A stretch of 64,000 nucleotides of DNA, taken from IMG/VR virus record IMGVR_UViG_3300025133_000048, positions 1-64,000 of that record; one strand, given 5' to 3'. Each line of letters starts with the position of its first letter. The stretch's first letter is position 1. A program made the translations under genes and the position numbers. The notes under the pieces were generated by a model, which was given only the letters and a program-made list of their open reading frames with translations, searched no databases and was not told the origin of the DNA. Source of the DNA: a virus. Shown one piece after another: positions 1-64,000 of the stretch.

Positions 1-13
1 TGGTGTAGCTCAA

Positions 14-706
14 ATGATGGCTGCTTTGCCATCAAACATTTTCTGGAGATTGGAGATCATCTCAACGGATTATCTTGTTTCGCAAAGCATGAGTTCTTTT
101 CCTTTGTTGCCGGGAGATGCCGCAATGGATGCGCAACAACAGCTAAACAATAATGTTTCGGGCCATAGAGAAGGAGGTCTTGAATCTGTTATGAATTTTA
201 TGGACCAAAACCAAGATGCGTATCAATGGTTGCGTAGCGACGCTGCGCTTTTGATTGTTTTCGTTTCCGACGAAGATGACTGGAGTTATTCACTTCAAGG
301 TAACCAAGCTGGTCAATTTATTGATTGGTTGAAGGTAAAAAGAAACATTGTATATGTTACGGCTATTGTAAATGTTGATAATTCTATTTCCGAGTGTCCC
401 GGATTGTTTAATCCTGTCCTTGACGTGGGTCAAGAGTACATGGACGTTGCAAATTTTTTTGGCGGAGCAACCATAGACATATGTGCTGAGGATTGGTCGC
501 ATGGTGTGGCTCAGGCATCAAACCAATTGCAATTGTTTGAGGAAATCGCATTGGATCATGTTCCGGTCTCCTCTTCTCATATTGAAGTTTTTGTTGACGG
601 GTCAATCTGGACCGACTGGACTTATGATGCGGTTACAAATACTGTTTTGTTCACTGTGGTTCCTCCGGAGGAGGCTCTGATAGAAGTCGTCTACAATTAC
701 CTATAG
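14..706 (+). CDS. vWA-domain protein, probably 5'-truncated by the window edge
   Basis: EGGLES...WLRSDAALLIVFVSDEDD vWA-type motif; C-terminal beta-rich IEVFVDG...WTYDAVTNTVLF segment; the frame is open upstream of position 14. Confidence 0.65.
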   Translation: MMAALPSNIFWRLEIISTDYLVSQSMSSFPLLPGDAAMDAQQQLNNNVSGHREGGLESVMNFMDQNQDAYQWLRSDAALLIVFVSDEDDWSYSLQGNQAGQFIDWLKVKRNIVYVTAIVNVDNSISECPGLFNPVLDVGQEYMDVANFFGGATIDICAEDWSHGVAQASNQLQLFEEIALDHVPVSSSHIEVFVDGSIWTDWTYDAVTNTVLFTVVPPEEALIEVVYNYL

Positions 707-712
707 TAGATA

Positions 713-720
713 CTATTTAT
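713..720 (+). promoter_or_regulatory. Putative phage late-promoter motif CTATTTAT
   Basis: Intergenic, upstream of RBS GGAG and ATG 735; the same motif recurs upstream of several other genes. Confidence 0.6.
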
Positions 721-734
721 TGCAGGAGTTTTCA

Positions 735-2066
735 ATGAAGATAAAAGTGTTAAAAGAAGCGGATGCCACGGCTCCGATGCAAGGTGGGTCTGTTCAAGCT
801 GAGAAGCCTACTTCTGCTTTGCAGATCTTGGATGCTAAGGGATATGATGTCACCTATGCCCTAGGAGAAGGTGAATACGGCAAAGTTTTTGCTGCTTATG
901 ACGATAATGATGTTGAGGTAGCAATAAAAATAATGAGCGGAGATAACCCTAAAGGACAAGCCGCAATAGACAAAGAAATTGAAAACTATACAGCAGTACA
1001 AAGTGCTCGTGAACAGAGTGATCTTGTCGCCAAACACTTCCCAGAGGTTTATGAAACCTTCAAGGAAGATAGCTATGGCTTTATTGTTATGGAAATCCTA
1101 TCATCGGGCAGTGCAGAGGATGTTGAAATCTCTGATTTGTTCTCTGGTCCAGAAGGCTTGGTGGATGCTAGGAAAGATTTGATAGCAAGAGGTGTCTATA
1201 AAGACTTTTCAAGACGCTTGTTTGCTTTTTTTAATGATAATGATAGAAGAAACGCCCTTGTTGATACGCTATTCAAAGGAATTGACTACAAAACTGCTGA
1301 TCCTGAAGTAAGAGAGATGTTTGAAAGCGTAGTTTCTCAAATGAAAGAGGTTGCGGATCTCTGGAGAGGGCCTTATGATCAAATGTCAAACGAAGAAGCG
1401 AGAGAGCAATATCGTTCAGATGTAATGAAAATGGAAAATGAGATAATTCCTGCTGGGAACATTGAGCTGGTTGCTGATTTTGATACCAAGAAAGAATTAA
1501 CTGATAATCTTTGGGCTTATTATATATTTCTAAAGATGTTGGAAAGGTTCAAGAAGCAAAATGATTATATGTATGAGTTGTTTGCTGGTACTATTATAGA
1601 AAATTTCATGGATCTTATCAGAAAGGGTTCTCCTATTCCAATTCATAGTCGCCCAGAAAGGCGTCTAGCAGACCGAGGAGGGGCTCCGGAGGAGATGGCT
1701 GGTATAAGCGACCAAGCTAAGTCTCTTTTGGCTGCTATTGATGAAGTAGAACGTCTTACAGGACTTGCTCCTAGAGATATGCACGATAAGAATGCTATGA
1801 TTAGACCTTTGGGCGGTGATATAGTTATCGTTGATCTAGGTTTGTTCAAGCCAAGAACAGAAGTTAAAGAAATAATCAAAAAAGATGATGATAAATATGT
1901 TGTTTATCCAAAATCTGGTGGTAAAAGACTTGGAACCCACCCTACAAAAGAAAAAGCTCAAGCACAACTGGTTGCTATAGAGATAAATAAAGCACAAAAT
2001 GAATCTAAGGAAACAAAAAATATAAAAATAAAGATAAAAAATCTAAAAACGGAAACAAGATCTTAA
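735..2066 (+). CDS. Hanks-type Ser/Thr protein kinase with a large insertion
   Basis: LGEGEYGKVF Gly-loop, VAIK lysine, helix-C Glu (KEIENY), RDMHDKN catalytic loop, VDLG (DFG equivalent); ATG 735 follows GGAG. Confidence 0.85.
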   Translation: MKIKVLKEADATAPMQGGSVQAEKPTSALQILDAKGYDVTYALGEGEYGKVFAAYDDNDVEVAIKIMSGDNPKGQAAIDKEIENYTAVQSAREQSDLVAKHFPEVYETFKEDSYGFIVMEILSSGSAEDVEISDLFSGPEGLVDARKDLIARGVYKDFSRRLFAFFNDNDRRNALVDTLFKGIDYKTADPEVREMFESVVSQMKEVADLWRGPYDQMSNEEAREQYRSDVMKMENEIIPAGNIELVADFDTKKELTDNLWAYYIFLKMLERFKKQNDYMYELFAGTIIENFMDLIRKGSPIPIHSRPERRLADRGGAPEEMAGISDQAKSLLAAIDEVERLTGLAPRDMHDKNAMIRPLGGDIVIVDLGLFKPRTEVKEIIKKDDDKYVVYPKSGGKRLGTHPTKEKAQAQLVAIEINKAQNESKETKNIKIKIKNLKTETRS

Positions 2067-2075
2067 TCTTGTAAG

Positions 2076-2102
2076 AAGTGGTAGTATTTTATGCCACTTT
2101 TT
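2076..2102 (+). terminator. Putative intrinsic terminator
   Basis: AAGTGGTA-N8-TGCCACTT stem (one G-U pair) running into a T tract, just after the kinase stop. Confidence 0.5.
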
Positions 2103-2128
2103 ATACCATTTGGTATAAATTTATACCA
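2100..2128. repeat. Three alternating inverted copies of the 9-mer TTTATACCA
   Basis: TTTATACCA-TT-TGGTATAAA-TTTATACCA read directly from the sequence. Confidence 0.8.
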
Positions 2129-2159
2129 CAAATCATTAAAACTGGAGGAAAAATGACAA

Positions 2160-2417
2160 ATGGAAATTTTAATTGAATCATTAGCACAATATGGACCACT
2201 AGGTCTCTGGACTGCTTCACTTCTGTATGCTAACTACCAGACTCGTAAAGATGCCAAAGAAGAAGAAAGACTTTTACAAGATAAAGTTATAGATAAGCTT
2301 CAGCAACAACATATAATGTTAGAAAAAGCATTAGATAAGCTAGATCAAGGTCTTTTAACTATGGAAAAGAAATACCAAGAAGAAAGACTTAGAAATTTAA
2401 ATAATAATAATCAGTAA
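2160..2417 (+). CDS. BhlA/UviB-like holin-type membrane peptide
   Basis: Strong GGAGG RBS; 85 aa with one N-terminal hydrophobic helix (LAQYGPLGLWTASLLY) followed by a coiled coil, the BhlA architecture. Confidence 0.5.
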   Translation: MEILIESLAQYGPLGLWTASLLYANYQTRKDAKEEERLLQDKVIDKLQQQHIMLEKALDKLDQGLLTMEKKYQEERLRNLNNNNQ

Positions 2418-2471
2418 TTTATTTAATATTAATATTATAATATATATAAAGAAAATTAATAAAAGAAAAGC

Positions 2472-2500
2472 TTGACATATTCCTCCAAGAATGTTATATT
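2472..2500 (+). promoter_or_regulatory. sigma70-type promoter with extended -10
   Basis: TTGACA-17 bp-TATATT, preceded by TGT; very AT-rich upstream tract. Confidence 0.75.
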
Positions 2501-2549
2501 TAATGTGTATCGTTTGATTATTCAGTAGTATTAATAATATAACATACAA

Positions 2550-3770
2550 TTGGAGATAGTGCAAGTGAAAAATAATAAAAAAATAGTTAGTTTTGATTTT
2601 GATAATACGATAGCCGTTACTTATATTGACATGTCAGATGAAGATAATTTAAAACCAGTCTTTCTAGAGTACAATAATCACATAATCAGTAAAATTCAGA
2701 ATCATATTTCTGCTGGGGATGAGGTTTTCATTGTAACTTCCAGATTTAGAAGTCTAGAAGAACTCTATCCAACTCATGATGTCCCTTATCATTTGGAACA
2801 GCTTGGTTTGAGGAGTTATTTTTGGCCAAACCGTGTTTTCTACATGGATGGTGGACTAAAAACAGAGAAATTAAAAGAACTAAACGTTGATTTACACCAT
2901 GATGACTCCATGGAAGAGATTTTGGCCTGTAAAAAAGCAAATATCCCAGTAAAAAACCCTTATGATTATTACCCTGATGCAAACATTGTTGGAAAATCTG
3001 TTATTTTTGATGTAAATGACAAGGTCCTTCTTCTAAAAAGAGGAGATGAGGGCCAAAAATGGGACCTGCCGGGCGGTCATGTTAAGGAAATAGAGATAAA
3101 ACGAGGTGCTTTCGGACTTATTGGTGGCCTAGAAAGAGAAGTCGCCGAAGAAACAGGGCTAATTTTACCAAATGAACAGTTTTATTATGACTTTCCCAAC
3201 ACCTATAAGGACAGAACTAACCAAATTCACGTTTATTTATCAAAATTAGAAGAATCAGAACCAACAATTGACCTAAATGTACAAGATTTTCAAGAAAATA
3301 TAGCATTTGAGTGGGTTGAAATCCAAGATTTACACAATTATAAGAGCCCAGCAACGTCAGTCTTGGTACAAGTTATAGAAAAATTGACTTCCGAGGGCCG
3401 AAAAATAACAAATGAAGAGAAATACCTTATGTCACAACAGAAAAATTGGAAAAATATGAAGAAAAAGCTCATAGGATTGGGTAAAAATAAAGAAACAGGA
3501 GGCGGTGAGGGACACACAAGACCAAAAATGACAAAAGGTAAGGCCGCACCACCCGATTTTGCAGTACTTGAGGAAGAAGAAACTAAAAAAAAATCAACAA
3601 TTAAGATAAAAGTCATCAAAAATGAAGAAAATCTTGATGAAAAGAAGAAAAAACGACGAAAAAAGAGAAAAAAGAAGAAAAAATCAAGAAAATCTCCCGC
3701 ATACTACCCCTATTTTGATGTCTTTGACTCTGCTGATGGCGGTTCCGGAGGAGATGGAGGAGGAGAGTGA
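2550..3770 (+). CDS. HAD-family phosphatase fused to a NUDIX hydrolase, with a polybasic C-terminal tail (start uncertain)
   Basis: SFDFDNT (HAD motif I), IVTSR, HHDD; WDLPGGH...EREVAEETG Nudix box; tail KKKKRRKKRKKKKKSRKS. Confidence 0.8.
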   Translation: MEIVQVKNNKKIVSFDFDNTIAVTYIDMSDEDNLKPVFLEYNNHIISKIQNHISAGDEVFIVTSRFRSLEELYPTHDVPYHLEQLGLRSYFWPNRVFYMDGGLKTEKLKELNVDLHHDDSMEEILACKKANIPVKNPYDYYPDANIVGKSVIFDVNDKVLLLKRGDEGQKWDLPGGHVKEIEIKRGAFGLIGGLEREVAEETGLILPNEQFYYDFPNTYKDRTNQIHVYLSKLEESEPTIDLNVQDFQENIAFEWVEIQDLHNYKSPATSVLVQVIEKLTSEGRKITNEEKYLMSQQKNWKNMKKKLIGLGKNKETGGGEGHTRPKMTKGKAAPPDFAVLEEEETKKKSTIKIKVIKNEENLDEKKKKRRKKRKKKKKSRKSPAYYPYFDVFDSADGGSGGDGGGE

Positions 3771-3907
3771 TGGAAAAATGGCTTAAATTCGCTGTATTAT
3801 ACATTTTCTTTATGATTTTTTGGTCTATTTGGGGTGTTGAAAGCACCATAATAACCATTTTACTACTTATTTTAACATCTTTAGATGACATAGAAAGGGA
3901 TAATTAA
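3770..3907 (+). CDS. Small 45-aa membrane protein (absent from the ORF track)
   Basis: ATG overlaps the upstream TGA, and its TAA overlaps the next ATG at 3907; MEKWLKFAVLYIFFMIFWSIWGVESTIITILLLILTSLDDIERDN has two hydrophobic stretches. Confidence 0.6.
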   Translation: MEKWLKFAVLYIFFMIFWSIWGVESTIITILLLILTSLDDIERDN

Positions 3908-4101
3908 TGAAAAAAGTAGACCATATAGCACTTGGAGCCTCTGATATAGACGCAAATAGGAAGTGGTATGAAGATCTTCCTGAGAATGGAGAACACCATG
4001 AACACAGGGATGGAACAATAGGTGTCTATAAGCAAGATTTACATGGAAACTGGGTGGAGTTTATTCGGTATTCAGAGCAAGCCAAGACACTTATGGAATA
4101 A
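3907..4101 (+). CDS. Minimal VOC/glyoxalase-like protein
   Basis: KVDHIALGASDIDANRKWY and YKQDLHGNWVEF match the two ends of VOC domains; the middle is missing. Confidence 0.55.
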   Translation: MKKVDHIALGASDIDANRKWYEDLPENGEHHEHRDGTIGVYKQDLHGNWVEFIRYSEQAKTLME

Positions 4102-4102
4102 A

Positions 4103-4336
4103 ATGTCACTTGGAGAGTCGTATAATATACAATTTCAAATCGGTGATTATGTTACTTGGCGAACATTAAGCCATGAAGGTGAAGAATACTATTCGCAATA
4201 CTACGGTATTGTTACTGAGATAGTTCATTATAGGGACAATGTGAGACCGGTATTTTATGCCAAGGTATTGGAGAACAAAACATCTGATACTTTTTATGTA
4301 GTTCTGTCCTGCTTAACAAAAGTGGAAACTAATTAG
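4103..4336 (+). CDS. Small hypothetical protein (SH3/KOW-like beta pattern)
   Basis: FQIGDYVTW...YGIVTEI pattern; ATG 4103 directly follows the upstream stop. Confidence 0.5.
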   Translation: MSLGESYNIQFQIGDYVTWRTLSHEGEEYYSQYYGIVTEIVHYRDNVRPVFYAKVLENKTSDTFYVVLSCLTKVETN

Positions 4337-4339
4337 AGT

Positions 4340-5203
4340 ATGACTTGTAAAGTACACAACAAATCAAATCAAGATACCTCAGAAATAGAACCTCTTATAC
4401 AGGAACTGTATGGTTTTGCTAATAAGAGATTTTCTTTCAAGAATAGTCCAAAGATTATTTTTGTTTCTGATTCAAACAATCATCCTACTCTGGGAAGGAC
4501 CGGTTACTATGATCCTAATGGCGGTCAAATTACTATTTTTGTAGACAACCGCCACCCAAAGGACATAATGAGATCAGTTTCTCATGAACTAATTCATCAT
4601 TTACAGAACGAGCGAGGAATGTTTGATCAGTCTTATGAAACAGGTGTTGGATATGCACAGAATAATCCCCATCTGCGAAAAATGGAAGAAGAAGCCTATT
4701 TAGAAGGTAATATGTGTTTTAGAGATTGGGAAGATCAATACAAGTCTCAGAACTTAGATATTTTTTATGAAAGGAGAATTTACAAAATGTCAACAAAAAA
4801 TTGGAAAAACAAAGAATTAAACACCCTTCTTAACGAGCGTTGGGGTTTTGGAATGAACCTAGGCAAGCTTAATGAAAGCACTAAGCCTGATTATCTAGAT
4901 CTAGATAAAGATGGTGATAAGGAAGAATCAATGAAGGATGCTGCCGAAGATGCTAAACTTGAAGAAGAAGTTATAGAAGAATGTGGCTGCGAAGAACCAG
5001 CAGAACAACACATGGCTCCTTGTGACATGCACGCCGCTGAGCCTGCTGCAATGGTTTATGAAGAAGGAGAACTCCCAGCAGACAACCCTGAAGAACAAGC
5101 ACTAGCAGATCTTCTAGAGGATATGTTGGACAAGCTTACAATTGAGCAGCTTAGAACAGCGTTAAAGCTCAAGGAGCAAGGTAATTTTGAGAGTGAAAAA
5201 TAA
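4340..5203 (+). CDS. HExxH zinc-metallopeptidase-like protein with an acidic C-terminal part and an EF-hand-like loop
   Basis: SHELIHHLQ...EEEAY zincin motif; KPDYLDLDKDGDKEE (DxDxDG). Confidence 0.65.
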   Translation: MTCKVHNKSNQDTSEIEPLIQELYGFANKRFSFKNSPKIIFVSDSNNHPTLGRTGYYDPNGGQITIFVDNRHPKDIMRSVSHELIHHLQNERGMFDQSYETGVGYAQNNPHLRKMEEEAYLEGNMCFRDWEDQYKSQNLDIFYERRIYKMSTKNWKNKELNTLLNERWGFGMNLGKLNESTKPDYLDLDKDGDKEESMKDAAEDAKLEEEVIEECGCEEPAEQHMAPCDMHAAEPAAMVYEEGELPADNPEEQALADLLEDMLDKLTIEQLRTALKLKEQGNFESEK

Positions 5204-6090
5204 TGAAAAAAATTATTGAAATAACTTCAATTGAACAGTTGGTAGAGATGTCTTCAATGGGATCTGGCGCCGTGCAGGTTGCTGCTGGAGCACCAAAGGA
5301 AGAAGAACAAACAGAAGCGCTTCTTCGGCAATACATTCGCAACAAGATCAGATCAATAAAAGAATCAGAACAACTTAAGGAGCAACAACTTCGAAGTGTT
5401 ATAAGAAGGTATATTAAAGAAGCAAAAGAAACTGCTAATCCTCATCCAAATACCGGCATAAACAAACTCAGAGATGCATTTCGAAAGGCCAAACCAACTA
5501 TTAAAAGTCAGTTTCAACAACTCACAAGCTCCGCTGAACAAAGAGAGTCTTTCATTGCACATTTGCTAGCAGCATTTGTTAGGTTGTTTGAACAACTTGA
5601 TGCTATCAATGCAACAACATACGAAACTCCAACAGACATAGCAGAACCAGAAACCTCAGAACCAGCAGAACTCTCTGCTCCTGATCAAGGCTCTTTGGAC
5701 GCAATAGAGAAAGAAATAGACAGTCTCTTAGAAGCAGTAAATGTTGAGATAGATGATGACATGGACATTGTAACTGCGGACGTAGAAGCAGAAAAGCCAA
5801 AATCTCAAGTTGAAAAAGATTTTCAAAAGAAGAAAGACCAAGAATCAGAAAGAACAGAATTTGCCGCTGGTTTAGAAGGAGAGATAACAGGTCGTAATCA
5901 AGCATTTGATGCTTTTCGACTAACTCAGTCTTACTTCTCTGATGCCTACCTAGATCTCGCTGATGACCTTGATAAAAAGATGTTCAAAGATTGGTGTTTA
6001 TACAATTTAGATCTTCTCTTAAGTTCTTTTGCTGAAGAAATTGACCCAAGATTAAAGAAACCAGAAATTGGTTCACCAGAAGGTGTTTAA
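5203..6090 (+). CDS. Hypothetical acidic helical protein, possibly head-associated
   Basis: 295-aa ORF coupled to both neighbours; repeated LRQYIRNKIRSIKES / LRSVIRRYIKEA motifs. Confidence 0.6.
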   Translation: MKKIIEITSIEQLVEMSSMGSGAVQVAAGAPKEEEQTEALLRQYIRNKIRSIKESEQLKEQQLRSVIRRYIKEAKETANPHPNTGINKLRDAFRKAKPTIKSQFQQLTSSAEQRESFIAHLLAAFVRLFEQLDAINATTYETPTDIAEPETSEPAELSAPDQGSLDAIEKEIDSLLEAVNVEIDDDMDIVTADVEAEKPKSQVEKDFQKKKDQESERTEFAAGLEGEITGRNQAFDAFRLTQSYFSDAYLDLADDLDKKMFKDWCLYNLDLLLSSFAEEIDPRLKKPEIGSPEGV

Positions 6091-6437
6091 TGTGGCAGAG
6101 AAAAAATCAAGAATATAAGGGCAAAAACTCTGATTATTCTTTTATCAATAAATTAAAAAAAGAAAAGAAGATAACTGACGAGTTTGAAGTCATGTTATCT
6201 TCTTTAACTTTGGAAGAAGTCATTTCTATTAAACTAGAGTTGTCTTCTCGCTTTATTAACAATAGATTATATAATTTTCCTATCTGGTCTTCTCTCAATA
6301 GTATGATAAAAGAAGCGGTGTTAGTCTATGCTCTCTCCGCTTGTCGCTCCTATTCTGACATGGCATCATTTCTAGGTATAAACCAGAGAGAATTAAAATC
6401 TCTTTTAAAAAAGTATGATCTTGAGCTTGACAAATAA
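6090..6437 (+). CDS. Fis-like HTH DNA-binding protein
   Basis: C-terminal IKEAVLVYALSACRSYSDMASFLGINQRELKSLLKKYDL resembles the Fis/NtrC HTH_8 pattern. Confidence 0.55.
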   Translation: MWQRKNQEYKGKNSDYSFINKLKKEKKITDEFEVMLSSLTLEEVISIKLELSSRFINNRLYNFPIWSSLNSMIKEAVLVYALSACRSYSDMASFLGINQRELKSLLKKYDLELDK

Positions 6438-6455
6438 TCCTATTCGTGTTATAAT
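6427..6455 (+). promoter_or_regulatory. sigma70-type promoter
   Basis: TTGACA-17 bp-TATAAT preceded by TGT; RBS GGAGG at 6471. Confidence 0.8.
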
Positions 6456-6479
6456 TTTATTATGACAACAGGAGGATTT

Positions 6480-6755
6480 ATGTCAGAAACAACAGAACAA
6501 CAGATTAACAGAATAATCACAGAGTACAAAGGTAAGGGCGGAGATGAGGAAGCCGAGTGTATTCTAATAGACAACAACATGGATAAAAAAGAAAAATTCG
6601 TCACAGTATGGGGCTGTAATCATAACATTTCTAAAATTGCAGCACGATGCCGAAAAGACATTCTAAAAATAGAAGAAGATGGCTCGGGCGTGTCTCTTTT
6701 CATCCATCGACGAGCCTTTAGGGGAGTTGTTTATGCGTTTCGCAATACAAAATAA
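6480..6755 (+). CDS. Hypothetical protein
   Basis: GGAGG RBS then ATG 6480, downstream of a consensus promoter. Confidence 0.6.
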   Translation: MSETTEQQINRIITEYKGKGGDEEAECILIDNNMDKKEKFVTVWGCNHNISKIAARCRKDILKIEEDGSGVSLFIHRRAFRGVVYAFRNTK

Positions 6756-6810
6756 AAATTTTTCTTTAATTGTAAGAAGAGTCATAGTTATTTTAAAGGA
6801 GGCGTACAAG

Positions 6811-7218
6811 ATGAGCAAAGAAATTAAAGAAAACGAACCGATCAGCTCTGAAGAGATGATCGTTAAAATAGCAAAAATTCTTAAGAATGGGCTGTTTTTA
6901 GGCAAGATGTCTTTGGATAAGCAAAAAGAATATGAAGCAAACATAATACAACATGTAAGTGAAAGTCCATATTATCTGGCTTATTATGATAATGAAACTG
7001 GAACAATTTTTGTTGAGACTAAAACTTTTGAACCTCTTTTGTGTGTCGATGTGACATCAGATTCTATTTATTTCTTACCTCTTTCAAAAAAGAACTATTA
7101 TGAGCCATTTATGAAAGTTATGGAGTTTGTATGGTTGGAACGAAAAAGGTCAAAAGAAAAACAAGAAACCGAAGAACCTCCTCCAAAAAAGGAAATTCCC
7201 AGTTTCGACTTTCTATAG
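6811..7218 (+). CDS. Hypothetical protein
   Basis: AAGGAGG RBS before ATG 6811 (MSKEIKENE...). Confidence 0.6.
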   Translation: MSKEIKENEPISSEEMIVKIAKILKNGLFLGKMSLDKQKEYEANIIQHVSESPYYLAYYDNETGTIFVETKTFEPLLCVDVTSDSIYFLPLSKKNYYEPFMKVMEFVWLERKRSKEKQETEEPPPKKEIPSFDFL

Positions 7219-7229
7219 GAACTGTTAAA

Positions 7230-7553
7230 ATGAAAATGTTTTATTTAAATCGCCTTGAGGATGAATCCGGTGTCTCTGGCACTGGACGAGTCGCTCAGGG
7301 CTTTATTTTTGACAATGGTAAGGTTGCTTTGACTTGGCTGTCTGAGCACCCTTCTGTTACTATTTATGATAATATTGGAGAAGTTAGAGCAATTCACTCT
7401 CACGATGGAAAGACTGAAATTGAAATGATTCCTGATTACAAGCGCGCATTCAATGAATTTAAGTCTTTTATGGAAAACTTTTCACTTTTAGAAAACTTCA
7501 GTGCAAGAGCACCAGTAGACTCTGCGGCTGCGAAACTGATTGTAAAAAACTAG
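7230..7553 (+). CDS. Phage hypothetical protein
   Basis: RLEDESGVSGTGRVAQG...NGKVAL.W pattern, recalled from other phage hypothetical proteins; AGGA RBS. Confidence 0.6.
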   Translation: MKMFYLNRLEDESGVSGTGRVAQGFIFDNGKVALTWLSEHPSVTIYDNIGEVRAIHSHDGKTEIEMIPDYKRAFNEFKSFMENFSLLENFSARAPVDSAAAKLIVKN

Positions 7554-7560
7554 ATACTAT

Positions 7561-8055
7561 GTGGAAGACAAATTGTACACCCTGAAACTCGACGCCTCTT
7601 GGAGGCCCATAGAGATAGTTGATGCCTATAAAGGCTTCAATTTGGCTTATTCTGGCCGTGCAAATGTGGTTGAGCACCATACACACCAATCCTCAAAAAC
7701 AGTTCAATTTCCTTCGGTAATTGTGCTAAAATCTTACATAAGTGACCGTAAATTATCGATAACGTGCAACCGAAGAAATGCTGCGTGGGTATATAATTAC
7801 ACTTGTCAATATTGCGATCAATCATTTAAATTCTCCGCCCTTACTATGGATCATGTTATTCCAAAGTCTAAGGGCGGAGATTCTAGCTGGTGGAACATCG
7901 TTATTGCATGCAAGAAATGCAATAACAAAAAAGGAAACAGATCACCAGCTGAAGCGAATATGAAATTGTCTTGTGAGCCAAAACCTCCAAAGATAACAAT
8001 TCGCGATTACTACAGATCAATAAAGTTTCCTTTATCATGGTTCAATTTTTTATAA
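7561..8055 (+). CDS. HNH endonuclease (McrA/HNH_5 type)
   Basis: LDASWRPI, FPSVIVL, CQYC, TMDHVIPKSKGG, WWNIVIACKKCNNKKG. Confidence 0.9.
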   Translation: MEDKLYTLKLDASWRPIEIVDAYKGFNLAYSGRANVVEHHTHQSSKTVQFPSVIVLKSYISDRKLSITCNRRNAAWVYNYTCQYCDQSFKFSALTMDHVIPKSKGGDSSWWNIVIACKKCNNKKGNRSPAEANMKLSCEPKPPKITIRDYYRSIKFPLSWFNFL

Positions 8056-8064
8056 GGAGTTAAA

Positions 8065-8313
8065 ATGGACAATATATCAGATAATCTAATGGCTTTGGCA
8101 ACAAAGCTTCAAACTTGCGATGAAGAGACAAAAGTCATGTTCGCACAGGTTTTTGAATTAGCAAGAAGACTAGCGGAAGGCGGACTTTCAGTCCAAGAAC
8201 TTCAAATGCTTGTCATAACAGGGCACCAAGTCTCTCAGAATCCTGAAATGAAGCAGCTCTATCAATACCTTTTTAATATGACTAAATTTGATCCAAACGA
8301 TACATTTCATTAG
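8065..8313 (+). CDS. Hypothetical protein
   Basis: AAGGAG RBS; 82-aa helical ORF. Confidence 0.6.
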   Translation: MDNISDNLMALATKLQTCDEETKVMFAQVFELARRLAEGGLSVQELQMLVITGHQVSQNPEMKQLYQYLFNMTKFDPNDTFH

Positions 8314-8332
8314 ACCAAACCAGTCTCTTCGG

Positions 8333-8340
8333 CTATTTAT
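8333..8340 (+). promoter_or_regulatory. Putative late-promoter motif CTATTTAT
   Basis: Intergenic, upstream of AAGGAG and ATG 8360. Confidence 0.6.
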
Positions 8341-8359
8341 AGTGAAAAGGAGTTATAGA

Positions 8360-8620
8360 ATGAAGATAACAAAAGAAAGGATCAAGCAAATCATAAAGGA
8401 AGAGCTTGATGCCGAGGCATCTGTGGAAACCAAAACCGAAATGGCTAAAAAGTTCAAAGAATTATATACTTTGTTTCCAAGAATAACCGGTTTAGACAAT
8501 GCAGAAATAGTTCTTCTAAACCAGCTGCTCACAGCTGCTTTGAAAGTTGCTAAGGACGGAAACGCCAAAACGGAATTATCTATGGCTCTTGATAAGCTAG
8601 GAGTAGATCTAAATGAATAA
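8360..8620 (+). CDS. Small protein with an MKITKERIKQIIKEEL leader (putative head/internal protein)
   Basis: RBS AAGGAG; the N-terminal motif is typical of hypothetical proteins of large T4-like and jumbo phages. Confidence 0.65.
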   Translation: MKITKERIKQIIKEELDAEASVETKTEMAKKFKELYTLFPRITGLDNAEIVLLNQLLTAALKVAKDGNAKTELSMALDKLGVDLNE

Positions 8621-10142
8621 GAAAGAATTAGCAATCGGTGCAATCAAGCATCCTATAATCCAAAAGCTTTTGGAAACAAAGCTTGCTTCGTCAAGAGAGA
8701 TCGTGAGACTTATTTTGAAAGAAGTTGAAGATAGCTACCTAGAGAAGCTGACGTTGTTTTTTCAAAAGCTTGAAATTGAGGATCTTAAGACTTTTGCTGA
8801 TATTACGCTTGACGACATGAATAATTGGACCTCAGCAGAGGACGATCTATCAGAGGATCAATATAATGTATTGATGGGTATCATAACAAGCAGATTGTCA
8901 CCCTCAGAGGAAGAAGCGGCCACAGAGCCTATTGAAGAGCCATCAGAGGAACCAACAGCTGAGCCCATAATAGCAACAGTGGAAATAGATGAAGAAACTG
9001 CAAACAACTATTCCAATGCATTAGAAGATTTTCAAAGAAAGTTTCTTAATGTAAGGACACTAAGAGAACAAGCAGCAGTGCTTGAGCCTTACTTCAACAT
9101 CATCAAGAAGCTAGCTGGAAAGCTTGAGCCTGAAGAAGCTAAAGCACTTACTAGAACTCTTGAGGAAGAAGAGGGAAGCAAGCTTAATCGTGACATAGTT
9201 AACACTTCTAACATTCTGATTAAGCATATGGACAAGATTGAAGAGGTGCTTCAAGCATTCAAAGAATCTGCTCAAACCGGAACTTTAGGATCAAACAAGC
9301 TTTACTTAAAGTATGGCGAAGGAGATCCAAAGAAGTTTCTTATGAAGTTTCTCAAGATTGTCATTAAAGACATAAACTCATTAGATGAGATGTTTAACCA
9401 AGCTTTGCTATCTGGTGAAGAGAAACCTATTGAGTATGAGTATACTAGTTCAGTGGAAGAATCCCTTAATGAAGAAAAAACAGAGATGTCAACAGATGAA
9501 ATAATTGATTTGGTTCAAGAGGTACACGAGGCGGTATCCGCCGAGGGAGATAGGCTAAAAGCTATTCTATTCAATACTATCTCTGGTGAAAAAAGAGCAG
9601 AAGAAACAATATCAGAAGAAACAGAGACCGGCATATCTGTAAAGGATCAAGCGGAAGCAATTTACAATCAATTGACAAAGATTCAAGGATTCTTTCCCTC
9701 AATCAGCCCATTCAATAACGAGTATGGGTTTGATGAAATAATAGAAAACTTCATTCAAGTAGTTAGAGGTCTTCATGGCTTGATCGCTCAGATCAATCGC
9801 TACTCCAGAACTAATGAAAAGATAACAGAACCTCTTGCTCGCTCTATTCAAGAAAAGATGCAAAACATTAAAAGCTACCTTATGAATGTTTTTGGTGTTT
9901 CAGACATAGCAGAGAAGGCTTCAACTATAGGCTCTCTTAGTGATACTGGTGAAGGAACTGAATATGACTTTGAAGAAGTCCCAACAGTAGAAGTAAGTAC
10001 AGAAGATTATGATCTTGATTTTTCTTACGAGGATGACGAGGATGATGAGATTAAGCTTCACCACCCCTCTAGTCCAGATAGAATATCAGAACAATTAACT
10101 AAAAAACTCAAACCAATCATTGAAAGGATGTTAAATGGCTAA
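8613..10142 (+). CDS. Acidic helical hypothetical protein, possibly head-internal
   Basis: 509 aa, Glu-rich; many (I/L)xE sites; ends EQLTKKLKPIIERML. Confidence 0.6.
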   Translation: MNKKELAIGAIKHPIIQKLLETKLASSREIVRLILKEVEDSYLEKLTLFFQKLEIEDLKTFADITLDDMNNWTSAEDDLSEDQYNVLMGIITSRLSPSEEEAATEPIEEPSEEPTAEPIIATVEIDEETANNYSNALEDFQRKFLNVRTLREQAAVLEPYFNIIKKLAGKLEPEEAKALTRTLEEEEGSKLNRDIVNTSNILIKHMDKIEEVLQAFKESAQTGTLGSNKLYLKYGEGDPKKFLMKFLKIVIKDINSLDEMFNQALLSGEEKPIEYEYTSSVEESLNEEKTEMSTDEIIDLVQEVHEAVSAEGDRLKAILFNTISGEKRAEETISEETETGISVKDQAEAIYNQLTKIQGFFPSISPFNNEYGFDEIIENFIQVVRGLHGLIAQINRYSRTNEKITEPLARSIQEKMQNIKSYLMNVFGVSDIAEKASTIGSLSDTGEGTEYDFEEVPTVEVSTEDYDLDFSYEDDEDDEIKLHHPSSPDRISEQLTKKLKPIIERMLNG

Positions 10143-11466
10143 AAAAAATTATGTGATCGACACGTCGGTCTTTCTATCTGACTCAGGTTGTATTAACAAA
10201 TTTGGTAATGCCGACTTGTTCATAGCGTATAAGGTTCTTGAGGAGATTGATAAGCACAAGAAACGACAGGACTCTGTCGGTTTTCATGCTCGTCAAATCA
10301 TCAAGACTTTGGACGAGCTGCGTGCTAAAGGTTCTCTTGCCAAAGGTGTTCGCCTAGGTAAGGGCAAAGGTATATTCAAGGTAGAAGAGGGAAAGGCGAC
10401 CTTGCCTGATGGTCTTTCAATGAAAGTACCAGACCATCAGATTTTAGCCACTGCACTGTTTGTCAAAGAGGCACATGCCAATCGTAAGACGATTGTTGTA
10501 TCTCGTGACATAAACATGCGAGTTATTGCCGACGCTGTTGGTATCCAAGCAGAAGAATATAAGACCTCTCAGGCAGTTGAAAGTACAGACAAGATTTACA
10601 CAGGATACCAAGAGGTTGTTGTTGATGATGAGCTTGTTGAACAATTTTATGCTGGGGAAGAAATTCGTCTAGATGAAGACCTTTTAAAATCTAAAAAGAT
10701 AAAGTTGTATGCAAATCAATTTATTATGCTGATTTCTTCCTCTAATCCGAAGAAAACTGCACTTGCAAGGTACATAGATAGGGTAAACCCCTTAGAGAAG
10801 ATTAGAGACCGAAAACATGAGACATCTTGGGGAGTTTTACCAAGAAACAAGGAACAAGGCTTCTCTTTTGATCTGCTGTTTGACGATGATATACCGCTCG
10901 TCTCTTTGATTGGAAGAGCAGGCTCTGGAAAAACCCTCATGGCTATTGCTGCTGGAATGGAGCAAACACTTGGCATGCATAATAATAAATACAAAAAACT
11001 TGTTGTGTCAAGACCTGTTCAACCAATGGGAAAAGACATAGGATTCCTGCCGGGAGATCTTAAAGAGAAGATGATGCCATGGTTGATGCCAATTAAGGAC
11101 AACATGGAAATGATCATGGGCCAAGACAAGATTATGTTTGAAGAGTTCATAGAGCAAGGTAAGATTGAAATTGAAGCATTAACCTACATCCGTGGTCGAT
11201 CAATTAATAATGCTTTTATGGTCATTGACGAAGCACAGAATCTAACAGCACATGAAGTAAAGACAATCATTACCAGAATTGGCGAAAACACCAAAGTTGT
11301 CCTAACCGGTGATATAGAACAGATAGATAATGTTTATACAGATGAGACTTCCAACGGTTTAACATACGCCGTTGAGAAATTTAAAGAGCACGATTTGGCA
11401 GGTCATGTTACGTTTATGAAAGGTGAAAGGTCAAGAATCGCGACCTTGGCATCTAAGATACTCTAA
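10135..11466 (+). CDS. phoH: PIN-PhoH (PhoH2/PhoL-type) protein
   Basis: N-terminal PIN (YVIDTSVFL, VLEEIDKHK, VSRDINMR); Walker A GRAGSGKT; IGFLPG; YIRGRS; IDEAQN; GDIEQID. Confidence 0.93.
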   Translation: MAKKNYVIDTSVFLSDSGCINKFGNADLFIAYKVLEEIDKHKKRQDSVGFHARQIIKTLDELRAKGSLAKGVRLGKGKGIFKVEEGKATLPDGLSMKVPDHQILATALFVKEAHANRKTIVVSRDINMRVIADAVGIQAEEYKTSQAVESTDKIYTGYQEVVVDDELVEQFYAGEEIRLDEDLLKSKKIKLYANQFIMLISSSNPKKTALARYIDRVNPLEKIRDRKHETSWGVLPRNKEQGFSFDLLFDDDIPLVSLIGRAGSGKTLMAIAAGMEQTLGMHNNKYKKLVVSRPVQPMGKDIGFLPGDLKEKMMPWLMPIKDNMEMIMGQDKIMFEEFIEQGKIEIEALTYIRGRSINNAFMVIDEAQNLTAHEVKTIITRIGENTKVVLTGDIEQIDNVYTDETSNGLTYAVEKFKEHDLAGHVTFMKGERSRIATLASKIL

Positions 11467-11491
11467 AAGGCCAAGCAGTTTATAATTACCC

Positions 11492-11520
11492 TTGACAATC
11501 TCACGATTACATGTTATATT
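11492..11520 (+). promoter_or_regulatory. sigma70-type promoter
   Basis: TTGACA-17 bp-TATATT preceded by TGT. Confidence 0.75.
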
Positions 11521-11543
11521 AGAAGTATAACATAGGAGTTGAT

Positions 11544-12218
11544 ATGAAATGGGTTTCAAATTCCATTAATGAATCAAAAGCTTTAAAGGATCATTATAAG
11601 TTGTATGGCATAGATATTATAATTAAAGACAGTCTACCTAAACAGATTGACGTTGGTTTTGTTGTGAAATATATCACAACAAGAATTCCACACTTTCTAC
11701 TGTCTGGCATTGATATAATCTACATCGGACAGTTTGACATGCTTATAAATAAAGAAGTAAATGCCCTCTATGAAGATGGTGCCATTTATGTAACTAATGA
11801 CCAACAAGATGAAATGGATATGATTGATGACATTGTACATGAGCTTGCTCATGCTGTTGAAAATACTTATTCCGAAATTATCTATGGAGATGAGCTTTTG
11901 GAAAGAGAGTTTTTATTAAAAAAGCACCAATTGATCAATGTCTTAGCATCCAGTAAACAACCTTCACCACCAGCACAGTTTCGTTTCTCCTTGGGATTTG
12001 ATCAAGAAGTAGACGATTATCTTTATAAGGAATTGGGATATACAGCACTATGGAATTATGTTGTTGGTATTTTTCCATCACCCTATTCAGCTACATCCAT
12101 AAGAGAATATTTTGCTCGTGGGTTTGAAGAATTTTATATAGGAGAGAAAAAGAGCTTGACAAAAAACAATAGTGTGTTATATTCTAAGCTACAAGAACTT
12201 GCTGACTTGGAGGACTAA
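11544..12218 (+). CDS. HExxH zinc-metallopeptidase-like protein
   Basis: VHELAHAVE with downstream EYFARGFE (third-ligand motif of lethal-factor/PPEP-like zincins). Confidence 0.6.
   Translation: MKWVSNSINESKALKDHYKLYGIDIIIKDSLPKQIDVGFVVKYITTRIPHFLLSGIDIIYIGQFDMLINKEVNALYEDGAIYVTNDQQDEMDMIDDIVHELAHAVENTYSEIIYGDELLEREFLLKKHQLINVLASSKQPSPPAQFRFSLGFDQEVDDYLYKELGYTALWNYVVGIFPSPYSATSIREYFARGFEEFYIGEKKSLTKNNSVLYSKLQELADLED
12156..12183 (+). promoter_or_regulatory. sigma70-type promoter inside the 3' end of the upstream gene
   Basis: TTGACA-16 bp-TATATT preceded by TGT; GGAGG RBS before ATG 12218. Confidence 0.65.
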
Positions 12219-12994
12219 TGCATATATCTTTTTCTGAACTTAAAACATGGGCCGAGTGCCCATGGAAACACAATCTTGTTTACATAAACAAGGTAAAGAA
12301 ATTTCTTGGTAATGAATTCACTGCCTTTGGAAGCGCTCTGCACTCTTTGTGTGAAAACGCAATTGTAGAGAGCATTGAAGATGATGAATTTGATGAATAC
12401 TTTGAAACAGCCTTTGAGCAAGAAATCATGAAACTTCTTGTGAAAGAGGTTGAAGTAAATGAAAAGCTTACAAATGATATGTTGTCACAAGCAAAAGGCA
12501 TCACACCAAAGATAATCCCAGAGGTTATAAAATACTTTGAGGACTACGATGTTTTCTCAGTTGAAGAGATGTTGTATGAAGATATACAAGACTTTGAGAC
12601 CGATTACAAATTCAAAGGATACATTGACTTGGTTTTAAAAACCATGGATGGAAAGTACCACATCATTGATTGGAAGACTTGTTCATGGGGCTGGGATGCA
12701 AGAAAGCGCTCTGAAAAACTCGTAACCTATCAGTTGACCTTATATAAGAAATTCTTTTGTCAAAAGCACAACATTGACCCCAAAGATGTTGAAACTCACT
12801 TTGCTCTTCTTAAGAGAACAGCTAAGAAAGATCAAGTTGAAATCTTCAGGGTCACTTCTGGTCCAAAGAAAACTGCAAATGCAACAGATCTTTTAATAAG
12901 AGGTATAAAAACTATCACAAGTGGTTTAAAAATAAAGAACAGAGGTTCTTGTACGTATTGCGAATTTAAGAACACAAAACATTGCCCAAGATAA
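12218..12994 (+). CDS. PD-(D/E)XK Cas4/RecB-like exonuclease with Fe-S cysteines
   Basis: ISFSEL..W.ECP, GSALH, GYIDLV, IIDWKT, QLTLY, C-terminal CTYCEFKNTKHC. Confidence 0.88.
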   Translation: MHISFSELKTWAECPWKHNLVYINKVKKFLGNEFTAFGSALHSLCENAIVESIEDDEFDEYFETAFEQEIMKLLVKEVEVNEKLTNDMLSQAKGITPKIIPEVIKYFEDYDVFSVEEMLYEDIQDFETDYKFKGYIDLVLKTMDGKYHIIDWKTCSWGWDARKRSEKLVTYQLTLYKKFFCQKHNIDPKDVETHFALLKRTAKKDQVEIFRVTSGPKKTANATDLLIRGIKTITSGLKIKNRGSCTYCEFKNTKHCPR

Positions 12995-13000
12995 AAAAAT

Positions 13001-13049
13001 AAAAAAGTTTAACTTTTTTCTTGACAACCTTAATTTAGTATGTTATATT
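13001..13049 (+). promoter_or_regulatory. sigma70-type promoter of the glycan operon with an upstream palindrome
   Basis: AAAAAAGTT-T-AACTTTTTT (13001-13019), then TTGACA(13021)-17 bp-TATATT. Confidence 0.75.
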
Positions 13050-13078
13050 ATAGATAAATAACAACAAGCGAGGTTTAC

Positions 13079-14338
13079 TTGTCAAAGAAAAAGATTTTAA
13101 CACTTTCCGACCATCCTCTATCACCGTCTGGTGTTGGAACCCAAACAAAGTACATTTGTGAGGCTCTTCTCAACACTGGGCGGTATTCTGTTTTGAGCTT
13201 TGGCGGAGCAATGAAACATCAGGATTATAATCCAATCCAAGTTGAGCCTTATGGCGAAGACTGGAGAATTATTCCTGTTGACGGTTATGGAACAGCAGAA
13301 ATGATACGTTCCGTAATCCGAACTGAAAAACCAGACATGATTTGGTTTATGACCGATCCCCGATTCTGGGGATGGCTATGGGAGATTGAAAATGAAATTA
13401 GGCCAATTTGCCCGATGGTATATTACCATGTGTGGGACAACTATCCTTATCCTCATTTCAACCGGAACTATTATTTGTCTAACGACCATGTTGTCACTAT
13501 CTCTAAAGTTACTGATGATATCGTTAGAACAGTAGCACCGGAAGTTGCATGCACTTATATTCCGCATGCAGTTAATCCCGATGTGTTCAAGCCATTGTTG
13601 CCTTCCGAGGTAGCAAAAATACGCGAGGATACTCTTCCGGAAGAAGACCGTGACAAGGTCATTTTCTTTTGGAATAATCGCAATGCTCGCCGCAAGCAAT
13701 CAGGCACACTCATTTGGTGGTTTAAAGAGTGGCTTGATAAAAAGGATTTGCATGATAAAGCACAACTTATTATGCATACCGAACCGAAAGATCCACACGG
13801 TCAGGATCTGGAACACATCATAAACCACCTTGGGTTGGAACAACGTCAGATCCTCCTCTCCACTCAGAAGCTACCTCCCGAACAGCTCGCGGCCTTATAT
13901 AATATGGTAGATTGTACCATTAACATATCTGATGCTGAAGGTTTTGGCTTAGCAACTCTTGAATCGCTTTCCTGCGGCACGCCCATTATCGCCACTATGA
14001 CAGGTGGGCTTCAAGAGCAAGTCACAGACGGTACTGAGTGGTACGGCGTTGGTATCCAACCCTCTTCTAAGTCTATTATTGGATCTCAACAGGTTCCTTA
14101 CATTTATGAAGATAGAATTTCAAAAGCACAGTTCCACTCTGCCTTAACGAAGCTATACTCAATGGGTAATGAAAACCGCAGAGAAATAGGTGCCAAAGGT
14201 CGCCAACATGTACTTGACAATTACAATTTTGTTAATTTTCAAAGATATTGGGTAGATCTTGTTGATGAGGTTCTAGAATCAGGATCTTGGGAAACAAGAA
14301 ATGGTTACAACGGCATTAGATTTAAGGAGATCGCATGA
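13079..14338 (+). CDS. GT-B (GT4 family) glycosyltransferase
   Basis: SDHPLSPSGVGTQ, NRNARRKQ, EGFGLATLESLSCGTPII (EX7E). Confidence 0.9.
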   Translation: MSKKKILTLSDHPLSPSGVGTQTKYICEALLNTGRYSVLSFGGAMKHQDYNPIQVEPYGEDWRIIPVDGYGTAEMIRSVIRTEKPDMIWFMTDPRFWGWLWEIENEIRPICPMVYYHVWDNYPYPHFNRNYYLSNDHVVTISKVTDDIVRTVAPEVACTYIPHAVNPDVFKPLLPSEVAKIREDTLPEEDRDKVIFFWNNRNARRKQSGTLIWWFKEWLDKKDLHDKAQLIMHTEPKDPHGQDLEHIINHLGLEQRQILLSTQKLPPEQLAALYNMVDCTINISDAEGFGLATLESLSCGTPIIATMTGGLQEQVTDGTEWYGVGIQPSSKSIIGSQQVPYIYEDRISKAQFHSALTKLYSMGNENRREIGAKGRQHVLDNYNFVNFQRYWVDLVDEVLESGSWETRNGYNGIRFKEIA

Positions 14339-15579
14339 AAAAGAAAATTTACGTAAGAGGGCCGGTATTATCACAATCCGGATACGGAGAACAAGCAAGG
14401 TTTGCTCTTCGCGCACTAAGAAGCCGAGAAGACCTCTTTGACATTTATGTTCAGCCAATCAACTGGGGCAAAACCGGTTGGATTTGGGAACAAAGTGAAT
14501 TTAGAGAATGGCTCGATGAACGAATAACAGAAACTCAGGTTCAGTTACAGCAAGGATTACTACAACCAGACATTAGTTTGCAAGTTACAATTCCAAATGA
14601 ATTTGAAAAGATTTGTCCTGTAAACATAGGATACACAGCAGGCATTGAAACAACAAAATGCTCCCCACAGTGGCTATTAAAATGTAACGAAATGGATAAG
14701 GTACTTGTGGTGTCAAATCATGCAAGAACATCTATTATTGATACGGTTGCCGATGCAACAAACCAACAGACTGGCGAGGTAGTTCCATACCGATGTGAGA
14801 CTCCATTGGAGGTTGTGTGGGAAAGCACCGTACGATCCGAACCGGAAGAGATTGAAAGTTTTGATTTAGAATTTGAAAACAACTTTCTCATGGTATCTCA
14901 GCTGGGTCCACGAAAGAACTTTGAAAATGCACTAACATGGTGGGTTGAAGAGTTTGTTGATAAAGAGGTTGGCTTAGTCGTTAAGACCAACTTTAAAAGT
15001 AATTGTATTATGGATTTTACGATGGTAGAGGGACATCTTCAAACACTCCTATCTAAATATCCAGATAGAAAATGTAAAGTACATCTCCTCCATGGAGACC
15101 TATCAGCAGGTCAAATGACTTGGTTGTATGGACACCCGAAGGTCAAAGCACTTGTCAATATTTCACATGGCGAGGGTTTTGGCCTTCCTTTGTTTGAAGC
15201 TGCGAGAGAGGGTTTGCCGATTATTGCAACTGGCTGGTCTGGTCAATTGGACTTTCTTCACCATGAAGGGAAGGATTACTTCCAATCGGTTGACTATACA
15301 CTGCAACCAGTACAGAAACAGGCTGTGTGGAAAGGTGTTATCGAACCTGATTCGATGTGGGCATTTGCTGATCAAGGAAGCTACAAGATGACTCTTAGAA
15401 AGACTTTGAAGAACTTGGACGGATGTCAGGAGACTGCTGGAGAATTACAGGCTCTTCTTGTTGATAAGTTTGATGACAATAAGTTGTTTGAAGGGTTTGT
15501 GACATCAATTTATGGTGACGTGATAACTATTGATTCTTGGCTTGAGGAATTGGAGAGCACCATGGTGGAAAATGACTAA
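14335..15579 (+). CDS. GT-B (GT4 family) glycosyltransferase
   Basis: SQSGYG, PRKN, SHGEGFGLPLFEAAREGLPIIATGWSG. Confidence 0.9.
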   Translation: MKKKIYVRGPVLSQSGYGEQARFALRALRSREDLFDIYVQPINWGKTGWIWEQSEFREWLDERITETQVQLQQGLLQPDISLQVTIPNEFEKICPVNIGYTAGIETTKCSPQWLLKCNEMDKVLVVSNHARTSIIDTVADATNQQTGEVVPYRCETPLEVVWESTVRSEPEEIESFDLEFENNFLMVSQLGPRKNFENALTWWVEEFVDKEVGLVVKTNFKSNCIMDFTMVEGHLQTLLSKYPDRKCKVHLLHGDLSAGQMTWLYGHPKVKALVNISHGEGFGLPLFEAAREGLPIIATGWSGQLDFLHHEGKDYFQSVDYTLQPVQKQAVWKGVIEPDSMWAFADQGSYKMTLRKTLKNLDGCQETAGELQALLVDKFDDNKLFEGFVTSIYGDVITIDSWLEELESTMVEND

Positions 15580-16414
15580 TGTCGTGTATCTTTCTGACAC
15601 CCTATTATCAGATGTAGTTGGCGGAGGAGAGTTGAATGATTACGAACTTTGTTTAGAATTAGCAAACAGAGGACTCAATGTTCAAAGGCTTAGAACTTTT
15701 CAAATATTAGAAGACCATACTGATACAGCATGTTTTTATATAATATCAAATTTTGTTATGCTAAACAGCAGGGTTTTAGATAAGATTCAAAACACTTGTG
15801 ATTACATTATATACGAACATGATCACAAGTATTTAAAAAACAGAAACCCAGCAAAATTTAAAAACTACAAGGCACCCCATAACATGATTATCAACCATAA
15901 ATTCTATAAAAATGCCAAGGCAGTGCTTTGCCAAAGCACTTTTCATGAGTCAATAATAAAGAAAAATTTAAATCTTGACAACCTACACAATGTATCAGGT
16001 AATTTATGGTCTCTAGATTCACTAAGAATGATGAAAACGTTAAGCAAAAAGCAAAAAAAAGATTGCTTTTCTATCATGAACTCTCCCATCAGTCACAAGA
16101 ACACAAAAGAGACTTGTTTTTATTGTGATAAAAAAGACTACAAGTATGAATTAATCTCATCAAAAAATTATGAGGAGTTTTTAAGTTTGCTGTCTAATAA
16201 TGAAAAATTTATATTTTTACCAAAAACACCCGAAACCCTGTCTAGAGTTGTAGTTGAAGCAAGAATGATGAACATAAGTGTTACCACAAATAAGAGAGTT
16301 GGCGCCTCTTATGAAGATTGGTTTCAGCTAAAAGGCGAAGAGTTGATTGACCACATGCTCAACAAAAGACAAGAAATAGTGAATAATCTTATGGAGGTAA
16401 TTAATGCAAAATAA
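15572..16414 (+). CDS. Divergent GT-B-like glycosyltransferase
   Basis: GGGELND near the N-terminus, YEHDH, PETLSRVVVEARMM (EX7E-like). Confidence 0.6.
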   Translation: MTNVVYLSDTLLSDVVGGGELNDYELCLELANRGLNVQRLRTFQILEDHTDTACFYIISNFVMLNSRVLDKIQNTCDYIIYEHDHKYLKNRNPAKFKNYKAPHNMIINHKFYKNAKAVLCQSTFHESIIKKNLNLDNLHNVSGNLWSLDSLRMMKTLSKKQKKDCFSIMNSPISHKNTKETCFYCDKKDYKYELISSKNYEEFLSLLSNNEKFIFLPKTPETLSRVVVEARMMNISVTTNKRVGASYEDWFQLKGEELIDHMLNKRQEIVNNLMEVINAK

Positions 16415-17144
16415 ATTTGTTGTGATAATCCCATTTTATAATGTTTCTAAAACTATCAAAAAAACTTTTAATTCTGTGGCTATACAAGATTATGATAATT
16501 ATGAAGCGTATTTTATCGACGATATGAGCACAGATAACTCTAATCATGTTTTAAGCAACTTGATTAGAAATCATTCAAAAATAAATTTAATTAGCAATGT
16601 TGAAAAAAAATACTCTTTAAAAAACATTTATGATACTGTACACAATAAAACATCAGACAACGATATTATTGTTATTTTAGATGGTGATGATTTCTTTTAC
16701 GGAAAGAGCGTATTTTCTATTCTAAATGAACGCTATAATAAGTTTGGCTGTTGGCTTACATATGGAAGCTATATTAATTTATCCACCAAAACAAGAGGAA
16801 AATTTAGCTCTAAAACACCTCAACATATTATTGATTCAAATTCTTTTAGAGAGTACAAATGGAGCACTTCACACCTTAGAACGTTCAAGTCATTTTTGTT
16901 TAAAAGCATAAAACAACATAGTTTAATTAACGAACAAGGAAATTTTTACTCTATTACAGGAGATCTAGCTATTATGTTTCCAATGTTAGAGATGGCTGGT
17001 AATAATAGTTTGTATATAAATGAATTACTTTATGTTTGGAATGATACAAATGTTTTAAATGATCATAAAAAAAATAACAAACTTCAACTAGAGGTTGAAA
17101 AAAAGCTTAGGAGGTCTGCCAAATATGAAAAACTTTTTAAATAG
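16404..17144 (+). CDS. GT2-family glycosyltransferase
   Basis: VIIPFYN, IDDMSTD, LDGDD (DXD). Confidence 0.9.
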   Translation: MQNKFVVIIPFYNVSKTIKKTFNSVAIQDYDNYEAYFIDDMSTDNSNHVLSNLIRNHSKINLISNVEKKYSLKNIYDTVHNKTSDNDIIVILDGDDFFYGKSVFSILNERYNKFGCWLTYGSYINLSTKTRGKFSSKTPQHIIDSNSFREYKWSTSHLRTFKSFLFKSIKQHSLINEQGNFYSITGDLAIMFPMLEMAGNNSLYINELLYVWNDTNVLNDHKKNNKLQLEVEKKLRRSAKYEKLFK

Positions 17145-17985
17145 TGATGAAAAAATATTAATATTTGGAGGAACTGGGTTTTTAGGAAAAGAGTTACTCC
17201 GGATATTATATAAGCAAAATAAAAATATAACCCTGTTTGCTAGAGATGAGGGAAAATTAATTGAATTAAAACAGTCCTTCCCAGAAATTGATATTGTAAC
17301 AGGCGATATTTCAGATAAGTTTGAAGTTTATCAAGCGATGAAAGATAAAAGCTATATTTTTCACTTAGCGGCGTTTAAGCATGTTGGATTAGCAGAAAAA
17401 TATTCTAGAGAATGTATTAAAACAAATCTAATAGGTTCGTTAAATATCTTGGAATGCTCACTAACAACTCTCCCAAATGTTTTAATTACAACGAGCACTG
17501 ACAAGGCTGCACAAATTAATGGAGTGTACGGCGCAACAAAATACTTGGTTGAAGAATTGTTTAAGCAATTTGAAAAAGTGAACACCACAACTCAATACAG
17601 AGTAGTCAGGTACGGTAACGTATTGTATTCAACAGGGTCGGTTCTGTGTAAGTGGAAAAAACTCATAAAAGAAGGAAAAGAAGTGATCATAACAGATCCC
17701 GAAGCTACCAGATTCTTTTGGACTGTATCCGAAGCAGTCAACCTTTTGTTTGAATGTATCGAAAAGTCAAAAGATGCAACGCCTTACTGTCCACATATGA
17801 AGTCTATGTCGATGGGCAATTTGTTGTCCGCAATGATACAGAAGTATGCTAATGATAAAAAAATTATAGTTAAAACAATTGGCCTACAACAGGGAGAAAA
17901 CAAACATGAAAAGATTCTTAAAAATGGTCCATCCTCTGATCAAGTGCAAAAATTTACTGTTGAAGAAATTAAGGAGTTAATATGA
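17125..17985 (+). CDS. UDP-GlcNAc 4,6-dehydratase-like SDR enzyme (PseB/CapD, Polysacc_synt_2 family)
   Basis: GGTGFLG, HLAAFKHV, STDKA, YGATK, RYGNV..S.GSV, TRFF; GGAGG RBS before ATG 17125. Confidence 0.88.
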   Translation: MKNFLNSDEKILIFGGTGFLGKELLRILYKQNKNITLFARDEGKLIELKQSFPEIDIVTGDISDKFEVYQAMKDKSYIFHLAAFKHVGLAEKYSRECIKTNLIGSLNILECSLTTLPNVLITTSTDKAAQINGVYGATKYLVEELFKQFEKVNTTTQYRVVRYGNVLYSTGSVLCKWKKLIKEGKEVIITDPEATRFFWTVSEAVNLLFECIEKSKDATPYCPHMKSMSMGNLLSAMIQKYANDKKIIVKTIGLQQGENKHEKILKNGPSSDQVQKFTVEEIKELI

Positions 17986-18767
17986 CATATAAATCATTTA
18001 AAGGTGAATGGGAGATGTGCCAAGAAGATGGCTTGGAGGATCTATTTCTCAAAGAATGTGAAAAAATCTGTCTTGATGAGAGTAAGTTTGCGAATTTTAA
18101 AAGAAGCCCAATTTTTACAAAAATTATTGGAAACGATGTGAGATCAAAAGACATTAGCGATATTTGGTATGCTTTTTTAAAAAACACAGAAATGATGGAA
18201 AAAATAAAAAAATATAAAACAAATGATATTTTTGGAAACCCAATTTGCTATTATTATCCAAAAACAGGCATTATAAGTCCCGGGACTCTTTATTTTTTAT
18301 CAATCACACATGATATAAATACAAGATTAGTTAACATAAAAAATAAAAAAATTTGTGAAATTGGATCTGGCTATGGTGGGCAATCTAAAATATTTCTTGA
18401 TTATGGATGTAAAGAAGTTGACTTGATAGATAGAAAGCAAACACTAGGATTGGCTAAAAAATATCTAGACATGTTTAAGTATAAAAATACTTGTTTTCAC
18501 CCCACAACTAGCATACCAGAAAAGGAATATGATATAGTCGTTTCGAATTGGTGTGTTTCTGAGCTGGATAAAAAAGGTGCTTCGTTTTATTTAGATAATG
18601 TGATAAAAAAAAGTCAATATGGATATTTCTTGACAAACCACAGAAGTGAAGAAAAAAAAGATTGGTTTATAGGTGAATTAAAAAAAATTTATTCTAATGT
18701 GGTAATAGAAGAAGAGAATCCAAAAACAAATGAGAAAACAAACTATGCAATATTGTGTAAAAAATAA
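17982..18767 (+). CDS. Putative sugar O-methyltransferase (SAM-dependent)
   Basis: ICEIGSGYGG SAM motif; YDIVVSNWCVSEL. Confidence 0.75.
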   Translation: MTYKSFKGEWEMCQEDGLEDLFLKECEKICLDESKFANFKRSPIFTKIIGNDVRSKDISDIWYAFLKNTEMMEKIKKYKTNDIFGNPICYYYPKTGIISPGTLYFLSITHDINTRLVNIKNKKICEIGSGYGGQSKIFLDYGCKEVDLIDRKQTLGLAKKYLDMFKYKNTCFHPTTSIPEKEYDIVVSNWCVSELDKKGASFYLDNVIKKSQYGYFLTNHRSEEKKDWFIGELKKIYSNVVIEEENPKTNEKTNYAILCKK

Positions 18768-19638
18768 GATTCCAAAAATCATCATGCCAATATGTGATGA
18801 GACTCTTTATACTCTAAAGATGTCTTCATATTTGTTTGATAAATATTGGCCAAGCCAAACAAAAATAGATGTTATAGGATTCAAGAAACCGGATTTTGAG
18901 ATTAGTTCTAAAATGAATTTCGTATCAATAGATATTCAACAGAAAGGTGGAGCCAAGAGTTGGTCTAAGTATATTTTACAATATTTACAACAAGTACAGG
19001 AGGAACAGATCATTTTTACCTTGGAGGATTTTTTTCCAACAAAAGAGCCCAATTTGAATTTATTAAATAGTGTAAACCAGCTTCTTAAAAAAGATAAAAA
19101 AATTGGAAGATTTGATTTGACTTATGACTCTTATACTTACGGGCAATACAATGTTTTAAAAAACATAAAAAATTTAACATTAATATGTAAAGAAAGATAT
19201 ACAGATTATAGAGTTTCTACACAACCATCTTTGTGGAATAAGGATTTTTTAATTGAAATTTTAAAGAACACGACATCTCCATGGGATTTTGAAATCAATG
19301 GTACAAAATATAGCAATGTTTTGAATTATCAAGTGTTAGCCTTTGCAGATGAAACATATAATAATTTCCCTACATATTGGATTCACAAAGGAGCGGTGTC
19401 TAGACAATGTCCTGAAAAAATTAATATATTAGGAATAGACATAGATACAATAAAAGAAATGGTCACATTAGGATTATTTAAAGAAGATCAATTGGTTTGG
19501 GGAATGTGGAGTGGAGGAAACATGCCTAAATTTCATGAACTAGGTGGTTACGATTTTGATTTAAGCAAAATGCCCCATCATGATTCTTCTAGGACCAACT
19601 GGAAGGAATACGAAAATATTTACGGAGATAAAAAATGA
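18730..19638 (+). CDS. Putative glycosyltransferase-like protein
   Basis: IIFTLEDFF (EDx motif) and STQPSLWNKDFL...SPWDFE pattern, recalled from capsule/LPS cluster proteins. Confidence 0.5.
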   Translation: MRKQTMQYCVKNKIPKIIMPICDETLYTLKMSSYLFDKYWPSQTKIDVIGFKKPDFEISSKMNFVSIDIQQKGGAKSWSKYILQYLQQVQEEQIIFTLEDFFPTKEPNLNLLNSVNQLLKKDKKIGRFDLTYDSYTYGQYNVLKNIKNLTLICKERYTDYRVSTQPSLWNKDFLIEILKNTTSPWDFEINGTKYSNVLNYQVLAFADETYNNFPTYWIHKGAVSRQCPEKINILGIDIDTIKEMVTLGLFKEDQLVWGMWSGGNMPKFHELGGYDFDLSKMPHHDSSRTNWKEYENIYGDKK

Positions 19639-20924
19639 AAAAAACAGTTTATGCTGGGATGTGTGCTGATATATTGCACAATGGACATATCAATATTTTA
19701 AAAGAGGCTAGTAAGCATGGCTACGTGATAGTTGGGCTACTAAGTGATGAAGCAATAAGTGATTATAAAAGAACTCCATTTATGTCATTTCAACAAAGAA
19801 AAGAAATACTTGAGAGCTTAAAATTCGTAGACACTGTTGTAAAACAAAATACACTAGACTATACAGAGAACTTAGTAAAATTAAAACCAGATTATGTTAT
19901 TCATGGTGATGATTGGAGACAAGGTACACAAAAAAATACTAGGGACAACGTTATTGATACATTAAAGGGATGGAACGGACAGTTGATTGAAATCCCTTAT
20001 ACAAAAAACATATCGTCAACAATATTAAATAACGTCCAAAAAAAGAAAGGAACAACGGTAGAAATTAGAAGATCAAAGTTAAGAAAAAATTTAAATTTAA
20101 AAAAAATGACAAGAATCATAGAAGCTCATAATGGCTTAACAGGCTTGATGGTTGAAAAAGCAAGTAAAAATAATAAAGAGTTTGATGGAATGTGGTTAAG
20201 TAGTTTGACCCACTCCACTGTAAAAGGAAAACCAGATATACAATATATCGACATCACCACGATCTCACAAACGATAAATGAGATATTTGATGTCACAACC
20301 AAACCCATGATCGTAGATTTAGACAACGGCGGAAAAATTGAACATTTTAGATTTTCGGTAAAAACACTAGAAAGATTGGGAGTTTCTGCTGTAATAATAG
20401 AGGATAAAGTGGGAATTAAAAGAAATTCTTTATTTGAAGATACAAGCAATCAAAGACAAGACGATGTAGGCTCATTTTGCCATAAGATAAAAGAAGGAAA
20501 AAAATCTACTATAACAAAAGACTTCATGATAATAGCCAGAATAGAGAGTTTAATCTTAAATAAAGGTGTAGAAGACGCATTAATCAGAGCAAAAAAATAT
20601 GTAGAAAGCGGAGCCGATGGCATAATGATACATAGCAAAATGAAAAAATCAGATGAAATAGAACACTTTTGCAAAGAATTTAGAAAAAAAGATCCTAATA
20701 CACCTCTAATAGTCGTACCAACAACCTATAACCACATAGATGAAGAACAATTGCATTTATTGGGGGTAAATTTGGTTATTTATGCCAATCATTTATTGAG
20801 AAGTTCTTACCCTTCTATGTTAAAAGTAATGAACATGATTTTAGAAAACAGCAGATCTTATGAGTGTGACCCTTTTTGTATGCCAATAAAGGAAATAATA
20901 AAATTAATTCCGGAGAGTGATTAA
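19635..20924 (+). CDS. pepM: Phosphoenolpyruvate mutase with an N-terminal cytidylyltransferase domain
   Basis: N-terminal ADILHNGH (HxGH) and HGDDW CTase motifs; EAHNGLTG, MIVDLDNGG and the diagnostic EDK-X5-NS (EDKVGIKRNS); IARIES; ADGIMIHS. Confidence 0.95.
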   Translation: MKKTVYAGMCADILHNGHINILKEASKHGYVIVGLLSDEAISDYKRTPFMSFQQRKEILESLKFVDTVVKQNTLDYTENLVKLKPDYVIHGDDWRQGTQKNTRDNVIDTLKGWNGQLIEIPYTKNISSTILNNVQKKKGTTVEIRRSKLRKNLNLKKMTRIIEAHNGLTGLMVEKASKNNKEFDGMWLSSLTHSTVKGKPDIQYIDITTISQTINEIFDVTTKPMIVDLDNGGKIEHFRFSVKTLERLGVSAVIIEDKVGIKRNSLFEDTSNQRQDDVGSFCHKIKEGKKSTITKDFMIIARIESLILNKGVEDALIRAKKYVESGADGIMIHSKMKKSDEIEHFCKEFRKKDPNTPLIVVPTTYNHIDEEQLHLLGVNLVIYANHLLRSSYPSMLKVMNMILENSRSYECDPFCMPIKEIIKLIPESD

Positions 20925-21953
20925 GTGAATATTAATTGTTTTTTATTTGACGCTTTACAATATGATGAAGATATCAAAAACTCCTTAACTAGTAAGACAC
21001 TAGACTACAGAACTTGTGTTACTAACAGTTTTACAACAACTTCGTTGGTTTCGTTCTTTAGCGGATTGTTACCAAGCAAAATAAATAAATTGGGAATAGG
21101 TTATGGTAGTGTTTATTCAAAATTAAACGAAGAAGAAAAATCTGTATGGGATAGTAAAATAATTTTAAACTCATTAGACGATAGTTGGGAAATAAATTAT
21201 TTATCAGATGATAAGAATATAGATTTTTTAGAAAATGAATGTTTTACAGTAAATAAAAAAGTCAACAAAATAATATATAAAAGTTTTATTGATGAAAAGA
21301 AAAAGATAGAAGATCTACTAAAACATAAAAAGAAAAATAGATTAAATTTTATAAAATTAAATCATCTTCATGATGCTTATGATTGTAATAGTGAGTTTTT
21401 TACAAAAACAAAGGATGCAAAAAAAATGTTTGAGGAAATAATTAATTTTATAGATTTTGAACAAGATGACACTTTGTTTTGGTTCTTTGGAGATCATGGA
21501 AACTGGGCTTATATAGATAAATATATGACACCTCCTCACTCTACAATTTGTTGGTCTGCTATAAAAAACAATATAAAGCAAATTGAAGATAATAGACAAA
21601 TAGCTCATATTACTGATTTTGCCCACTATTTTAACAATTTAGTATACAACAAGAGTACCAACTTTATGAAAGAGTTTTATTATTCGGAAGATGGAAGAGG
21701 AGCAATAGATAATACACAGACAACTACTTTTTCTGTGTTATGTGAAATGGAAGCTAATGTTCTATATCAACTAAGCTATCATGCTGTGACTAAAGAGTAT
21801 AAATTTTTTAGATTTGACTATGAAAAACAGAAAACAATAGACTTTGATAAAAATGTTAAAAAAGAAAATGTTGCAATTTTACGCAAAAAATTATATGAGG
21901 TATATCATGAAAGAATTAAAAATTTTCAACGACAAAATAATAGAAGAGTATGA
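20925..21953 (+). CDS. Alkaline-phosphatase/sulfatase-superfamily protein (candidate phosphonate transferase)
   Basis: FLFDALQYD metal Asp, SFTTTSLVSFFSG nucleophile region (Thr, no CxPxR), HLHD, FGDHG. Confidence 0.65.
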   Translation: MNINCFLFDALQYDEDIKNSLTSKTLDYRTCVTNSFTTTSLVSFFSGLLPSKINKLGIGYGSVYSKLNEEEKSVWDSKIILNSLDDSWEINYLSDDKNIDFLENECFTVNKKVNKIIYKSFIDEKKKIEDLLKHKKKNRLNFIKLNHLHDAYDCNSEFFTKTKDAKKMFEEIINFIDFEQDDTLFWFFGDHGNWAYIDKYMTPPHSTICWSAIKNNIKQIEDNRQIAHITDFAHYFNNLVYNKSTNFMKEFYYSEDGRGAIDNTQTTTFSVLCEMEANVLYQLSYHAVTKEYKFFRFDYEKQKTIDFDKNVKKENVAILRKKLYEVYHERIKNFQRQNNRRV

Positions 21954-22305
21954 TTTCTTCACAGGGGTACCAGACAGTGCCTTAAAAAATTTAATAAAAA
22001 AAATAGATCAATCTGAAAAACAACATGTTGTTGCTGTCAATGAAGGACAAGCAATTGCAATTGCATTTGGAGCCATGCTTGCAGGTAAAAAAGCTTGTGT
22101 CTATATGCAAAATTCTGGTATAGGCAATGCAATTAATCCAATAACTAGTTTATGTATCCCATGTGGTGTCTGTCCTTTTATAATAATAGGACACAGGCAT
22201 ACATTGGAACAACATAAAATAATGGGTCTGATAGATGATGAAATTATGAAACTTATAGGTTATAAAAATTATTATATCTATAAAGGAGAGAACAATGTTA
22301 AGTAG
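21907..22305 (+). CDS. Phosphonopyruvate decarboxylase, N-terminal (Pyr) subunit
   Basis: FFTGVPDS.LK, VNEGQAIAIAFG, YMQNSGIGNAINP, QHKIMG. Confidence 0.9.
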   Translation: MKELKIFNDKIIEEYDFFTGVPDSALKNLIKKIDQSEKQHVVAVNEGQAIAIAFGAMLAGKKACVYMQNSGIGNAINPITSLCIPCGVCPFIIIGHRHTLEQHKIMGLIDDEIMKLIGYKNYYIYKGENNVK

Positions 22306-22753
22306 AAAGCAAGCAATAGAAGATATTTTTAAAACACACAAAAAAGAAGCAGTCTATATTGTTCCTACTGGTTTTATTTCTCGAGCGGTGGAAACAATCT
22401 TTCCAAATGACAAGAATATCTTTTATATGCAAGGAAGCATGGGTTTGGCACCTAGCATAGGCTTAGGAGCTTCTTTATGTACTGAGAAGAACATCGTTGT
22501 AATCACAGGCGATGCTAGTCTATTAATGCATCTAGGATCTACACACACAATTAGAGACTATTCTAAAGGTAATTTATTTGTCTATGTTTTAGATAATGGT
22601 TGCCATGAATCAGTTGGAGGTCAATGGTGTTCCAGCCTTCAGGAGTCATATGTTGGTGTAGATGAAATTTACAAAATTTCATGTGACGGAAAAGAACAAA
22701 GAGTGAATATAGGATTTGAACAAAATGCAAGAAACATTATTAATATGCTCTAA
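22295..22753 (+). CDS. Phosphonopyruvate decarboxylase, C-terminal TPP-binding subunit
   Basis: TGFISR, FYMQGSMGLA, GDASLLMHLG...DNGCHESVGGQ (GDG-X-NN TPP motif). Confidence 0.9.
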   Translation: MLSRKQAIEDIFKTHKKEAVYIVPTGFISRAVETIFPNDKNIFYMQGSMGLAPSIGLGASLCTEKNIVVITGDASLLMHLGSTHTIRDYSKGNLFVYVLDNGCHESVGGQWCSSLQESYVGVDEIYKISCDGKEQRVNIGFEQNARNIINML

Positions 22754-23558
22754 ATCAACTAGAGAGTACTTTCCTGATATAAAAAAACATATCATAGTGA
22801 GTGGTAAGTTGCAACATAATCATTTAAAAATGAACAAAACAAAAAATAGAGTAATAGCTGTTGGTGGAGGAGCGGTAATAGATATGGCAAAAATTATATC
22901 TCAAGGAGAATTAGTATGCTACCCAACAACAGCCTCTGGAGCATGTTACACTTCACATTCGGTTATTTGGAAAGATAAGAAAAAGCTAAGTGTTAAAACC
23001 AGGAAAGCTAGTAGTGTGGTGATTGAAGAGTCTTTTTTGAATACTTTGCCTGAAGATGTAATTAATGATACAAAGTGTGATTTATTGAGTCATTGTATCG
23101 ATAGTATCAATTCTGTTGATACAAATAAAGAAAGTGAATCATTGATATTGGAATCATTAGAGATATTAAAATCAAGCAACTCACTATATGACTTAATCTA
23201 TGCTGGAAATTTAGCTGGTATGGCTATTGAGATTACCCCAACAACTATTTTACATTCTTTATCTTATCCTTTAACTGGATATTATGGTTTTTCACATGGT
23301 AGAGCTTTGGGTCTATTATTACCTATTATTTCTGAAATGATAGATTTTGATTTAGATAAGTATGCGACACCTGTAGTGTGTCTAGATAAAGTGGTTGATT
23401 TTGATTTTGTTGTCAATCAAGCCAAATCAACAAGAAAATTTAAGAATTTCAAAAGAGAACTTGATCTAAAAAAATTGGTTTATCTTTTAAAAAAGCGCTA
23501 TGGATTTGACAATTCTGATAATCTATGTTATAATAAAAATTTTAAGGAGAAAAAATGA
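22725..23558 (+). CDS. Iron-containing alcohol dehydrogenase, probable phosphonoacetaldehyde reductase (PhpC/FomC-like)
   Basis: AVGGGAVIDMAK, PTTASG, DLLSHCIDS, HSLSYPLT, SHGRA metal ligands; adjacent to pepM and ppd. Confidence 0.85.
   Translation: MQETLLICSKSTREYFPDIKKHIIVSGKLQHNHLKMNKTKNRVIAVGGGAVIDMAKIISQGELVCYPTTASGACYTSHSVIWKDKKKLSVKTRKASSVVIEESFLNTLPEDVINDTKCDLLSHCIDSINSVDTNKESESLILESLEILKSSNSLYDLIYAGNLAGMAIEITPTTILHSLSYPLTGYYGFSHGRALGLLLPIISEMIDFDLDKYATPVVCLDKVVDFDFVVNQAKSTRKFKNFKRELDLKKLVYLLKKRYGFDNSDNLCYNKNFKEKK
23506..23534 (+). promoter_or_regulatory. sigma70-type promoter
   Basis: TTGACA-17 bp-TATAAT preceded by TGT; AAGGAG RBS before ATG 23555. Confidence 0.8.
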
Positions 23559-23749
23559 AATTATCTGATCAAGCAATGGGAGCCATTATGATGGCGCTTC
23601 AAAAATCCCTCATGGAACAAACGGACATTGTCCCTGTTCTTAAAAACTTCGAACTTCAGCTTATGGATGACGGAGAGCTATTAGTAACAAACCCTCCGGT
23701 TGTTAAAGCTGATAAAAAGCCTGTAATTCTCACAGGTAAAGAGGATTAA
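23555..23749 (+). CDS. Small hypothetical protein
   Basis: Strong RBS; coupled to the next gene. Confidence 0.6.
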   Translation: MKLSDQAMGAIMMALQKSLMEQTDIVPVLKNFELQLMDDGELLVTNPPVVKADKKPVILTGKED

Positions 23750-23997
23750 TGCCTCGTTATTTTTACGAATGCTCAAAGTGCAACAGTCAATTTAAGACTG
23801 TTCACGGCATGAGCGAAACACAAGACCACTGCGAACTGTGCTTCTCATCCAGTTGTCTTACACGAATACCTCAGATTACCAGAACCCTCAAGCCGATTTC
23901 TGATGAGGAAAAACGAGTTCATGAAGCTATCAAAGAAAACAAACAAATTCTTGATGCTATGGATAAAGAAGCAAGGAACCAAACTTATGACGATTAA
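23749..23997 (+). CDS. FmdB-family zinc-ribbon protein
   Basis: MPRYFYECSKC...F...H.M...CELC.S..L.RI. Confidence 0.8.
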   Translation: MPRYFYECSKCNSQFKTVHGMSETQDHCELCFSSSCLTRIPQITRTLKPISDEEKRVHEAIKENKQILDAMDKEARNQTYDD

Positions 23998-24382
23998 CAT
24001 TGCACTCACACTTGGTCTAATAATGTCCACAATACTTAACCTTTTTGGTCTCTGGTATGTCCGAGCACTACTAGGTAGACTAACTTGGATTAGTGAGAAC
24101 ATTAATGATCTGGTGCAAATAATTGAAGTATACAGAGCAAACCTACAGGGTGTGCACAATTTGGAGCAGTTTTATGGAGATCAGCAGATCAAAGATCTAG
24201 TTCTCCACACCGCTTCTCTTCTTGATGTTTTGGAAGATTATCAAGAAGCGGTTCTAATTACGGAACCAATAGAATTTATAGAAGATGAGTCGGAAACCCC
24301 AACACAGGAAAAATTAAATGCCGAGACCCAAGTCCAAGAAGAACATGTATTTTACGCAGGTTCACGAAGACGCAATAGTTGA
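23987..24382 (+). CDS. Membrane-anchored hypothetical protein
   Basis: N-terminal hydrophobic helix (IALTLGLIMSTILNLFGLWYV) then a coiled/acidic region. Confidence 0.6.
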   Translation: MTINIALTLGLIMSTILNLFGLWYVRALLGRLTWISENINDLVQIIEVYRANLQGVHNLEQFYGDQQIKDLVLHTASLLDVLEDYQEAVLITEPIEFIEDESETPTQEKLNAETQVQEEHVFYAGSRRRNS

Positions 24383-25007
24383 ATATTGCCAACCAAATAC
24401 AACTTTCTTAAGAAGATCTGAATTATATGAGGATCTCATTCAACCCGCTTTCAACGAAATGGTTGATAAGATTGTGTTTACTTATAGATTCACAACATTA
24501 CCAAACATTGATGAATTGCGAAATGATTGCAAAGTATGGCTAACCACTATTTTAGCAAAGTATGATCCAAATAGAGGTTCTAAAGCCTTCTCATACTTCT
24601 CAGTGATAACTAAGAACTGGTTCATTCATCAGGTTAAGAAGACCACTAAGCGTGCCAAACGAGAAGTGGAATACGAAAAGGTTGGAAAAGAAATTAACGA
24701 TGCGATGCAGACCTCTAACAACCCAATTGTAGAGGGATACATAGAGAAAGAATTCTGGCAAAATTTCCACAAAGAGATTGACTCTTGGGATTCTAAGAAA
24801 ATGTCTGAAAACGAATTGGCGGTATACAATGCGATTCGTCAACTATTTGCATCTGTTGACGAACTAGACATGCTGAACAAAAAGGCCATTTATCTTTATC
24901 TCCGAGAGATTACTGGATTAAACACTAAGCAAATTGTATCACAGCTCAATAAAATGAGAAAAAGATATAGAATCTTTCGCAAGAACTGGGATAATGGTAA
25001 AATCTAG
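24318..25007 (+). CDS. Phage RNA polymerase sigma factor (T4 gp55-like late sigma)
   Basis: YFTQVHEDAIVEY and KYDPNRGSKAFSYFSVITKNWF region-2 motif; directly precedes the structural module. Confidence 0.75.
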   Translation: MPRPKSKKNMYFTQVHEDAIVEYCQPNTTFLRRSELYEDLIQPAFNEMVDKIVFTYRFTTLPNIDELRNDCKVWLTTILAKYDPNRGSKAFSYFSVITKNWFIHQVKKTTKRAKREVEYEKVGKEINDAMQTSNNPIVEGYIEKEFWQNFHKEIDSWDSKKMSENELAVYNAIRQLFASVDELDMLNKKAIYLYLREITGLNTKQIVSQLNKMRKRYRIFRKNWDNGKI

Positions 25008-25013
25008 ACGCAC

Positions 25014-25020
25014 CTATTTA
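25014..25020 (+). promoter_or_regulatory. Putative late-promoter motif CTATTTA
   Basis: 4 nt upstream of ATG 25025, at the head of the baseplate cluster; no SD sequence. Confidence 0.55.
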
Positions 25021-25024
25021 CGGT

Positions 25025-25312
25025 ATGAGTAAAAAAATAGATAAATACATCGACGAGGTTGTTGAGAACATTCGCAAAGATCGAGAAGTTACCAATGACC
25101 TTTTAAAAGATGCCATCGGCTATTTAGCCAAAGACGAATCAAGGCACCGTGACATCGGCCTTGTTCTATCAAAGTATGTTGAAACATTACAGCGATCAAA
25201 CGAGCAGCTAGTGAAGATTACTTCTTTAATTGCAAAAGAAGAGACAAAAGTGGAAGGCTTAACAGAGAAGGACATGGAAGAAATTTATTCCGCTATAAAG
25301 GGCGAAGAATAA
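25025..25312 (+). CDS. Hypothetical helical protein
   Basis: 95-aa ORF coupled to the next gene. Confidence 0.6.
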   Translation: MSKKIDKYIDEVVENIRKDREVTNDLLKDAIGYLAKDESRHRDIGLVLSKYVETLQRSNEQLVKITSLIAKEETKVEGLTEKDMEEIYSAIKGEE

Positions 25313-26475
25313 TGGCTTCAATAAGCAATGCTATAACGGCTGCTATGGAGTTTCTAACAAGTCCTGTTTCTTCTTACAAGTTTCGTAAGAGTATACAAGA
25401 TGAATCATTAGAAAGAACCCTGACGGATGTGATAAAACAAAGATCCATCCTTCAGGGTATAATAGTATCTGATGGGGACCAATCAACTGATAATACGATT
25501 TCGCAAGAAGCACAGCTAGATGGCAAACAAACTGGTGTTTACAGAGCAGCAAAAGTAAGGATTTTAGGAATTCATGATATGATTTTGCCTGATCCTGTTG
25601 CATTCTTTAAGCAAAAAAAAACTTATAACCAAATTGAAAGATTAATTGAGTGTCATCCAATCATTTATTCAAAAAACAAAGTTGAAGGTGGAACCTCCCT
25701 AAATAGAGGCTCCATAGTTGAAATAGAATTTGTTGATGGTATACCAAGATTTACTCCAACTGGTGGCTCTAATAGTGATTATTTTAGAATTTCTATTCCG
25801 CCGGAAGCTTCTCTCAATACCAAGCCCTCTGGACCAGCACAAGCAGCATTTGATAACCAGAGCGAAATCGTAACGATGGAAGATATAACTGTCCCTGTTG
25901 GATGGAAACTTAGTACAAAATTAACCAATCAAGGAAAGACAGCCACACCTGCTATGATTTCATTTTTAGATAGCTTCGCAAGGAACCTTCAAACATACAC
26001 AGAGTTCAAAGGATATGAAGTAGTTGTAACTTCTGTGCAACGGACAATCCGCGAACAAGCAATTGTGGTAGTAAATGGTGTGGATAGTAATGCTAATTGG
26101 TGGCCCTACAAAAAACCGTATTGGAAGCCGTTTAGAGAAGCGGCTAAAAGTGATCAAACTCGCGAAAACAGAATTCAGAAGTTAGAAGAACTCATAAGGA
26201 ATGCAATTACTAATGATAATAGATACATGTCCGAACACTTGAGAGCCGGTGCCATGGATTTAAGAACAAAGAACATTCTCGGTGGTGATGTTGCCACAAA
26301 ACTAGCAAAGTTCAAAAAAGCAGCGGAAGACACCAAGCTAGCAAAATCAATCCAAATTGAATATTATGAAGAAACCACTTTCCGAGATCAAAAAGCAAAA
26401 AGAGATGCCGAAGGCACACCGGCTAAAAACGAACATATGCACTTGAATTTATTACAAAGTACAGCCGGAGAATAA
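25312..26475 (+). CDS. Baseplate hub (gp5-like OB fold) fused to an M15-family peptidoglycan peptidase
   Basis: KVRILGIH resembles the gp5 OB motif; VVTSVQRT...SEHLRAGAMDLR...EHMHL match M15 SxH..G.A.D and HxH zinc motifs. Confidence 0.65.
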   Translation: MASISNAITAAMEFLTSPVSSYKFRKSIQDESLERTLTDVIKQRSILQGIIVSDGDQSTDNTISQEAQLDGKQTGVYRAAKVRILGIHDMILPDPVAFFKQKKTYNQIERLIECHPIIYSKNKVEGGTSLNRGSIVEIEFVDGIPRFTPTGGSNSDYFRISIPPEASLNTKPSGPAQAAFDNQSEIVTMEDITVPVGWKLSTKLTNQGKTATPAMISFLDSFARNLQTYTEFKGYEVVVTSVQRTIREQAIVVVNGVDSNANWWPYKKPYWKPFREAAKSDQTRENRIQKLEELIRNAITNDNRYMSEHLRAGAMDLRTKNILGGDVATKLAKFKKAAEDTKLAKSIQIEYYEETTFRDQKAKRDAEGTPAKNEHMHLNLLQSTAGE

Positions 26476-26476
26476 A

Positions 26477-27448
26477 ATGCCAAAACAAAGCCCCGTATTA
26501 AATAAATCAACTATTGAAGAAGAAGAGCTTATAGAGCTTGGCAATCTCGTTGGTGCTTTAAACACTGAAGTTCCAACAGAAAGAGAACCAACATACGAAC
26601 AAGCACAAGCAGAGATAGTGTTGCCCTTGGCTAGAAAAAGAGGAATGAATTCCAGAATAATCTTAGGAAAAGATCGGCTATCCACATTCTCTTCCGGTTA
26701 TGGTGGAAAAGGCACTCCTGCATCTAATGCAATCGATCTAGTGGTTGGCTTGGGTTCTTCTTATAGAGATAAAGGCTTGAGCTTGGATCAAGATACCGTT
26801 GTTGGTAAAAACCCATTTACCGACGCAGCCAGAATCTATATTTCACAAAGAACAGACCTAGACACAGCCTTTGGCATAACCGAAGGAACCAAATTTGCTA
26901 TTGATAAGCCACAGAGATCAAGTGGTGGAGGGGTATCCGGAATAGGAATAAAAGCCGACACAGTATTGGTAGTGGGCCGAAGAAATGTGAAGATAAAAGC
27001 AGGAAAGTCTGATGCTGTAAGTCTTGGAAAAGATGGAGAAACCGATGCTCATGGAAGAAAGATAGATACTGCTGATAATAAAATAGAGCTTATCGGAGCC
27101 CAAGGCTTAGAGCTAGAACCTATGGTATTAGGAAACAAACTAGCTTCTGCTCTAGAGAAGATGAATGCTTCAATAAACAAAAACAACCTATCAATACAAA
27201 AGATGATTTTAGAAATCATGCAATTGAGATTGATGCTAATCTTACACATTCATGGCGATCCACTAACCGGAGTAACACTTCCATCACCGGATTTGGCTAT
27301 TGGTCTGATAAACAAGCTACCTAAAGATTTGCAAGACCAAGCAGAGGGTTACATAGACGCATTAAATAAAATAATCGATGATCTAAACACATCCCAAATA
27401 CCAAACAAAGATAGTTACATTCTAAGTAAGACTGTATTTACAACCTGA
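26477..27448 (+). CDS. Putative baseplate spike protein
   Basis: Beta-rich middle (IGIKADTVLVVGRRNVKIKAG), PMVLGNKL, C-terminal HIH metal-tip motif. Confidence 0.55.
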   Translation: MPKQSPVLNKSTIEEEELIELGNLVGALNTEVPTEREPTYEQAQAEIVLPLARKRGMNSRIILGKDRLSTFSSGYGGKGTPASNAIDLVVGLGSSYRDKGLSLDQDTVVGKNPFTDAARIYISQRTDLDTAFGITEGTKFAIDKPQRSSGGGVSGIGIKADTVLVVGRRNVKIKAGKSDAVSLGKDGETDAHGRKIDTADNKIELIGAQGLELEPMVLGNKLASALEKMNASINKNNLSIQKMILEIMQLRLMLILHIHGDPLTGVTLPSPDLAIGLINKLPKDLQDQAEGYIDALNKIIDDLNTSQIPNKDSYILSKTVFTT

Positions 27449-27456
27449 GAAAAACA

Positions 27457-30400
27457 ATGGCGGAATCAAAATTTAAAAATCTTCAAAACGAAGTGTGCGA
27501 ACTACCACCGGAGCCACCAAGTTCTGTAAAGGTGTGCCCAACTTGCACAATCGATCCAGATTATGTTGAACCCACTTGGTGGGAGACAACAGATCCGTAT
27601 TTAAATCTTAGTGTTTGTGAATATCAAGTAGCGATACTTTCTTCCGAAAATCCCAGAAATTTATCACAAGCGGAAATAAACTATTTAGCACAAAAGTCCG
27701 TTAAAAAAGGGATTAGAAAAATTCTAAGACAATACTCTAAGCTTGAATTAGATTCGGTTGTTTGTGCTTTCCCTCCTAAGAGATCCTCACAGGTTTGCAG
27801 ATTGTACCTACCACCAGAACTGATAATTCAGTTGGATGAAATTGAAAGCCTATCTGGCCAAATGAAATCAGATGTTGACTACAATAAGCAAGACCCTGAG
27901 AATCGTTTTAATCTAGAAGCATTAGAGATCAAAGCGTTCGTTAAAGACATCTACTATGGTGATAGTTTCGAAAGATTTCAAATTCTAGTCTCAATCCCAG
28001 CAGAGGCAATTGATGTGTTGGTCAATGCCCCGTTCGGTGACGAGGAACAGGATGAGATAGAAGTAAACACTCAAACTGATAAAGTCGTGGTATTGGACGG
28101 ACGAGCATTCAAGAATAACATCCTTCAGATGAAAGCGATTTTTAAACTTTATTCCAGATACCAGTCTCTATATTACATGCTTCAGCGACTTTCTTTATTA
28201 CAGGATGTCGGCGACACTACTAAGAAATTTAGACTTACAAAGTTTCCAAATTTATTTGAAAAGTTCAAAGATTCTCTAGAGGAGCTATTAGAAGACAATA
28301 ATTACAAATTGCGTCGTCGCAAAGGAGTAAGAACCGCTCATAAGATAAAGATTGTTTTTGACAAAAGAGACCCCACAAGGCCGTATCTTATCAAATCAAT
28401 TCAGGCTAAGTACAAGGGGTGTCCATATAAGAAACTTAGAGGTCTAGGTTCCTTTCGCGAAAAAGAAGAGGTCAAGAATCAAACCCTCATGCACTACATT
28501 TCAAATTTAAATGATATGTTGAGCGAAATCGAAAATTCATCTGAACCTGTGCCGTGGCTGGATTTTGTAGCGGACCATACTTACCCACCTTTGACAATAG
28601 ACTTTGGCTCTGTTGACTCTACCAACGAAGAGCTTGATTCCTGCATTAGCGACACGTATTTATCAGAAATCAGAGATGGTTTGCTGGAAGAGGCTCTAAG
28701 CTTTAGAGAAATGATAGAATTCACTTTCAGTACACGCAATTGTCAAACCATTGAAGAATACAGAAACAACAACTTGGTAACTAAAACCAAAGAAAAAATA
28801 AAAAAGGAAAAGCTAACAAAAGAACAGCGAACCACCAGAAGAAAAAATCGTAGAATAGACAAAGAAGCTGTTAAGCTAGAGAAACAAAGAATACAGTCAT
28901 TTATTACTGCCCGCGAGGAGCAAATTTTAAACTTTGATTTCTCTAATCCAGAGGCACTAATCCAAGGATACGTTGATCTCGAAGCAGTTGATGATGATTT
29001 GGAAATTGTAAAAATCCTAAAAACAGAGGTAAAAGCCCTTAAGTCTATTATAAGTAATGCCAATAGGGCCCTGTCGGGACTTCTACTAAGTGTTGATGAG
29101 AGAACTTCTGAGGTTGATCTTTATGAACAAGCCACGCTTAGATTTGTAGAGGAACAACAACAGATTCTTAATTTAAAACAAGAAGAACTGAAAGAGTTAA
29201 AAAGAACACAAAGGCACACAAAATTCCCAGTTACAGAAGCATTGTCTTCCGAAAATTTAAAAAGACTATGGGCCGAAGCCAAAGGCCCAGAAACAGAGGA
29301 GCCCTCATTAGCAAAGAAGCTTGCCGCTCGTGCTAGCACAGAAGGTAAGGCACAAAGAATATCAAAAAATGCCGGCAGAAGTTTAATTTCAAAAATAAAC
29401 CCATGCAGTTGGGAAGGGGTTCTATTTGATGTAATAGAATGCTTGCTCGGTGGCATGTCACTAGCAGAGGCTATACCGATAATTGTAAAATCTACACTAA
29501 GTAAGACTTCGCCATTTGTATTGCAGAAGGTTCTACAAGGACTACCACCAGAAACTCAACTTGAAGTCGAAGAGAAAGTAAAAGAAGAATTAGCAAACAT
29601 TTCTGCTGATGCCGCTGCTGCATTTAAGACTCCTTGGGATGCGGCAAGCGAACAAGCAGCAAAAGAAGAACTATTCGATAATACAGCAGATAGAGATAAG
29701 CAATTGAACGATCTTAGTGAAACTGTCGAGATAGTTTTTGATGCATATGTAGAAGCAATTATAGAGCTGGCAGGTATTGACCGATTGGTTGAGATGCTTG
29801 ATAAGATTCCCGGTGCGAATGTATTCAAAAAAGTGTTTCTACAAGCTGCATGTCCGTCTGTCAACAATCTGACAGTTGGAATAGACGATCTATTTGGCTC
29901 TCTTAAGATTGGCTTTTGTGAAGATGGAGCCAATGGCTATATCCTACCAGAAATACCCAATTTACCTTCTTTGAGAATGATTGGTGTTAAAGGTGTGATA
30001 AACATCTTATTACAGGAATTCAGAGAAAAAATTGTTGAGCTAATAGATAAGCTGATTTTAATTCTTTTTGTTAAAGTTTTGGAACTATTAGACAATTCGC
30101 TATGCAGATCAATAGGAGCATTGGGCTCTTTGTTGGCAAACCAAATCTCAGGTCAAGATACGACTAGAAATGGCCTGTTAGATGCAATAAATGATGCGTT
30201 TTGTAACTTTGATGGAAATGCTAATGATACACAGGATGATTTACTAAGCCGAGCAGGTATGCCAGATTCTGCTAAATCATCAATTGCAAATAGTATCTCT
30301 AGAGCAATGTCTCCAAATGAGATTAAACAAGCACTTTTAGATTGTTCCTCAGTGCCATCTCGTGTATGGAAAGCAATTTATGCAATCATACAGGTAACTT

Positions 30401-33400
30401 ATCCAGATCTCTTAGAAATTATAAACGGCCCTGATGATGTAAAAGAGATCTTTTGTATAATGGGTTCATTATTATCTCCGGAGCAAAGAGGCCGTTTAGA
30501 AGATAGTTTTGACACTGAATCTCCTCTTGCAAATAGACCAATGGATAATAGTATTTGTCTTACAAATTCAGAAAGAGTGGCATGGGATCAAAGAAGAATA
30601 GAGTTTTATCAAAATGACGGCTTGGATTCTGATGCCGCTGAGGACTTTGTAAATGGCCTTAATGATAAAATGTTATCAGATTTAGCAGACCTAATGGACT
30701 TGCTTGCAAATGGCCCTGAAGGGGTCTTGGAAGATCTTTTTGGAAAAGCATTTGAACCAAGCCCTGATCCGGAGTGTATTGAGAGTTTAAACATCCTACC
30801 TCCTCCACCAGAAGAAATAAAGCAACTCCAAGCACAGATTTCTGAAGGTATCTTTGGCACTCTTTCAAGTGCCTTCACAAGAGATATGATAGGTCACAGG
30901 CATGCATTTATTGATAACATTTTGGCAGATTCTCGTGGAAAAAGACTAACCGGTTTTCTCCAGCATGAATCAAGAGTTGGATTTGATTTATTGTTCCCTA
31001 ATGCAGCAAATTCGATTGAAGATCATAGGGACAAATACGATCAATCCGGATACATAACGAAAGCCATCATGGCCCAAAAGCTTTTTCCGGAAGACACATT
31101 TGAGGGCAACCAAGAAACAGAAGATGGAATAACAACACCGGAAGCAAATCATCTTTTTCCAGATACCATTTCAATCTATGCCAGAAAACAGCTTATGGAC
31201 TCCACACAGGAAATAGAATTCACAACAGGTCCGGATAGTCCATCTTTTATTTTAAATTTCAAAGACATTAGCGAAAAACCCGAAGATTATGAGTTTGATA
31301 AAGGTTTTAACTTAGTTTATAAAAACAATACGAATTCAGATGATAGCTTTAAAAGAGACGGATTATACGTTATAAGAAAAACAGACCTGAACAGAATAAA
31401 AGATAACAACATTCAAAGAACTCGCGATTTTAGATTAAGAATACCTTATGGGCTTGAAAATAATAGTAAGCTCGTACAACAAATAGATTCGGGAGAGAAC
31501 ACATTAAATCAACCGTATGTCAATTTCCTATTCTCAGAGTATATCAAGAGAACTTGGTCTCGTGCTGGTGTCAACAACTTACAAAATACAGATACCCTTT
31601 ATGACAAAATGAATACAGGAATTGCCGGACCCCTTATACACTCTCTTTTAGAAGATTCCAGAGAACCAGATGGGATTCCTACTGGTTTTAGATTTGGCTA
31701 CAATAACGATAAAATAACATATGAAGATTTGTTATATGTGAATCCCGAAGCCACCGACGATACAGATACTTGGGAATATACATATGAAGAAGAGGACAAG
31801 ACCTTGGGCAAGTCCGCAACAGGAAACAAAAGAGTTAAATTCTTAGATCCGGCAAAGTACGGAGGCAGATACACAAAACCAAAACTGTATCTTGAACCAA
31901 CCGAACATGATGGATGGTATAGAGTATTGCAAATAGTAGTCCCAGAACTTGATGGATGTGATCCAAGAAGATCGGACTTTCTTTATCTAACAGAAATCTC
32001 AGATAAGGTTTCTAGTTTGCAAAACACTCTGCCAACGGATAAAAGAATGGAATTAGATGAATCCTGTACTCAAGAACCAGCATTTGATAAACTTTTATCA
32101 CCAAGTAGCACTGCCTACATGGAAGGTGTTATTACTGCAACCATAAGAGCCTATTGCTCTGAGGCCATTTTAAGAACGATGCCGATGGTTTCACAATTAA
32201 AGCTAGACTTTAAAAGAAATTATGATGATGCTTTTTTATCTTTGATAGTAGAGAAGATGGAAGAAGAAATGACAGAGCAGGGCGGCATTGGCGACGGGTT
32301 TACATTTTCAAGAATCAAAGAGTATACATATTGGCTTCTATTTTTAGAGCAGGTTGTGCAATCATCTTATAGAAAAGTCAAAGAAGGAACTTTGCCGAGA
32401 GAACCTTTGTTGCTAAGTATGCTGCGTGACACCAATAGAATCTCCAAGAACTATCTCAGACCAGAGTTAGAAGACATAAGATTGATAAGAGCAATAGGAT
32501 CTTATTCATTAGATTTTGAAGGGAACATAGTCGCGGTACAATTCAAGCGCAACCAGTCCTCTCAAAAGGCACAGAATAGGGGAATTCGTCTGCTAAATGC
32601 CCTTGCTTTTGGTGCATACGGAAAAGACTATAGGGATACACTACTTAAGAAAAAGAAAGACGAAAGAAGAGTAAGGATCAAGGTTCTTAGCCTAAAAAGA
32701 CTAAAAACGATCACAAGGGAATTTGACCTACACAACAGCATGATGCTTAGTAAGTCAATTTTAAGATTTCACATAAGAGCAGAACTAGAAGGTTATTCTG
32801 ATAAGCTAGATGAATTCTTCGTCCCGCAGCCTTATATCTTTGATCTTAGCAAATTTTTTATTGGTGCTAGCAACATTTGTAAAAATCACACAATACAAGC
32901 TGGCCTTTCGGAAGTCGAAAGACCGGTAGGGGAATCCTCTCTTCCGTATGGTGACATAAATGAAGTAGTACAAGATCCTTCTGTACAAAATCCTTTAGAG
33001 GATTTAGAAATTACAGATGAGATCAAAAACAATGGAGTTTTCTTTTTAGAAAAGTATGCAGTGGTGACACCCAAAGGAACCAGAAGCAGTAGTTTCACAA
33101 CACTTCTAAATGGAGTGGTTTCAATAACAGAGCTACAAAGTGAAATAAGAAACTTTCGTGGAGATAAAGAAATATTAATTTCCGAAGCGCTTGGAGATGC
33201 AATAGAAGTATTAGATGAGAATGGAAATGTATTAACTTATGACGGCAGCATTGGTATTAAGTTTGGAGTCAGGTTATGTTATGCACCTCCGAGCAATTTT
33301 GCTGTTCCAAATGCAATTGAATTTGACAGAGCATTTAAAGCCAAGCCTGTGGAAGGTTACGCCGGCTCTGCTCATTATTTTCCAATTGCAAAGTTTGAAC

Positions 33401-33915
33401 AAGATATAATAGACAGAAAGCTTAACGAAATAGACCTACAAGATACGAATCTTGGTGAAGACCTAAAATGTTATGTTGACAAGCTTGTTTCTACAAGCGA
33501 ATTTGACCTTGTTATTAACAATCTTCTGATAACCAGAAGGATTTCCGGATTAATGTCAATTTATATGTATGATGCCTTTATAGATTCACTAGGCTTAGAT
33601 TCATCAGAAAGAGAAGAAGGCTCGGAGAATAGAGGAAACCAAAAATGGAAAGGAAACATTCTGGATGATACAAAAGACCAGTGTAGAGCGCTTTTCGCCT
33701 CTTTTTATCGCTCAATGGACTCTGACGACGACAGTCTTGATGAGACAAAAGAGAAAAATAGGAAAAAGCTATTCTCTAATTTACTTCCCAATGGCTTATT
33801 TAATATAGATAGATCTGTAAAGTGGTGGCAACTCCGTAGAAGATTAGAAGATCGACCATTTAATAAAGATGGCGAAGATTGTGTAAATGACTTAGCAGAG
33901 ATTTTTGGAGGATAA
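27457..33915 (+). CDS. Very large (2152 aa) putative structural/baseplate-associated protein
   Basis: Uninterrupted ORF between the spike and gp25-like genes; helical, with scattered Cys. Confidence 0.6.
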   Translation: MAESKFKNLQNEVCELPPEPPSSVKVCPTCTIDPDYVEPTWWETTDPYLNLSVCEYQVAILSSENPRNLSQAEINYLAQKSVKKGIRKILRQYSKLELDSVVCAFPPKRSSQVCRLYLPPELIIQLDEIESLSGQMKSDVDYNKQDPENRFNLEALEIKAFVKDIYYGDSFERFQILVSIPAEAIDVLVNAPFGDEEQDEIEVNTQTDKVVVLDGRAFKNNILQMKAIFKLYSRYQSLYYMLQRLSLLQDVGDTTKKFRLTKFPNLFEKFKDSLEELLEDNNYKLRRRKGVRTAHKIKIVFDKRDPTRPYLIKSIQAKYKGCPYKKLRGLGSFREKEEVKNQTLMHYISNLNDMLSEIENSSEPVPWLDFVADHTYPPLTIDFGSVDSTNEELDSCISDTYLSEIRDGLLEEALSFREMIEFTFSTRNCQTIEEYRNNNLVTKTKEKIKKEKLTKEQRTTRRKNRRIDKEAVKLEKQRIQSFITAREEQILNFDFSNPEALIQGYVDLEAVDDDLEIVKILKTEVKALKSIISNANRALSGLLLSVDERTSEVDLYEQATLRFVEEQQQILNLKQEELKELKRTQRHTKFPVTEALSSENLKRLWAEAKGPETEEPSLAKKLAARASTEGKAQRISKNAGRSLISKINPCSWEGVLFDVIECLLGGMSLAEAIPIIVKSTLSKTSPFVLQKVLQGLPPETQLEVEEKVKEELANISADAAAAFKTPWDAASEQAAKEELFDNTADRDKQLNDLSETVEIVFDAYVEAIIELAGIDRLVEMLDKIPGANVFKKVFLQAACPSVNNLTVGIDDLFGSLKIGFCEDGANGYILPEIPNLPSLRMIGVKGVINILLQEFREKIVELIDKLILILFVKVLELLDNSLCRSIGALGSLLANQISGQDTTRNGLLDAINDAFCNFDGNANDTQDDLLSRAGMPDSAKSSIANSISRAMSPNEIKQALLDCSSVPSRVWKAIYAIIQVTYPDLLEIINGPDDVKEIFCIMGSLLSPEQRGRLEDSFDTESPLANRPMDNSICLTNSERVAWDQRRIEFYQNDGLDSDAAEDFVNGLNDKMLSDLADLMDLLANGPEGVLEDLFGKAFEPSPDPECIESLNILPPPPEEIKQLQAQISEGIFGTLSSAFTRDMIGHRHAFIDNILADSRGKRLTGFLQHESRVGFDLLFPNAANSIEDHRDKYDQSGYITKAIMAQKLFPEDTFEGNQETEDGITTPEANHLFPDTISIYARKQLMDSTQEIEFTTGPDSPSFILNFKDISEKPEDYEFDKGFNLVYKNNTNSDDSFKRDGLYVIRKTDLNRIKDNNIQRTRDFRLRIPYGLENNSKLVQQIDSGENTLNQPYVNFLFSEYIKRTWSRAGVNNLQNTDTLYDKMNTGIAGPLIHSLLEDSREPDGIPTGFRFGYNNDKITYEDLLYVNPEATDDTDTWEYTYEEEDKTLGKSATGNKRVKFLDPAKYGGRYTKPKLYLEPTEHDGWYRVLQIVVPELDGCDPRRSDFLYLTEISDKVSSLQNTLPTDKRMELDESCTQEPAFDKLLSPSSTAYMEGVITATIRAYCSEAILRTMPMVSQLKLDFKRNYDDAFLSLIVEKMEEEMTEQGGIGDGFTFSRIKEYTYWLLFLEQVVQSSYRKVKEGTLPREPLLLSMLRDTNRISKNYLRPELEDIRLIRAIGSYSLDFEGNIVAVQFKRNQSSQKAQNRGIRLLNALAFGAYGKDYRDTLLKKKKDERRVRIKVLSLKRLKTITREFDLHNSMMLSKSILRFHIRAELEGYSDKLDEFFVPQPYIFDLSKFFIGASNICKNHTIQAGLSEVERPVGESSLPYGDINEVVQDPSVQNPLEDLEITDEIKNNGVFFLEKYAVVTPKGTRSSSFTTLLNGVVSITELQSEIRNFRGDKEILISEALGDAIEVLDENGNVLTYDGSIGIKFGVRLCYAPPSNFAVPNAIEFDRAFKAKPVEGYAGSAHYFPIAKFEQDIIDRKLNEIDLQDTNLGEDLKCYVDKLVSTSEFDLVINNLLITRRISGLMSIYMYDAFIDSLGLDSSEREEGSENRGNQKWKGNILDDTKDQCRALFASFYRSMDSDDDSLDETKEKNRKKLFSNLLPNGLFNIDRSVKWWQLRRRLEDRPFNKDGEDCVNDLAEIFGG

Positions 33916-33917
33916 GT

Positions 33918-34301
33918 ATGGCTATAAAGAATATAACAGTTGAGTTTCCACTCAAAGTAGGACCAGAGGGCTATTTGGTATCTATAACAGAGGAAAATGT
34001 TGCTGAATCAATAAAATTTAATCTTAAAAACATTTTGTTAACGATTCCGGGAGAAAAGCTCTCCGACTCTAATTTTGGTGTTGGCTTATTGAGATACTTA
34101 TTTTTAAATAACAACGAGGATTTAAAGCCTCTCAAATTCGTCATCAGAGAACAGATAAAGAGATATTTCAATGTTTTTAGCAATTTGGACATTGAAACCG
34201 ACATAAGCCGAATGAATGAGCAAGTTTTAAAAGTAAAGCTTGTTTATGTGATAGATGAAATTAAACTATCGGACGAGTTGGAAGTTGAAGTTTCTCTGTG
34301 A
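33918..34301 (+). CDS. gp25/GPW-like baseplate protein
   Basis: IKFNLKNILLTIPGEK...FGVGLLRYLF. Confidence 0.88.
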   Translation: MAIKNITVEFPLKVGPEGYLVSITEENVAESIKFNLKNILLTIPGEKLSDSNFGVGLLRYLFLNNNEDLKPLKFVIREQIKRYFNVFSNLDIETDISRMNEQVLKVKLVYVIDEIKLSDELEVEVSL

Positions 34302-34315
34302 AATTAACGAGCAAA

Positions 34316-34323
34316 CTATTTAT
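34316..34323 (+). promoter_or_regulatory. Putative late-promoter motif CTATTTAT
   Basis: Intergenic, before the wedge gene RBS AAGGA. Confidence 0.6.
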
Positions 34324-34347
34324 TTTTGATGTGAAGGAATCTGCTAC

Positions 34348-36147
34348 ATGCCCAAAAACAAAAACATACCTATAAAATATACAAATAGAGATTTTGATAC
34401 AATCAAGCAAGACTTGATAGATTATGCAAAAAGATACTACCCAAATACTTACAAAGATTTCAGTGATGCCTCATTTGGTTCAATGGTTTTTGACATGGTT
34501 GCATACGTCGGAGATAACTTATCTTTTTATTTAGATTACCAAGCGAATGAATCATTTCTAGATACATCTGTTGAATTTTCTAACATACGAAAGCATGCTC
34601 GGTCTATGGGCTATTCATTTGCTGGTGTACCTGTGTCTTATGGCTTGGCATCATTCTTTATCTTGATACCTGCTAATGCAGATGGAAATGCACCAGATCC
34701 TCTTTACATACCAACTTTAAAGAAAAATACATCTCTTCGATCAGCTTCTGGTGTATCCTTTTTGCTATTGGAAGATGTTGATTTTTCAGATCCCAAAAAT
34801 GAAGTTGTAGAAGCACAATACAATAGTACAACTGGTGGCGTTACTTATTATGCTATTCGTGCCTACGGCCAAGTCTCATCAGGTAAACTGCAGTCAGTTG
34901 ATATTAATCTGGTTAATGCTTCGTTTGAAAAATTTAGAAAAGTAAGAATAGGCGCCTCCGCTATTTCAGAAGTAGTAAAAGTCGTCGACTCAGAAGGAAA
35001 TGTCTATTACGAAGTAGACTATTTGAGCCAAGAAACAATCATGATAGAAACAACAAACCCAACTGCTTTGTCTGATGGCGTAAGATCTATTATGAAACCA
35101 TTTGTAACAGCAAGAAGATTTATTATTGAGCAAGATAATACCGGAACTTATTTACAATTTGGCTTCGGATCGGAGGATGACGATGATTCTGGACTAGCAG
35201 ACCCCTCAGCGGTTGCGTTGAATCTCCATGCTAGGGATGCGATAACTGCCACGTCTATTGATCCTTCAAAACTATTAGGGACTGACAAATTTGGAATCTC
35301 TCCTTATGGAACCACTCTGAAGGTAATTTATCGGGTTAATGACTCAACAAATGTTAATGTTGGTGCAAACCAGCTTGATAGAGTTATTTCGCCTGTTGTA
35401 AAATTCAATGACCCAACAAGTTTGAATTCTGCCACAGTGGCATACATAAGGGGTTCTCTCGAAGTTACAAATGAAGATCCAATAAGTGGACAAACAGTCG
35501 AGATCTTATCAGATGAGCTTAAAGTTAGAGCAAAGAACTATTATGCCACACAGAACAGAGCAGTTACAAAACAGGACTATGAATCGATTGCATATAACAT
35601 GCCAAATAAGTTCGGGTCAATAAAAAGAGTTAATGTGGTAAACGATCCTCTGTCAACAAATAGAAAACTAGCCCTGTATGTTATTTCAGAAAATCAAAAT
35701 GCAGAATTGATAACTACAAGTGCAAGAATAAAAGAAAATTTAAAATCTTGGCTAACACAGTACAAGTCTATAAACGATCAGATGGAAATCTTTGATGCAA
35801 AAATAGTAAATTTTGGAATAGATTTCGAAGTATCGGTTGATAATAGATATAGTCGTGATGAAGTGATCACTAATGCCATAAATAATTTAGCGAACAGGTA
35901 TTCTCCAAAGTTTTATATAGGAGAAGCCATCTACTTAACAGAGATCTATAACATTCTGGTAAAGACAACTGGAATTATTGATGTTAAGAAGGTTGAGGTC
36001 TTCAATAAGTATGGGGGAAATCATTCCTCGATTCCGTTTGACTTTGACAAAGTTAGTTCAAAAGACGGCTCATACTATAAAATTCCAAAAAACGTGATCG
36101 TTGAATTAAAATTTCCAAATGAAGACATAAAGGGTGCCGCCAAATGA
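34348..36147 (+). CDS. Baseplate wedge subunit (T4 gp6 / baseplate J-like)
   Basis: YTNRDFDTIKQDL...DFSDAS.G...AYVGD.LSFYLD.QANE.FL; QNRAVTKQDYE. Confidence 0.9.
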   Translation: MPKNKNIPIKYTNRDFDTIKQDLIDYAKRYYPNTYKDFSDASFGSMVFDMVAYVGDNLSFYLDYQANESFLDTSVEFSNIRKHARSMGYSFAGVPVSYGLASFFILIPANADGNAPDPLYIPTLKKNTSLRSASGVSFLLLEDVDFSDPKNEVVEAQYNSTTGGVTYYAIRAYGQVSSGKLQSVDINLVNASFEKFRKVRIGASAISEVVKVVDSEGNVYYEVDYLSQETIMIETTNPTALSDGVRSIMKPFVTARRFIIEQDNTGTYLQFGFGSEDDDDSGLADPSAVALNLHARDAITATSIDPSKLLGTDKFGISPYGTTLKVIYRVNDSTNVNVGANQLDRVISPVVKFNDPTSLNSATVAYIRGSLEVTNEDPISGQTVEILSDELKVRAKNYYATQNRAVTKQDYESIAYNMPNKFGSIKRVNVVNDPLSTNRKLALYVISENQNAELITTSARIKENLKSWLTQYKSINDQMEIFDAKIVNFGIDFEVSVDNRYSRDEVITNAINNLANRYSPKFYIGEAIYLTEIYNILVKTTGIIDVKKVEVFNKYGGNHSSIPFDFDKVSSKDGSYYKIPKNVIVELKFPNEDIKGAAK

Positions 36148-37574
36148 GTATAAAAAGATACACAGCAATAGCAGATAACACAATCACAAATGCCTTTGAG
36201 AGCGATTTGTCCACCAGAGCTACTGGGTCAAATGCCGGAGCAGCCGATGTAATAGAGATTTTTTCAATTTATGGTCAAGCGACAACTAGCTCTGCTGAGG
36301 CATCTAGAGCACTTGTACAATTTGACACATCACAGATTTCAGCTGATAGAACCGCTGGATTAATTCCGGCCAATGGGTCAGTTTCGTTTTATTTAAAAAT
36401 GTTCAACACTGAACACATCGAAACAACACCAAGAAGTTTTACATTAGCTGTACAAGCAGTTTCACAGTCTTGGGAAGAGGGGAATGGATTAGATCTTGAT
36501 TCTTATACTGATTTAACTTATAACAACATAGGTTCAAATTGGATAAAAAGATCAGGCAATAACAGCTGGGTTGCTCAAGGGGGTGATTTTCACACAACAC
36601 CAGTATTTACAGCGACATTTGACAAAGGATCAGAGGATCTTGAAATCAATGTAACTTCGCTAGTAGAAGAGTGGATTGCTGGAACCAAAGATAACTACGG
36701 TTTTGGCATCTTCTTATCCGGATCATATGAATCCGGAACAACATCTTATTATACAAAAAAGTTCTTCGCTAGATCAAGCGAATTCTTTTTTAAAAAGCCG
36801 ATCATAGAAGCAAGGTTCAACGACGACATCAAAGATGATCGTGGTAATTTTTATTCCTCTTCTTCCCTCGCACCTGCTGAGGACAACCTTAATACAATTT
36901 ATCTATACAACTATGTTAGAGGAAGGCTTAGAAATATACCGTCAATTGATACCGGCAACATCTATGTTGATTTTTATCAAACCCTAGGCGGAACAGCAGA
37001 GACACTATGTATTGATACACCAGCCACAGGCGGGTATGTCTCTGCTGGTATCTATTCTTGTTCTGTTTGTGTTTCCACAACCGCCACCACTCTTAGAGAT
37101 GTCTGGCACGATGGATCAGGAACACAATTTCATACAGGAACTATTTCTGTAAATTCTCTCGCATCAGAGACACATAGTACAAACCAAAGGTATGTCCTAT
37201 CAATAAGTAACATGAAAAGCCAATATAGCAATCAAGAAACTGCAAGATTTAGATTATATGCACGTGTAAAAGATTGGTCTCCAACAATTTATACTGTTGC
37301 CTCTGCAGCTCCGGAAAACTTAATAATACCATCGGCATCTTATGAGGTTTGCCGTACATCAGATGGAGCCAGAGTTATACCTTTTGGAACCGGCTCTGAT
37401 TGGCATACCGGCTTGGCACATGATGTTAGCGGAAATTACTTTGATCTAGACTTATCTATGCTTGAAGCCGGTTATTCGTATGATATAAAATTTGCCTTTT
37501 ATAATGATTCGGTAACCGACTGGGAAGTTCAGCCGTACAACTTTAGATTCAAAGTGAGAGAAGATGAGTACTAA
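36144..37574 (+). CDS. Baseplate/tail protein with a DNRLRE-like domain
   Basis: ADNTIT, SRALVQFD, VSQSWEEGNG, INVTSLVEEW...NYGF pattern. Confidence 0.6.
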   Translation: MSIKRYTAIADNTITNAFESDLSTRATGSNAGAADVIEIFSIYGQATTSSAEASRALVQFDTSQISADRTAGLIPANGSVSFYLKMFNTEHIETTPRSFTLAVQAVSQSWEEGNGLDLDSYTDLTYNNIGSNWIKRSGNNSWVAQGGDFHTTPVFTATFDKGSEDLEINVTSLVEEWIAGTKDNYGFGIFLSGSYESGTTSYYTKKFFARSSEFFFKKPIIEARFNDDIKDDRGNFYSSSSLAPAEDNLNTIYLYNYVRGRLRNIPSIDTGNIYVDFYQTLGGTAETLCIDTPATGGYVSAGIYSCSVCVSTTATTLRDVWHDGSGTQFHTGTISVNSLASETHSTNQRYVLSISNMKSQYSNQETARFRLYARVKDWSPTIYTVASAAPENLIIPSASYEVCRTSDGARVIPFGTGSDWHTGLAHDVSGNYFDLDLSMLEAGYSYDIKFAFYNDSVTDWEVQPYNFRFKVREDEY

Positions 37575-38478
37575 ACCGATTTTTGCAAAATCCGCTAATT
37601 CCGGATCAGAAGGAACAGAGTCTCCCGATTTTATTGTAGCCAAGTCCAAAGATTTAGATACATATATTCCTCCTATTGACTTCTCAACAGCATCTAACTT
37701 TGTTCGTTTTGGTTCTGGTGAAGAATATTATGCCGAGAGTATTAAGAGGATTTATAACGATTATCCGTATGATGGATCAGCTAAAGAAAAGACAAACTTC
37801 TATCTAAGCTCTTCTTATTTAGATAAATGGATGATTGATAATAAGTATCCAAGATATTCAGGATATGCTGCTTTTGATGGAACATCTTACTTGCAAGTAA
37901 ACAGGGGTTATCAAGAAGCAACAGTTCCATCGTCAACTAAGCTCTCAACACTCTTTGGTTCCAAGAAGGTTATACAAGATACAACAAAAAGAAGAAAACA
38001 AACAGCTTATTTTGATTTTGATGATGGTGTAACTTGGGAATGGAGAATGAAGATTGATGGATTTAATGGCTCATATAGTGGATCTTATTTGTATAAATTT
38101 TCTTCCGATGTGGGCTTTATCAATGTGGCATTAATTCATCAAGATCATCCCGTCAGCCCTACAGGCCAAAGTGTATTTAATCTTAATATGTCCTCATCAG
38201 CAGGTTGGTTTGGAGCAACAATTTCAAATGACAACACTGTAACCACTTCGTCAATTGCAGACGGCTCATGGCACCATTATGCTATAAGTCTTTTTAGACT
38301 TGGATCTGATCTGGTATGTGATTTTTACTTTGATGGAAAGATAAATAAAAGAAAAGCGATAACAGCAGCCACATTTCCAAATCTGACCAGCTCTGTTACA
38401 AGCTTTATAATGTCCGGCTCTTGGAGTGTAGGTGCAACACCTTACGGCTCTGGTCCCTCAATTGACTTTGGAGGTTAA
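37564..38478 (+). CDS. Baseplate/tail protein carrying the N-terminal part of a LamG-like domain
   Basis: NFVRFGSGEEYY; TWEWRMK; WHHYAIS...FYFDG. Confidence 0.6.
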   Translation: MSTKPIFAKSANSGSEGTESPDFIVAKSKDLDTYIPPIDFSTASNFVRFGSGEEYYAESIKRIYNDYPYDGSAKEKTNFYLSSSYLDKWMIDNKYPRYSGYAAFDGTSYLQVNRGYQEATVPSSTKLSTLFGSKKVIQDTTKRRKQTAYFDFDDGVTWEWRMKIDGFNGSYSGSYLYKFSSDVGFINVALIHQDHPVSPTGQSVFNLNMSSSAGWFGATISNDNTVTTSSIADGSWHHYAISLFRLGSDLVCDFYFDGKINKRKAITAATFPNLTSSVTSFIMSGSWSVGATPYGSGPSIDFGG

Positions 38479-38487
38479 AAATAATTT

Positions 38488-41400
38488 ATGGCTATTACAC
38501 TTACTATACATTCTTGTTCATTTGACGAGTTTCGTTTTTGGAATAAAAAACGAACACCAGAAGAAATTTATAGAAACTATCAATCAACAATTGATGGCGG
38601 CGCTTCAACAGACGACTACAAGACAGAACTTTCAATGTATTTTAAATTCAATGAAGGTAACACAGGCACAGACTCTGAGGACAGAGTAGTCCTTGACTAT
38701 TCCGGAAGAATTTCAAATGCATATTGGCAGGATTATTCTGCTGGTCTTCGTGCCACTGGTTCTTCTTTAACCTCTGAAAGAGGCGATCTGATTATAAGAT
38801 CCAGTCACCCAGATGTTATTGCTCTAGAGACTGAAATGCAAACTAGCGGATCTAATCATGATGCTAATAATAACATGTATTTGTATGATCTGACGCCACA
38901 ATGGATAAGAGATGAAGATGAACAAAATGGAAAAGAGTTCAAGAAGCTTGTTCAAATAATTGGTTCTTATTTTGATACTCTATACGCACAAGTGGAAAGA
39001 CTACCGGAACTTCGTGATAAGGGCTATACAACTTCGAATAACAAAGCAAAGCCATTTGCGAATCGTCTTCTAAGCGATAAAGGGTTTAATGTTGAGGATG
39101 TTTTAACCAATCGATCAATTTTGGAATTTTTCAATTCCCGCGATCTGAATGGTAATAAATACGAAAAAGAAATTACAGAGATAAAGAATCTAATTTATCT
39201 CAACATTTACAACAACCTCGAACACATTTACAAATCAAAAGGCACCGAAAAATCATACCGAAATCTTCTTCGGTGCTTTGGCATAGATGATGAAATAGTA
39301 AAGCTTAACCTCTATACAGACAATGCAACACAATATCTTGTTGACAAGACCAAACACACCTCACAAAAGACCAAGCATATTGATTTTTCTAGACCTGCTC
39401 GTTTCGGAGCAACAGTGTACCAACAGAATTTCATTTCTGGCTCAAAACTTGAGAGATTAGAGAAGAATTTAGCACTAACTGCCGAAGTTGAGGTATTAGT
39501 ACCGGTAAAACCAAAGCAAACAGATTCTTCTTATTTTTACACAAGTTTTCAATCATCTTCGGTATTTGGACTTGATGCAGTAGATTCATCCGGAGTTCAA
39601 TATAGTGGATCAAACCTCCACGACAACTTTCAATTATATTTGGTTAAAGATGCCGTGGAGAGTACACGAGCCAAATGGGTTCTAGAACAAATAAATCATG
39701 GCACATCCACAACCTCAATTGTATTGACTTCTTCTTATTATGATGAGATCTATAACAATCAAAGATGGAACTTGGCGGTTAGAGTATACCCTGAAGGTTA
39801 TCCCTTTGCTGGTTCATACCTAACTTCATCTAATCCTTCATACACTTTGGAACTTTATGGAGTTTCTCACAATTTAGACGAAGTCTTGCATGAATTTAAT
39901 GTATCAACGACTCTATTACATGAAACAGGCTCATCACTATTATCAGCTGATAAGAAAGCATATGTTGGTGCTCGTCGCACCAATTGGTCTGGCTCGGTTG
40001 TTACCAATAGTGATGTTAAGATCGCTGCGACCTCAATTTACTTTGATAAGCTCAATAATAAATCAATAAAACAGCATAACAAAGATCCCATGAATTATGG
40101 GCATGATAAAGTATTTGGAAATCCAACGCTTTTTGCTACAAACCAAAGCGGAGTTCACATTCCAGCCCAAGATAGCTTGGCACTTCATTGGGATTTTCAA
40201 ACGGTATCAACTTCTGATTCAAGCGGAGAGTTTGTAGTTGAGGATTACTCAAGCGGCTCTTCAACAGGAAGATATGGATGGCTTGAAAATGTAATCAAAG
40301 CAGAACACAAAGGAACCGGAGATGAATTTCCAGTTTCTTCAACAGCTGTTGTATCAAACGAGTTTATTTTCGCTTCAAAGAAAGAGCTTCCAGAGATCTC
40401 CTTTACATCCGACACAATAAAGATAATGGGAGATGCCGATACCTTTCTCTATGAAGATGAAGACGTTACCGACAACATTTTTTCATTTGAAAAGAGTATG
40501 TATCAATCAGTATCAGAAAACATGCTAAACATGTTCTCAACAATCGTTGAGTATTCTAATCTATTTTCAAAGCCAATTGATAGATACAGACAGGATTATA
40601 AGAGATTAGACCATGCTCGCCAAATCTTTTTCGAAAGAGTAACAGGTGACATGGATTTGGACAAATTCACAGAGTATTTTAAGTGGATTGATCGATCAGT
40701 TTCCTATTTTTTAGAACAGCTTCATCCGGCTTCTGCCAAGTTCAATGCAGGACTGTCGGACATGGTTGAATCTCATATTCTCGAGAGACCAAAGTACCAA
40801 CATAGGTTTCCATCAATTGAATCTAAAACAATAACCGACAGCGGAGTCAAAGGCGGAATCAAAGGTATAGCAGAGCGCCGTTATAATTGGCAATACGGAC
40901 ATGCTCCGGATTATAAAAACGAAGACTACAATGCAAAAGCAGTTAGCCTTGCATCCACATGTTGTTTACAATATGCAGATAGAACCGTATTTACCGGTTC
41001 TTCCGGAGCACTTTCAATAGGGTTTTGGTTTAAGCCTGCGAACACCACCATTGGCCGAGTTATAATTGACTTTGGTAATAATTTAAAAATCTCACAAAAT
41101 GCTACAAACAAAATAGTTGCAACGATTGTCACGTCTGGTGGAGTATCAGTCGGAACAACTACTGCCAACCCAGTTACAACCGATGCATTTATTTTAATTT
41201 CTTGGGACCATGCTGATCCGACTAATGGAGATGTTAACATATATATTCGAGGCTCTGTGGAAGAAGACATGGCATATAGCGCAGGAGCAACCGCATTTAG
41301 GGCCCTAGACGCTGGGTCTTTACAAATTGGATCAGCAGCGGTTGATGGCGATGTATTTGATGAAGTGTCCATTTGGGACAAAATAATGACAGCAGCTGAT

Positions 41401-43395
41401 GCCACAAGCATCTATAATTCTGGTGTTGCACAAAATCTTTTAAATCACCCATCCGCATCTAATCTCGTATCTTATTACAGAATGGGAGACCACCCAGATG
41501 ACCCAGATGATGACCCATATAAAGGCTTGACGCTGAAAGATTCAAAAAGCGGATATCACCTATCTGTAAAAGGTGTCGGCTCTACTTACACGACTGCTAT
41601 TCCTACATCTTTTAAAGTGCCAAATACAAACAAAAATATTCATTGTTTATGGCATAATGATAGAGAAGAAAGATCCGGAACAAACAGTCCGGACCGAGAG
41701 CAAATTAGAAAAGTATTGACGACACAAAAAGATGCTGTTGGGCCTAGTTTTGGAGACAATAGTCAAAACATTTATACTGGTGGCACTTATGCTTTGAGAA
41801 GATTTGCAAATCCTTATAAGTTTAGTGCCGAAGAGCAAAGAACCATACATGGCGGAACAAACTATGCGACACCAAAAGATCGCGATTTCATAAAGCCACT
41901 TGTAGCACCCCACGGAACTACTTCTGATGGTGCCCCACAGAATGTCGTTGTTTTAGGTGTGGGAACAGGTCAAGGACTAATAGATCCCTCTCCTTGCGAA
42001 GACGTTGAGCTTGGCCCAACAGAGAAGGAGAAATATAATTCAGTTGCGATCGTAGGTGTTTATTCTAATTTCGACGGGTCTGCTCCTGCTTCTGGATCAA
42101 GTGTATATGCTACACCAGAATTTGCGTATAACATAAAAGGCGAAAAGATCTTTCCTTTCAACCTAATCAAAGGTACTAACGATAGTGGCTATAATTCAAC
42201 AATCCACAATCTTTATGAAAAAGATGCAATTCTAACCAACCTACATTCAGATACAACTGACTATACCAACGAAATACCAATTCAAGGCCCATTTACAAAT
42301 CAATGGGTTGGTGGAAGACAATCCAGACATGTTGGCATTAATTTAGGAACAGACGGAGCCACTTCGAGACCTGAAGAGTGGAGAATTTTAGTTGGAGAGC
42401 ATGAGTCACTAGATGTCGTTGACGGCGCTCTGGGCTTTACTGGTCCTGATTACGGAGGACCATATCCCGATGCCACCCGCCCATGGGCTATTCGTTATCG
42501 TGACACCCGTGCAAAAAGACCGGTCAATGTTGCAAATGTTAGTGGATCACAATACAATTTAGGAAACTACCAGAGAAACTATGAAGTAATAAATGTGGTA
42601 GGTAGAAAAGAAAACAATAGAATCTTCCGAATCAGTGGCTCAATAAGAAATTATTTAGCAACAGACATTTCAGTATTACCAGAAACTACAAACCAAATAG
42701 GGTTATTGGGCATAGATTCCTCAACCAACGGAAACACACAGCTTAATTTCGAAGGGACAAATAGGATTTCCGATGGGGTGAAACAACAGTCTGATTGGGA
42801 AAACAATTCTGCTGGCAATGAAACCGTGATTGTAAGTCGCTTCTCTGCTCCCGGCGGTATTGAAACCGGCCCTGCTTATATGGATGTATATTCAAAAGAA
42901 TACTCCCCCTATAACTCTTTGAACTATAGAAACTATACTGTTATTGGACGAGCAGACACTGGATCTGCTGGAAACAGTGGAGAATCTGGTACAATCAGAG
43001 TTAATTCGCATGCTGACCGACGAGAGGGCTTGAATCATCTTCATGCAAGGCATTCTGGTAAGTTTGGTATTGATTCACTACATGGAGCGGTTTCCGCAAC
43101 AGACTATGTGGTCGAACCATCGTTTCACAAAATACATAGAAATACAGCATTACGACCAATCAGTGGATCATCTGCAATAGATGAAATTCATGACAACTTC
43201 TTTATTCAATCAGTTTTGCCACAATCTGACTACAATTATAGTTGGGTAACTTCTTCATTAGGAAGTAATTACTCTGTTAGAAGCGGAACACAAAAAGTCT
43301 TTGGATTTTGGCCTAAGAGCGGCATCTTATCCTCTTCAAGTGGATTTGATTCGGCCATTTCGTTTCCATCTGCATCACAAATATACGGGAGTTAA
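38488..43395 (+). CDS. Large baseplate/tail protein with LamG-like domains (1635 aa)
   Basis: FDEFRFW; IYKSKGTEKS.RNLLRCFG (wedge/tail-I-like motif); SIGFWFK...FDEVSIWD...IYNSG...YYRMGD. Confidence 0.7.
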   Translation: MAITLTIHSCSFDEFRFWNKKRTPEEIYRNYQSTIDGGASTDDYKTELSMYFKFNEGNTGTDSEDRVVLDYSGRISNAYWQDYSAGLRATGSSLTSERGDLIIRSSHPDVIALETEMQTSGSNHDANNNMYLYDLTPQWIRDEDEQNGKEFKKLVQIIGSYFDTLYAQVERLPELRDKGYTTSNNKAKPFANRLLSDKGFNVEDVLTNRSILEFFNSRDLNGNKYEKEITEIKNLIYLNIYNNLEHIYKSKGTEKSYRNLLRCFGIDDEIVKLNLYTDNATQYLVDKTKHTSQKTKHIDFSRPARFGATVYQQNFISGSKLERLEKNLALTAEVEVLVPVKPKQTDSSYFYTSFQSSSVFGLDAVDSSGVQYSGSNLHDNFQLYLVKDAVESTRAKWVLEQINHGTSTTSIVLTSSYYDEIYNNQRWNLAVRVYPEGYPFAGSYLTSSNPSYTLELYGVSHNLDEVLHEFNVSTTLLHETGSSLLSADKKAYVGARRTNWSGSVVTNSDVKIAATSIYFDKLNNKSIKQHNKDPMNYGHDKVFGNPTLFATNQSGVHIPAQDSLALHWDFQTVSTSDSSGEFVVEDYSSGSSTGRYGWLENVIKAEHKGTGDEFPVSSTAVVSNEFIFASKKELPEISFTSDTIKIMGDADTFLYEDEDVTDNIFSFEKSMYQSVSENMLNMFSTIVEYSNLFSKPIDRYRQDYKRLDHARQIFFERVTGDMDLDKFTEYFKWIDRSVSYFLEQLHPASAKFNAGLSDMVESHILERPKYQHRFPSIESKTITDSGVKGGIKGIAERRYNWQYGHAPDYKNEDYNAKAVSLASTCCLQYADRTVFTGSSGALSIGFWFKPANTTIGRVIIDFGNNLKISQNATNKIVATIVTSGGVSVGTTTANPVTTDAFILISWDHADPTNGDVNIYIRGSVEEDMAYSAGATAFRALDAGSLQIGSAAVDGDVFDEVSIWDKIMTAADATSIYNSGVAQNLLNHPSASNLVSYYRMGDHPDDPDDDPYKGLTLKDSKSGYHLSVKGVGSTYTTAIPTSFKVPNTNKNIHCLWHNDREERSGTNSPDREQIRKVLTTQKDAVGPSFGDNSQNIYTGGTYALRRFANPYKFSAEEQRTIHGGTNYATPKDRDFIKPLVAPHGTTSDGAPQNVVVLGVGTGQGLIDPSPCEDVELGPTEKEKYNSVAIVGVYSNFDGSAPASGSSVYATPEFAYNIKGEKIFPFNLIKGTNDSGYNSTIHNLYEKDAILTNLHSDTTDYTNEIPIQGPFTNQWVGGRQSRHVGINLGTDGATSRPEEWRILVGEHESLDVVDGALGFTGPDYGGPYPDATRPWAIRYRDTRAKRPVNVANVSGSQYNLGNYQRNYEVINVVGRKENNRIFRISGSIRNYLATDISVLPETTNQIGLLGIDSSTNGNTQLNFEGTNRISDGVKQQSDWENNSAGNETVIVSRFSAPGGIETGPAYMDVYSKEYSPYNSLNYRNYTVIGRADTGSAGNSGESGTIRVNSHADRREGLNHLHARHSGKFGIDSLHGAVSATDYVVEPSFHKIHRNTALRPISGSSAIDEIHDNFFIQSVLPQSDYNYSWVTSSLGSNYSVRSGTQKVFGFWPKSGILSSSSGFDSAISFPSASQIYGS

Positions 43396-43397
43396 TA

Positions 43398-46300
43398 ATG
43401 CCAATTAATTTGGATTTAGTGGGACTGAATACACTTGTCAATGAGCCAATCACTTCATCAACGAATACGATAGGTTACCAACCGCACGAACATATCGTTC
43501 GCCGCGCATTAGCAAATAAGTATGTAGACGATGGAGGTTCTGCCTCAGATTACTACATAGCCAGTAAAGAAACTGGTTTTAGCGGATATACAACGACTGG
43601 TCCATTGTCAATTACATTTTGGGCAAAAATAGATTTAGACGAATCAGTGCGAAGCGAGCACAATTCACATGTATTATTGGCAACTGATGGGGCCAATAAT
43701 TCATTAGCAATTGTCTTCCACCACACAGCACAAGACAGTGGCAATTATACTGGTGGTAAGATTATTTTTAGTGTTCTAGAAGGCTCAAATGTAAATCAAT
43801 TTTATTGGACCTCACTTAGCACTTCTTGGAGTATACTGGGTTCACTAAACCACTTTGCTTTAGTTTGGGATGGGGACAAAGATTCAAATCCTGTTCTCTA
43901 TATTAACGGTGAACAAACTGTTGATTCACAATTTCTATTTTCGGTATCTAATAGAAATATGACTACAAGCACGAGAAACAACATCGATCTATTGCGAGTT
44001 GGCGGGTCGGCCCAAGATGAAAATAATTTGCATGGCTCCATGTCTGAATTGGTTTTATGGAAGAAGCAACTTTCTTCTGCCGAAGCTAGATCGTTCTATA
44101 GAGAGCGAAGATTTGTTGACTACTCAATTTATTCATCCGATATTATAGACTATTGGAAGTTAGGCGAAGATCTAGCGAGTACTTTTAAAATCGGAGACTC
44201 TGTTGCATTGAGTACCACAATTAGTTCCGCGATATCAAACAATGATCTAACAACATCTGCCAACACAACAGTGGCCAAAGGTCTTGTCTTTGATTCTATT
44301 GTTAATTTGAATGTTGGAATTATAAATGCAGATGATTATCTGGTAGCACTCAACATACATCGAAATGGGTTGTATGGCTATCCCATATTCAAGCAGATAA
44401 GAGCAGGGCAAAATCCTCTTACAAGGTATCATAACAACAACTCTATCTTTTCGTATGTTTCGGAAGTTGGAGAGATCAAACAGAAATTTAATGGTTCTCA
44501 ATTGATTCAAACCTATAGAGAAAAACGAGGAAGCTTATATCAAATAACCGAATCTGTTGTCATTTCTTCAAATAAGCCAATCATGCTCGTAGGATCCGTA
44601 CAAAGAGGTGATGATGATAATGGAGAATTGGACAGAGTAGAGATTCTAACATCTTTCAATAATGAAAACCAATACTTTGCAAATGAACAGGCCAACAGAC
44701 ATCATGGCATCATTTACGATGTAGTAGAAGGATACGATGAGCTAAGCGACATTTATTTAGATGGTGGATTAGACGGAGACAATTCTCCTTTAGATCAATT
44801 TGAATTGTTGAAATATTCACAAACAATTTATCCAAAAGCCGGAAACAGTTATCTGAACGAAGTAAGGGGTCGCCCTAACTTTGAATCTGGCTATTGGAGA
44901 GATCTCCGAACCAATAGAAATGAAACAGGGGCAATAGATAACGGCTTTGGCTTTACAATTCCATCACAATCTGTGTGGGTATTAGACACAGAAGATAATT
45001 GGGCTGCAAGAACCCTATCTGCCTCTGTTGGTTCATTTACAGCATCAATTGGATGCGATTTTGATTTTAACACATCCTCGGGTTCTGCCGGTGGTTTCGA
45101 GTTCGGAGCAGCAGAGATCTCTTTCTTTGCTTATGATGCCGATGGTAATGATCCCGGTGTTATTTCGGATTACACCACAGCACAAGTTGGTGACATCGTC
45201 GGTTATAGAATAACTGCCGAGAAGTATTCATTGAACTCGGTTGATGGTACCGCAAGATTCTGGAATGCATGGTCTAATGCAATGGATGCTGGTAACTTTA
45301 GAGTTGATCCATATACTGCGAATTACATCACAAGATCTGCATACACATCGACTGGCAATGATGATTCTGATCCGTTTTACCTACAAGTCAATTCATCTAC
45401 ATTTAATGAAGCAACTTGGAAATCAGAATTTGATAATCTTTATCTTCACTTTTGGGCAAAGGACATTTCTTCAACAACAGAAGGGTATCTTTATCGTGAA
45501 GTGGACTCAACACAAATCAACAGAAGATCAGTGTATTTCAGTGGCTCTACAATAGAGGTATTACATTCCACCGTATTTAATAATCAATTTGAAGATGGAG
45601 CAACATCTATTCACACCGGCTCAACGAAAGCACTTGGTGCCGTAGCCATATCACATGATTTAGATGCAGAGTCCACCTCTAGGGGTCAAGAGTGGAATAA
45701 CCACATAATAAAGTTATCTAGTAACTCTGGATCTATAAGTCAAACAAGTGATATAAACTTTAAATTGAATGGCAATTTGAGATTTAGTCCGAACTGGAGT
45801 GCGACTTCTATAAGCGACACACTAAACTTTTACACTGCCAACAAGACCGCAACAACTTTATTTACAAGTACAACAGCACAAGGCAAAAACACCAATGATA
45901 GTTTCACCAACGGATCGGGACCGTACAATCTTTCTATGGGATCAGCAGATAGGCTTATAACATTTTTTCTCAAAGTAATCGGAACCACAACCCAAACTAT
46001 TTTCAAGTTCTATACCAACTCTAACAATTTCATATTTGGTCAAATTAGTGGAACAACCTTGACAATCTCTATTTTTAGCACTTCTAGCGGATCGCTCAAA
46101 ACTAGAGTCTATACATATGATGTTTCCGATCATATAGGAACTCTCACCAAATACATAATTTTTGATGAGACCGCTGCAGGACAGTATGTCCCATTGAAGC
46201 TTTATGCCTACACCACCAGCGGACTGGTTGAAATAGCAGGCAGCGAAGCTTACTCAGACCCTCTTCCTAGAGCCGCTCTTGCTACCACTTTTCAACAATA

Positions 46301-49300
46301 CAGCTTGTATTCAATTGATTCCGATTCGTACGGAGGAGGGCAAATCCTAGCAGATTTCGCAATTATAACGGGCTCCGCCTTTACAGAAGCACATCTCAAT
46401 TTATTGGCAAATTCTGGTTCGACAATAGACCTTACAAGTTCTTATTGGACAGGCCCAGATCCTGTCGCATGGTGGAGATTAGGCAATGGATCCAGCGATC
46501 CAGCAAACTATGATGGAAATGATGGTTCAAAAGATATTTTGCATGATTATGCTGGGTATGCTGGTGGTCCTTATCACATTACGGCATCAGTCGGTTTTAC
46601 CACCACTGCTAATACAGGCCCTCCAAGAAACCTCACAGACCGCATCGGTTATCACACATCTTCTGTATCCGAAGTATTTGTTATGTGTGCGACCTCAAGC
46701 ACCAACAATGTAGCAACAGATTACTTTAAGAACGGAAACATCGCAGAATTAGCACTGTTTTCTGGCTCAACAAGCTTCAATAGTTCTGAATTAGCAGTGT
46801 CTCCAAAGTATTGTTATGTGGATCTCACAAGCTCAGCAGTGACAGGACAAACAGCATCGCTGTGGTATGCTTTCAGTGGTTCTTCAGATTTCTTCGCAGC
46901 AACAAGCAGTGTTGTCGCAAACATAGGAACAGGACTATCAGCAACCTATACACTGTCATCATCTTATGCCAGTACTTCTCCCTCGGGATCCAAGACACAA
47001 GGCTTGGTCACTGGTGGTTCCGCCGTATTTACATTCAAAGCCAACCAACCGCTACAAGGACAAGGAACCAATCAGGCCCTACCCGGAAGCGGTATACTAA
47101 ACTTTGTTTCTTCTGCTGTTGCTGGTGATGCTTTATCTGATACATTTTTCTTAGGAGCGACCTACAATGCTTCCGGAAGTCCCGGAATACTTCAAAATTC
47201 CTATAATTCATTCAATGCCGAAGTGCTTGACACTACTTTAAACTTGGATGATCAGCTCTATGCCGCACCTTCATATACTCGGAGACATTCGTTGAAGATT
47301 TCAAGTTCATTTGGAAATCCATTTGGAATCAACCCACAGATAGGTGCCACAAGAAACCTTTTAGAATTTGAATTATTCCAAGGAACCGCTTTTTGGGATG
47401 TCCCGACACAATCAGGTAGAAATCCGTTTTATGATTCTTATGATGCTTATGCTGAAAACATTAGGCTTTTTGCAAAAGACCATACGGTGGTACCGGAATT
47501 TAAGATCTCAAATCATATAGATAGATATTTGAATTCCGGAGATACTGATTTTGGCGCCAACGATCTCCCGCTTCTGGAAATCACCGGCGGTAAATCTGGT
47601 GCCTCTAATTCCGATGAAGCAGAATTCTTCGAGGTTTATTCAACTACGGACTTTTTGAAGAACTTTGAAATCATACAAGACGATCATAAGGGTTTTGTCG
47701 ACCCATTGGCACTTACACTTAAGTGCAAAGCGGTCAAGAAGCTGCTACCTTATGAAGGCTTTTATCCGGCACAGAGAACAGTTGATATCGCAAAACAGTT
47801 TTACGATTCATACGGACAACACTTAAACTTCAGCTCTTCCTTTGCCGACGGCACAGGTGCCGACTATGCAACACAGTTCCTTCTTCAACCTCTATTTTCT
47901 CCCGGAATCTTGTTCAATTCAATCAAATCTGGGATAGCATGTGATTATCCAATGATGACAGGATCATTCACCACTTCATCAATAGAGCTAGATGGTAACA
48001 CCACCGGATCTTATTACATCAATGAACAATTCCACAGAAGAGTGCCATTTGAAGCCCTCCTAGAACCAGAAAAACACCTAGCCAATTTTACCATGGGGTC
48101 GCAAGAACCAGATCCTAGGGGTTCTGTTGACGCCACTGTTAATTGGAGCGGCCAAGGCGATCAGAAATACAGATTAATGATTTCAAACTTTTTATCTGAG
48201 GTCGGAGGTTTCTTTTTAGAAAATGAAAATTATACAACAATAGCCTCGCTCCCACAAGCCGATCCAAACTTCGGAAATGCAGAAGCAGGGAAGGCATACA
48301 TGATGAGAATATCACTATACCGATCCACACAAGGGCCCAAAGATGTTTGGACAACAGATCCAGCAAAATCTTATTATTCACCATCACCATCAGATCGGTT
48401 CGGTCTACCGCAAGACACAGGAAGCATAAACGAAACCATCACAATGTATTCTAGGCCAAGCGGATTTGGCCCACCACAAAGACTCCATCTGTCCGGTGCA
48501 TCGGGCATTAACCTCTCCGTTAAATTCAATAACTGGTCTGCATTTAAGAAAGATGGATCAATAGACACATTTTATACTAGAAATGATTCTGTGACAATAG
48601 AAGTTCATAGTGACCCAACCACACCAGCGAATGGCTCAACATTTGAGGACCTGCAAGTAGATTCAGACGGCCATTACCTAATGGGTAACGATGCCTCGCA
48701 AGGTTACAATTATCCATTTACACCTGCTTATTATCATGGCGAAGGCTGGGCAGATATCATTTTTAAACCAGCAACAACAAAAAAATACAGCCTTGAAGAA
48801 ATTATAAACTCGAGTTCGGTGGAATTTCTAAGGTTTTATGAACCAGTATTATCTGCATCTGAGGCCGGAACCTTCACCAGTCAGAGACTTGTTAACGAAG
48901 ATGCTATGCAATTGGCCTCTTCTATGAATATATTTTCTAAAGGTATTTTGTCTCAAGATTTCAAAAGCGACAATCCAGCAGATTCCTATCGCTGGATTAT
49001 ACAATCAAAGTTTGAATCGCCCGTTCTTAATTTTAATAAATATAGCTATACCGGCTCAACAAACAATTTTACTCTTCCAAACATAGCCCCAGAGACAACC
49101 CCCGTTGGAATGTGGCATCAGTATGGAGAAATCCCATCTCAACAAGAGGGAGTTTTCTTGCGAGTGACAGATGTCCCGAATCAGTGGATTCAGAACTCAA
49201 TGGGTGGAAATTCATCTTTAACATCCTCATTGGCAGACCTCTGTGGCTTCTCTGCCGATCCTGTTAGAGTTGGAGAGATCAAATCAACTAAAACCGTAAA

Positions 49301-50075
49301 AGAAGCAGTTATTGCCATTCCGTTTATTGAAAAAGACGGACAGAGAGAATTTTTTAAGATTCCAAAAACAGATATAGAAAATGCCTTATCTGAAAACAAT
49401 AAATTATTAGTCGGCGAAACAGTTAGAGAAATGGTAAAAAACATGCAAGAGTTTGTTTTGCCCCACTCCATGGACTTCATCAGAAACAAAGACATTGATC
49501 CGTTTGCTATGTACATTTTTTCATTCGAACATACATTGACAAAGCAAGATCTGGCAAATATTTGGCAAAATGTGTCTCCGAACATTGCTGTGACAAATGA
49601 AGAAACAGCCGCTACAATTTCTCATGAGCTTCTTTACCACGAGCTGTTGGGCTCTGGCGCACAGCTTAAAGTGGGTGTCAACAAAGAACAGGAGCTTGAC
49701 AGAAAAGCTAGACAGAAGGAATTAAACTCTCAAGTTCGCTGGATTGTATTTAAGGCCAAGAAAAGAGCATCAGTCAATTATTTTGAAAAAATTTATGAAA
49801 GAAATGAGTCAAATATTGGAAAAGGTTCAAAATCAACTGTGGACTCTACCGGTGCAAAATCAAACGCACAGTACAACTGGCCTTACGATTTCTTTTCTTT
49901 GGTAGAACTAATTAAGATTGATGCGGAAGTTGATTTTGCACAGCCTGATGAACAAGCACCAGAAGCAGGAATAGTGGCAAAACCAATTGTCAAGACTCCT
50001 GATAGAAAAGTAAAAATCACAGGAAACAAGAAGAACCGAAAGCGAACAATAAAAATTAAAGGCAACAAACGATGA
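43398..50075 (+). CDS. Giant LamG-containing tail/baseplate protein (2225 aa)
   Basis: SITFWAK, NHFALVWDG...LYING, MSELVLWKKQLS, ADFAII...WWRLG, IAELALF; Ser/Thr/Gly-rich. Confidence 0.7.
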   Translation: MPINLDLVGLNTLVNEPITSSTNTIGYQPHEHIVRRALANKYVDDGGSASDYYIASKETGFSGYTTTGPLSITFWAKIDLDESVRSEHNSHVLLATDGANNSLAIVFHHTAQDSGNYTGGKIIFSVLEGSNVNQFYWTSLSTSWSILGSLNHFALVWDGDKDSNPVLYINGEQTVDSQFLFSVSNRNMTTSTRNNIDLLRVGGSAQDENNLHGSMSELVLWKKQLSSAEARSFYRERRFVDYSIYSSDIIDYWKLGEDLASTFKIGDSVALSTTISSAISNNDLTTSANTTVAKGLVFDSIVNLNVGIINADDYLVALNIHRNGLYGYPIFKQIRAGQNPLTRYHNNNSIFSYVSEVGEIKQKFNGSQLIQTYREKRGSLYQITESVVISSNKPIMLVGSVQRGDDDNGELDRVEILTSFNNENQYFANEQANRHHGIIYDVVEGYDELSDIYLDGGLDGDNSPLDQFELLKYSQTIYPKAGNSYLNEVRGRPNFESGYWRDLRTNRNETGAIDNGFGFTIPSQSVWVLDTEDNWAARTLSASVGSFTASIGCDFDFNTSSGSAGGFEFGAAEISFFAYDADGNDPGVISDYTTAQVGDIVGYRITAEKYSLNSVDGTARFWNAWSNAMDAGNFRVDPYTANYITRSAYTSTGNDDSDPFYLQVNSSTFNEATWKSEFDNLYLHFWAKDISSTTEGYLYREVDSTQINRRSVYFSGSTIEVLHSTVFNNQFEDGATSIHTGSTKALGAVAISHDLDAESTSRGQEWNNHIIKLSSNSGSISQTSDINFKLNGNLRFSPNWSATSISDTLNFYTANKTATTLFTSTTAQGKNTNDSFTNGSGPYNLSMGSADRLITFFLKVIGTTTQTIFKFYTNSNNFIFGQISGTTLTISIFSTSSGSLKTRVYTYDVSDHIGTLTKYIIFDETAAGQYVPLKLYAYTTSGLVEIAGSEAYSDPLPRAALATTFQQYSLYSIDSDSYGGGQILADFAIITGSAFTEAHLNLLANSGSTIDLTSSYWTGPDPVAWWRLGNGSSDPANYDGNDGSKDILHDYAGYAGGPYHITASVGFTTTANTGPPRNLTDRIGYHTSSVSEVFVMCATSSTNNVATDYFKNGNIAELALFSGSTSFNSSELAVSPKYCYVDLTSSAVTGQTASLWYAFSGSSDFFAATSSVVANIGTGLSATYTLSSSYASTSPSGSKTQGLVTGGSAVFTFKANQPLQGQGTNQALPGSGILNFVSSAVAGDALSDTFFLGATYNASGSPGILQNSYNSFNAEVLDTTLNLDDQLYAAPSYTRRHSLKISSSFGNPFGINPQIGATRNLLEFELFQGTAFWDVPTQSGRNPFYDSYDAYAENIRLFAKDHTVVPEFKISNHIDRYLNSGDTDFGANDLPLLEITGGKSGASNSDEAEFFEVYSTTDFLKNFEIIQDDHKGFVDPLALTLKCKAVKKLLPYEGFYPAQRTVDIAKQFYDSYGQHLNFSSSFADGTGADYATQFLLQPLFSPGILFNSIKSGIACDYPMMTGSFTTSSIELDGNTTGSYYINEQFHRRVPFEALLEPEKHLANFTMGSQEPDPRGSVDATVNWSGQGDQKYRLMISNFLSEVGGFFLENENYTTIASLPQADPNFGNAEAGKAYMMRISLYRSTQGPKDVWTTDPAKSYYSPSPSDRFGLPQDTGSINETITMYSRPSGFGPPQRLHLSGASGINLSVKFNNWSAFKKDGSIDTFYTRNDSVTIEVHSDPTTPANGSTFEDLQVDSDGHYLMGNDASQGYNYPFTPAYYHGEGWADIIFKPATTKKYSLEEIINSSSVEFLRFYEPVLSASEAGTFTSQRLVNEDAMQLASSMNIFSKGILSQDFKSDNPADSYRWIIQSKFESPVLNFNKYSYTGSTNNFTLPNIAPETTPVGMWHQYGEIPSQQEGVFLRVTDVPNQWIQNSMGGNSSLTSSLADLCGFSADPVRVGEIKSTKTVKEAVIAIPFIEKDGQREFFKIPKTDIENALSENNKLLVGETVREMVKNMQEFVLPHSMDFIRNKDIDPFAMYIFSFEHTLTKQDLANIWQNVSPNIAVTNEETAATISHELLYHELLGSGAQLKVGVNKEQELDRKARQKELNSQVRWIVFKAKKRASVNYFEKIYERNESNIGKGSKSTVDSTGAKSNAQYNWPYDFFSLVELIKIDAEVDFAQPDEQAPEAGIVAKPIVKTPDRKVKITGNKKNRKRTIKIKGNKR

Positions 50076-51016
50076 GTTTTTTTGATAAAAAAGAAGATGT
50101 ATTAGAAATTTCTCTCACACCACACGGAAGACATCTTTTATCAAAAGGAAAACTCTCGCCGGCCTATTATTCCTTTATTGATGATGATGTCCTATACGAT
50201 GTATCAGCTGCTGGTGGGTCTGAGGACAACTATCAAGTAAAAGATAGAATATTACAAGATACACCGATACTTAAGCCACAAACAAACTTTGTGGATCTAG
50301 ATGCAAAGACGAAAGACTTAAAAAATGATTTAGCTAGTGATGTAACCAAGTATAATTTATACACTCTGGGAACATCCAACAACATAGAGGATTATGCACC
50401 TTCTTGGGAAATAAGCCTTATTAGAAATGAAATCAGCTCATCAGCAACCACTCTTTCATCCAGCAATGGGATTCATAATATACCACAGATAGATATTGAC
50501 ATAGAATTTACTATGTCTGTAGACAACATCAACCTAAGTCCAAATCCAAGAGGACTGGCACCATCACCAGAATTGCAAGTTGGAAGAGTCTTTCAAGACG
50601 GCACATATCTTAAAGTTGAACCCGATCAGGCACTATTTAGAATCTTAGAAAAGAATGGCTTTCTCCATGGTGAGAGCATGCAAATTGAAGCATTTAAATA
50701 CGATACAACATCAAATCAAAATCTCATACCGCTTTCTTTTGTCAAAAGAGATAACCAAATAGTTAATGACATTTTGGTGGAGGAGCAAACATCCTCTATA
50801 GAGGAGATTACTCCCAACAATGTTGAATACTTTTTTGACATTAGGGTTGACAAGGAGATACCCCTATCTGACATCTGTGAGGGTATAAAAGAATTAAAAT
50901 CTAAAGGAATTTTCGGAGATTTTGAAGTAGAATGCCCAGATGCCGGCAGTAATGTTCGGACAAACATCTACTCATCTCCGATCACACCTGAAGATATAAA
51001 GGACTGTGACATATGA
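50072..51016 (+). CDS. Putative structural protein (N-terminus paralogous to 55781)
   Basis: LEISLTPHGRHLLSKG...DDDVLY. Confidence 0.6.
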   Translation: MSFFDKKEDVLEISLTPHGRHLLSKGKLSPAYYSFIDDDVLYDVSAAGGSEDNYQVKDRILQDTPILKPQTNFVDLDAKTKDLKNDLASDVTKYNLYTLGTSNNIEDYAPSWEISLIRNEISSSATTLSSSNGIHNIPQIDIDIEFTMSVDNINLSPNPRGLAPSPELQVGRVFQDGTYLKVEPDQALFRILEKNGFLHGESMQIEAFKYDTTSNQNLIPLSFVKRDNQIVNDILVEEQTSSIEEITPNNVEYFFDIRVDKEIPLSDICEGIKELKSKGIFGDFEVECPDAGSNVRTNIYSSPITPEDIKDCDI

Positions 51017-53874
51017 TTTCACCAGAAGTAGGACTTGAAACCTTACCTAATTGCTATATCAAGATGATAGAGATAGATAAGGAAACACCATTTAGCGATA
51101 GGATTGATTGCACAATAATCTTGAAAGATTTGCAAGATTCTGATGGCGATTATTCTTGGTATAAGAACGATTATTTGTTTCCACACATGAAGATTCTTTC
51201 TGTTATCTCTGCCGATGATGCTTTAAATTCTGCCATAGACAGCGGACAAATACCATTCTCAATTGCGGAGATAAACAAACTAGGTCAATCAGGTTTTTTT
51301 GAAACAAGACAAGAGTCTTTATCAAAATTCAAACAAATTATAACAAATGAACAAAATGTTGAAGAAGGGATGTTAAAGTCATTTAATTACCCTGTTTCTT
51401 TTCAAGCTCAAGCAAGTTTTCAAAATTTGAAATTGTATGTGGCCGTTGTAGTTGACATACAGGAGTTCTCTTCTTTAAAAATGATTAATCTTTCAAGTGA
51501 TAGTCTGAAGGTTTATAGAGGACCGGTTTCTTCGGAGACAATCAAGCTTAATGGTAAACTTCAAAGTAAATCATCGCTCTTGAGAAAGCCTAGTGGAGAG
51601 ATCTGGTCTGGCCCTGTACATGTACATGAAGGCCGATTGATGGAAGGTTCATTTCACACAAATGATCCACACGAATCCCTTCAGGAAGTAGTCGTCGAGA
51701 ATCCAAAAATAAAAAACTATAAGCAAGAAAAGTTTCAAAGACTTTCCACAAACAGAATACAAAGAAACAATCCTATTTTTTCAGACTTAATCACTTCTTA
51801 TGGAGCTGAAGGCAATGTTTCTAACCTCTTCACAGTAAATATAAAGTCAGCAGTTCTAAGAAACAGCTTTTATGCCGATAAGATTGCCTCTTTAAATAAG
51901 TCTATTTTTGAATCTATGATAGATGAGGTGGAGGTATTAAATCTGACGGTCTCAAAACAAAAAATCAAAACCAGAAAATCACAAAACAAACTAGGAACTT
52001 CTAAAAGAGTACCACAAACACAAATACAATTTAGAAGATTGATTACTTCTCGAGATAGACGCAAACTAGCATTTAGAAGCTTGCAAGAAGGCAATGTTTC
52101 TTTGGAAGAGATTATTATGAACTCTGATGTGTCCGAGAGAACATTTTCTTTTAACGAAGGCAACATCTATAAAGAAGCTTCTGAGAATAGATATAAAATA
52201 AATTTGGTTCTTAGTGACCCTTTTAAAGACTTTTTGGATGATCTTAATACATCATCGAAACAGGCTCTGAAGGATTTAAAGACTTATGTTTATAGAGCCA
52301 ACATAAAATCACTAAATACAGAGGGCTCCTTTCTTTCACCTACTTTTGTTGAGCAAGAGATCTTGAGATATCCTAGGAAAGATACTGCTCCATGGAACAA
52401 AGCAACAGCAAACTATGTTTCTCTTGTTAGTACGCTAAGAAAAATTGAAAGCGATGAGATTGAACCATTAATACAGGAGTCAATCTTTTTGATTCACCCA
52501 TCTTATTCTACAAAGAAGAGTGTTGATACTTTTTTAGCTAAATTTTCAAATGTCTATATGGAATTCATAAAGACCTATCGATTATCACAGAGATCTTATC
52601 TTGATACATCAAAAAGAGGCTCAGCTAAAAATGCTTTGAATCCAAAAATCGAATTATCAAAAACCTTTCAACAAATTGTATCTTATAGCGGCAGAGCCAA
52701 GTGCATACATTACCTACAAACCGAGAGTGAAAAATTTCCACTACTCGCAAAGGAAGACTTAGATAGAATCACCCAAGCACAAACGCAGAAGCACTTTAAA
52801 AACCAACCTTCCTTTGCTGGAACCGTTTTATCTGATCAATCCAAGGAATTGGTAGAAGCCTTTTCTGATTACAAAAACAATGTTATTTCTTACATTAACC
52901 CCATAACAATACAGGATAAGAAAGAGGTTACGCCGGTTGATGATTATAAGTCGATTGATCTAGATCGATTGAACAAAATAGTTGATGAGTTCGTCCCACC
53001 AGTCAGAACCGAAAGAGTTGAAAGGCCGACCCCTAAGCCCTCCAATCTGTCTTTTAAGGTTGCAAAAGACTCAAAGACATACTTGGCAGATAAGAAGGAA
53101 AAGTTTAAGACTACCAAACAAAACTTAGGAGAAAACAGTCCGTTCAGGGATGCAACAGAGCAGTTTGAGGAAAAAAAGGCCCGAGTGGTTAATAATAAGA
53201 TTAAAAAAGCATTTAAGAAAAGAGAAATTGAAAAACCTAGTAAGAAGAGCTTCTCTCTTAAGGAGCCAAAAGTTTCTCAAAAGCTTGAAAAGAATCTAAA
53301 ACTCGTAAAAAGAATGCCAATTTCCCTAAAGTCAGTTTTTATTTCAGAATCTTCAAATGTAAAGAACAATTTTATAAAAAAGGGTGATTCTTTCATAGAG
53401 AATACAAAAACCTCAAATGCTTTTAGAGTAGCATTTCAATCTCCTGCTAAAGTTGAATTTCTATCCGGATATTCAAGAGATAAGAACGGAGACAAGATAC
53501 TTATAAAGCCACAGTGGAAACTCTTAAATAAAGAAAATTTTGAAAACTTACAAGGACCAGTAATTTGCCGTCTATCTTATCATGAGCTTAAAGACCTAAC
53601 AAATCCGTTAAATGAATTCTATATAGCAAACGATCAGTTCATTCTCAAAGATATCAATCAGCGAATCCAAAAGACACCGGTAGTTTTTGATCTACCTTCT
53701 TCTCAAAGAGTTTCTTTGATAACACAAAGACTTATGGAAATAAAGATTGAATATGCAACAAGCAACATCATAAAACAATATCAAAACAACATAAATCTCA
53801 GAAAGATAAACAAAGAACCAGAAAATCAGCAAAATGAGAGACAAACACAGACCATAGGAAGGTTATACCGATGA
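51013..53874 (+). CDS. Large hypothetical (putative structural) protein
   Basis: 953 aa, coupled within the structural operon; WSGPVHVHEG...HTNDPH motif. Confidence 0.55.
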   Translation: MISPEVGLETLPNCYIKMIEIDKETPFSDRIDCTIILKDLQDSDGDYSWYKNDYLFPHMKILSVISADDALNSAIDSGQIPFSIAEINKLGQSGFFETRQESLSKFKQIITNEQNVEEGMLKSFNYPVSFQAQASFQNLKLYVAVVVDIQEFSSLKMINLSSDSLKVYRGPVSSETIKLNGKLQSKSSLLRKPSGEIWSGPVHVHEGRLMEGSFHTNDPHESLQEVVVENPKIKNYKQEKFQRLSTNRIQRNNPIFSDLITSYGAEGNVSNLFTVNIKSAVLRNSFYADKIASLNKSIFESMIDEVEVLNLTVSKQKIKTRKSQNKLGTSKRVPQTQIQFRRLITSRDRRKLAFRSLQEGNVSLEEIIMNSDVSERTFSFNEGNIYKEASENRYKINLVLSDPFKDFLDDLNTSSKQALKDLKTYVYRANIKSLNTEGSFLSPTFVEQEILRYPRKDTAPWNKATANYVSLVSTLRKIESDEIEPLIQESIFLIHPSYSTKKSVDTFLAKFSNVYMEFIKTYRLSQRSYLDTSKRGSAKNALNPKIELSKTFQQIVSYSGRAKCIHYLQTESEKFPLLAKEDLDRITQAQTQKHFKNQPSFAGTVLSDQSKELVEAFSDYKNNVISYINPITIQDKKEVTPVDDYKSIDLDRLNKIVDEFVPPVRTERVERPTPKPSNLSFKVAKDSKTYLADKKEKFKTTKQNLGENSPFRDATEQFEEKKARVVNNKIKKAFKKREIEKPSKKSFSLKEPKVSQKLEKNLKLVKRMPISLKSVFISESSNVKNNFIKKGDSFIENTKTSNAFRVAFQSPAKVEFLSGYSRDKNGDKILIKPQWKLLNKENFENLQGPVICRLSYHELKDLTNPLNEFYIANDQFILKDINQRIQKTPVVFDLPSSQRVSLITQRLMEIKIEYATSNIIKQYQNNINLRKINKEPENQQNERQTQTIGRLYR

Positions 53875-55745
53875 CAACCAGCAAAACGATAATAAAAGAC
53901 AATGAATTCGTTGTGTCACCCAGAGTCAGAAAACCTTCTCTTAGAGCTTCTTCAACGAATGAATCTGGTGAGATAGTATTTAATGAGTCTTATTTGAATC
54001 CAAATGAGTTGCGTGTGCCGATTCTTGATCACAAGATCGCTATACAATTACCTCAGCCTTACAAGAACGCAGCTGACTCCAATGGTGCTGGTGCATCACC
54101 CTACTATTCAATTAATCCAAATTATAATTACATAGCAACCGAATGGGAAAGAAATTTTGACGCATTGGTTCCATTGCAATCACCCAGCATCTATGTTGAA
54201 AACGCAGAAAAATTGAGAGAGCTAAAATCATTCGCCGGCTTGAACATTAATAGGGCTCTTACTAAGAGATTTGACTCTAAGATGTTTAGAAGCTATAGAA
54301 TTAGAACAAGGAATGAGCTGAGGCGATTTAAAAATGTTTTGTTTTTGCAAGATTTTTTAAAAAATGGTGATAAGGCATCTGATAAGAGCAACTATCCATT
54401 CTACAACGAGCTATTCTTTTTTCATCCAACTAAGACAACGATAAAAGATAAACTAATGAAAATCGGCATTTATGATCTTCTTATAGAAGACTATGTTACC
54501 TCTGTGAAGGTTATGAGAGAATTTAATGATGTCCGAACTCCCATTTTTGACCTAACGAGATGGATTAAAAATTCAGATTTTAAAATAACACAAGAAAATA
54601 AAGTAGTGTTATCAAACAGTAACATAGATAAAAGTGTCTTTGCTCCTTATCTTAAAAAATTAGAATTCCTCGGGTTTTTAAGAAAACAGACCCTCAAACA
54701 CCAACGAACAGCTGCCGAGATAACCATGGGCAAACCGTGCCACTCAGAGGTCCTGTTTCACAGAATTAGAAAATCAAAGGTTAGTAATGGAGAAATCGTT
54801 CAGTCATTTTGGCTCCCGTCCAGTAATGAAAGAACAACGCTCGTAGATACCCAGATAAGATACGGAGAGGAGTATGAGTATACTCATTTTGCTTATGTAG
54901 CAGTTGTTGGTGCCGGAGTTGACCGAGCAGCAAATCAGATTATAGTTTCCCCTTCTATTCAGATAGTTGAGGTTCCGCTATATACTGAAACTTGCTTAGC
55001 AATACAACCACCACAACCACCACCAGAGATAGAATTCAAAAATAACAAAAACATAGAAAACGAAATCAAGATTTCCATGTCTCTGAATGCGAACAATTAC
55101 TATAAGAATTTTGTCCCGCTAAGCCCAGAAGAGACATCACAGAATGATTTAATTGCCAAATATAACATAAATGGAACTAAAAGATATTTTAACTATGAAA
55201 CTGAACACGCATTGTTTGAAATCTTTCGTATGGACAGACAACCAAAAACATTTGAGGAAATCGGTAATCATAAGGTAGCAGAGATTAAGAACAGTGTTCC
55301 ATCTATCTCCGCTTTGTTTAAAGACAGAATCTTAATAGGCAAAGACTATTATTATGTTGTACGATCTGTAAACACACACGGTTTATTATCAAATCCAAGT
55401 CCTATTTATAAGGTAAAACAATTAAAAGACGCTGATGAAACTTTTATAAGTGTTGAAACTGTTGGGTTGTTAGAAGAAGAATTAGAACAGTCAAATCTAA
55501 TTTTTCAAAAACTTTTACAATTAGTGCCAAGCTCTTTACATACAATTTATAATTTAGAAAAAGAAAAGATGTTAGACCCTTCAAGTTTGAAAGGAAAAAT
55601 AGACAAAGTTTCACTAGGTATAGCAGAGGAGCCAATTTGGGGAAAAACATTTAAATTTAGAATTACTTCCACAGATACAGGCAAAAAAATTGATTTAAAC
55701 ATAAGAGTGAAGCTTGTAACCAATAAAACAAGCGAAGATTTATAA
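53871..55745 (+). CDS. Putative structural protein with FN3/Ig-like segments
   Basis: DTQIRYGEEYEY; FEIFRM...YYYVVRSVNTHGLLSNPS. Confidence 0.55.
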   Translation: MTTSKTIIKDNEFVVSPRVRKPSLRASSTNESGEIVFNESYLNPNELRVPILDHKIAIQLPQPYKNAADSNGAGASPYYSINPNYNYIATEWERNFDALVPLQSPSIYVENAEKLRELKSFAGLNINRALTKRFDSKMFRSYRIRTRNELRRFKNVLFLQDFLKNGDKASDKSNYPFYNELFFFHPTKTTIKDKLMKIGIYDLLIEDYVTSVKVMREFNDVRTPIFDLTRWIKNSDFKITQENKVVLSNSNIDKSVFAPYLKKLEFLGFLRKQTLKHQRTAAEITMGKPCHSEVLFHRIRKSKVSNGEIVQSFWLPSSNERTTLVDTQIRYGEEYEYTHFAYVAVVGAGVDRAANQIIVSPSIQIVEVPLYTETCLAIQPPQPPPEIEFKNNKNIENEIKISMSLNANNYYKNFVPLSPEETSQNDLIAKYNINGTKRYFNYETEHALFEIFRMDRQPKTFEEIGNHKVAEIKNSVPSISALFKDRILIGKDYYYVVRSVNTHGLLSNPSPIYKVKQLKDADETFISVETVGLLEEELEQSNLIFQKLLQLVPSSLHTIYNLEKEKMLDPSSLKGKIDKVSLGIAEEPIWGKTFKFRITSTDTGKKIDLNIRVKLVTNKTSEDL

Positions 55746-55752
55746 AAAAAAC

Positions 55753-55760
55753 CTATTTAT
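55753..55760 (+). promoter_or_regulatory. Putative late-promoter motif CTATTTAT
   Basis: Intergenic, before AAGGAG and ATG 55781. Confidence 0.6.
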
Positions 55761-55780
55761 AACGATATAAGGAGAAATTT

Positions 55781-56719
55781 ATGGGATTCTTAAATAACAG
55801 CGGAGACATCATTTTGGATGTAGTCCTAACAGATAACGGCAGAAAGATGCTCTCTAGAGGCGACGGATCTTTTAAAATTACTAAATTTGCTTTAGGAGAT
55901 GAAGAAATCAACTATGCCAGATACACTCCCAGCCACGCCAGTGGTTCTTCTTATTATGATTTAGAAATTCTACAAACACCAATCTTAGAAGCGTTTACTG
56001 ATAACGCCGCTTCTATGAAGACCAAGCTTATAACATATGAGAATTTAGAGCTTTTGTTCTTGCCTGTTTTTAATTTAAATGAAATCAAGCCCATTAATCA
56101 AAGATCTTCTCAAACAAATAGTTTCATCGTAGCGGTTGATCGCTCAGCAGAAGACGATGATGAAGCTTCAACAACAAGCGGAATTGGTTTAGATTCTAGT
56201 GGAAATGAAAAACAAGGTGTATTGTTCGGAGAGTCTCTGGATCGCGGATCAACCATTACAATAGATCAAGGCTTGGACACCACACAGATTTCAACCAGAA
56301 GTACCATCGACCCAGACCTTGTAGAAACAGAATACACTATTCAGATTGATAGTCGTTTTGGTAGAATTACTGGTCCCAACGGCGAAACACTTGATGAAAG
56401 TTATATCGATGATGATGGTATTGCTTACTATGTCGTAACACAAGGTGATAATGGTTACGAAGACATAACAGCACTAAGCAGATCCAATGAGTCTCCAATC
56501 TCAGGACCTCGCGGAGGTCGCCTTTCTTTTAGAATCGGCGCATCCATGGATCTTCAAACAAGTACTTACTTGTTTACAACACTAGGCGGAACCAGCACTC
56601 TAGAGAACAGAGGTGGCACCACTAGTAACATTTATCACATTGATTCAATTATAAGAATCACCGGAAATACTATTGGAAGCTCAATTGACATTCCAGTAAG
56701 ATTCGCTAAACTTCAATAA
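55781..56719 (+). CDS. Putative baseplate/tail-collar-like structural protein
   Basis: LDVVLTDNGRKMLSRG..SFKITKFALGDEEINY. Confidence 0.65.
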   Translation: MGFLNNSGDIILDVVLTDNGRKMLSRGDGSFKITKFALGDEEINYARYTPSHASGSSYYDLEILQTPILEAFTDNAASMKTKLITYENLELLFLPVFNLNEIKPINQRSSQTNSFIVAVDRSAEDDDEASTTSGIGLDSSGNEKQGVLFGESLDRGSTITIDQGLDTTQISTRSTIDPDLVETEYTIQIDSRFGRITGPNGETLDESYIDDDGIAYYVVTQGDNGYEDITALSRSNESPISGPRGGRLSFRIGASMDLQTSTYLFTTLGGTSTLENRGGTTSNIYHIDSIIRITGNTIGSSIDIPVRFAKLQ

Positions 56720-56737
56720 AGGAAATAGGATAACATT

Positions 56738-57790
56738 ATGGCAGCAAGTACATTTAAAATTCTAAACGAAGACGATATCGTCTCAACAAGAACTCTTCTA
56801 CATGAGGCAATACCTCTTACTGGAACTATTGTGAGCGGAACCTATGCAGACGCTAACATAAACAACCCATCACACGGGATGTTTCAATCTGTATACGACT
56901 ATCCGTATCTAAGTTCATCAGCAAACCACATTTTTGACATTACATTTGGAGTGGGAGCAAATTCTGCTATCTATTCCAGTGTAACTTCACAAAAACAAAA
57001 GAAAGAGAACATTTATAATCAAATGTCTCAACTTCTTATGGGATACAACACCGATGGTTCTATTTTAGAGCTTGACGAAGACGGTAATGTCCTTGCCGGT
57101 GGTACAAAAATTCGTGATGCTGTTTTCTTTCCTTTTTCTCGTTTACTTGTGAAAGACGAAATCAAAAAAGGAACCTTCACTATGTCTTTGGGTGTAACAC
57201 AAAATGACGAAACGCCGTTCACAACAACGGTAAATGTCACAGATGCCTCCGGCTCAGATGGATATTTTGTTAATTCACCAGTTGGCGAGTATGGAATATT
57301 ATTTGCTGGTAATGGAACAGGAACTCCTTTGCCAACTGACAATGTTCCCTGTGGTCTTCTTTTCTATCAAGCAGGCATTGCAGTACTAACCTCATCAGTA
57401 TTTCAGAGCCTTTTGTCATTCGATTGTCACATGAACGCAGCAAACAACAGCCTGTCTGATCTGCTAACCGGTTCAACTGTTCAAACAACTGCCAACTCTA
57501 TTCGACAAAGAATCGACAACATTCAGTTCAACAACACAACAGAGCTTAACTCAACAATTTACTTCTGTCGGATCAATCATAACGAGTTCAACTATTCAAC
57601 AAACCCAACATATGTTGATTCATCTAAAATCAGAGTTAAAACTAACTCAACAGATGAACCAGTATCATACATCACTACTATTGGGCTCTATAGTGATAAG
57701 AACGAACTTATGGCTGTCGCGAAGCTCTCTGAGCCTTTGAAGAAGACTCCAAGCACTGAATTCACAATTCGCGCAAGACTAGATTACTAA
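56738..57790 (+). CDS. Putative baseplate/tail structural protein
   Basis: EFNYSTNPT...YITTIGLYSDKNELMAVAKLSEPLKK...RLDY. Confidence 0.65.
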   Translation: MAASTFKILNEDDIVSTRTLLHEAIPLTGTIVSGTYADANINNPSHGMFQSVYDYPYLSSSANHIFDITFGVGANSAIYSSVTSQKQKKENIYNQMSQLLMGYNTDGSILELDEDGNVLAGGTKIRDAVFFPFSRLLVKDEIKKGTFTMSLGVTQNDETPFTTTVNVTDASGSDGYFVNSPVGEYGILFAGNGTGTPLPTDNVPCGLLFYQAGIAVLTSSVFQSLLSFDCHMNAANNSLSDLLTGSTVQTTANSIRQRIDNIQFNNTTELNSTIYFCRINHNEFNYSTNPTYVDSSKIRVKTNSTDEPVSYITTIGLYSDKNELMAVAKLSEPLKKTPSTEFTIRARLDY

Positions 57791-57798
57791 GATGCATT

Positions 57799-58950
57799 AT
57801 GGCTTTATACAAATTCAATCCCGACGACATCTTCATCAACACTCTTGAAGCTTATCCAGAGTTTTCATTCTATATTCATAGCGGAACAGTCTATTTTGAT
57901 AACAACCCACACAGAGAAGGCACAAATGCAGATGTGCCGAATGGGTTCGTTTCTCTTTATCAAACAAACAACGACAAGGTATCCGGACAGACAATTTATC
58001 CTTTTATAACCAAGAATGGTTTGAAAGAAACATTTAAGTCTTACACCGATGCCCAGTTCAATGTAAAATATAACTATGATGGAGAAGATGTAACCGGTTC
58101 TTATGATTTTTCTGGTTCCATCTTTCGTGATTACTATGCCTTAAGTTCTGCAAGAACAAGAGTAGAATCACTAAGAAACTCTTTTCAACACTACAATCTG
58201 TTCTCACCACACTATGCATACTCATCATCTCTGGGTGATAAGTCTGAACAGATCTGCTCTTTGATTAACATACCTTCAATTTTCTATGGAGAAAGAATTA
58301 AGAAAGGAACAGTTCAGCTAGATTATTATGTTTCCGGAACTTTAGTCGGAACTTTAAAAGATGAGAATTATACCGGAGAGCTTATCCAAACAGGACCAGC
58401 AGGTTCTACAGGCTCAGGCTCTGTTGCAGGAACAGTTCTCTACAAGGAAGGTGTTTTGCTTTTGACAGGTTCTTGGGCTCTTGGAGCATCCGGAATAACT
58501 TATTCTGGTTCAAACGGAACAGGGGATAACTGGACACAATTTGCTGATGGCTTACATCAAGACATCTCAGGGTATGCGAACTTACCATCTGCCTCTTTTA
58601 ATCTGTCGTATCAAGGTGTTACACATACAAATACCATGACTATGTTAGCTCATGCAAACTACGGAGAGCTAAATTATTCTAATAACCCAACATACAAAGA
58701 TCAAAGTCATCCAAACAATGCTGTTGCTCTGACATCCTCGGTTTCTTTTATAGAATCAAAAGTTCCTCCAAAGAACATAACGCATACAGTATTACAGAAT
58801 TCAACTCCCACTTTACAAAAAGAAACTTATATTTCTAAAGTTGCTTTATACGATGAAGATAAAAATCTTATTGGATTTGCTAAAGTAGCGACTCCTGTGA
58901 GAAAAACAGAAGATCGTCAATTTATTTTTAAATTAAAGCTTGACTTGTAG
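57799..58950 (+). CDS. Putative baseplate/tail structural protein (paralog of 56738)
   Basis: ELNYSNNPT...YISKVALYDEDKNLIGFAKVATPVRK...KLDL. Confidence 0.65.
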   Translation: MALYKFNPDDIFINTLEAYPEFSFYIHSGTVYFDNNPHREGTNADVPNGFVSLYQTNNDKVSGQTIYPFITKNGLKETFKSYTDAQFNVKYNYDGEDVTGSYDFSGSIFRDYYALSSARTRVESLRNSFQHYNLFSPHYAYSSSLGDKSEQICSLINIPSIFYGERIKKGTVQLDYYVSGTLVGTLKDENYTGELIQTGPAGSTGSGSVAGTVLYKEGVLLLTGSWALGASGITYSGSNGTGDNWTQFADGLHQDISGYANLPSASFNLSYQGVTHTNTMTMLAHANYGELNYSNNPTYKDQSHPNNAVALTSSVSFIESKVPPKNITHTVLQNSTPTLQKETYISKVALYDEDKNLIGFAKVATPVRKTEDRQFIFKLKLDL

Positions 58951-58968
58951 AATAAACCATGTTATAAT
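58940..58968 (+). promoter_or_regulatory. sigma70-type promoter
   Basis: TTGACT-17 bp-TATAAT preceded by TGT; ATG 58977 is only 8 nt downstream. Confidence 0.7.
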
Positions 58969-58976
58969 AAGTTATT

Positions 58977-59501
58977 ATGATTTTAGGATTAGACATTAGT
59001 ACAAGCAGAATTGGAATCGCAATTATTGACGACCAATCAAACCTCATCACTTGTGAGGAAATAAAAATGAAGTCTTCGGATCCTCTTGAAACAAGAGCCG
59101 AGATTTTTGAGACACGCATTAAAGAAATAAGGAGCAAGTATGTCATTAAACACGTATTCGTCGAACAGCCATTCATGGCCTTCTCCGGAGGAAAGACAAC
59201 GGCGGTCACTATGGCTAAGCTTCAACGCTTTAATGGTATGTGCTGCTATATCACCTATAATCTATTTGGGAGCGCTTCAGTACTCATACCGGCGAATAAA
59301 GCGCGGGGATTGGTCGGTCTCAAAATACCAAGAGGTCAAAAAGCCAAGACGAAGGTTATTGAGTGGGTTGAAGCGAAATATCCTAAAGATTTTATAGTTG
59401 AGTATACCAGACATGGCAATCCAAAGCCCGGAACCGATGATAAAGCTGATGCGATAGTGATAGCGAATGCCGGTTTAAAATTAAATCAAGAAACAATTTG
59501 A
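58977..59501 (+). CDS. ruvC: RuvC-like Holliday junction resolvase
   Basis: ILGLDISTSRIG, VFVEQP, DDKADAIVIA. Confidence 0.85.
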   Translation: MILGLDISTSRIGIAIIDDQSNLITCEEIKMKSSDPLETRAEIFETRIKEIRSKYVIKHVFVEQPFMAFSGGKTTAVTMAKLQRFNGMCCYITYNLFGSASVLIPANKARGLVGLKIPRGQKAKTKVIEWVEAKYPKDFIVEYTRHGNPKPGTDDKADAIVIANAGLKLNQETI

Positions 59502-59525
59502 CAAACTTTTCCAACGTGTTATAAT
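59498..59525 (+). promoter_or_regulatory. sigma70-type promoter
   Basis: TTGACA-16 bp-TATAAT preceded by TGT; GGAGGT RBS before the primase. Confidence 0.75.
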
Positions 59526-59543
59526 CTTATTATCGGAGGTAAC

Positions 59544-60482
59544 ATGGAAGAAAAGAGGAAGATATTGACCGACATTCTCGGCCACTTTATCAGAAAGGGA
59601 AACGAACATCTTTATTCTTGTCCGTTTTGCAATCACCACAAAAAGAAAATGTCTGTCAATTTTGGAATTGGAGCATTTAAGTGTTGGGTTTGTGATACTC
59701 GTGGCAAGAACATATACAGAATTGTTCGTAAATTTGGAAGCTACAACCAAAGGCAAAAGTGGCTACAATTAGATGGTCGCCTAGACCTATCAGAGTTTGA
59801 AAAGATCTTTGACGGCCTACAAGAGATTGAAGAAGACCAAGTCGTTGAACTACCAGAAGAGATGGTATCTCTTTGTAACAAGCGGCTTCCTTTATCATCA
59901 AAGCGTGCTTTAGAGTACCTAGAGTCTCGCAACATAACCAAGGATCAAATTCTTATGTGGAAGATTGGCTATTGCCCAAGCGGAAGATACGGAGGCAGAA
60001 TAATTATTCCTTCGTTCAACAGAAATGGAGATCCAAACTATTTCATTGCTCGCTCTTATGTTGGCCATGGAAGGAAATACCTAAACCCACAAGCCTCAAG
60101 AGACATAATCTTTAATGAGCTTATGGTTGACTGGGACGAGCCTGTGATTTTAGTAGAAGGTGCGTTTGATGCTGTTGTAGCAGGAACACAGGCCATTCCG
60201 ATTTTGGGATCAACTATGAGACCGAATTCAAAATTATTCCAAGCACTATCTCTTAACGACACACCGGTTTACATCGGTCTTGATAATGATGCAGAGAAAA
60301 AAGCTGGACACATGATCAAGAACATGTTACAATACGATATGGAGGTTTTCAAGATTGATACTTCATCTGTTGACGATATTGGATCAATGTCTTCAGGTGA
60401 GTTTTCTTTAGCTTTCCAAAATGCCGAGACCATTGACTCGGATTATTACTTTTTTCAAAAAATGATGCAAAAAATAGTATAG
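59544..60482 (+). CDS. dnaG: DNA primase (zinc finger + TOPRIM)
   Basis: CPFC...CWVC zinc finger; YLESR; GRIIIP; VEGAFDA; GLDND. Confidence 0.9.
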   Translation: MEEKRKILTDILGHFIRKGNEHLYSCPFCNHHKKKMSVNFGIGAFKCWVCDTRGKNIYRIVRKFGSYNQRQKWLQLDGRLDLSEFEKIFDGLQEIEEDQVVELPEEMVSLCNKRLPLSSKRALEYLESRNITKDQILMWKIGYCPSGRYGGRIIIPSFNRNGDPNYFIARSYVGHGRKYLNPQASRDIIFNELMVDWDEPVILVEGAFDAVVAGTQAIPILGSTMRPNSKLFQALSLNDTPVYIGLDNDAEKKAGHMIKNMLQYDMEVFKIDTSSVDDIGSMSSGEFSLAFQNAETIDSDYYFFQKMMQKIV

Positions 60483-60490
60483 GAGGATTT

Positions 60491-63400
60491 ATGACTTATA
60501 AAATTGCACACGTAGCTGACACCCACATCAGGAATCTAAAATTTCATGATGAATACAGGGTTGTATTTCGCAAAATATACCAAAAACTTCGGGATCAAGG
60601 AGTTGATGCCATTGTTCATTGCGGTGACTTAGCACATACAAAGACACAACTATCGCCAGAGTATTTCGCACTCGCAACAGAGTTTCTCTACAATCTTGCC
60701 GAGATTGCTCCCACTTATATTATATTGGGCAACCACGACGGAAATTTAAAGAACTCTGCACGAGAAGATGCGGTAACTCCGATTGTCACTGCTCTGAAGC
60801 ACGCAAACCTTCACTTATTAAAAGATTCAGGTGAGTATAACTTCAATGGCAACCTTACATTCAATGTTAAGTCAATTTTTGACCGAGACAATTGGATTGA
60901 GCCCACAGATCAGTCCAGAGTCAACATTGGACTCTATCATGGTGCTGTAATGGGCTCAAAGACAGCAACTGGCTGGGCAATGGATCATGGAGACGACGAC
61001 ATTTCCATTTTCGCTAATTGTGATTATGCTATGCTTGGAGACATACATAAACCACAAATATTGGATGAAGAAGGAAGAGTACAATACGCTGGCTCCACAG
61101 TCCAGCAGAATTTTGGAGAATCTGGTAGAAAGGGTTACAAGCTCTGGACAATCAGAGGAAAAGATGATTTTAATGTTGAGCACGTCGGTATTCTCTCCCC
61201 AAGGCCATTTATTACTATCTATTTAACAGAGAGCGGAGGTTTGCCGGAAGGAATAAACATACCACGCGGATGTCGCTTGAGGCTTATTGCTACCACTAAT
61301 CTTCCTTCTAACAAGATAAGAATGGTAACAGAGTATTGTAAATCAAAATATAGTACTTATTCTGTTTCCTTCGTCAATAAATCGGAGGGCTCTTCTATGG
61401 ACTCAATGAGTGGTTCTAATAAAATAGAGAACCTTCGTGACTTAGCTGTACAAGAGAAGTGGATTAGAGAATATCTAAAAGATTTTAATTTGGAAGCAGA
61501 GATTGTGAAAGAGATCTTGGACTTAAATTCAAAGTTTAACATGGAGGCAGAAAGGAATGAACAAGTCAGTAGAAATGTTATTTGGAACATTAAAGAGATG
61601 CGCTTTAACAATTTATTTAATTATGGGCCAAACAATTCAGTGGATTTTGCAAAAGTCTCTGGGATTGTCGGTATCTTTGGTAAAAACTATAGCGGTAAAT
61701 CTTCTATTATTGATTCTTTACTTTTCGGTCTTTATAATACCACCTCTAAAGGTGAAAGAAAGAACGTTCACATCATTAATCAAAACAAAGATCAAGCATC
61801 TATCAACTTGGTCTTCAATGCAGGAGGTCAGGATTATAAAGTTTCAAGGAATCTTAACAAGGTTAACAAAACCCTCCGAGGAAAAAAAGTAGTAGATGCG
61901 AAAGGCGATTTAGATTTCACCAATCTCACAATCAACGAATCTTGCAACGGAGACTCCAAGACTGATACTGATGCGAACATTCGCAAAGTAATTGGATCTA
62001 TTGATGATTTCATGATTACTTCTATGGCATCTCAGCTTGATTCTCTTTCTTTTATCAAGGAAGGATCAACAAAACGCAAAGAGATACTTGCAAAGTTCTT
62101 AGATTTAGATTTGTTTGATAAAAAGTTCAAATTAGCCAAAGGTGCCGGCTCTGATATCGCTGCTCTTATCAAAAAGATGAAATCCAAGAATTATTCCGGA
62201 CAATTGGTTGCAAAGCAAGAAGAGCTTGAGGAAATCAAAGAAGACATTCAAAAGCAGCAAGAGCTGTGCTGTAAATTCACAGCTAGGCATGATGAGTTGG
62301 TTTTAGAGCTTACAAAGATAGAGGAAGAACTAAATTCTCGTCCGACTGAAATAATTGACATTACAGCAGTAAAAGACCTTATAATCTTAAAGAATAACGA
62401 CATAGATCGTTGCAAAGGTGAGATTGTAGCACTAAAAGATCTTATAGAGAAAAATAGTGAAATTGTGGAAGAAATTGATGCATTTTTGGGGTCTTTGTCA
62501 CAAGATCGTCTGGAGACTTTAGAAAACAACTGGAGTATTTGGACCGGTGAACGAAGCGAGCTATCTTCAAAACTTAAATCAAAAGAAGTAAAGTATGTTA
62601 ATGCTACAAAAAAGATTCACATGTTAGAGAACCACGAGTATGATCCAGACTGTAAGTTTTGTTGTGAGAATAAGTTTGTTAAAGATGCCAATAAAGCAGT
62701 AGAACAATTGCCCCAAGTTCAGGGTGAAATTAACGACTTACGGCACCTAATTGAAGATTTAGATTATAAAATAGATAATGTCGGCATAGAACAGATAAAA
62801 AGAGATCTTCAAAAAATTCAAGATCTAAGACAAAAGAAGCACAGAATGTTTTCCGAAGCCGAGCAGGCTAAAGTGAAGATTGAAGCGACTGATTCTAAAA
62901 TAGAATTATTAAGGAATGAAATCTGCACTCATGAAAACAAAGTTGAGGAGTATGAAGAAAACAAACATGTTATTGAAAATCTTTCAACTTTGCTTGGTGA
63001 ACAGCGTGCCGTCAGGGCCAAGGTAGAAGAATATAAGGGCAAGATGGATAGGTGTGGTAAAAAAGTTCAAGGCTTTCTTATTGAACAAGGATCCGTTCAG
63101 CAGTTTGTTCAAACTATACAAGCACAAAAACAAGAACAGGAAGAGCTTGAAAGGGAATGGATAGCATATGATCTTTTTATGAGATGCATGCATCCAAATG
63201 GAATCGCTTACGAGGTTATTAAGCAGAAGTTGCCAATAATAAACGAAGAGATCCAGAAGTGCCTTGCTAACATTGTTGACTTTGAAATTCTCTTTGAAAA
63301 TAATGGAAAGAGCCTTGATATTCTTATTAAACATCCAAAATTTGAGCCTAGACCTTTATCTATGGGTTCTGGTGCCGAGAAGACGATTGCTGCGATGGCG

Positions 63401-63637
63401 ATCAGATTGGCCCTGATTTCTATTACGAACTTACCAAAATCAACGATGTTTATTATGGATGAACCAGCAACAGCACTAGATCAAGAGCATATGGAAGGTT
63501 TTATTCGTTTAATGGAAATGATCAAGACTAAGTTTAAAACTGTTTTAATTATCTCTCATCTAGATGCTTTGAAAGATTGTGTTGATATGACAATTGACAT
63601 AGACAAGGTTGGTGGTTTTGCAAAAATCAATATTTAA
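60491..63637 (+). CDS. Fused Mre11/SbcD nuclease - Rad50/SbcC ATPase (T4 gp47-gp46-like)
   Basis: ADTH, GDLAH, GNHD, HG, GDIH phosphoesterase motifs; Walker A GKNYSGKSS; coiled coil with CKFC hook; MGSGAE signature; MDEP Walker B; ISH. Confidence 0.92.
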   Translation: MTYKIAHVADTHIRNLKFHDEYRVVFRKIYQKLRDQGVDAIVHCGDLAHTKTQLSPEYFALATEFLYNLAEIAPTYIILGNHDGNLKNSAREDAVTPIVTALKHANLHLLKDSGEYNFNGNLTFNVKSIFDRDNWIEPTDQSRVNIGLYHGAVMGSKTATGWAMDHGDDDISIFANCDYAMLGDIHKPQILDEEGRVQYAGSTVQQNFGESGRKGYKLWTIRGKDDFNVEHVGILSPRPFITIYLTESGGLPEGINIPRGCRLRLIATTNLPSNKIRMVTEYCKSKYSTYSVSFVNKSEGSSMDSMSGSNKIENLRDLAVQEKWIREYLKDFNLEAEIVKEILDLNSKFNMEAERNEQVSRNVIWNIKEMRFNNLFNYGPNNSVDFAKVSGIVGIFGKNYSGKSSIIDSLLFGLYNTTSKGERKNVHIINQNKDQASINLVFNAGGQDYKVSRNLNKVNKTLRGKKVVDAKGDLDFTNLTINESCNGDSKTDTDANIRKVIGSIDDFMITSMASQLDSLSFIKEGSTKRKEILAKFLDLDLFDKKFKLAKGAGSDIAALIKKMKSKNYSGQLVAKQEELEEIKEDIQKQQELCCKFTARHDELVLELTKIEEELNSRPTEIIDITAVKDLIILKNNDIDRCKGEIVALKDLIEKNSEIVEEIDAFLGSLSQDRLETLENNWSIWTGERSELSSKLKSKEVKYVNATKKIHMLENHEYDPDCKFCCENKFVKDANKAVEQLPQVQGEINDLRHLIEDLDYKIDNVGIEQIKRDLQKIQDLRQKKHRMFSEAEQAKVKIEATDSKIELLRNEICTHENKVEEYEENKHVIENLSTLLGEQRAVRAKVEEYKGKMDRCGKKVQGFLIEQGSVQQFVQTIQAQKQEQEELEREWIAYDLFMRCMHPNGIAYEVIKQKLPIINEEIQKCLANIVDFEILFENNGKSLDILIKHPKFEPRPLSMGSGAEKTIAAMAIRLALISITNLPKSTMFIMDEPATALDQEHMEGFIRLMEMIKTKFKTVLIISHLDALKDCVDMTIDIDKVGGFAKINI

Positions 63638-63661
63638 GCGAACCACTTTATGACGACCCTC

Positions 63662-63669
63662 CTATTTAT
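63662..63669 (+). promoter_or_regulatory. Putative late-promoter motif CTATTTAT (another copy at 63969-63976)
   Basis: Intergenic copies on both sides of the last ORF. Confidence 0.55.
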
Positions 63670-63701
63670 GAAAGCCCAAATCAATAGAGACAAGACAAAA
63701 A

Positions 63702-63959
63702 ATGAGCGAAGCCAAGAAAGGGCAGGCTCCAAAAGTTGCCCACCAACCACCATCAGAAAAAACAAAGAAAAAACTCAGCAACCTTGCAAAACTAAGAGTT
63801 GGTCATAAAAATCCAAACTCTCGTCTTACACCAAGTCAAGTAAAAGAAATAAGAGAAGATTTTAATAAAAAAGAGCTAACAAACAAACAGATAGCAGAAA
63901 AATATAGCGTCTCCTTATCGACAATAAAGAGGATAAAATATGGCAAAACAAATTATTAG
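63702..63959 (+). CDS. Small DNA-binding protein (NUMOD3-like + HTH)
   Basis: SEKTKKKLS, GHKNPNSRLT, KQIAEKYSVSLSTIKRIK. Confidence 0.7.
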   Translation: MSEAKKGQAPKVAHQPPSEKTKKKLSNLAKLRVGHKNPNSRLTPSQVKEIREDFNKKELTNKQIAEKYSVSLSTIKRIKYGKTNY

Positions 63960-64000
63960 AACAGATTACTATTTATAATTGATGTAGCCACAATTGATAT

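Follow-up and report, generated by a model that had tools for sequence, protein, structure and literature searches.

Does this phage encode a working route to CMP-2-hydroxyethylphosphonate (CMP-HEP), and on what would the phosphonate be placed? The question is raised by five genes in a window of 64,000 nucleotides, positions 1 to 64,000 of IMG/VR virus record IMGVR_UViG_3300025133_000048. In a preliminary description these genes were read as a cytidylyltransferase-PEP mutase (CyTase-PepM) fusion, an alkaline phosphatase (AlkP)-superfamily protein, a two-subunit phosphonopyruvate decarboxylase (Ppd) and an Fe-dependent alcohol dehydrogenase (Fe-ADH). These readings were compared here with profile models, solved structures, viral contigs and cellular loci.

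Phage record and island borders

The source record is 96,389 bp long, with a CheckV completeness of 53%. PhoH and exonuclease genes, a phage context, lie to the left of the island. To the right lie genes for a gp55-like late sigma factor and for gp25/gp6-like baseplate proteins, and a gp23-type capsid gene is located at 87 kb in the record. The source is a large uncultured T4-like phage; the capsid gene adds to the baseplate and late sigma genes on which the phage origin had been proposed.

The left junction, from the exonuclease gene to the first GT4 gene, is also present in L090, an independent viral assembly. The right junction, from the cassette through an 82-aa gene and a 159-aa gene to the late sigma gene, is repeated in three further independent assemblies (L088, L107 and L108). 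A chimeric assembly with host DNA, which had been named as a possible source of error, is very unlikely because both junctions recur in this way.

Operon architecture and upstream glycan genes

The five genes occupy positions 19635-23558 on the + strand, as originally placed, and are translationally coupled, with stops and starts that overlap or abut. They form the 3' end of a 12-gene glycan operon (13079-23558) with consensus promoters on both sides (Table 1). Judging from its consensus match, the second promoter is probably where the next transcription unit begins.

Table 1. Features of the glycan operon and of its flanking promoters.
Feature	Position	Strand	Evidence
Sigma-70-like promoter, TTGACA-17-TATATT, TG extended	13021..13049	+	In the 85-bp gap before the island; 11/12 consensus matches; predicted from consensus alone
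GT4 glycosyltransferase a	13079..14338	+	PF00534 (E = 7e-15); phrog_2170; 57-60% identity to syntenic L090 and L107 genes
GT4 glycosyltransferase b	14335..15579	+	Weak PF20706/PF00534 matches; phrog_2170; 45-50% identity in L090 and L107
294-aa protein, GT2-like by clustering (GT2 family F21)	15530..16414	+	48% identity in L107
GT2 glycosyltransferase	16404..17144	+	PF00535 (E = 1e-15)
PseB/CapD-like nucleotide-sugar 4,6-dehydratase	17095..17985	+	PF02719 (E = 5.5e-63); TIGR03589 180 bits, under equivalog cut-off
SAM methyltransferase, NanM-like, putative sugar O-methyltransferase	17982..18767	+	TIGR04371 (E = 8.6e-10), 38.6 bits against a cut-off of 44
302-aa protein, uncharacterised glycan-associated family	18730..19638	+	Stop overlaps pepM start; 33 homologues
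Fom1-type cytidylyltransferase (residues 1-135) fused to PEP mutase (145-429), 429 aa	19635..20924	+	PF01467, PF13714, TIGR02320, motifs
AlkP/sulfatase-fold protein, Thr at nucleophile position; candidate phosphonyl transferase	20925..21953	+	Predicted fold, synteny, conserved residues
Ppd alpha subunit, PYR domain, 132 aa	21907..22305	+	TIGR03297 105.3 bits; PDB 9iz3_A (E = 5e-16); NEG Glu kept
Ppd beta subunit, PP domain, 152 aa	22295..22753	+	TIGR03297 93.3 bits; PDB 9iz3_B (E = 3e-21); ThDP motif GDAS...LDNG
Short Fe-dependent alcohol dehydrogenase, phosphonoacetaldehyde reductase type, 277-280 aa	22716/22725..23558	+	TIGR03405, PF25137/PF13685, motifs
Sigma-70-like promoter, perfect TTGACA-17-TATAAT	23506..23534	+	Within ADH gene 3' end; 12/12 matches; predicted from consensus alone

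The 294-aa protein had no match in the Pfam search. Two of the 33 homologues of the 302-aa protein are fused to GT10 (PF00852); its Atlas neighbours are viral and bacterial hypothetical clusters, and no counterpart was found in the other phosphonate loci compared. No transmembrane segments were found among the island proteins, and the 96-kb record (about 53% complete) contained no Bac_transf, WecA-type or Wzx genes.

Enzymes of the predicted HEP route

In the fusion protein, PF01467 matches residues 10-131 (E = 4.4e-15) and PF13714 residues 153-402. The PepM domain scored 381.5 bits against TIGR02320 (PEP_mutase), above the equivalog cut-off of 319.55, and carries the EDK-X5-NS signature that had been noted as diagnostic. 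The signature reads EDKVGIKRNS and is aligned to EDKLFPKTNS of Mytilus PepM (1m1b), with which the D, DxD, EDK..NS, ARxE and HSK segments align. EDK-X5-NS distinguishes Ppm from the rest of the isocitrate-lyase superfamily (Rice et al., 2019, PMC6697681). Cut-off and motif together speak against a non-mutase enzyme of the isocitrate lyase family, which had been considered at the outset. The phosphonopyruvate hydrolase and methylisocitrate lyase models were also tried, and were rejected with scores far under their own cut-offs. In the PepM phylogeny that had been proposed, viral sequences group in clades of their own, and the window sequence falls, with 100* support, in a clade made up of 15 viral sequences. 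The CyTase domain has an HxGH-type motif (HNGH, residues 15-18). Its best solved-structure match is the Fom1 CyTase domain (5x3d, E = 1.9e-45, residues 3-135), in line with the earlier Fom1-type assignment. Similarity to Fom1 and the co-encoded ADH point to a specificity for HEP and CTP.

The listed reading frame of Ppd alpha (21844-22305) overlaps the preceding gene; the ATG at 21907 is the likely start because it matches the N-termini of relatives. For both halves the Ppd model outscores the sulfopyruvate models (alpha, 105.3 vs 65.6 bits on sulfopyruvate-alpha; beta, 93.3 vs 83.5 bits on the sulfopyruvate decarboxylase (ComDE) model), which argues against the sulfopyruvate decarboxylase that had been kept in view as an alternative. 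Both are under the TIGR03297 equivalog cut-off of 312.5 bits, set for a single-chain model of 360 positions, of which about 90 are missing from the two halves. The ThDP-binding motif GDG-X(24-27)-N(N) reads GDAS...LDNG in the beta half, and the cofactor-activating Glu lies in the NEG of the alpha half. Beta residues G72, D73, D100, N101 and G102 are invariant in an alignment of three viral sequences (A2); alpha N45, E46 and G47 are invariant in a separate alignment (A1). The Ppd genes adjoin pepM or lie close to it here, and the same coupling is seen in 24 viral contigs and the cellular loci.

The two-subunit Ppd of 9iz3/9iz4 (alpha 181, beta 186 aa) is the best solved match for both viral halves, with the PYR and PP domains on separate chains and the Glu and ThDP motifs in common, and bears out the two-subunit reading. 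The viral alpha is about 50 aa and the viral beta about 35 aa shorter, and the C-terminal parts fail to align.

The best-scoring NCBIfam model for the Fe-ADH was TIGR03405 (Phn_Fe-ADH), with 71.8 bits, under the equivalog cut-off of 423.7. At 277 aa the protein falls outside the full-length range of about 355-390 aa, and cellular homologues exceed it by about 100 aa. Comparison with 1vhd shows three losses: some 50 residues at the N-terminus, about 20 in a loop that follows the GGGS helix, and a portion of the C-terminus. It retains GGG, PTTA.G, D-x3-H and H-x13-H, the NAD and metal motifs of group-III ADHs, as expected from the original assignment. The viral ADH alignment shows no variation at GGGAVID, CDLLSH, H177 and H191, all of which align with the T. 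maritima Fe-ADH. There are 21 viral homologues of 252-270 aa. The profile searches that had been suggested for the three enzymes gave a score over the cut-off for PepM, and scores below it for the Ppd halves and the ADH.

Recurrence and selection in viral relatives

A search for syntenic clusters in viral databases, also suggested previously, returned about 24 IMG/VR contigs (≤189 kb) with a split Ppd and the compact cassette. CyTase-PepM, PpdA, PpdB and the short ADH are in the same order in 19 of the 24. The short Ppd and ADH lengths recur in >20 contigs at 37-67% identity, and all five genes are under purifying selection (dN/dS 0.03-0.25). The cassette stands amid sugar-nucleotide and glycosyltransferase genes in every viral contig examined. 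In the closest syntenic phages a 2-aminoethylphosphonate (AEP)-type cassette occupies the same slot, and in syntenic phages with the transaminase the PF01467 protein is stand-alone. No class-V aminotransferase was found in the entire record, which extends the earlier observation that the AEP transaminase is absent; of the alternative branch-point genes sought in the record (aminotransferase, radical SAM, TagF and LicD), none was present. The small Ppd and ADH, their recurrence in viral contigs and the exchange with the AEP-type cassette did not figure in the preliminary description.

The AlkP/sulfatase-fold protein

The structure model of the AlkP-like protein (pLDDT 84.7) has the core alpha/beta fold of the alkaline-phosphatase superfamily, of the sulfatase type. 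Fold matches were YejM, LtaS and BcsG, plus sulfatases. No Pfam or NCBIfam model, including PF00884 and PF01663, matched the sequence at E ≤ 10, and a profile of 11 family members gave no sequence matches in the PDB. D9, T37, D190 and H191 are invariant in these 11 members and are candidate active-site residues: in the model they lie at secondary-structure positions expected for a metal-site Asp behind strand 1, a nucleophile where the next helix begins and a DH(G) motif. The C/S-x-P-x-R motif of formylglycine-dependent sulfatases and phosphonate monoester hydrolases is absent: the equivalent stretch of the phage protein is T-T-T-S-L, and relatives have T-V-P-T or T-V-N-T there, with no Cys or Ser ahead of P-x-R.

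Twelve other viral contigs also have the gene next to pepM, and in L109 the AlkP-like protein and CyTase-PepM are fused in one 801-aa reading frame. Viral contigs without it have a TagF-like (PF04464) gene in that position. L090 carries a LicD-like gene. Family members are fused to LicD in other contexts, which suggests that the AlkP-like protein may work beside a LicD-type transferase rather than replace one. Neither LicD (PF04991) nor TagF (PF04464) was matched at E ≤ 0.01 in the 96-kb record; at 53% completeness, such a gene could lie in the unseen half.

The AlkP-superfamily phospho-alcohol transferases LtaS, EptA/EptC, BcsG and GacH and the YejM/PbgA domain share 10-14% identity with the phage protein, which differs from them in being soluble, without a membrane anchor. 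Its presumed donor would be a CMP-phosphonate, not a membrane lipid. S1 sulfatases match its fold equally well or better by Z than this group.

Comparison with known phosphonate systems

The start of fosfomycin synthesis in Streptomyces wedmorensis (Fom1 CyTase-PepM, Fom2 Ppd, FomC Fe-ADH) matches the phage set in all four activities and in the CyTase-PepM fusion. CMP-HEP is its predicted product (Cho et al., 2017, as cited in PMC6697681). The phage set differs in its split and shortened Ppd, in an ADH about 100 aa shorter, and in its setting, a glycan operon in place of an antibiotic cluster. No gene for a Fom3-type radical SAM methyltransferase was found in the 96-kb record, and CMP-HEP is therefore probably the end donor and not a transient intermediate.

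PF01467-Ppm fusions make up 23.6% of Ppm proteins (Rice et al., 2019, PMC6697681), and HEP-type neighbourhoods 8.5% of ppm neighbourhoods (Li and Horsman, 2022, PMC8942020). Ppd and Fe-ADH were also present in 59 of 80 fetched cellular CyTase-PepM fusion loci (PepM identity 49-61%); the module is therefore a standard cellular one. Cellular Pnt clusters (PF01467-Ppm) share with the phage locus a setting of glycan or cell-surface synthesis. Among the 70 scorable cellular loci, Ppd is in one piece in all 70 (about 360-400 aa where stand-alone) and full-length ADH reading frames are at least 332 aa, whereas the phage Ppd is split and its ADH has 277 aa. The commonest partner in the cellular loci is a TagF-like PF04464 transferase (20 loci); the AlkP-like protein was found in none of the loci compared.

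The survey by Li and Horsman, which took in 364 huge-phage genomes and the RefSeq viruses, found no Ppm among them (PMC8942020). Non-cellular cases with ppm near glycan genes are an NCLDV metagenomic AEP cluster (GCF 881, PMC8942020) and a Borg PepM-cytidylyltransferase fusion (PMC12660748). The carriers are a eukaryotic giant virus and archaeal extrachromosomal elements; neither is a tailed phage. The NCLDV case is an AEP-type cluster in which Ppm and Ppd are fused, and in neither case is a compact split Ppd combined with a short ADH.

Alternative explanations

The pathway could stand with the AlkP-like protein as a hydrolase, a phosphonate mono-/diesterase or nucleotide phosphodiesterase that trims, edits or recycles phosphonyls or frees HEP from CMP-HEP. 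The transfer would then fall to another protein, such as the 302-aa or 294-aa protein, a host enzyme or a product of the unsequenced half. We regard this as rather unlikely: Thr takes the place of the missing CxPxR formylglycine motif, as in transferases and NPPs, and a role in biosynthesis agrees with the L109 fusion and with TagF-like genes taking the gene's position in other viral contigs. It would also be odd for an operon to encode a hydrolase of its own product, unless host material is the substrate. Alternatively, the phosphonylated glycan might end up in the host envelope, on LPS, capsule or a surface glycoprotein, and alter the surface of the infected cell, for example in superinfection block or in resistance to phosphatases or grazers. 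Seroconverting phages are well known, and a promoter of sigma-70-like type suggests that host RNA polymerase transcribes the island in the early or middle phase of infection. In cells, phosphonoglycans sit on the surface, and it has been proposed that they reduce viral and grazing mortality (PMC8931226). Against an envelope target, neither island nor record has a lipid-carrier priming enzyme, flippase, polymerase or membrane protein, and a long-term surface change would be of little gain to a lytic T4-like phage. Host machinery could still export the product; on balance we hold this outcome unlikely.

Free HEP or CMP-HEP might instead serve a small-molecule phosphonate (an antimetabolite) or a phosphorus sink, unrelated to the neighbouring glycosyltransferases. 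Fom1, Fom2 and FomC are the first steps to fosfomycin in Streptomyces (PMC6697681), but the lack of a Fom3-type enzyme in the record, the constant glycan setting among viral contigs and the pairing with TagF-like transferases in cellular relatives make such a use highly unlikely. The lower GC content of the island (0.28-0.33 vs ~0.38) and enzymes far shorter than cellular ones would be expected of misassembled cellular DNA or of decaying remnants, with the short Ppd and ADH as truncations and not adaptations. This is contradicted by the recurrence of both junctions, of the short lengths across divergent contigs and of low dN/dS, and by the intact catalytic motifs, and is scarcely credible.

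Proposed pathway

The preferred explanation is that CMP-HEP is synthesised and a glycan is then tagged, which we consider probable. PepM, Ppd, Fe-ADH and a Fom1-type CyTase constitute an established route to HEP and CMP-HEP, as first pointed out, and each assignment holds. The PepM domain would convert PEP to phosphonopyruvate. The two-subunit ThDP decarboxylase would make phosphonoacetaldehyde, pulling the unfavourable PepM equilibrium forward, and the short Fe-ADH would reduce this to HEP. The Fom1-type domain would then join HEP and CTP to CMP-HEP. The size of Ppd (132 + 152 vs ~375 aa) and of the ADH (277 vs ~370 aa), much smaller than any characterised enzyme, counts against this explanation.

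From CMP-HEP, the HEP-phosphonyl would pass to a hydroxyl on a small O-methylated 6-deoxy-HexNAc-type glycan, which the products of the seven genes upstream in the operon would assemble in the host cytoplasm during infection. The enzyme would most likely be the AlkP/sulfatase-fold protein, acting through a covalent Thr37-phosphonyl intermediate, comparable to LtaS, EptA and BcsG with phospho-alcohols; this assignment is tentative, and we give it a little less than even weight. A phage structural protein or other cytoplasmic target is preferred as acceptor over a Wzx/Wzy-type polysaccharide, because the island proteins are soluble and the record is without a lipid-carrier priming enzyme or flippase. 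That the acceptor is a virion protein is conceivable and somewhat doubtful.

No phosphonate pathway of this kind in a tailed phage was described in the literature searched. Cells are known to carry out this chemistry; what that literature does not describe is its occurrence in a virus, with enzymes of such reduced size and an AlkP-like partner. The five genes would represent a working, phage-adapted version of the cellular HEP tailoring pathway.

Genomic setting of the glycan block

The record was 96,389 bp long and 53% complete (CheckV), and the window was its first 64 kb. All substantial ORFs of the window lay on the + strand, and no tRNA genes were found. Twelve genes, with overlapping or abutting stops and starts, formed a 10.5-kb block (13079-23558), and GC content was 0.28-0.34 at about 16-24 kb vs about 0.38 elsewhere. 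With promoters at 13021 and 23506 bracketing it, the block looks like a single transcription unit that would be read by the host polymerase. Matches of 11-12 out of 12 to TTGACA-N16/17-TATAAT were located at 11492-11520, 12156-12183, 13021-13049 and 23506-23534, all on the + strand shortly before gene starts and with an extended -10 TG in three of the four. Their form points to a host that uses canonical sigma-70 promoters and not the Bacteroidota promoter type.

The surroundings were those of a tailed phage (see table). The gp6-like protein was 30-32% identical, over its full length, to proteins of Flavobacterium phage immuto, Microcystis phage Mel-JY01 and a 484-kb uncultured phage. A 224-aa ORF adjoining the exonuclease on the left (11544-12218) gave a weak match, below cut-off, to PF07737 (anthrax lethal factor N/C-terminal domain, E 0.007) and another to PF06167 (Peptidase_M90, E 0.1); a homologue (42% identity) occupied the same place in the viral contig L090.

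Features of the glycan block and of its phage surroundings
Feature	Position	Strand	Details
PhoH-like gene	left of block		phrog_2765, E 1e-112
Exonuclease gene	left of block
Sigma-70-like promoter, near-consensus	13021	+	TTGACA-17-TATATT; consensus match only; in the sole sizeable gap preceding the block
CyTase-PepM fusion	19635-20924	+	PF01467, residues 10-131; PF13714, residues 153-402
AlkP-like protein	20925-21953	+	342 aa
PpdA, PYR half of ThDP decarboxylase	21907-22305	+	132 aa
PpdB, PP half of ThDP decarboxylase	22295-22753	+	152 aa
Short Fe-ADH, group-III iron alcohol dehydrogenase	22725-23558	+	277 aa
Sigma-70-like promoter, perfect	23506	+	TTGACA-17-TATAAT; consensus match only; 3' end of block
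gp55-like late sigma factor gene	right of block
gp25-like and gp6-like baseplate wedge genes	right of block
gp23-type major capsid gene	87 kb of record		PF07068, 207.7 bits

Predicted phosphonate biosynthetic enzymes

The preliminary description had named a PEP mutase (PepM) with an EDK-X5-NS motif in a fusion protein, and this held: the cytidylyltransferase (CyTase)-PepM protein carried EDKVGIKRNS, the signature that separates true PEP mutases (PMC6697681), and passed the TIGR02320 PEP mutase equivalog (381.5 bits, cut-off 319.55), with scores for the superfamily's hydrolase and lyase models falling below their own cut-offs. Its D, DxD, EDK..NS, ARxE and HSK segments aligned identically with Mytilus PepM (1m1b). 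The closest solved relative of the N-terminal domain was the Fom1 cytidylyltransferase domain (5x3d, E 1.9e-45, residues 3-135), which has been shown to make CMP-2-hydroxyethylphosphonate (CMP-HEP) according to a passage in PMC6697681 that cites Cho et al. 2017.

The phylogeny against cellular homologues proposed earlier was calculated from 97 PepM sequences. The window protein fell within a clade of 15 viral sequences (SH-aLRT 100), its exact place inside the clade being uncertain because its branch is long. Three sequences formed a second viral clade. In one member of the latter, L001, nonulosonic-acid genes (a NeuB-like synthase and a CMP-sugar synthetase) and a methyltransferase gene lay directly upstream of the cassette (917-2862); another, L092, had a same-sized ORF of 282 aa in the matching position (5494-6342).

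Phosphonopyruvate decarboxylase (Ppd) was split into two ORFs, and for each the top hit among solved structures was the two-subunit Ppd 9iz3. Conserved features were the cofactor-activating Glu and the ThDP motif GDAS...LDNG. A decarboxylase acting on sulfopyruvate had been named as the competing assignment; both halves scored higher with the phosphonopyruvate decarboxylase model than with the sulfopyruvate decarboxylase subunit models, which favours phosphonopyruvate as the predicted substrate. The top NCBIfam match of the alcohol dehydrogenase (ADH) was the phosphonate-pathway model TIGR03405. The protein retained GGGAVID, PTTASG, D-x3-H and H-x13-H at about 100 residues below the normal enzyme length. 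Its short family comprised 238 clusters (E<=1e-10) in a collection of 5.8 billion proteins. The 120 clusters listed of these 238 were all 219-277 aa, many of them from Tara samples, and one was labelled as a Gammaproteobacteria MAG; a strictly viral origin of the compact form was not adopted, given that label.

Recurrence in viral contigs

IMG/VR was scanned with a Ppd-beta alignment, yielding 24 viral contigs of up to 189 kb. CyTase-PepM, PpdA, PpdB and short ADH were present in the same order in 19 of them, with 56-63% (CyTase-PepM) and 37-47% (ADH) identity and sizes of 121-145 (PpdA), 151-164 (PpdB) and 252-270 aa (ADH). For closer contig pairs, dN/dS was 0.03-0.25 for PepM, both Ppd halves, ADH and the AlkP-like gene. 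Values this low point to purifying selection on all five genes.

The possibility that host DNA had been joined to a phage contig during assembly, raised in the preliminary description, was not upheld. Four viral contigs (L088, L090, L107 and L108) were syntenic with the window over the island borders, sharing exonuclease, two GT4 genes (GT4a, GT4b), 294-aa protein and GT2 on the left, and 82-aa gene, 159-aa gene, late sigma and 95-aa gene on the right. A chimeric origin of the cassette is very unlikely. A nucleotide search against 50,697 phage records gave only a 7% match, and the cassette was found in no cultured phage. Two faecal contigs in GenBank ('UNVERIFIED: Bacteriophage sp.', MT837901 and MT836947) were rejected as phage examples. 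Their CyTase-PepM proteins grouped with Lachnospiraceae and Fibrobacter, and MT836947 carried a full-length 376-aa Ppd, an AEP (2-aminoethylphosphonate) transaminase and a YidC-TagF fusion; both are probably bacterial fragments. Vibrio phage Va2 and Acinetobacter phage MD-2021a were set aside at 25-28% identity across half of the protein, the matching gene of the latter being annotated as methylisocitrate lyase.

The closest syntenic phages held another cassette in the same slot (L090:6760-10433, L107:5307-9844 and L108:5015-9865). Its PepM stood alone (289 aa, 30-33% identical), as did its PF01467 cytidylyltransferase, and it also had the same split Ppd together with a short class-V aminotransferase. 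L090 added a LicD-like gene, and L107 a PhyH dioxygenase plus a methyltransferase. From its gene content this cassette encodes a predicted AEP-type pathway, so that the slot between exonuclease and late sigma appears to be a glycan island in which the phosphonate head-group module is exchanged. Such exchange fits the drop in GC that begins near 16 kb. The two additional genes of L107 hint at hydroxylated or methylated AEP. In the window, the preliminary description had seen no AEP transaminase, in agreement with the 53% complete record, where no class-V aminotransferase, TagF, LicD or radical SAM gene was found.

The AlkP-like protein

The AlkP-like protein had no match in Pfam (E<=10) or NCBIfam and none in the PDB, either by phmmer or with an 11-member profile. 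A word-indexed search returned one homologue (P0002, 59% identity), and a pattern scan of IMG/VR returned nothing; viral homologues came only from tblastn in the loci fetched with Ppd-beta. An AF2 model from two sequences was dropped (pLDDT 48, only weak Foldseek rows) in favour of a confident one from 11 sequences (pLDDT 84.7, pTM 0.89). Foldseek matches of the latter included YejM, LtaS and BcsG, and the ESM Atlas agreed on the fold (TM 0.75). Residues D9, T37, H147, H149, D190, H191, E255, D256, R258 and H286 were invariant in the family. Where sulfatases carry CxPxR, the sequence reads T-x-x-(T/S), which makes Thr the likely nucleophile.

In 12 of the viral contigs an AlkP-like homologue (25-31% identical) was encoded directly upstream of pepM, and in L109:5241-7646 (IMGVR_UViG_3300030106_006270) AlkP-like protein and CyTase-PepM formed a single uninterrupted ORF of 801 aa. 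This triple fusion connects the orphan family with phosphonate synthesis. In contigs without the AlkP-like gene its position was taken by a TagF-like PF04464 gene (L104 and L105, E 9e-19; L103, E 2.8e-5). An exhaustive profile search of 1.84 billion proteins gave 155 clusters of the family, some members of which were fused to GT2 (with or without TPR repeats, up to 1282 aa), DegT aminotransferase or LicD (P0167, P0184, P0180, P0188, P0207 and P0263). The GT2 and DegT fusions confirm the predicted placement of the family in glycan synthesis. Judging by the LicD fusions, the AlkP-like protein may be a companion to a LicD-type transferase rather than a substitute for it.

Proposed pathway and acceptor

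We infer all catalytic activities of the cassette proteins from sequence. PepM would convert PEP to phosphonopyruvate, split Ppd would convert this to phosphonoacetaldehyde, short ADH would reduce the aldehyde to HEP, and the CyTase domain would form CMP-HEP. The HEP-phosphonyl group would then be transferred to a hydroxyl of a glycan built by the phage, with the AlkP-like protein as the candidate transferring enzyme. We hold only tentatively, at somewhat below an even chance, that this protein performs the transfer via a Thr37-phosphonyl intermediate. Other candidates in the island were weighed. The 302-aa protein (18730-19638) was disfavoured as the transferase, being absent from all other phosphonate loci; the GT4 pair, considered as possible TagF-like enzymes, are not PF04464 proteins. 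The family of the 302-aa protein is uncharacterised, with a length of about 290 aa; 33 homologues were found, some from Tara samples, and two members carry a fused GT10 fucosyltransferase domain (PF00852).

The island also encodes two GT4 proteins, a GT2, a GT2-like 294-aa protein, a PseB/CapD-like 4,6-dehydratase and a NanM-like methyltransferase. In other viral contigs the cassette was likewise placed amid sugar-nucleotide enzymes and glycosyltransferases (NeuB, CMP-sugar synthetase, UDP-Glc dehydrogenase, GT9, FdtA, DegT, C-methyltransferase and carbamoyltransferase). No stretch in any of the twelve island proteins was hydrophobic enough for a TM segment, the top 19-residue score (1.85) belonging to a PpdA stretch with cysteine and proline (INPITSLCIPCGVCPFIII), and no Bac_transf, WecA-type or Wzx gene was found in the 53% complete record. 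With soluble proteins and no carrier, the layout suggests that the acceptor lies in the cytoplasm and may be a virion protein; placement of the phosphonylated glycan on the host envelope is a serious alternative.

Comparison with cellular loci and earlier reports

Eighty cellular loci were fetched by their CyTase-PepM fusion (49-61% identical; Spirochaetota, Bacteroidota, Bacillota, DPANN archaea and others). Ppd was a single ORF in all 70 scorable loci, of about 360-400 aa where stand-alone, and all full-length ADH ORFs were at least 332 aa. ADH was present in 59 of the 80, which makes the HEP module commonplace in cells. The commonest extra neighbour was PF04464 (20 loci). Some cellular ORFs run opposite to the viral splitting and shrinking, with Ppd and ADH matches by tblastn in one ORF (L045:7303-9411, 702 aa; L058:2633-4858, 741 aa; L035:5959-9585, 1208 aa), and one cellular locus has a PF12804 nucleotidyltransferase-ADH fusion by Pfam (L052:2637-4460, 607 aa).

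The predicted chemistry of the phage cassette is that of the early fosfomycin steps and of cellular phosphonyl-tailoring clusters (PMC6697681, PMC8942020); the cassette differs from these in its tailed-phage carrier, its miniaturised Ppd and ADH, and its new AlkP-fold partner. In a dedicated survey, Li & Horsman searched 364 huge-phage genomes and the RefSeq viruses without finding a PEP mutase; they did report one from an NCLDV contig (PMC8942020). A PepM fusion has been noted in a Borg element too. Viral phosphonate genes reported so far are degradative, and a literature search found no account of a tailed phage with a pathway for phosphonate biosynthesis.

Significance

On the broadest reading, the AlkP-fold family would be a new class of phosphonyl transferases that are soluble and depend on CMP-phosphonates. 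T4-like aquatic phages would combine it with a miniaturised HEP pathway and so decorate their virion glycoproteins with C-P groups. We consider this unlikely as a whole. If it is true, natural waters receive phosphonates from a source overlooked so far, namely infected cells and released virions. Phosphonates are a large part of marine dissolved organic phosphorus and feed aerobic methane production. Their sources are only partly known, and their synthesis has so far been regarded as a cellular trait (PMC8931226). A conserved pathway, kept by purifying selection across two dozen or more viral contigs, would count viruses among the producers, and phage glycobiology would gain a new, phosphatase-resistant decoration. 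The phage Ppd and Fe-ADH would offer enzymology the smallest known scaffolds, and the uncharacterised AlkP-fold family would be a candidate for phosphonyl transfer, a step about which little is known.
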